Position numbers and translations under genes: made by a program
The notes under the pieces: model-generated
Told to the model about the DNA's origin: nothing
The model's database searches: none
Seen by the model: the letters and a program-made list of their open reading frames with translations, nothing else
Shown here: piece after piece, positions 1 through 13,971 of the stretch
Position numbering within the stretch: position 1 is the first letter of the stretch
Layout of the letters: every line of letters starts with the position of its first letter
Assembly (NCBI GenBank): GCA_041576165.1
Contig: JBFGLM010000084.1
Coordinates: 1-13,971, forward strand
Direction of reading: 5' to 3'
DNA from: Acidimicrobiia bacterium
GTDB lineage: Bacteria > Actinomycetota > Acidimicrobiia > Spongiisociales > Spongiisociaceae
Length of the DNA stretch: 13,971 nt

Positions 1-189
1 ACAGTAGGTGGAGCCGTCTCCGCACCCGACGGTGATACCGGTTCCGGCCATCCATTCAATCCCCGGTGCGTGCACCGATCCGTCCACCACGTCCGTATAG
101 ATGTGGACGGCGAGTGCTGCGCCCGGGATTGTCAGCACCACCACAACGCCGATAATGATCATCGTCCGCTTGGACAGTGTGACCTCCAC
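1..189 (-). CDS. S-layer homology (SLH) domain secreted protein, N-terminal part (runs off window edge)
   Basis: Not in the ORF track. Manual translation from GTG at 189: MEVTLSKRTMIIIGVVVVLTIPGAALAVHIYTDVVDGSVHAPGIEWMAGTGITVGCGDGSTYC. Signal peptide ending ALA, then an SLH-like YTDV...IEWMA..GIT.GC...YC motif; GGAGGTG RBS upstream. Confidence 0.8.
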   Translation of the reverse strand, partial: MEVTLSKRTMIIIGVVVVLTIPGAALAVHIYTDVVDGSVHAPGIEWMAGTGITVGCGDGSTYC

Positions 190-211
190 GCGACACCTCC
201 CCTGCACGCGA

Positions 212-240
212 GTGAGGTCCGCCGCCCTGGCGAACCTCAC
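212..240 (-). terminator. Hairpin between merB-like stop and SLH gene start (possible terminator or 5' UTR stem)
   Basis: GTGAGGT(212-218)/ACCTCAC(234-240) plus CGCC/GGCG. On the minus strand a U-G wobble makes a continuous 12-bp stem. No U-tract. Confidence 0.3.
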
Positions 241-309
241 CTAGCAGGCTATCGAAGCGTGAGCGGACCGGCAGAGTAACCCGGGCGCTGCGGTCCCCCT
301 GCCCGGGCG

Positions 310-981
310 TCAGCTGTCCAGCCCGTCGCCGTAGATAGCCCCGGTGACCTGGCGGCCGACCTCGAAGGCATCGTCGACTGAGAGGGCGAACAATTCGTCA
401 GGACGGCCCGCCATCCACTCCGTGGCGTTGAAACCGTTCTCGAAGAACAGGACCTTGTGGCAGAAGCCGGCCACCACATCTGCGTCGAATGGTCCATCAG
501 GCACCAGGAAAGTGACCACCGTTTCGGGCGGGTGGCAACGGAGGACGCGTTGGGGAGTCACTGTCAGGCTGATCTCTTCACCGGAGAGTCCATCAGTCGC
601 GATGACCCGCACGGTCTCGCCGAGCAGACGGGGCAGGAACAGCGTGTCCCAGGCGCACCATGCGTATGCCACTACCGTTTCAGGGCCGATTTCAAGGCGG
701 TATTGCGGGTGGAGCGGATCACGGGCCAGGCCCCAAAACCCCACGATCGCGTCGTCATCATCCCGGTACACGCCGGGCCACAGCCGGAGTCGCTGAGCGA
801 CCTGGTCGACCGGCGCTCCCACTGCTTCGGCTACTTGCCGGTCGAACACCGATTCACCGCGGGCAAGCAGGCGGTAGGTGGCCAATACGATCCGGCGGTC
901 CAACGCATCGAGGTGGGGGGTGGCCGCCGCCAGTGCAGCGGCGAGATCGGAGATAGTCGGTGGATTCGTGACAACTGTCAT
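310..981 (-). CDS. merB: Organomercurial (alkylmercury) lyase MerB-like protein
   Basis: N-terminal HTH-like segment (YRLLARGESV...VAEAVG), DAIVGFWGL, catalytic YAWCAWDTL (Cys/Asp) and FCHKVLFF (second Cys), final LSVDDAFEVG. AGGAG lies 5 nt before the ATG at 981, so this start is preferred over 987. Confidence 0.88.
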   Translation of the reverse strand: MTVVTNPPTISDLAAALAAATPHLDALDRRIVLATYRLLARGESVFDRQVAEAVGAPVDQVAQRLRLWPGVYRDDDDAIVGFWGLARDPLHPQYRLEIGPETVVAYAWCAWDTLFLPRLLGETVRVIATDGLSGEEISLTVTPQRVLRCHPPETVVTFLVPDGPFDADVVAGFCHKVLFFENGFNATEWMAGRPDELFALSVDDAFEVGRQVTGAIYGDGLDS

Positions 982-1029
982 CGGCACTCCTAGCTCTTGA
1001 ATCGAGGTGACAACCAGAGGTGGCGACGG

Positions 1030-1506
1030 TCAGTCGTTGAGTACGGTGAAGATCCGCCAGCTCACGGCGGCCAGCAACCCCTCTTCTTCCAGCATCTCGG
1101 TCTTGCCCTCAGCCACGTACACGTAGTCGTTGAGCCATTGATATCGCTCATCGCCAGTCTCGAATCGGGGGGTGGACATGAGGTACATCTGACCGAAGTC
1201 CGCGGGCGCGCCCTCAGCGGGAGGTGCGTTTGTCGGATCACTACGCCAGACACCCTGGTTCTGCACGTAGATGATCGCGCCGTCATCGGATTCGAGCGCG
1301 ATGCGGATGTCGAGCCGCATAGTGCCGTTGGGTTCGGCCAGAGGCCAGTCACCCCCGCCCGGGAGCAGGCGGCCCTTCAGTCGAAGTCCTTCGAAGGTGC
1401 CGTCCGCCGCGTTGTAGATGTAGCGAATGCCGTACGGACCGGCGCCGGCATCCAGCCACGGGTCATAGAGCCGTCCGGTCAAGTCCATCAAGTGCTCGAG
1501 CTGCAT
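1030..1506 (-). CDS. DUF3237 family beta-barrel protein
   Basis: Motifs GPYGIR, GTFEGLRLKGRLLPGGGDW, LDIRIALESDDGAIIYV, YLMSTPRFETGDERYQWLN. Strong RBS GAAAGGAG before the ATG at 1506; the ORF-track extension to 1668 overlaps arsR. Confidence 0.88.
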   Translation of the reverse strand: MQLEHLMDLTGRLYDPWLDAGAGPYGIRYIYNAADGTFEGLRLKGRLLPGGGDWPLAEPNGTMRLDIRIALESDDGAIIYVQNQGVWRSDPTNAPPAEGAPADFGQMYLMSTPRFETGDERYQWLNDYVYVAEGKTEMLEEEGLLAAVSWRIFTVLND

Positions 1507-1544
1507 GTGACTCTCCTTTCTCACACCAGAGCACACCTGGATTG

Positions 1545-1586
1545 ATCGAGAAATATCGATGTATTGAACCATCGAGATACGTCGAT
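1545..1586. promoter_or_regulatory. Two tandem ArsR-type operator palindromes ATCGA-N6-TCGAT (1545-1560, 1571-1586)
   Basis: ATCGAgaaataTCGAT and ATCGAgatacgTCGAT in the AT-rich divergent gap between DUF3237 and arsR. Confidence 0.75.
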
Positions 1587-1595
1587 CATTCCCGA

Positions 1596-1601
1596 TAGAC
1601 T
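1596..1601 (+). promoter_or_regulatory. -10 element TAGACT of a probably leaderless arsR transcript
   Basis: TANNNT hexamer ending 6 nt before the ATG at 1608; no clear Shine-Dalgarno sequence. Confidence 0.5.
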
Positions 1602-1607
1602 GAAAAG

Positions 1608-1952
1608 ATGGATCACTGCACGCTGGCCTGCTGCGCCGAAGCCGGCACCTTGAGCACCGACGCCGCAAGTGAGCTGGCGACCGGATTCAAAGCGCTGGGT
1701 GACCCGCATCGGGTGGCGGTGGTCGACTTGTTGTTGCGCGCCGGGGAGCCGGTGTGTGTGGTCGACATCGAACGCCACCTACCGCTGGCGCAATCAACCG
1801 TCAGCTACCACCTGAAAACGTTGATCGGCGCCGGCATCCTCGAGCGAGAGCGGAGGGGCCGCTGGATGTTTTACACCGTTCGGCCCGAAGGCCTCGATCT
1901 TCTGCGCGGAGCGCTCGCCGGATTCCTCAGCGTGACCAGCCTGAATACCTGA
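1608..1952 (+). CDS. ArsR/SmtB family metalloregulatory repressor
   Basis: FKALGDPHRVAVV...VCVVDI...LAQSTVSYHLKTL..AGIL..ERRGRWMFY winged HTH; N-terminal CxxxCC and an alpha3 Cys. Confidence 0.93.
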   Translation: MDHCTLACCAEAGTLSTDAASELATGFKALGDPHRVAVVDLLLRAGEPVCVVDIERHLPLAQSTVSYHLKTLIGAGILERERRGRWMFYTVRPEGLDLLRGALAGFLSVTSLNT

Positions 1953-1974
1953 GACCACCTGGTCCCTCGAAGTC

Positions 1975-2005
1975 TTGACCTTCAAGCAGGTTGAAGCTGT
2001 ATGTT
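1975..2005 (+). promoter_or_regulatory. MerR-family-type promoter/operator
   Basis: TTGACC(1975-1980), 19-bp spacer, TATGTT(2000-2005), with dyad CTTCAA-gcagg-TTGAAG (1980-1996) across the spacer. Confidence 0.75.
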
Positions 2006-2032
2006 GGGATGCCGGCCGAGCAAAGGAACGCC

Positions 2033-2341
2033 ATGGAGCTAACGCTGCAGTATTTCGACGGCTGTCCCAATTGGAAGATCGCTGAGCGCCGGCTCGCCAC
2101 GCTGATTCAGCAGCAGGGACTCGAGGTTGAGATCCGCTACCAGCTCATCGACTCGCCCGAGGCCGCCGCCGAGCATGGGTTTCGGGGTTCACCCACCATT
2201 CTCGTCAACGGGTCGGATCCGTTTGCGGCGCCCGACGCGCCCGTGGGTCTCAGCTGTCGGGTGTACCCCACCGACGACGGACCAGCGGGCTCGCCTACGT
2301 TGCAGCAACTGGCGGAAGCAATGCAAGCGGCAAGCGGGTGA
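2033..2341 (+). CDS. Small thioredoxin-fold protein (YFDGCPNW / GSPT / SCRVY family, commonly linked to mer/MerB loci)
   Basis: MELTLQYFDGCPNW...GFRGSPTILVNGSDPF...GLSCRVY; AAAGGA RBS before the ATG at 2033. Confidence 0.82.
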   Translation: MELTLQYFDGCPNWKIAERRLATLIQQQGLEVEIRYQLIDSPEAAAEHGFRGSPTILVNGSDPFAAPDAPVGLSCRVYPTDDGPAGSPTLQQLAEAMQAASG

Positions 2342-2345
2342 TCAG

Positions 2346-3122
2346 ATGGTGACGCCGATCGAGCGAGACGAGGTGATCCGGCTCATCGACGCCGGGGCAT
2401 ACGTCATCGACGTCCTCCCCGAGCGCGAATACTCCGAGTCTCACCTCCCGGGCGCCATCAACATTCCATTGAAAGAACTCACCGAGTCCGCGGTTGAGGA
2501 GCTGCGGCGGGACAAGCCGGTGGTTGTCTACTGACACGACGGCTTGTGAGACATGTCTCCGCGAGCCGCGTGCCGGCTCGAGCGTCTCGGGTTTGAACAG
2601 GTCTACGACTACGTCTCGGGCATCGCTGACTGGAAGGCAGCCGGGCTGGTGACCGATGGAGAGGCCGCTCCGGTGCAGCGCGTGGCCGATGCGACCCGGC
2701 CCGACATTCCAACATGTCGGTCGGACGAGTCGGTTGGAGAGGCGAAATCGCGCACAATCGGTGCCGGCTGGGACGAATGCGTCGTGGTCGACTGCGATGA
2801 CATCGTGGTCGGGCGGCTGCGCGGCAGTGCGTGGGAAGCGGACCCAGGCGCAAAGGTCGACGTAGTCATGGAGCCCGGTCCGACCACCGTGAGGCCCGAT
2901 GGGTTGCTCCAGCCGCTGGTCGAACGCATGGGAGAACGCGGCACCCGCCTGGTTCTGGTGACGACCGCGCAGGGCGGGCTAGTGGGTGCTCTGCTCAGAG
3001 CTGAAGCCGAACGCTTGCTCACTGGCGAGCCGCCCGAGCAGATCTGGGCGGACTGCGAGGGCTGCCCCGGCGGATGGCGCATCGTGCCCGGTTCACGCGA
3101 GGCGCCGAATGGGGGAGAATGA
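2346..3122 (+). CDS. Rhodanese-like + CBS-pair fusion, predicted selenoprotein with two Sec (U63, U68)
   Basis: One frame from ATG 2346: IDVLPEREYSESHLPGAINIP...KPVVVY-TGA(2532)-HDGL-TGA(2547)-DMSPRAACRLERLGFEQVYDYVSGIADWKAAGL completes a rhodanese domain only if both UGAs are read through. CBS-like repeats and a C-terminal CEGC follow. 258 aa. Confidence 0.85.
2535..2588 (+). promoter_or_regulatory. Candidate bacterial SECIS element(s) inside the coding sequence
   Basis: Hairpin A spans 2535-2572, starting right after UGA1. Hairpin B is CGAGCCG(2562-2568)-CGTGC-CGGCTCG(2574-2580), starting 12 nt after UGA2 with GU in the loop; it can extend via GAGAC(2548-2552)/GTCTC(2584-2588). Confidence 0.6.
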
Positions 3123-3126
3123 GTCG

Positions 3127-3402
3127 ATGGATGATCGCCGCTTCACTCAGGAGGAAACGGCGGATCTCATCCGCCGCGCGACCGAGCTCCGGCATCAGCA
3201 GGACGATGAGCTGACCTACGACCAACTCATCGAGATCGCCGAGGAGGTTGGCATCGACAAGAGGTCGGTGGATGAGGCGTTACGCGCAGCCGAGATCGAG
3301 GAGGCCGAGCGCGCAGACCGGGCAAGCGCGGTGCAGCACACCCACTCTGTGCTGGATCGATGCCTCGAGATCCTCTGCCTCAAGCCACGCTCCGGCACCT
3401 AG
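3127..3402 (+). CDS. Small helical hypothetical protein (F(T/S)QEE..LIRRA...LTYDQL.EIAEEVGI type)
   Basis: GGGGGAG RBS; starts 4 nt after the rhodanese-CBS stop. Resembles the soluble N-terminal domain often found ahead of 2TM-domain proteins, but lacks TM segments. Confidence 0.7.
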   Translation: MDDRRFTQEETADLIRRATELRHQQDDELTYDQLIEIAEEVGIDKRSVDEALRAAEIEEAERADRASAVQHTHSVLDRCLEILCLKPRSGT

Positions 3403-3452
3403 CCAGCTGCAACCTCGACCGCCGGCTCGACTGCGTCGCAAATCCGGGTCTC

Positions 3453-4127
3453 TCAGCCGATGAGGGGCAGACGTGGGTCGGGGTGCTCGAAACTGCGGCC
3501 CGAGGCCGCTCGGATCCAAGTCAGGTTGTCGCTGAGATCCGCCGGCCGTCCTGCAACCGTGCGCCTGGCGAGCAACTGGTCGAGTATGTCGGCCGTGACT
3601 GCAATCCCCTCCGTTGTCGCCACCGGATCCCAGCCGAGGGCGTCGGTCAGGTCGAGCCCATGCACGACCGCCTCGACGATCCGCGTCGGGATGAATTCAC
3701 CCAGCTCCATCAAGGCGTAATAGCCCGAGCCCACAGTCTCGGGCGGGCTGACTCGCGACTCCTCGATGGTCTTGCCGAACGTCTCTTCGAGGACCTTGAC
3801 CATATCCGAGGGTGCTTTCCTCTCGACCATTGTGTACGCATAGTCGTATACGACCGGTGCCACTTCCGATCTCGGGAATATGAAGAAACTCACCCGATCG
3901 CGCCCGGGCTGACCTTCCTGCGGCTCTGCGATCAACATCCGGGTGAGCCCGATCGAGATATCGAAGTGGCCGGCCAGTTCGAAAACCGTCCAATGCGGGA
4001 GCGACGGATCGAGCGGCTCGAGCCGGGTCGGTGTTGACCACTGTTCCCCTTCGACCCGCCGGAAACCGTCCAGGACTTGCCCGAGCTCCCGCTCCAAAAT
4101 GTCCACTGCATCGCTGAACGCCGACAC
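3453..4127 (-). CDS. Maleylpyruvate isomerase N-terminal (MDMPI/DinB-like) metal-binding family protein
   Basis: W.TPTR...WTVFELAGH and RIVEAVVHGLDL motifs (His...Glu-x3-His metal site); GAAAGGAAGG RBS before the GTG at 4127. Confidence 0.85.
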   Translation of the reverse strand: MSAFSDAVDILERELGQVLDGFRRVEGEQWSTPTRLEPLDPSLPHWTVFELAGHFDISIGLTRMLIAEPQEGQPGRDRVSFFIFPRSEVAPVVYDYAYTMVERKAPSDMVKVLEETFGKTIEESRVSPPETVGSGYYALMELGEFIPTRIVEAVVHGLDLTDALGWDPVATTEGIAVTADILDQLLARRTVAGRPADLSDNLTWIRAASGRSFEHPDPRLPLIG

Positions 4128-4279
4128 AATCCTTCCTTTCTCGGCCAGGATTGAAGCTACCCGCACCACTCCGCCCGTGTGCCAGGGCTCCCGGATACGC
4201 CGCCCACGCCCCGCATCTTGCGCCTGGCCATCCGGGAACCTCAAGCCTCTCGGCGTGCCGCCGGACAGCCGGGACTCGG

Positions 4280-4660
4280 CTACGGGAACAACGGGAACAG
4301 GCAGAACGGGTGCCCGGCCGGATCGAGCATCACCCGCACGCCGTCCTGCGGCTGAAACTCGGCGAGGACGGCCCCGACCGACTGGGCCCAAGCCACGCCC
4401 TTTTCCATGTCCTCAACGCCGATGTCGAGGTGCATCATCATCTGCGGATCTCCCGGGCCCGCCGGCCACACCGGCGGAACATGATGTGGCTCGAATTGAA
4501 ACGACAGTCCGGTGCCGCCCTCCGGATGACGAAGCATGACCCAATCGCCCTCGTCGACGGCAATTGGCCACCCAAGCAGCCGGCTATAGAACTGCGCCAG
4601 CTCGCGGGCGTCAGAGGCACCGAGTACAACCGCTGATATCCGCATCGGGGGCCGCGCCAC
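4280..4660 (-). CDS. VOC/glyoxalase-bleomycin resistance family protein
   Basis: LAQFYSRLLGW, LSFQ...PPVWP, QMMMHLDIGV, VMLDPAGHPFCL. Start is either GTG 4660 (TAGTTT 7 nt upstream, leaderless-like) or ATG 4645. Confidence 0.9.
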   Translation of the reverse strand: MARPPMRISAVVLGASDARELAQFYSRLLGWPIAVDEGDWVMLRHPEGGTGLSFQFEPHHVPPVWPAGPGDPQMMMHLDIGVEDMEKGVAWAQSVGAVLAEFQPQDGVRVMLDPAGHPFCLFPLFP

Positions 4661-4807
4661 GGCCAGAAAACTACACGCGTCGAACCGTGCCGCATGCTGC
4701 GCTGGCGTTGTTGCATCCGCAGTCGGAGTCACCCAACGCGGCTTCGTTTCTCGCACGGTACGGGGCTCGTGGACGCGCACCCGCCCGTGTGTCTAGCGTT
4801 GCAGCTC

Positions 4808-5173
4808 ATGGGTCTGGTGTGGCGCCTCGTCATCACCGCCGCGGCTGTGTGGCTGACTGCGACTTTCCTTCCGGGCATTGTCGTCGAGGATGGGGTCTCG
4901 GATCTCGTCCTCGCGGCGTTCGTGTTCGGGGTTGTGAACGCTTTCATCCTGCCGGTCTTGCGGCTCCTGACCAGAGAGATCACTCTGGTCAAACTGGGCG
5001 TTCTCACGCTGGCGGTCAACGCGTTCATGGTGTTGGTGACCGCCGCGTTGGTCGAATCGCCTTCGCTCAGGGGACCGGTGTCCGAACAGGTCCTGACGGG
5101 CATCCTGATCACGGTGATTGTGTCAGCTGTGAGCGTGCTGCTCAGCTGGTATCTGCCGGACCCCATCACCTGA
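4808..5173 (+). CDS. 4-TMS membrane protein, phage holin superfamily IV (DUF360/YvlD-like)
   Basis: Four hydrophobic segments; LVITAAAVWL...PGI, VFGVVNAFILPVLRLL, LGVLTLAVNAFM motifs. Confidence 0.8.
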   Translation: MGLVWRLVITAAAVWLTATFLPGIVVEDGVSDLVLAAFVFGVVNAFILPVLRLLTREITLVKLGVLTLAVNAFMVLVTAALVESPSLRGPVSEQVLTGILITVIVSAVSVLLSWYLPDPIT

Positions 5174-5236
5174 CGGCGTAATCGGCAGCCGGCCACTGTG
5201 CCATCCGCAGAAAGCAGCGGGGCGGCTGGAACCTCT

Positions 5237-6280
5237 TCACTGTGACAGCGCGGTTCGCGCGTCGGCGATATCACCCTGCCACGCGTTGATCGCGAGAATC
5301 GGGCGGAACCCCATTGCGACGTTGATGTTGAGCATGGCTTCGTTGGAGCCGGCGTTGCCGGTGTAGATACGCTCCGCAACAGGGAACTCGGCCACGAAAC
5401 GCTTGATATTGGAGGCCTTTATGAGGCGCCCCAGCCCCCGGTTGCGGTGGGCCGGGTCGACCACCGTGTCACCTTGGTTCGCGATTTCGGGGTCGTGGGT
5501 CTGGGCATGCAGCGTTGTCATCCCTGCGAAATCGCCTGAGTCGCGATGGACCGCAACACAGGCGCGCATCTGATCGCCACGCGTCTCGAGGCTGGCCTCG
5601 ATGCTTCGCCACTTGTCCGGAGTCATGGTCTCGTCCTCGAGATCGAGGTCTTCGAGCGGGGCCGTATTCATCGCCTCGCAGATCCGGCACCACGCAGCGA
5701 CGTGGTCGTCCGGAATGGGAGGCTGAAGGTAGAGCAGGTCGTAATCGGCCGCCCGTTCGCCCGCCCGCTCTATCCATTTGTCCATCAGGTCCCAGTCAAC
5801 ATCCTTGACGAATAGCCGGCTGATCTTCTCACCCAGCACCTTCTTGAGACCCAGCCGTTCGAGTGCGGGCTCCAGCGGCGAGCCGTCGGGTGTGTCGATG
5901 ATCAGTTTCGACCGGCCTTCTCGTTCGAGTCCGTCGAGCCCGGCCGCGAGGAGCCGGCGACCGACCCCGCGGCGGCGGGCGTCCCGGCGCACGGCCAATG
6001 TGAGCAGGCCGCTGTCCTTGTGATCCTGCCACGTGGCCATGTGGCAGACACCCAGCACGTCGTCGCTCTCCGACGCTGCCCACCAGCGGTCCGTGCGGTG
6101 CGTGCCGACCAGCGAACGCCAGTATGCCCGATGCTGCTCGAACGGCGTCCGCGGCTCTTCCGGATAGAAATCAGCCTCGAGGTCGAGATAGGCGAGGTGC
6201 ATACCTCGCAACAGGGTGTCGGAGGCCGACCGCACATTGAACTCGTCCACGTCAACACTCATACGTCGAGATCCGGTCAT
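5237..6280 (-). CDS. Tandem-domain GNAT N-acetyltransferase
   Basis: Two acetyl-CoA motifs (VRRDARRRGVGRRLL; TVVDPAHRNRGLG) and C-terminal TGNAGSNEAMLNINVAMGF. Start may be at 6262. Confidence 0.9.
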   Translation of the reverse strand: MTGSRRMSVDVDEFNVRSASDTLLRGMHLAYLDLEADFYPEEPRTPFEQHRAYWRSLVGTHRTDRWWAASESDDVLGVCHMATWQDHKDSGLLTLAVRRDARRRGVGRRLLAAGLDGLEREGRSKLIIDTPDGSPLEPALERLGLKKVLGEKISRLFVKDVDWDLMDKWIERAGERAADYDLLYLQPPIPDDHVAAWCRICEAMNTAPLEDLDLEDETMTPDKWRSIEASLETRGDQMRACVAVHRDSGDFAGMTTLHAQTHDPEIANQGDTVVDPAHRNRGLGRLIKASNIKRFVAEFPVAERIYTGNAGSNEAMLNINVAMGFRPILAINAWQGDIADARTALSQ

Positions 6281-6373
6281 GAAGTTCCGCGAAGGCTATA
6301 TCGGCACTCCGCCCGAGGCGGGGGAATATCGCCAGCAGTGAAATCGCTCGACTTCGCGAGGTAGCCTCGACCC

Positions 6374-6907
6374 GTGGCAACGGTAGAGCGAACACATCAT
6401 GCTCGTGGTCGGCGGGAGGGACTGACCACGCTCGAGCAGCGCTTCCTGTTCGGTGGCGAGGGCGCCGATGCTCAGACACTTTCGGCAGTGTTGCTGACCG
6501 CGCCCCTTACCGGGGCTGGTTCGATATTTGGTGACCGGCCGGGGGAGACCAATGCCCGCACGGAGCAGTCGTGGACCGTGCAACGCTTCTCCCCTGCTCC
6601 CGGCTTTTCCTTCGATGTAGACCTCACGCAACGCTCCGATGGCGAATTCGTGGTGAGGTTCTCACAGCCCGAACGCCGGGTGCCGTACCTCGAAGGCGAG
6701 TTCCTGTGGACGGTGACGGACGAGCCCGGCGGAGCAGTTCTTGACGAACAGATCAACACAGAGAGCGCCCATGTCGTGGTCAGCGAGCCGTTACATGGGG
6801 CGCGGCCTTCGATCCGGCGCTGGTTGTTCTTTCGTGCCGGTCACCAACAGGTGATGAGTCGCATGACGAACAATGTTGCGGCGCTTCTGAGCCCCGGGAT
6901 CCCCTAG
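6374..6907 (+). CDS. Hypothetical protein
   Basis: 177-aa ORF filling the gap between GNAT and the next gene; TAGCCT 6 nt before the GTG (leaderless-like). No family recognised. Confidence 0.65.
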   Translation: MATVERTHHARGRREGLTTLEQRFLFGGEGADAQTLSAVLLTAPLTGAGSIFGDRPGETNARTEQSWTVQRFSPAPGFSFDVDLTQRSDGEFVVRFSQPERRVPYLEGEFLWTVTDEPGGAVLDEQINTESAHVVVSEPLHGARPSIRRWLFFRAGHQQVMSRMTNNVAALLSPGIP

Positions 6908-6936
6908 CGCTGCTCCCGACCTGCCACGATCGGCGA

Positions 6937-7665
6937 TCACCGCCGATGCCGCGTCAGGGCGAGGGTAACCCCGACTGCCAGCCCTCCCACGGCGACCGAG
7001 AGCGCAGAAATCCGGCGCTGGAGACGTTCCAGGAGGGCGTCACGTTCAGGGTCGCTACCAGCAAGGAGATGGCCTGGGAGGGCTCGCCTGACCGTGTTGT
7101 CGATGCGGTCGGAGGTGATCGGACCCCGAGCGGGCCGTGCCACAGCCGCCAGCAGCACTCTGGCATCGTCGCAATCGGAGCACGCCACGACCCCGTCGAG
7201 CTGTTCTCCGGGTCCTGAGATGACGCTCTGTGGGCGGGTCCGGGCCACCCGCGCTCGGGGCTCTTCTCGGATCCGTCCGGCCGGGGAGCTCGTGTCGTCA
7301 CCGTTGCTGGGTACGGGGGTGGGATCAACCGGGTCCTCGCCGTATTCCAGGGTGACATAAACAGACTCATCACCAGCCACCTCGGTCACGTGCACCACAA
7401 TCGCGGCACATACCACCAACTCCCGCCCGCAGCAGTCGACCGCAACCCCCGGCTGAACGATGACTGCATCCGAGGGCGGATCGGTGGATGCCACCCCCAG
7501 TCCGCACACCGTGCCGTAGCCATGAAGTCGGTTGTGGGCGTGATTCTTGTCGAGGAGATAGCCCTGTTCGGCTTCGAGGTCCTCCGCGGTCAAGAGTTTG
7601 CCGTCAAAGAACCGGTTACGTTCGACCCGTCGATCTCGGGGGCAAGGTGACTCGTGCTGGTTCAT
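6937..7665 (-). CDS. Hypothetical protein with eCIS/phage-tail-associated N-terminal domain and C-terminal TM anchor
   Basis: RNRFFDGKLLTAEDLEAEQGY...HNRLHGYGTVCGLGV...VQPGVAVDCCGRELVV pattern; ends LSVAVGGLAVGVTLALTRHRR; GGAG upstream of ATG 7665. Confidence 0.65.
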   Translation of the reverse strand: MNQHESPCPRDRRVERNRFFDGKLLTAEDLEAEQGYLLDKNHAHNRLHGYGTVCGLGVASTDPPSDAVIVQPGVAVDCCGRELVVCAAIVVHVTEVAGDESVYVTLEYGEDPVDPTPVPSNGDDTSSPAGRIREEPRARVARTRPQSVISGPGEQLDGVVACSDCDDARVLLAAVARPARGPITSDRIDNTVRRALPGHLLAGSDPERDALLERLQRRISALSVAVGGLAVGVTLALTRHRR

Positions 7666-7925
7666 ACCTCTCCATCCATCGCGCTGGGAGAAGCCTCGCA
7701 TGCACAGACATTCCGAGGTGGCGTATCTGATACGCACAGTCGGCTCGGCACGTTGGGCTGGACGCGGGGCGTTTGCCCCCAGAGACGGGCCGCTCGAGAC
7801 CTGGAACAGCCGGACGATCCCAGCGTGCGGGCTGCAGCCGGCCGCCGCAGACGAGTCTGCCAGGCTGACTCGGTGATGAACCTACGAGCTGGAAAACCGG
7901 CATTCGCGTTGAATGGACACCCACT

Positions 7926-8480
7926 ATGAGCGATCATCTCGACCGGCTCAGGTCGCGACTGCGAGCACTACAGGTGACATCGCCACCCTCGCCCTGGCGG
8001 CACGTCGGTGCGTTCGCCGTTGGCGGTCTGCTCTGCGCCGGGACCGCCTCTCTGGCGCTGGATCGGGAGTTCGTGATGGTGGTCTCGTCGAGTGGCCGGG
8101 GAGTATTCGACGCGGCTACCGGGGAAAAAGTCGCGCGGGATCGCGCGGGCCCCGAGGACAGCGAGCTAGATGAGCTCGGTCTTACCGTGGCCGGGATAGG
8201 GCCGCTGGCCGGGCGTCGAATCCGGGTCGCCGGGATCTGGGGAGGGGGACTGCCTTCAACGACGTCGGATGGGTGGAGCGTCACGGTGGTGGCACCTGAT
8301 TGGCCGCTTGAGATGGTGGTTTTGGAGCGGCCCGGGGCTTGGGTGATGTCTGAGCGGCTGGCGACGGGCTGCGTACTCATCGACCGACCCGTGAGCGAGA
8401 TCAGAGCCGTCGGATTCTCAGAATCGGGCCGCGTTCTGGTCGAAGCCACCGCGTCCGACCTGGCGCTGTTTGTGCGGTGA
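7926..8480 (+). CDS. Hypothetical beta-rich protein
   Basis: 184-aa ORF with protein-like composition (VVSSSGRGVFDAATGEKVARD, GIWGGGLP..TSDGW, RAVGFSESGRVL). No function recognised. Confidence 0.7.
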   Translation: MSDHLDRLRSRLRALQVTSPPSPWRHVGAFAVGGLLCAGTASLALDREFVMVVSSSGRGVFDAATGEKVARDRAGPEDSELDELGLTVAGIGPLAGRRIRVAGIWGGGLPSTTSDGWSVTVVAPDWPLEMVVLERPGAWVMSERLATGCVLIDRPVSEIRAVGFSESGRVLVEATASDLALFVR

Positions 8481-8785
8481 GTCGCCGATCCCGTCGTCTC
8501 GCCGGACATGTGATCCGCACCCATGCCCGCCCCAACGGATTGCCCTTCCTTCCCGGTCGGGCATAAGAACTGGCGAAGTGCTCCGGTCGGGCGGCGGGCT
8601 GCCCGAACGGGCCGCCCGCCGCCCCGCCTGCCAACCGCCGGCTGGAGACGCCGGGGCCGATGTGCCGGGACGGTATTCCTCTCGCAGGGACTAGCCACAT
8701 CTCGCGGCGGAGGAATGATGATCGAGCATGCGCACGCTACAGCCGATGACCACTCTCAGTGACGACCGTTCAGGGGGAAGCCATC

Positions 8786-8824
8786 ATGAGAACACACCGC
8801 TCCGGCCTGAGCTGGCACCAATGA
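8786..8824 (+). CDS. 12-aa upstream ORF MRTHRSGLSWHQ, translationally coupled to the protease
   Basis: AGGGGGAAG RBS at 8772-8780, ATG at 8786; its TGA (8822-8824) overlaps the protease ATG (8821-8823) as ATGA. Confidence 0.5.
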   Translation: MRTHRSGLSWHQ

Positions 8825-10545
8825 AACCGGTCGTTGCGCTCGCAGTCGTCATCACCCTGCTTGCACCGGTGGACGCGTCGCGCCCCGCCTCAGCGGACAC
8901 AGAGGACGCCGCAGTCGCGGTGATCGTGCGCGAGGCGAACCCAGGGTCCGATGCGGCAGAAGCTCTCGTCGAACAGGTAGGCGGCACCGTCGGCGACCAG
9001 ATCTCGATCATCGGCGGTTTCACCGCTACCGTGCCGGCTGCCGCACTCTCGGTGGTGGCTGCCAGCCCAGCAGTCATTTCCGCCACGGTTGACCACCAGG
9101 CCGCCGACCTCACTGCCGGATGGCAGGACGCCACCAACCTGGGCGACTTCGTCCCGAACGAATGGGACGGCTCGATGCTGCACGTCGGGTATCAACTCGG
9201 CGTCAACGAGTACTGGCGGGCCGGCTACACCGGCACGGGCGTCGGCGTCGCCCTCATCGATACGGGCGTGGCGCCGGTTGAGGGGCTTGCCGGCAACGGA
9301 AAACTGATCAACGGCCCGGATCTCTCGTTTGAGTCCCAGTCAGATGAGTTCCGTTACCTCGACACGCACGGCCACGGCACGCATCTGGCGGGGATCATCG
9401 CCGGACGCGACCCTGCTGCCCCCGCCGAACTCACGATCGACAACGCCGAGTCGTATTTCATCGGTGTCGCGCCGGACGCCCACCTGGTGAACGTGAAGGT
9501 GGCGGGTCATGATGGGGCCGTGGACGTTTCGCAGGTCATCGCCGCCATCGACTGGGTTGTCCAGCACAAGAACGACCACAACATCCGCATCGTCAATCTG
9601 GCGTTCGGCACCGACTCGAGCCAGGATCCGCGGGTCGACCCGCTGTCGTATGCGGTTGAGCAGGCCTGGAAGCAGGGCCTCGTGGTGATCGTTGCGTCCG
9701 GCAACGACGGTAACGCTGCCCCCGTCCGCAACCCGGCGACGAACCCCTACGTGATAGCGGTCGGCGCCATGGACGGCTACCGGCTGAGGGGCAAGGACAC
9801 TCAGCCCATTCCCGACTGGTCGAGCTGCGGAACGGACCGCACCGTAGACATCGTCGCCCCCGGCGCCTCGATCGTCAGCCTCCGCAGCCCCGGGTCACTC
9901 GCGGATGTCGATCACCCGGAAGCCCGGGTGGCCGATCGTTTCTTCCTCGGTTCCGGCACCAGCCAGGCTGCAGCTGCGGCGTCTGGCGCCGCTGCCTTGG
10001 TCTTGGAGCGGAACCCCGAATACTCGCCGGACGATGTCAAAGACGTGCTGATGGACAGCGCCGACACGTTCCGCAAGGTGTCAGCGGTCTGCCAGGGGTC
10101 AGGGAAGATCCGGCTCCACAGCGCATGGTGGGAGAACCCGGACGGCTCGAACCAACTTCATCTGGCTGCCACCGGTCTCGGTTCACTGGAGGCCTCGCGG
10201 GGATCGGATCACCTCGAGATGGATGGCGTGCTCCTGGAGGGCGAACAGGACATCTTCGGCAACACCTGGGACGCCGCCACCTGGACACTGGCGGCGGCTC
10301 AGGGTGGCAGCTGGTCGGGTGGCGATTGGAACGGAGCGACGTGGACGGGTGGATCTTGGTCCGGCGGTTCCTGGTCCGGCGCCAGCTGGTCGGGCGGCTC
10401 GTGGTCCGGCGGGTCCTGGTCGGGAATGACCTGGAGCAGCAATACGTGGTCCGGCGGATCCTGGTCCGGCGGATCGTGGTCGGGCACTAGCTGGTCGGGC
10501 GGCTCGTGGTCCGGCGGCTCCTGGTCGGGACTGAGCTGGGACTGA
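8821..10545 (+). CDS. Secreted S8 (subtilisin-family) serine peptidase with C-terminal Trp pentapeptide repeats
   Basis: Signal peptide MKPVVALAVVITLLAP...ASA, propeptide, catalytic motifs VALIDTG (Asp), HGHGTHLAG (His), ASGNDG (oxyanion Asn), GSGTSQA (Ser). Start uncertain (track gives 8728). Confidence 0.93.
   Translation: MKPVVALAVVITLLAPVDASRPASADTEDAAVAVIVREANPGSDAAEALVEQVGGTVGDQISIIGGFTATVPAAALSVVAASPAVISATVDHQAADLTAGWQDATNLGDFVPNEWDGSMLHVGYQLGVNEYWRAGYTGTGVGVALIDTGVAPVEGLAGNGKLINGPDLSFESQSDEFRYLDTHGHGTHLAGIIAGRDPAAPAELTIDNAESYFIGVAPDAHLVNVKVAGHDGAVDVSQVIAAIDWVVQHKNDHNIRIVNLAFGTDSSQDPRVDPLSYAVEQAWKQGLVVIVASGNDGNAAPVRNPATNPYVIAVGAMDGYRLRGKDTQPIPDWSSCGTDRTVDIVAPGASIVSLRSPGSLADVDHPEARVADRFFLGSGTSQAAAAASGAAALVLERNPEYSPDDVKDVLMDSADTFRKVSAVCQGSGKIRLHSAWWENPDGSNQLHLAATGLGSLEASRGSDHLEMDGVLLEGEQDIFGNTWDAATWTLAAAQGGSWSGGDWNGATWTGGSWSGGSWSGASWSGGSWSGGSWSGMTWSSNTWSGGSWSGGSWSGTSWSGGSWSGGSWSGLSWD
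10303..10542 (+). repeat. 16 x 15-bp coding tandem repeat (GGSWS pentapeptide)
   Basis: GGSWS GGDWN GATWT GGSWS GGSWS GASWS GGSWS GGSWS GMTWS SNTWS GGSWS GGSWS GTSWS GGSWS GGSWS GLSWD, ending at the stop codon. Confidence 0.95.
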
Positions 10546-10735
10546 GCTCCTCCTCGAGTCGTCGGGGCCGGAGGCTGCCAGCGCTCCGCCACACACGAGC
10601 CACGGCCAACCTGACTTTGTCTGTTGGTACGGAGCCAAACCCAGCCGGATTGTTGGCATGTCTCGAGCGCGTTCACGCAGGTTTCGCTTCGAGCCTCTCG
10701 ACTGAGACACACGAAATCCTCGGACTGGGAGCCCA

Positions 10736-10780
10736 CCATTTGTGATGGGCGGGGCCCCGGCGCCCGCCCATCACAAATGG
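10736..10780. terminator. Perfect 18-bp inverted repeat, probable bidirectional terminator
   Basis: CCATTTGTGATGGGCGGG-9 nt-CCCGCCCATCACAAATGG between the convergent S8 and SRPBCC genes. Confidence 0.7.
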
Positions 10781-10811
10781 CCCTGAGAATCGATGATGAC
10801 GTGATCCTGCG

Positions 10812-11309
10812 TCAACCCTCCACGTAGCGCTCGAGCAGCCGGCCACCGAATCGCCCAACAAGCTTTTCTCCGATGTCAACTAGCGCGTCGGCGAAGATCC
10901 CTTTGTTCAGATCGAGGTCTTCTGCCTGGAAATACTCGTCCCATGTGAGGGTCGTTCCTCCCGATGAAGGCTCAAGAGTCACCAGAGTCAGGCAGCTCGA
11001 CAGCCCAAAGGCATTGGGCTCCTCTGACATCGACGCCCACCCGCGAGGCGGCTCGTACCAGGAGAGGATCTCGCGGTGGAGCAAGGGCGCGCCCCCCTCC
11101 GTCACGGGCTTGAAGTGGCACACATACTCGGCGGCCGAACCGTCCGGCCCGTCGATCACTTCGACCTCTTCGAGCCCATAGCTGTACTCGGGGAACCGGC
11201 CGAGGTCGCCAACGAGGGCCCAAACGTCGGATACCGCAGCATCGAGTTCGACAGCAAGCCGATTGCGCAACGGGCTGCTGGTGTATGCGTCGCCTATAGC
11301 AGTGGTCAT
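10812..11309 (-). CDS. SRPBCC (polyketide cyclase/START-like) family protein
   Basis: VELDAAVSDVWALVGDLGRFPEY, REILSWYEPPR, VTLEPSSGGTTLTW and a C-terminal helix; GAGGA RBS. Confidence 0.85.
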   Translation of the reverse strand: MTTAIGDAYTSSPLRNRLAVELDAAVSDVWALVGDLGRFPEYSYGLEEVEVIDGPDGSAAEYVCHFKPVTEGGAPLLHREILSWYEPPRGWASMSEEPNAFGLSSCLTLVTLEPSSGGTTLTWDEYFQAEDLDLNKGIFADALVDIGEKLVGRFGGRLLERYVEG

Positions 11310-11476
11310 ATGTTCTCGTTCCTCTCTGAGCGCCGCGGTTGTCCCAACCCGGCGACTCTGTTTTCAACGGTTCACACCATCGCTGGTCTCAGCGGGGCCG
11401 CATGGCCTCCTGCCCCCGGTCGCGCGGCGGTTGCACCCGGTCGATCGCCCAGTGTCCTTGCTATCGTTGCTCACAC

Positions 11477-11494
11477 AAACCGGTTGACCGACCT
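11477..11494. promoter_or_regulatory. Putative TetR operator upstream of the SRPBCC gene
   Basis: AAACCGGTTGACCGACCT, 17/18 identical to 12173-12190. Lies downstream of a minus-strand TTGAAA-16-TAGCCT promoter candidate (11536-11509). Confidence 0.65.
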
Positions 11495-11532
11495 CTTTTT
11501 TGGCCGGAAGGCTACATGGCTGTTCCCACCTT

Positions 11533-12159
11533 TCAAGCCGAGTCAACCGGACTCGAAGTCCAGAGACCACCGTTGAGTAACTGACGGGCAGTGCCAACCA
11601 ACCGCTCGACGCTGACTCGGCCTGGCTCCCATGCCTCGAGCACCGTCGCCCCCAGCGAGAGTGCCGCGAGAAGTGCAGCCAGCGCTTCGGAGTCGACGTG
11701 GGGATCTAAAGCGCCCTCGTCGACTGCTCGGCGTACCAGTTCATCCACGGTCCTCCACCACGGATCCATCAGCCGCAGTTGGGTGTCCAACGCCCGGTCG
11801 TTTGTCAGTGCCTCTGCCCACAGGATGGCCGCCAGCCGCGCGTCACGGTTGCTTGGCGAATCGTGATTGAGCGCCAGCCCTGCCTCGACCAATCCGGCCA
11901 ATGCCTGGCTCGCCGAATCTCCCGCGAGGGCCGCACCATAGGTCTCCTCGTCGAGCGCCATCGAGCGTTCCCGAATACCGGCAACGATGTCGTTCTTCGA
12001 TTTGAAGTAGTGATACAGGGCGCCACTCGAGACACGCGCTTCCCGCCGGATGGTGGACAATGTTGCGCGCTGCATTCCAACGCGAGCAATCACCGACTCG
12101 GCGGCGTCGAGAATGGCATCCCGCCGGCTCTCGAGGTATTCAGGGCTCACCTTTGGCAT
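11533..12159 (-). CDS. TetR/AcrR family transcriptional regulator
   Basis: MPKVSPEYLESRRDAILDAA...ATLSTIRREARVSSGALYHYFKSKNDI HTH; GAGGA RBS before ATG 12159. Confidence 0.93.
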   Translation of the reverse strand: MPKVSPEYLESRRDAILDAAESVIARVGMQRATLSTIRREARVSSGALYHYFKSKNDIVAGIRERSMALDEETYGAALAGDSASQALAGLVEAGLALNHDSPSNRDARLAAILWAEALTNDRALDTQLRLMDPWWRTVDELVRRAVDEGALDPHVDSEALAALLAALSLGATVLEAWEPGRVSVERLVGTARQLLNGGLWTSSPVDSA

Positions 12160-12172
12160 GTCGTCCTCATAA

Positions 12173-12221
12173 AAACCGGTTAACCGACCTTTATATTGGC
12201 TGATCCGCAGGAGGGTGTCAA
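12173..12221 (-). promoter_or_regulatory. tetR promoter with overlapping autoregulatory operator
   Basis: Minus-strand TTGACA(12221-12216)-17 bp-CAATAT(12198-12193); operator AAACCGGTTAACCGACCT at 12173-12190 with palindromic core CGGTTAACCG. Confidence 0.7.
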
Positions 12222-12350
12222 TCCCCATTTCGCTCAGGCCCGATGTGTGGTTGCGCGGCTGTCCGCAAGTTCCGGGGCCCGGCCGGCCGATTGCGACCAG
12301 CGACCGGCGGGTCACCTTTCCGGCGTAGAGTTGGCGGACGGGAGGAATAT

Positions 12351-13286
12351 GTGAAGCGACACGTCACGTTCATTCACGGCATCGCCAACCAACCGAAACC
12401 GGAGCGCATGATCACCAGCTGGACGCGAGCATTGGCCGACGGCGGCGATGGCGTCGACCTCGACCTGTACGGCGTGACCACTTCAATGGTCTACTGGGCT
12501 GACATCATGTACGCCGATCCGAGCGACGCGACCCCCGAGCAGGAGTCCGTCGTGTTCGAAGGCGTAACAGCAGGTGAGATCGCCGACATCGACGAGGACT
12601 ACATCGCTCGGGCGCAAGGTGGCGAGCGGACATTCATCGATTCCATGGTCGGCACCTTCCACCTCGATGCCGACGAAAGCATCCCTCCGCCGTCGATCGA
12701 CGAGGTGGACGAGGCGATCGCCCATCTGCTCGAAGCCGTACCGCTCCCCTGGTTCGTCAAGAAGCCGTTGATGAAGATCTTTCTGCGCGACGTCCACCAC
12801 TATCTGTTCAACACCCCTCATTCGCCGCGCCCCGGTTCCGACTACATGGTGCAGGACGAAATCCGAAGCCGCTTCCTCGCAAACCTCGCGTCGGTCGATG
12901 CCGATCGGCATCTTGTGATCGCACACAGCATGGGCACGGTCATCTCGTACGACGTGCTCAAACGGGTGCCGGACAGCACCTCAGTCGACACGATCATCAC
13001 GCTGGGGAGCCCGCTCGGTCTGAGCGAGATCCAGGACCAGTTGAGCCCTGAGTGGTCGGCCGCCGATGGCTTTCCGGCCAAGGTCGTCGACTGGGTCAAC
13101 GTCGCCGATCGCCTCGATCCCGTCTGCGGCGCGGATCCCGACATCGCCAACGATTACCGGCGGGCCGATGAGCTCGCCGTGGAGGACGTGAAGGTGCGGA
13201 ACAGCGGCGCCTTCCGCCATCCGGTCAACAAATACCTGCGCCAGCCTCGAGTCCAGCAAGCCGTTCGAACTGCACTGCAACTGTGA
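12351..13286 (+). CDS. Alpha/beta-hydrolase fold protein (serine hydrolase)
   Basis: VTFIHGI oxyanion strand, nucleophile AHSMG, TLGSPLG, WVNVADRLDPV (Asp), late His in FRHP..KYL; GGAGG RBS before GTG 12351. Confidence 0.82.
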   Translation: MKRHVTFIHGIANQPKPERMITSWTRALADGGDGVDLDLYGVTTSMVYWADIMYADPSDATPEQESVVFEGVTAGEIADIDEDYIARAQGGERTFIDSMVGTFHLDADESIPPPSIDEVDEAIAHLLEAVPLPWFVKKPLMKIFLRDVHHYLFNTPHSPRPGSDYMVQDEIRSRFLANLASVDADRHLVIAHSMGTVISYDVLKRVPDSTSVDTIITLGSPLGLSEIQDQLSPEWSAADGFPAKVVDWVNVADRLDPVCGADPDIANDYRRADELAVEDVKVRNSGAFRHPVNKYLRQPRVQQAVRTALQL

Positions 13287-13295
13287 GGAGCGGGC

Positions 13296-13971
13296 GTGAG
13301 CTTTTTCGAAACACCGTTGGGCGAGGCACTCGAGACCGCGCTCGACTCGGGCAAGGACGAGGAGATCGCCGCCCGGGTCAACGACGTCCTCTCCGCCGTC
13401 TGGCCGAAACAGCTCGACGCCGACCAGATCCAGGATGTCGTCGTCAAACTGCAGCGCCGCGCCCAGTTCGGTCACGTCATCGCGATCGCCGACGCCGCGC
13501 TTGCGACGGACATGGCGACGATCGAAACGCGGCGACGCTACAGCCAGGCGCTGATCGAGCTCGGTGCGCTCCATGCCGCCGAGCTAGAGCTGAACCGCAT
13601 CCTGCTAGACGCCGAAGCGAGCCCGGACGAGCAGGGCGAGGCCCGCGGCCTTTTAGGCCGGCTGCGCAAGCAGCGGTACATCTTCGGCAACAGGGGTTCG
13701 GATCTACGGGATGCGATCCAGGTGTACAACGAGGCCTACGCAGGCTTTACCGATCCGATGTGGCATGGGGTGAATCTGCTCGCCCTGATGAAACGGGCCC
13801 AGCGTTACAACCAGCCGGTTCCGCCCGGCCTGCCGAACCTGGAAGAGCTGGCCGGGACGGTTCTGGCCTTCGTGCACCAAGTTCCGGATCTGCAGCGGGA
13901 CATCTGGACCCGGGCCACCGAAGTGGAAGCCCTCGTGGCGCAGGGCGATCTCGCCGCCGCCCAACAGGTAG
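13296..13971 (+). CDS. TPR-like helical protein (TPR-S / DUF4071-like), N-terminal part, runs off window
   Basis: Not in the ORF track. Open frame from GTG 13296 (GAGGAG RBS): MSFFETPLGEAL...RRRYSQALIELG...EARGLLGRLRKQRY...AIQVYNEAY...WHGVNLLAL...DIWTRATEVEALVAQGD. Confidence 0.75.
   Translation, partial: MSFFETPLGEALETALDSGKDEEIAARVNDVLSAVWPKQLDADQIQDVVVKLQRRAQFGHVIAIADAALATDMATIETRRRYSQALIELGALHAAELELNRILLDAEASPDEQGEARGLLGRLRKQRYIFGNRGSDLRDAIQVYNEAYAGFTDPMWHGVNLLALMKRAQRYNQPVPPGLPNLEELAGTVLAFVHQVPDLQRDIWTRATEVEALVAQGDLAAAQQV

What the first reader, a model, noticed from the sequence alone, without database searches (positions are those of the whole stretch)
2346..3122. Hidden double-selenocysteine rhodanese-CBS protein (UxxxxU active-site loop)
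Seen: the two track ORFs ending at 2534 and starting at 2553 share a frame and are separated only by TGA-CAC-GAC-GGC-TTG-TGA-GAC. The first half ends in VVVY and the second starts MSPRAA, so the break falls in the rhodanese active-site loop. Established: rhodanese catalytic Cys follows the (V/I)VVY strand, this subfamily typically reads YCxxxxCxxSxxA, and single-Sec rhodanese-related proteins are known. Inference: both UGAs encode Sec (U63, U68), giving a possible diselenide centre fused to CBS domains and a C-terminal CxxC. Two Sec five codons apart is rare in bacteria, and pipelines would call this two fragments or a pseudogene. Neighbouring genes end in TGA, so this is not genome-wide recoding.
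Basis: partly seen in the sequence, partly recalled or inferred. Interest (0 to 1): 0.92.

Follow-up and report, generated by a model that had tools for sequence, protein, structure and literature searches.

The report
Two-selenocysteine rhodanese-CBS gene, mis-called as fragments
This is one real gene for a sulfur-transferase-like protein whose active-site loop carries two selenocysteines encoded by two "stop" codons; gene finders cut this widespread, unrecorded marine family in two.

Summary
Window 2346-3122 (+) is one frame interrupted only by TGA at 2532-2534 and 2547-2549.

Both TGAs most likely encode selenocysteine:
- Both sites are Cys in Cys-type homologues.
- Of 34 homologous loci from the same class, 12 have TGA at both sites, 20 have Cys then TGA, and 2 have Cys at both.
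- A 7-bp hairpin 12 nt after the second TGA pairs fully in 32 of 32 TGA loci, with compensatory changes. It pairs fully in only 14 of 79 Cys-Cys loci.
- Codons upstream of the first TGA are under purifying selection (dN/dS 0.20).
- The bin holds selA, selB, selD and tRNA-Sec.

The second site is the older Sec. Sec at the catalytic site arose at least twice, each time alongside a different hairpin after the first TGA.

A UxxxxU rhodanese loop is already described for TsoB. I confirmed it sits at the same loop positions, so the motif is not new. This rhodanese-CBS family is unlisted in what I could search and reaches no NCBIfam cut-off.

The gene sits in cassettes under heavy-metal-type MerR or ArsR/SmtB regulators, with a thioredoxin-like DF-family gene and often merB. 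A role in mercury handling is inferred, not shown.

The parts
2346..3122 (+). Complete gene of the rhodanese-CBS selenoprotein (258 aa plus the TGA stop at 3120-3122)
   Evidence: Full-length homologues of 55-68% identity read through the same two TGAs.
2532..2534 (+). UGA1 = Sec63, the canonical catalytic Cys position of the rhodanese loop
   Evidence: Cys in 20 CU and 2 CC loci and in P0005-P0007; TGA in 12 loci and in 78 metagenome stretches.
2547..2549 (+). UGA2 = Sec68, loop position +5; the ancestral Sec of the family
   Evidence: TGA in 32 of 34 loci. Cys in the CC forms.
2562..2580 (+). hp2: SECIS-type hairpin CGAGCCG-CGUGC-CGGCUCG, starting 12 nt after UGA2 (19 nt between UGA2 and the loop)
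   Evidence: RNAalifold consensus of 32 Sec loci. In 27 sequences, 189 of 189 cells are paired, with C-G to U-A in 3 sequences and A-U to G-U in 6; slid controls give 17-47%. Fully paired (7 of 7 pairs) in 32 of 32 Sec loci against 14 of 79 CC loci, and in 56 of 59 distinct metagenome UU sequences.
2532..2575 (+). hp1: candidate SECIS for UGA1. An 18-bp hairpin whose 5' arm holds UGA2 and whose 3' arm overlaps the 5' arm of hp2; loop CAUG at 2552-2555, 17 nt after UGA1
   Evidence: dG -22.9 kcal/mol, z -3.75, 0 of 200 shuffles fold as well. It is more stable in UU than in CU forms. Covariation support is weak, so this part is inferred.
2367..2642 (+). Rhodanese domain (residues 8-99)
   Evidence: Pfam. 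The AlphaFold2 model (pLDDT 90.4) matches PDB 3NHV with rmsd 1.3 A over 107 columns.
2676..3020 (+). CBS pair (about residues 111-225)
   Evidence: Pfam. Foldseek matches to the CBS pairs of MgtE, OpuCA and CBSX.
3054..3065 (+). C-terminal CxxC (C237, C240) within the tail motif W.DC.GCPG.W
   Evidence: Present in the long forms only. This tail is low-confidence in the model.
1991..2341 (+). Upstream thioredoxin-like DF-family gene (Cys form); it ends 4 nt before the ATG at 2346
   Evidence: NF049942 scores 67.9 bits against a cut-off of 70. A homologue lies nearby in 18 of 34 loci, directly upstream on the same strand in 17, and upstream on the same strand in 32 of 78 metagenome loci.
1608..1952 (+). 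ArsR/SmtB-family metalloregulator
   Evidence: Pfam HTH_5. NF033788 scores 80.2 bits, cut-off 55.
310..987 (-). MerB-like organomercurial lyase, divergent from the cassette
   Evidence: PF03243 scores 86.8 bits. It is below the NCBIfam equivalog cut-offs.

Best explanation
Window 2346-3122 is one intact gene for a 258-aa selenoprotein. It has a rhodanese domain whose active-site loop reads Y-Sec-H-D-G-L-Sec-D, followed by a CBS pair and a C-terminal CxxC tail.

How the UGAs are decoded:
- UGA2 (Sec68) is decoded by SelB and tRNA-Sec. A conserved 7-bp hairpin with a 5-nt loop (hp2, 2562-2580) 12 nt downstream directs this. Supported by comparative analysis.
- UGA1 (Sec63) is most likely served by its own hairpin (hp1, 2532-2575). 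Its 5' arm contains UGA2 and its 3' arm overlaps hp2, so the ribosome melts hp1 and frees hp2 as it advances five codons. Inferred.

How it evolved: the family is the Sec form of a widespread Cx4C rhodanese-CBS family. Sec at loop position +5 is ancestral in Acidimicrobiia. Sec at the catalytic position was added later, at least twice.

What it does (inferred, about 0.4): the Sec/Sec or Cys/Sec pair is a soft-ligand or redox centre. It acts in cassettes controlled by heavy-metal-type MerR or ArsR/SmtB regulators, together with the thioredoxin-like DF protein and often MerB. The most likely role is to bind or pass on Hg(II) or another thiophilic species. The CxxC tail and the DF protein would reset the centre, and the CBS pair would gate it by an adenosine-type ligand.
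For: One gene, both UGAs = Sec:
- Both sites are Cys in P0005, P0006 and P0007, in 79 Cys-Cys loci and in PDB 3NHV.
- The 34 loci divide into 12 UU, 20 CU and 2 CC. A further 78 UU stretches, 59 of them distinct, come from metagenomes.
- dN/dS is 0.20 for the 44 codons upstream of UGA1 in the 12 UU genes, and 0.14 downstream of UGA2. dS is halved in the hairpin region, 0.70 against 1.38.
- 117 of the 120 best database hits are calls of 164-196 aa covering only 62-73% of the query. All 3 that I examined start at MSPRAA.

SECIS:
- hp2 is the RNAalifold consensus.
- All 189 cells are paired in 27 sequences, with one compensatory pair; slid controls give 17-47%.
- 32 of 32 Sec loci are fully paired against 14 of 79 CC loci.
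- 56 of 59 distinct metagenome UU sequences are fully paired, and 7 carry the U-A compensatory pair.

Sec machinery:
- The bin holds selA x2, selB x2, a Sec-type selD and tRNA-Sec x2.
- Of 27 other genomes with TGA forms, 26 have selA or tRNA-Sec.
- Two of the Cys-only genomes (G417, G229) gave no selA hit (G417 again). A third genome whose match has no in-frame stop, G312, does have selA.

hp1:
- dG -22.9 kcal/mol, z -3.75.
- Mean MFE of the first 45 nt is -19.0 (12 UU) and -19.5 (59 metagenome UU), against -14.2 (9 long CU) and -12.0 (11 short CU).
- An independent short-form UU lineage has a different 6-bp hairpin at the same place.
- TsoB shows two tandem hairpins with the same spacing.

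Fold: pLDDT 90.4, with the rhodanese domain closest to 3NHV and the rest a CBS pair.

Genomic context:
- A DF-family gene lies nearby in 18 of 34 loci, 17 of them upstream on the same strand, and upstream in 32 of 78 metagenome loci.
- A MerR-family regulator lies in 7 of 17 extended loci and in 25 of 78 metagenome loci.
- merB lies within about 2 kb in 9 of the 31 gene-bearing genomes. MerB occurs in 18 of those 31, against 55 of the other 370.
- merA lies 2 kb away in G089.
Against: - There is no experimental evidence: no RNA run was listed, and there is no proteomic or 75Se data.
- Covariation for hp1 is weak. 80% of cells are paired over all 27 sequences, and the structure was derived from the window itself. 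Three of the 12 UU genes lack its apical 4 bp.
- hp2 alone might serve both UGAs: 34 nt separate UGA1 from its loop, inside the 16-37 nt range that I recall for bSECIS models.
- hp2 in the single window sequence is not exceptional (z -1.5).
- The bin is 7.5% contaminated. Its contig C86 is 99.9% identical to a contig of a genome from another family. The link between the window contig and the Sec machinery therefore rests on binning.
- G158 carries a CU form, but neither selA nor a tRNA-Sec above threshold was found there (95% complete).
- Against the mercury reading: merB was found in 0 of 78 metagenome UU loci. No merA above cut-off was found in G000, G232 or G256. The MerR-type regulators are below every metal-specific cut-off.
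- The distance between the two Sec residues could not be measured, because model coordinates are not exposed.
Confidence: 0.78

Rival explanations
1. The same selenoprotein, but its function has nothing to do with metals. It would be a sulfane-sulfur, persulfide or selenium-transfer protein, or a redox-sensing rhodanese, of the kind often paired with ArsR-type regulators. Its place next to mer-type genes would reflect co-travel on mobile islands.
For: Rhodanese domains are sulfur or selenium carriers (established knowledge). The profile of the family alignment A1 matches YgaP, PspE and beta-lactamase-rhodanese (persulfide dioxygenase-type) structures. The window's regulator is ArsR/SmtB with a weak BigR-like hit. 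merB was found in 0 of 78 metagenome UU loci. The gene tree mixes taxonomic families, and an integrase lies next to the gene in L078, which points to mobility.
Against: merB lies within about 2 kb in 9 of 31 genomes, far above the roughly 0.1% expected for a random place in a 3-Mb genome. The commonest regulator is of the heavy-metal MerR subgroup. P-type HMA ATPases and merA occur in some of the islands.
Confidence: 0.35
2. Only UGA2 is decoded efficiently. UGA1 in the UU forms would act mainly as a selenium-dependent checkpoint or leaky terminator, so little full-length protein is made. Alternatively, hp2 alone serves both codons and hp1 is a by-product of the codons for H-D-G and A-A-C.
For: hp1 covariation is weak. 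Long CU forms can also fold hp1-like structures, for example L046 at -21.8 kcal/mol. The 34 nt between UGA1 and the hp2 loop is still inside the recalled bSECIS range.
Against: dN/dS is 0.20 upstream of UGA1 in UU genes, and that segment is useful only if translation continues. UU forms are abundant and diverse, with 59 distinct sequences, and arose at least twice. Each UU lineage has a hairpin after UGA1 made from different codons. TsoB has two tandem hairpins.
Confidence: 0.12
3. A pseudogene or two separate genes: a rhodanese remnant plus a CBS protein that starts at ATG 2553.
For: Gene callers annotate it this way: P0003 is the window's own 189-aa call, and 117 of the 120 best hits are such fragments.
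Against: The TGAs sit at the same two codons in 32 loci that share only 40-69% protein identity with the window, and the frame is preserved on both sides. There is purifying selection upstream. A protein starting at Met70 would lack the rhodanese beta-strands. hp2 is conserved only where a TGA is present.
Confidence: 0.02
4. UGA is read as another residue (Trp, Gly or Cys) through genome-wide or tRNA-based recoding, not as Sec.
For: None specific. Such codes exist in other lineages (recalled).
Against: TGA ends this gene and most Pfam-supported neighbours. The in-frame TGAs fall only on Cys-aligned columns. Sec machinery co-occurs with the TGA forms. The hairpin is at canonical SECIS spacing.
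Confidence: 0.03

Closest known systems
TsoB, the rhodanese/DsbD fusion-like selenoprotein (NCBIfam NF045694). The 2026 review PMC13188914 lists it as 'rhodanese form 5', motif UxxxxU with 2 Sec, and cites Haft & Tolstoy 2025.
   Same: It has a rhodanese domain with two Sec separated by four residues at the same loop positions. All 6 TsoB loci that I read show FY-U-AGL(T/A)-U-VRSDSAARVA, against VY-U-HDGL-U-DMSPRAACRL here. The two UGAs are 15 nt apart and are followed by hairpins at similar spacing.
   Different: The window protein scores 31.1 bits against a cut-off of 805, and only over the rhodanese part. It has no DsbD membrane domain; it has a CBS pair and a CxxC tail instead. The phylum and the gene neighbourhood differ. 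In this family the first site is often still Cys.
BH2092 of Bacillus halodurans, PDB 3NHV / 3O3W (structural genomics, function unknown)
   Same: It is the closest solved structure of the rhodanese domain: profile E 1.6e-16, Foldseek rmsd 1.3 A over 107 columns, 27% identity. It carries the same Cx4C loop, YCWGPAC.
   Different: It is a single domain with Cys at both sites and no CBS pair.
Other rhodanese-type selenoproteins: forms 1-4 in PMC13188914 (motifs UxxS, UxxG, CxU, UxxG) and the UxU form in the Olavius symbionts (PMC1976440)
   Same: Sec lies in or beside the rhodanese active-site loop, and these forms were predicted from Sec/Cys pairs (passages read).
   Different: The listed forms have one Sec, or UxU. 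None is described with a CBS pair. NF041203 (form 3) scores 31.1 bits against a cut-off of 115 here. I saw no sequences for forms 1, 2 and 4, so identity with one of them is not excluded.
Cys-Cys rhodanese-CBS proteins of Nonomuraea, Streptomyces, Microbispora, Solirubrobacterales, Chloroflexota and Acidobacteria
   Same: Same two-domain architecture and the same YCxDxxCD(M/L)S loop, at 37-60% identity.
   Different: Cys at both sites. The hp2 hairpin is mostly not conserved: 14 of 79 are fully paired. No function is assigned.
Bacterial SECIS of E. coli fdhF (recalled: a stem-loop just 3' of the UGA, with a minimal 17-nt upper hairpin about 11 nt downstream)
   Same: hp2 is a 19-nt stem-loop 12 nt after UGA2. 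hp1 starts at UGA1, with its loop 17 nt downstream.
   Different: Here two such elements overlap and are mutually exclusive. No Rfam family matched.

Membership tests
Bacterial selenoprotein gene (Sec-decoded UGA) | The in-frame UGA aligns with Cys in homologues (Sec/Cys pair) | tested here: met
   Both columns hold only U or C in alignment A1 (32 rows) and in the 34 loci. The Cys-Cys forms are shown.
Bacterial selenoprotein gene (Sec-decoded UGA) | UGA is conserved in orthologues of other Sec-using organisms, with conserved flanks | tested here: met
   UGA2 is present in 32 of 34 loci and UGA1 in 12 of 34. There are 78 metagenome UU stretches. dN/dS is 0.14-0.20 on both sides.
Bacterial selenoprotein gene (Sec-decoded UGA) | A SECIS stem-loop lies shortly downstream of UGA2 | tested here: met
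   hp2 is fully paired in all Sec loci, shows a compensatory pair, and is fully paired in only 14 of 79 Cys-Cys loci.
Bacterial selenoprotein gene (Sec-decoded UGA) | A SECIS stem-loop lies shortly downstream of UGA1 | tested here: inconclusive
   hp1 is stable (z -3.75) and more stable in UU than in CU forms. A second UU lineage has a different hairpin at the same place. Formal covariation is weak.
Bacterial selenoprotein gene (Sec-decoded UGA) | selA, selB, selD and tRNA-Sec are present in the same genome | tested here: met
   Caveat: this is a bin with 7.5% contamination and a near-identical foreign contig.
Bacterial selenoprotein gene (Sec-decoded UGA) | Selenium is shown in the protein (75Se labelling or mass spectrometry) | not testable with these tools
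   No experimental data. No RNA run was listed.
Rhodanese homology domain (PF00581) | Profile match above the gathering score, and the alpha/beta fold with the catalytic residue after the central strand | tested here: met
   68.1 bits against 22.2. The model has pLDDT 90.4, with strand E59-62 immediately before residue 63. It matches 3NHV.
CBS pair (PF00571) | Two CBS repeats forming a Bateman-type module | tested here: met
   24.8 bits against 24, in 2 stretches. Foldseek matches to the CBS pairs of MgtE, OpuCA and CBSX, with target TM-scores up to 0.88. Ligand binding was not tested.
TsoB (NF045694) | Whole-protein score above the cut-off of 805 bits, with a DsbD-type membrane domain | tested here: not met
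   31.1 bits, covering the rhodanese part only. No DsbD domain was found.
TsoB (NF045694) | UxxxxU in the rhodanese loop | tested here: met
   All 6 TsoB loci read show the motif at the homologous position.
rhodanese_LYCAU (seleno)protein (NF041203) | Score above the cut-off of 115 bits; CxU motif | tested here: not met
   31.1 bits. The motif here is (C/U)x4U.
mer (mercury resistance) locus component | Conserved linkage to merB, merA or merR | tested here: inconclusive
   merB lies within about 2 kb in 9 of 31 genomes, and merA is nearby in G089 only. MerR-family regulators are common but below the MerR-specific cut-off. merB was found in 0 of 78 metagenome UU loci.
Rhodanese/Cdc25-type arsenate reductase (recalled motif HCx5R) | Arg at position +6 after the catalytic Cys | tested here: not met
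   Position +6 is an invariant Asp, D69.

The most novel reading that the evidence does not exclude
Two overlapping, mutually exclusive SECIS hairpins work as a relay. The ribosome that has inserted Sec63 under hp1 melts it, which releases the strand that forms hp2 for Sec68 five codons later. This arrangement evolved at least twice, whenever the catalytic Cys of an already Sec-containing rhodanese became Sec. The resulting Sec-x4-Sec loop is a selenium-based acceptor for Hg(II) released by MerB. It would form a mercury-handling module, with the DF thioredoxin-like protein and a MerR or ArsR regulator, that works without a neighbouring MerA in many marine Acidimicrobiia.
Probability: 0.22. Interest if true: 0.8.

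Novelty: new variant of a known kind. Interest (0 to 1): 0.6.

Why it matters
- **Annotation.** A widespread family in marine and sediment Acidimicrobiia is systematically called as a 'CBS domain protein' of about 180 aa. That was the case for 117 of the 120 best database hits. No NCBIfam model reaches its cut-off, so annotation by those models would not name it a selenoprotein.
- **Evolution of Sec use.** The family contains Cys-Cys, Cys-Sec and Sec-Sec forms of one active-site loop. The Sec-Sec state arose at least twice. This gives a natural series for asking what a second selenium adds to a rhodanese.
- **Decoding mechanism.** Two UGAs 15 nt apart force the question of how bacterial SECIS spacing is satisfied twice. 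The overlapping-hairpin arrangement here, and the tandem arrangement in TsoB, can be tested directly with reporters.
- **Mercury biology.** If the link to merB and metal regulators is functional, it would tie selenium use to mercury handling in abundant uncultured marine bacteria.

Tried and rejected
- **Rfam**: 3 chance-level hits (E 0.25-4.2, none SECIS-related) and no SECIS family. This is uninformative, because bacterial SECIS elements are poorly represented there.
- **Expression**: no RNA holder listed.
- **Reads**: only Logan contigs were available. They show presence and no variant at the TGAs, not expression. The depth spike at 2517-2563 reflects a conserved core shared by many organisms, not copy number.
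- **The search for related loci on genome contigs**: the tool chose a peptide pattern with Cys at both sites. The 79 parsed loci are therefore Cys-Cys by construction. I used them only as a control set, not to estimate Sec/Cys proportions.
- **hp2 in the single window sequence:** unremarkable (z -1.5). Its support is comparative.
- **hp1 over all 27 sequences:** weak covariation, so hp1 stays an inference.
- **Arsenate-reductase reading:** rejected, because position +6 is an invariant Asp rather than Arg.
- **Membership in TsoB or rhodanese_LYCAU:** rejected on score.
- **merB linkage:** not seen in the 78 metagenome UU loci.
- **Sec-to-Sec and Sec-to-CxxC distances:** not measured, because model coordinates are not exposed.
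- **Complex prediction, the search of protein representatives and the protein-atlas search:** not used. I make no binding claim.
- **Literature:**
  - Haft & Tolstoy 2025 (mSystems), the primary TsoB paper, is not held. What I say about it comes from the table of the review PMC13188914 (passages read).
  - Passages were read in PMC1976440, PMC12013277, PMC13326102, PMC2398784, PMC9312934 and the bioRxiv preprint 10.64898/2026.04.03.716425.
  - Searches found no description of a rhodanese-CBS selenoprotein.
  - Supplements were closed and may hold family lists that include it.
Full report
**1. The observation**

The window reads GTG GTT GTC TAC TGA CAC GAC GGC TTG TGA GAC ATG TCT CCG..., with TGA at 2532-2534 and 2547-2549. 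ORFs 2127..2534 and 2553..3122 share the frame of the ATG at 2346. Read through, the product has 258 aa with U63 and U68 in ...VVVY-U-HDGL-U-DMSPRAAC..., a CxxC at C237/C240, and a TGA stop at 3120-3122. Pfam finds Rhodanese at residues 8-99 (68.1 bits, cut-off 22.2) and CBS (24.8 bits, cut-off 24, two stretches). The window is 64% G+C. The frame has the codon-position G+C pattern of the other genes, and TGA is the usual stop of the supported neighbours.

**2. Is it one gene with two Sec codons?**

*Homologues in the database.* A search of 5.8 billion proteins gave 1490 hits. Of the best 120, three are full-length (248-251 aa). The other 117 are calls of 164-196 aa that cover only the C-terminal 62-73% of the query. 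The three full-length proteins read VVVYCHDGLCDMSPRAAC, with Cys at both sites. Three of three short calls examined begin at MSPRAA, exactly after the second TGA.

*Homologues in genomes.* Six-frame searches of genomes read through stops.
- Among 61 relatives, full-length matches carry 2 TGA in G030, G049, G039, G033, G031 and G010, and on a second contig of the own bin. They carry 1 TGA in G043, G032 and G057.
- In an even sample of 401 genomes of the class, 31 have a match at E <= 1e-40.
- I parsed 34 loci: 12 have TGA at both sites (UU), 20 have Cys then TGA (CU), and 2 have Cys at both (CC).
- In a 32-row alignment the two columns are invariant as U/C.

*Selection and assembly.* In the 12 UU genes the 44 codons upstream of UGA1 have dN/dS 0.20 at dS 1.38. 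The 30 codons after UGA2 have dN/dS 0.14 at dS 0.70. The N-terminal part is therefore maintained as coding sequence, and synonymous change is halved where the hairpins lie. Contigs of four runs from three studies cover 2531-2581 with no listed difference at either TGA.

**3. SECIS**

*The hairpin after UGA2 (hp2).* RNAalifold on the 32 Sec loci returns one consensus element, CGAGCCG-CGUGC-CGGCUCG (window 2562-2580), starting 12 nt after UGA2.
- On 27 sequences (unpublished genomes left out), all 189 cells pair. One pair changes on both sides (C-G to U-A in 3 sequences) and one shows A-U to G-U in 6. Sliding the 3' arm by 1-3 columns gives 17-47% pairing.
- The U-A change couples a synonymous Ala codon change to an Arg-to-Gln replacement, seen in L046, L054 and L059.
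- As a control I used 79 Cys-Cys loci that encode nearly the same peptide. Only 14 keep all seven pairs, against 32 of 32 Sec loci.
- In 59 distinct metagenome UU sequences, 56 keep seven pairs and 7 carry the U-A pair.

*A hairpin after UGA1 (hp1).* The window folds an 18-bp hairpin at 2532-2575 (dG -22.9 kcal/mol, z -3.75, 0 of 200 shuffles as stable). Its loop lies 17 nt after UGA1, its 5' arm contains UGA2, and its 3' arm is the 5' arm of hp2. The two hairpins therefore exclude each other.
- The mean MFE of the first 45 nt is -19.0 in 12 UU genes and -19.5 in 59 metagenome UU sequences. It is -14.2 in 9 long CU genes and -12.0 in 11 short CU genes.
- Formal covariation for hp1 is weak.
- Three of the 12 UU genes lack its apical helix.

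*Independent origin.* Two trees bear on this.
- In the tree of 37 proteins, the genome-derived UU genes form one supported clade of 12 UU plus 2 CU revertants. CU is ancestral, and CC forms arose several times.
- A metagenome scan with a UU pattern found 78 stretches. Six belong to a short-form lineage that falls outside the long-form clade. An AU test rejects a single UU clade (p = 3e-59) with the active-site columns left out of the tree. I named the group after seeing the first tree.
- That second lineage has a different 6-bp hairpin, GGACUC/GAGUCC, with a loop holding UGA2, in the same place.

*Comparison with TsoB.* TsoB genes likewise show two tandem hairpins. One begins at UGA2 and one follows it, with 18 and 20 nt between each UGA and its loop. 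I therefore think that each UGA has its own element. This remains an inference.

**4. Sec machinery**

The bin (5.1 Mb, 161 contigs, 96.5% complete, 7.5% contaminated) has the following:
- selA, two places;
- selB, two places;
- selD with an in-frame TGA;
- two strong tRNA-Sec hits (79.9 and 72.9 bits, gathering score 47).

selA occurs in 274 of the 401 class genomes. Of the 30 other genomes with the gene, 24 have selA at E <= 1e-60. The remaining six are:
- G229 and G417: Cys-Cys forms.
- G273: selA as a split hit, plus tRNA-Sec.
- G039 and G402: tRNA-Sec but no selA found.
- G158: a CU form, 95% complete, with neither found.

G229 was not re-examined.

Caveat: contig C86 of the bin, which carries a second UU copy, is 99.9% identical over 2453 nt to a contig of G319, a genome of another family. 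The bin is therefore mixed or shares an island.

**5. The protein**

AlphaFold2 on the alignment gives pLDDT 90.4 and pTM 0.74. The tail 231-258 is of low confidence. The rhodanese domain is closest to BH2092 (PDB 3NHV: rmsd 1.3 A over 107 columns, 27% identity). The rest matches CBS pairs of MgtE, OpuCA and CBSX. BH2092 reads YCWGPAC, the same Cx4C loop. A DsbD protein with two rhodanese domains (P0129) has YCANYQC and YCASYTC, and one of those domains is 44% identical to the window's.

There are two length classes:
- about 247-258 aa with the tail W.DC.GCPG.W. The UU genes of the genome sample belong here, apart from L031, which ends at 232 aa without the tail;
- about 214-230 aa without the tail.

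The short-form UU lineage from metagenomes lacks the tail.

**6. Genomic context**

In the window, from left to right:
- MerB-like lyase, 310-987 (-);
- DUF3237, 1030-1668 (-);
- ArsR/SmtB regulator, 1608-1952 (+);
- DF-family thioredoxin-like gene, 1991-2341 (+). It scores 67.9 bits on NF049942 against a cut-off of 70, and ends 4 nt before the ATG;
- the selenoprotein gene.

Across relatives:
- The DF gene lies nearby in 18 of 34 loci, directly upstream on the same strand in 17, and upstream in 32 of 78 metagenome loci.
- A MerR-family regulator of the heavy-metal subgroup lies in 7 of 17 extended loci and in 25 of 78 metagenome loci. It resembles CadR-PbrR, MerR and CueR but is below all their cut-offs.
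- In the complete genome G057 the order is merR, divergent from merB - DF - rhodanese-CBS.
- MerB occurs in 73 of 401 class genomes: in 18 of the 31 with this gene, against 55 of the other 370.
- merB lies within about 2 kb in 9 of the 31: G000, G057, G232, G295 (unpublished), G039, G072, G432, G089 and G256.
- merA above cut-off lies 2 kb away in G089 only.
- P-type HMA ATPases lie in the G057 and G256 loci (L066, L067), and an integrase lies beside the gene in the G033 locus (L078).
- Against the link: merB was found in none of the 78 metagenome UU loci.

Related genomes are not independent observations, so these counts overstate significance.

**7. What is known**

The 2026 review PMC13188914 (passages read) lists five rhodanese selenoprotein forms. 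Form 5 is TsoB (NF045694), with motif UxxxxU and two Sec. I found TsoB genes with 2 TGA in another phylum (24 places; 20 of 301 genomes above the cut-off). All six loci I read show FY-U-AGL(T/A)-U-VRS, at the homologous loop positions. The motif and the double Sec in a rhodanese loop are therefore known.

The window protein is not a TsoB (31.1 bits against 805) and reaches no NCBIfam cut-off. No paper I could search describes a rhodanese-CBS selenoprotein. The primary TsoB paper and all supplements were unavailable.

**8. Verdict**

This is a real, intact selenoprotein gene with two Sec. It is a new family-level variant of a known kind. The decoding of UGA2 is well supported, and that of UGA1 is plausible. 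The metal or mercury role is a reasoned inference. Interest 0.6.

Noticed in passing
G000:C42:9975-10253 and many other class genomes: Many MerB (PF03243) matches in Acidimicrobiia carry one in-frame TGA, some two, including a second MerB-like gene of the own bin. They may be Sec-containing MerB-like lyases, comparable to the known SaoL selenoprotein.
   Followed up: no
G000:C1:171385-172317 (-): The bin's selD has one in-frame TGA, so it is a Sec-type selenophosphate synthetase.
   Followed up: no
G000:C86:10219-10953 (L080) and G319:C146 (L044): A second UU copy in the bin is 64% identical to the window protein. Its contig is 99.9% identical over 2453 nt to a contig of a genome from another family. 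The bin also has two sets of selA, selB and tRNA-Sec. It is either a mixed bin or shares a mobile island.
   Followed up: partly
window 2517-2563: In Logan contigs of four runs the summed depth jumps from about 5 to 79-198 over this 47-nt core, and contigs break at 2552-2555. The TGA/SECIS core is near-identical in many community members and tangles assemblies.
   Followed up: partly
window 1991-2341 (+): The upstream gene is a Cys form of the 'DF family (seleno)protein' (NF049942), just under the cut-off. Conserved motifs are QYFDGCPNW, FRGSPT and GLxCRVY. No TGA form was seen in the loci where my pattern found the motif.
   Followed up: partly
L164-L169 (TsoB loci of another phylum): TsoB genes have two tandem hairpins after their two UGAs: GAGUC-6 nt-GACUC starting at UGA2, then CRGCC-CGGGU-GGCYG with an A-U to G-C compensatory change.
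   Followed up: partly
Trees; L078:6825-7973: The gene tree mixes genomes of eight taxonomic families within a distance of 0.1-0.3, and a phage-type integrase lies next to the gene in G033. This suggests horizontal spread of the cassette.
   Followed up: no
window 4694-5173 (+), 8728-10545 (+), 5237-6280 (-): Unrelated neighbours: a Phage_holin_4_2 family membrane protein, an S8 subtilase of 605 aa and a double GNAT acetyltransferase.
   Followed up: no

Follow-up and report, generated by a model that had tools for sequence, protein, structure and literature searches.

Two in-frame UGA codons and one conserved SECIS hairpin in a predicted rhodanese-CBS selenoprotein gene of the Acidimicrobiia

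Introduction

How can two UGA codons that are separated by only five residues, or 15 nt, both be read as selenocysteine (Sec)? The question is raised by a gene in the window, the whole 13,971-nt stretch of acidimicrobial DNA analysed here, since Sec insertion in bacteria is usually described in terms of one UGA with one hairpin right behind it at a fixed distance. The sequence-only reading of this DNA had placed two overlapping hairpins, here called A and B, downstream of the two codons (UGA1 and UGA2), and had left a choice between two options: either hairpin B serves both codons, or hairpin A is the signal for UGA1 and is then melted by the ribosome, so that B can fold for UGA2.

The published model of the bacterial SECIS element specifies a loop of 3-9 nt, an upper stem of 4-16 bp and a G at loop position 1, 2 or both (PMC13188914), with the loop 16-37 nt from the UGA (PMC13188914, PMC10778597), and the SelB-binding hairpin of E. 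coli is located 11 nt from the UGA (PMC8659212). A 2026 catalogue sorts the rhodanese-like selenoproteins into forms 1-5, the fifth of which, TsoB (NF045694), contains two Sec residues in a UxxxxU motif (PMC13188914), and a UxU form of rhodanese has been described from Olavius symbionts (PMC1976440). The available parts of these reports do not address how close UGAs share a SECIS, neither for TsoB (PMC13188914) nor for the UxU rhodanese (PMC1976440). Neither one bacterial SECIS for two UGAs nor a rhodanese-CBS selenoprotein was found described in the literature searched.

A rhodanese-CBS protein with two predicted Sec codons

The features discussed here are listed in Table 1. The predicted 258-residue protein contains a Rhodanese domain (PF00581) at residues 8-99 (E 9.9e-19; 68.1 bits, cut-off 22.2) as well as a CBS region (E 2.9e-05), both identified by a Pfam search. 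It was assigned to the rhodaneses on the basis of the domain score, which is above the cut-off, and of the catalytic position, which is occupied by Cys or Sec. Homologues with 50-70% identity were found, and a C-terminal motif, W-x-D-C-x-G-C-P-G-x-W, is conserved.

Table 1. Genes, codons and RNA hairpins of the window that are referred to in the text.
Feature	Position	Strand	Remarks
MerB-like organomercurial lyase gene, divergent	310..987	-	PF03243, 1.5e-24
ArsR/SmtB-type metalloregulator gene, head of cluster	1608..1952	+	NF033788, 80.2 bits, cut-off 55
DF-family (seleno)protein gene, Cys form here	1991..2341	+	NF049942, 67.9 bits, cut-off 70
Rhodanese-CBS selenoprotein gene (predicted)	2346..3122	+	ATG at 2346; 258 codons and stop TGA at 3120-3122
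UGA1, codon 63 (U63), rhodanese catalytic-Cys position	2532..2534	+	In frame; aligned with Cys of homologues
UGA2, codon 68 (U68), second position of C/U-x4-C/U motif	2547..2549	+	In frame
Hairpin A, minimum-energy fold of free mRNA	2535..2572	+	16 pairs, UGA2 within stem; RNAfold, pair probabilities
Upper A, apical part of A	2546..2562	+	6 pairs, 17 nt; about 11-12 nt after UGA1
Hairpin B, predicted bacterial SECIS	2562..2580	+	7-bp stem, loop CGUGC; conservation, compensatory changes, RNAalifold
Hairpin C, third hairpin of minimum-energy fold	2575..2593	+	2575-82 / 2586-93; RNAfold; overlaps 3' arm of B

We compared the gene with 189 distinct public homologues, which comprise 81 sequences with both UGAs (UU), 53 with UGA2 only (CU) and 55 with Cys at both positions (CC); a first, smaller set contained 124 sequences (69 UGA2 genes and 55 CC). 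Codon 63 specifies Cys in 108 of the 189 homologues, while at codon 68 TGA is found in 134 and a Cys codon in 55. The U63 is aligned with the Cys of the PDB chains 1yt8 (domain 4) and 3nhv, the latter of which also has Cys at the U68 position. In-frame UGAs that correspond to Cys in homologues and are followed by conserved coding sequence, by which selenoprotein genes are recognized, are thus found here. Some homologues were listed with three TGAs; a third Sec was rejected, as the third TGA is their stop codon.

The assembly, a metagenome bin with 7.5% contamination that may be mixed, contains two copies of tRNA-Sec (anticodon tca), selA, selB and a Sec-type selD, and has two selA-selB operons. 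Four genomes with two-UGA genes (G219, G250, G030 and G049) encode a single SelB above the cut-off each, so that one SelB would suffice; the idea that each of two kinds of SECIS has its own SelB was therefore rejected. A tree of the homologues requires eight changes between Sec and Cys at codon 63, with hairpin B present throughout. It looks like UGA1 is a later substitute for the catalytic Cys, gained in genes already bearing UGA2 and hairpin B.

Two mutually exclusive hairpins

Hairpin A has a base formed by CACG (2535-38) and CGTG (2569-72), a bulged A2539, a middle stem in which CGGCTTGTG (2540-48) is paired with CGCGAGCCG (2560-68), and an apex of AGA (2549-51) and TCT (2556-58) with C2559 bulged and the loop CATG (2552-55). 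The loop is placed 17 nt from UGA1, inside the published spacing range. Hairpin B has its arms at 2562-68 and 2574-80 and the loop CGTGC at 2569-73; its stem is separated from UGA2 by 12 nt and from UGA1 by 27 nt, and its loop starts 19 and 34 nt after them, respectively. Since A and B have positions 2562-2572 in common, they are mutually exclusive. All of this agrees with the sequence-only reading, in which every coordinate of the two hairpins matches the sequence, including the position of UGA2 within the stem of A and the G as second loop base of B.

The segment 2532-2595 has a minimum free energy of -31.0 kcal/mol in RNAfold, as compared with a mean of -22.9 (sd 2.9) for shuffled sequences (z -2.82), none of which was as low (0/200). 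The minimum-energy fold consists of hairpins A and C, without B, and in the free RNA the pairs of A have probabilities of about 1.0 and those of B of about 0. Hairpin C was set aside, as it is specific to this sequence and absent from the folds of relatives. A search against Rfam gave no match in the whole window at gathering scores, and none in 2500-2640 at E-values up to 10.

Hairpin B is conserved in the genes with UGA2

All seven pairs of hairpin B are formed in 79 of the 81 UU and 48 of the 53 CU homologues, that is, in 127 of the 134 UGA2 sequences, as against 13 of the 55 CC homologues. Across the 134 sequences, 99.1% of the cells are paired, compared to 17-44% when the partner is slid. 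Both members of pair 36-44 have changed in nine cells (CG 116, UA 8, AU 1), and the observed level of covariation was reached by none of 500 shuffles. The compensating changes in the 3' arm replace Arg77 by Gln or Leu and are thus not synonymous. In the 124-sequence set, Ala75 is encoded by GCG in all 69 UGA2 genes but in only 26 of the 55 CC genes, and Arg73 is encoded by CGC or CGT in none of the UGA2 genes but in 26 of the 55 CC genes. Moreover, RNAalifold predicts hairpin B alone, both with all 134 UGA2 sequences and with the 81 UU sequences only. In at least 90% of these sequences, a G occupies the second loop position (alignment column 39) among the 134 compared; the exceptions include L199 and L206, which have the loop CUUGG. 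A longer lower stem of B, formed by UCC (2558-60) and the GGR codon of Gly82, was dropped: rows with TCC retain GGA, which gives a C-A mismatch and hence no covariation.

In relation to UGA2, hairpin B combines a 5-nt loop (3-9 allowed), a 7-bp stem (4-16 allowed), a G among the first two bases of the loop (CGUGC) and an accepted spacing of 19 nt with a structure that is retained in the UGA forms, with compensatory changes, and lost in the Cys forms. In relation to UGA1, the spacing of 34 nt is also within the published range, close to its upper limit. Judged from these sequence comparisons, hairpin B is the SECIS of the gene and its predicted SelB-binding signal.

Hairpin A opens before UGA1 is decoded in the folding model

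No nucleotide separates UGA1 from the 5' arm of hairpin A, and a ribosome that has UGA1 in its A site must therefore already have disrupted A; the lower helix of bacterial SECIS elements is known to be unwound as the UGA arrives there (PMC13188914). When at least 8 nt after UGA1 were held single-stranded, the probability of B was 0.5-0.69 and that of A at most 0.03, whereas A remained above 0.77 with 7 nt or fewer. In 41 UU sequences, B had a mean probability of 0.20 in the free RNA and of 0.80 once 11 nt were covered. The thermodynamic model thus reproduces the A-to-B switch by the ribosome that had been suggested from the sequence, with the correction that A opens before the decoding of UGA1 and not after it.

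The distance between UGA1 and hairpin B

Ten other TGA genes in the assembly belong to known types of selenoprotein. In each of them the UGA is followed, at a distance of 9-13 nt, by a hairpin with a 6-9 bp stem and the loop GUC, GUU, GGUCG, AGUUG or CGUGCU. Hairpin B, with its 12-nt spacer, 7 bp and GU loop, resembles these SECIS candidates, while none of the ten resembles upper A. Compared with the 9-13 nt of these ordinary genes, UGA1 is more than twice as far from B (27 nt from the stem and 34 nt from the loop). A search of the assembly for further distal SECIS elements (spacer of at least 20 nt, stem of at least 7 bp) gave no credible candidate; the hits were wrong-frame ORFs or terminators by appearance.

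The Sec-type selD genes of the same order have a SECIS-like hairpin with a GU loop at an equally long distance, 27 nt after the UGA, in 23 of 23 sequences, and it is located behind a conserved 19-nt hairpin that fills most of the spacer. In these selD hairpins, 94.6% of the cells are paired and 14 have changed on both sides, which was matched by none of 500 shuffles, and the five Cys-type selD genes are without that hairpin. The selD differs from the rhodanese gene in that it has a single UGA and a strong, covarying spacer hairpin that begins 7 nt after it, whereas upper A is weak, begins 11-12 nt after UGA1 and contains the second UGA. With about 8 nucleotides left unpaired by the intervening hairpin in selD and 11-12 by upper A, the two geometries are alike, not identical.

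One SECIS element probably serves both UGA codons

We consider it likely that the gene encodes a protein with two Sec residues (U63-x4-U68) and that hairpin B is the SECIS element not only for UGA2 but also for UGA1, 27 nt upstream. Its use as the insertion signal for UGA1 is probable because B alone is conserved, with compensatory changes, across the UGA-bearing homologues; between the two options of the sequence-only reading, the evidence therefore favours the one in which B serves both codons. Instead of being a second SECIS, hairpin A would then be the form in which the mRNA rests when it is not translated. Before UGA1 enters the A site, the ribosome would unwind the 5' arm of A, and the 3' arm, thereby freed, could fold into B. 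Less certainly, the stretch of 15-17 nt from UGA1 to B, UGA2 included, may form a small hairpin and thereby make the path shorter, like the first hairpin in selD. Five codons further on, such a spacer hairpin would have melted, and B would be separated from UGA2 by the canonical 12 nt.

A more tentative extension is that SelB in this order may act over 27 nt across a spacer hairpin of 15-20 nt, as in selD, which would enable the rhodanese gene to decode two UGAs 15 nt apart with one SECIS; the spacer hairpin would be folded at UGA1 and melted at UGA2, while A would hide B off the ribosome. The use of B for both codons has to contend with a distance to the stem that exceeds the 9-13 nt of the ordinary genes, and the spacer hairpin with the weakness of upper A, which has a mean free energy of -2.1 kcal/mol and a probability of 0.27 in the UU sequences with 11 nt covered and of 0.01-0.02 in the gene studied here. 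Nor does the minimum free energy of the spacer region (positions 6-29 folded alone, TCN type) discriminate between UU and CU, for which it is equal (-3.66 kcal/mol), and it was dropped as a measure. In phylogenetically independent pairs, the co-occurrence of UGA1 with an intact upper A was non-significant (five usable pairs, 2.2 in the same direction and 0 opposite, p at least 0.25).

It is also conceivable, if somewhat unlikely, that B acts unaided on both UGAs and that A and its apex have no recoding role, being by-products of the coding of H-D-G-L-U-D-M-S-P-R-A-A and of the constraints on B. Consistent with this, the columns of A are mostly fixed by conserved residues or by B, and the lower ten pairs are as frequent in UU (9.2 of 10) as in CU sequences of the same subfamily (9.1); the independent-pairs test and the equal spacer energies also fit. 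However, upper A is the sole part of A with synonymous constraint specific to the two-UGA genes, non-significant as this is in the independent pairs. The third base of Ser71 has changed only four times in 76 UU rows, compared with 15-32 changes at the other fourfold sites, which are saturated in the vicinity, and it is U or C in all 76, while it is free in CU (nine changes in 27 rows). The TCC codon for Ser71, found in 14 UU sequences, always occurs together with GGG for Gly66 (14 of 14, versus 12 of 64 TCT rows), and Leu67 has a G in its third codon position in 40 of 41 UU but 7 of 14 CU genes. Finally, L199 and L206, which represent a separate two-UGA lineage, have this spacer occupied by a different and strong hairpin (-10.5 kcal/mol).

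The sequential relay, in which A, through its apical 17 nt, would be the SelB-binding SECIS for UGA1 and then be melted so that B serves UGA2, is unlikely. The outline of A is similar to that of E. coli fdhF, with 38 nt directly after the UGA, an apical 17-nt stem-loop and one bulge (PMC8659212), and the 17-nt distance of its loop from UGA1 is in the 16-37 nt interval. Upper A is complete in 53 of the 81 UU but only 1 of the 53 CU homologues, L054, which is placed outside the main two-UGA clade in the tree, has all six of its pairs, and the constraint on Ser71 in UU rows also points in this direction. Against a second SECIS, no covariation was seen in A: its pairing was 85.2%, as against 85.1% in shuffled alignments (74 of 500 as high), and its covariation score was reached in 39 of 500. 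Comparison of TGA- and Cys-bearing homologues, proposed together with the two hairpins, supports B, which is seldom fully paired in CC, and not A. All 16 pairs of A are present in only 25 of the 81 UU homologues, and RNAalifold does not include A in the structure predicted from the UU sequences alone. The loop, CAUG, is without a G as its first or second base and is replaced by UCUU in L054, so the loop sequence is not conserved. The third base of Gly66, although paired in the stem of A, is random (27 changes; A11 C21 G25 T18), the TCC codons of Ser71 break the A-U pair, and L199 and L206 have three of the six upper-A pairs. In addition, upper A is marginal by itself, it has no counterpart among the ten other SECIS candidates, and the 5' arm of A would be opened before decoding. 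The proposal that A is the SECIS for UGA1 is for these reasons not upheld.

That one or both TGAs are not Sec codons, because the gene is a pseudogene, the sequence is in error, or the codon is a true stop or reassigned, is highly improbable: the contamination of the bin could allow for it, but both TGAs recur in 81 distinct genome and metagenome sequences with the frame kept on either side, relatives have Cys at both, the covariation of B is restricted to sequences with TGA2, the assembly has the Sec machinery, and TGA is the stop codon of the rhodanese-CBS gene and also of its neighbours.

Comparison with known systems

Hairpin B, the SECIS that probably serves both codons, is similar to elements of the bSECISearch model, of the type found in E. 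coli fdhF, in that it is located in the coding region and has a 7-bp upper stem and a 5-nt loop with G then U. It differs in that it would also act on another UGA, located 15 nt upstream of UGA2, and in that it is sequestered in the free mRNA by a more stable hairpin that contains UGA2. In idea only, the putative spacer hairpin is reminiscent of the SRE of eukaryotic SEPN1, a local stem-loop beside the UGA that aids a distant SECIS; the SRE is eukaryotic and acts with a SECIS in the 3'-UTR and SBP2. The two-UGA genes represent a natural and widespread case, with 81 distinct Acidimicrobiia genome and metagenome sequences in which two UGAs 15 nt apart are followed by a single conserved SECIS, and they provide a concrete system for the reach of SelB, intervening structure and the reloading of a SECIS within five codons.

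The protein shares with TsoB the rhodanese domain, the Sec at the catalytic position and the U-x4-U motif (PMC13188914). However, TsoB is a rhodanese/DsbD fusion, whereas the protein described here has rhodanese and CBS parts and a C-terminal CxxC tail without the DsbD part. Membership in TsoB was rejected, given the score of 31.1 bits (NF045694 cut-off 805) and the lack of the fusion architecture. The protein is above no NCBIfam model cut-off, and the rhodanese-CBS proteins with U-x4-U add a subfamily outside all of these. The rhodanese BH2092 of Bacillus halodurans (PDB 3nhv and 3o3w) also has Cys at both positions (Y-C-W-G-P-A-C), but is a Cys form with a single domain.

The DF-family gene immediately upstream ends 4 nt before the start codon of the rhodanese-CBS gene. 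The MerB-like gene obtained 131 bits, which is under the curated cut-off of 193. The ArsR, DF-family and MerB surroundings of the rhodanese-CBS subfamily point to metal or metalloid chemistry.

The rhodanese-CBS gene and its genomic context

With TGA read as selenocysteine (U), the reading frame that contains UGA1 and UGA2 encodes a rhodanese-CBS protein of 258 residues, whose rhodanese domain covers residues 8-99 (E 9.9e-19) and whose CBS match is weak. U63 occupies the position of the catalytic Cys of rhodaneses and U68 is located five residues downstream. The PDB chain 3nhv contains Cys at both positions (Y-C-W-G-P-A-C), and domain 4 of 1yt8 has a Cys aligned with U63. No NCBIfam model passed in a search with the protein, the closest selenoprotein models being TsoB (31 bits, cut-off 805) and rhodanese_LYCAU (31 bits, cut-off 115). 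A 2026 catalogue of prokaryotic selenoproteins contains five rhodanese forms, including TsoB, which has a UxxxxU motif with two Sec (PMC13188914), and a UxU rhodanese is known from Olavius symbionts (PMC1976440); the accessible parts of these two papers contained nothing on how two adjacent UGAs are served. Our literature search, with the primary TsoB paper and supplements outside its scope, found no report of one bacterial SECIS for two UGAs or of a rhodanese-CBS selenoprotein.

The gene neighbourhood at 310-2341 suggests a metal or metalloid function. The product also has a C-terminal motif, W-x-D-C-x-G-C-P-G-x-W, both Cys of which are present in all 87 UGA2-bearing homologs in which the motif was matched; the other 47 of 134 were unmatched, many of them on short contigs. 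This CxxC could be the resolving pair for the U-x4-U site.

The assembly, a metagenome bin, comprises 161 contigs at 96.5% completeness and 7.5% contamination and encodes two tRNA-Sec (anticodon tca), two selA-selB pairs and one selD, itself with an in-frame TGA. Its size is 5.1 Mb, versus 2-4 Mb in relatives, and its second rhodanese-CBS copy has 102 nt identical to the copy in a related genome (G139, contig C146). The bin may mix contigs of two related organisms.

Positions of the genes, codons and hairpins. C numbers are contigs of the assembly that contains the window; L numbers are homologous loci.
Feature	Location	Position	Remarks
MerB-like lyase gene	window	310-987	minus strand, divergent
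ArsR/SmtB metalloregulator gene	window	1608-1952	upstream of rhodanese gene
DF-family (seleno)protein gene, Cys form	window	1991-2341	directly upstream of rhodanese gene; NF049942, 67.9 bits (cut-off 70)
Rhodanese-CBS gene	window	2346-3122	plus strand; ATG 2346, end TGA 3120-3122
UGA1	window	2532-2534	codon 63
UGA2	window	2547-2549	codon 68
Hairpin A	window	2535-2572	16 pairs, bulged A2539 and C2559, loop CAUG
Upper A	window	2546-2562	apical six pairs of A
Hairpin B	window	2562-2580	2562-2568 paired with 2574-2580, loop CGUGC
Third hairpin	window	2575-2593	GGCUCGAG paired with CUCGGGUU
C-terminal motif	window	3054-3086	residues 237-247
Second rhodanese-CBS copy	C86	10219-10953	
selA-selB operon	C24	55512-58621	
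selA-selB operon	C100	605-3619	
tRNA-Sec gene	C1	33376-33466	
tRNA-Sec gene	C145	1292-1382	
selD, with bipartite SECIS	C1	171385-172317	locus L019
Separate two-UGA lineage	L199	4329-4394	
Separate two-UGA lineage	L206	2648-2713	

Homologs of the gene

Relatives were collected from 61 related genomes, from 401 genomes sampled from the same order (a match at E <=1e-40 in 56), from a species-representative genome collection, and from one metagenome scan with a degenerate H-D-G-L-U-D-M pattern in which codon 63 could be either TGA or TGY. The species-representative collection could not yield two-UGA forms, since Cys was part of the search patterns used there. The counts leave out four loci that come from unpublished genomes, duplicate rows (identity over 102 nt), four loci in which the motif was not detected (L066, L073, L127 and L180), one at a contig edge (L202) and one unrelated match (L256). 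Unpublished genomes figure only in the tallies of genomes and loci searched, and none of the conclusions depends on them. The 189 distinct sequences retained comprise 81 with TGA at both codons (UU), 53 with Cys63 and TGA68 (CU) and 55 with Cys at both (CC); none combines TGA63 with Cys68. Within the species-representative collection, CU forms come from MAGs of Acidimicrobiia, Thermoleophilia and Chloroflexota, and CC forms from Streptomyces, Micromonospora and Nonomuraea. Several homologs (G201:C3, G254:C47, G351:C180, G399:C23 and G010:C276) are listed with an in-frame TAG besides both TGAs; in L031 the TAG closes the frame some 20 residues short, and the others may be true stops within alignments that run too far.

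Hairpin B is the probable SECIS of UGA2

The sequence of 2532-2588 agrees with the sequence-only reading, and both hairpins proposed there were recovered. They are mutually exclusive, as 2562-2572 is common to both. The spacings given for B also held: its stem begins 12 nt after UGA2, and its loop lies 19 nt after UGA2 and 34 nt after UGA1. The segment 2532-2595 folds at -31.0 kcal/mol in RNAfold, compared with -22.9 (sd 2.9) for 200 dinucleotide shuffles, none of which was as low (z -2.82). This minimum-energy fold consists of hairpin A and a third hairpin, without B. The third hairpin, which is not kept in relatives, competes with the 3' arm of B and thereby gives the window a 1:2, 2:3, 3:4 pattern of alternative pairing.

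The suggested comparison of TGA- with Cys-containing homologs came out for B, which is kept in UGA2 forms: 79 of 81 UU and 48 of 53 CU genes retain the full seven pairs, but only 13 of 55 CC genes do so. Across the ungapped alignment of 134 UGA2 sequences, 99.1% of cells are paired, versus 17-44% with the partner slid, and none of 500 shuffles reached either the observed number of doubly changed cells or the covariation score. Pair 36-44 is C-G in 116 of these sequences, U-A in eight and A-U in one. In the 3' arm, compensation replaces Arg77 with Gln or Leu, so that pairing is preserved at an amino-acid cost. In the first set of 124 sequences, Ala75 is GCG in 69 of 69 UGA2 genes versus 26 of 55 CC genes, and CGC or CGT at Arg73 never occurs in UGA2 genes but does so in 26 of 55 CC genes. 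B was the sole RNAalifold prediction for the 134 UGA2 sequences; for the 81 UU sequences it was accompanied by a 4-bp helix distinct from A. We conclude that B is almost certainly the SECIS of UGA2.

Hairpin A and the synonymous constraint in two-UGA genes

Hairpin A as a conserved structure is not supported by the alignment. Among the 134 sequences 85.2% of its cells are paired, against 85.1% from column composition, and 74 of 500 shuffles were as high; its covariation score was matched by 39 of 500. The complete set of 16 pairs occurs in 25 of 81 UU genes. In UU genes the Gly66 third base, the partner of G2565 in A, is random (A11, C21, G25, T18; 27 tree changes). The published bacterial SECIS model demands a G within the first two loop positions (PMC13188914), and there is none in the loop of A; the loop in L054 is UCUU.

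Upper A alone accounts for the greater stability of A in UU genes; it is complete in 53 of 81 UU versus 1 of 53 CU genes, while the lower ten pairs are alike (9.2 and 9.1 of 10). Ser71 is TCT in 35 of 41 UU versus 3 of 14 same-subfamily CU genes, and Leu67 has G as its third base in 40 of 41 versus 7 of 14. In a tree that omitted codons 63-81, Ser71 changed at its third base four times in 76 UU rows, to T or C only, compared with 15-32 changes at other fourfold sites of those rows and, for Ser71, nine changes involving all four bases in 27 CU rows. Gly66 is GGG in 14 of 14 UU rows with TCC at Ser71 versus 12 of 64 rows with TCT, which suggests an alternative pairing of the two positions. The separate UU lineage (L199 and L206) has AGT at Ser71 and only three of the six upper-A pairs; its spacer contains a strong 6-bp hairpin (GGACUC with GAGUCC, -10.5 kcal/mol) between UGA1 and B, with UGA2 in the loop. 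The B loop of this lineage is CUUGG, with no G at the first two positions.

Against this signal, most UU genes fall in one clade of 44 rows (support 96; 40 UU and 4 CU). The 131-row tree has eight changes at codon 63, which give five usable independent pairs; complete upper A and UGA1 changed together in 2.2, in opposition in none, and 2.8 were unchanged (p >=0.25). Upper A alone is weak (-2.1 kcal/mol on average), and the MFE of the spacer did not differ between UU and CU genes. The synonymous constraint in the two-UGA clade is thus real, but its link to UGA1 and its structural meaning are tentative.

How UGA1 may be served

In the first 124-sequence set, the mean energy of A is -16.9 kcal/mol in UU, -11.7 in same-subfamily CU and -2.8 in other CU genes, and for B it is close to -11.8 in every group. 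The probability of B in free mRNA is correspondingly 0.20, 0.62 and 0.86, being low in UU genes because A folds more stably there. The window switches from A to B when between 7 and 8 bases past UGA1 are kept single-stranded, and with 11 bases covered the mean probability of B in UU genes is 0.80. Arrival of the UGA at the A site unwinds the lower helix of a bacterial SECIS (PMC13188914), and the portion bound by SelB is 11 nt away from the UGA in E. coli (PMC8659212). As the 5' arm of A begins directly after UGA1, A cannot persist during UGA1 decoding, which leaves B free to fold.

The selD genes of the same order provide a precedent. Thirty loci were found, two of which, from unpublished genomes, were left out; the active site is TGA in 23 of the 28 analysed and Cys in five. 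All 23 TGA forms share one layout. The UGA is followed by 7 nt and a 19-nt hairpin; 1 nt further on, at column 31 and thus 27 nt past the UGA, begins a second hairpin, whose loop is G-U-N. This structure has 94.6% of cells paired and 14 changed on both sides, matched by none of 500 shuffles, and the second hairpin is absent from all five Cys forms. Hairpin B, counted from UGA1, also begins at column 31, so the SelB of these organisms can evidently work with a SECIS placed 27 nt away beyond a folded spacer. The relatives that carry two-UGA genes encode just one SelB, so a second factor is not required. The GU-loop hairpin in the bipartite selD SECIS (L019 and L310-L338) is often located inside an outer helix.

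The sequence-only reading had offered two alternatives: B serves both codons, or A acts as the SECIS for UGA1 and is then melted, allowing B to fold for UGA2. The role of B at UGA2 stands, and it probably serves UGA1 as well. That A is itself a SECIS is improbable, given pairing no better than shuffles and a loop without the required G; moreover, some eight switches between Cys and Sec have taken place at codon 63, each in a gene that already contained B, which is hard to reconcile with the need for a separate, newly evolved SECIS. A is the resting fold, opened by the ribosome, and upper A may serve as a spacer hairpin comparable to hairpin 1 in selD; this is an inference, and the full model is less likely than not.

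Other SECIS candidates in the assembly

TGA codons flanked on both sides by open, GC3-rich frames were sought throughout the assembly; of the 217 candidates obtained, 57 have a hairpin 8-15 nt downstream. Ten of these with recognisable motifs were chosen; by Pfam they encode FdhA, CMD/AhpD, a redoxin, three DUF3179 proteins, three GrdB-like proteins and a UbiE-type methyltransferase. The Pfam domain spans the TGA in seven, and in the three GrdB-like genes it stops three residues upstream. Their hairpins lie 9-13 nt from the UGA, a range conditioned by the 8-15 nt filter, in a bin that may contain two organisms, with stems of 6-9 bp and loops GUC, GUU, GGUCG, AGUUG and CGUGCU. Hairpin B matches them because of its 12-nt spacer, 7-bp stem and CGUGC loop. 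The paralogous DUF3179 genes (contigs C1, C49 and C110) share a W-U-P-L-C motif and the GrdB-like genes (C78, C15 and C7) a U-P-[ML]-C motif, each with a SECIS-like hairpin 9-13 nt past the TGA.
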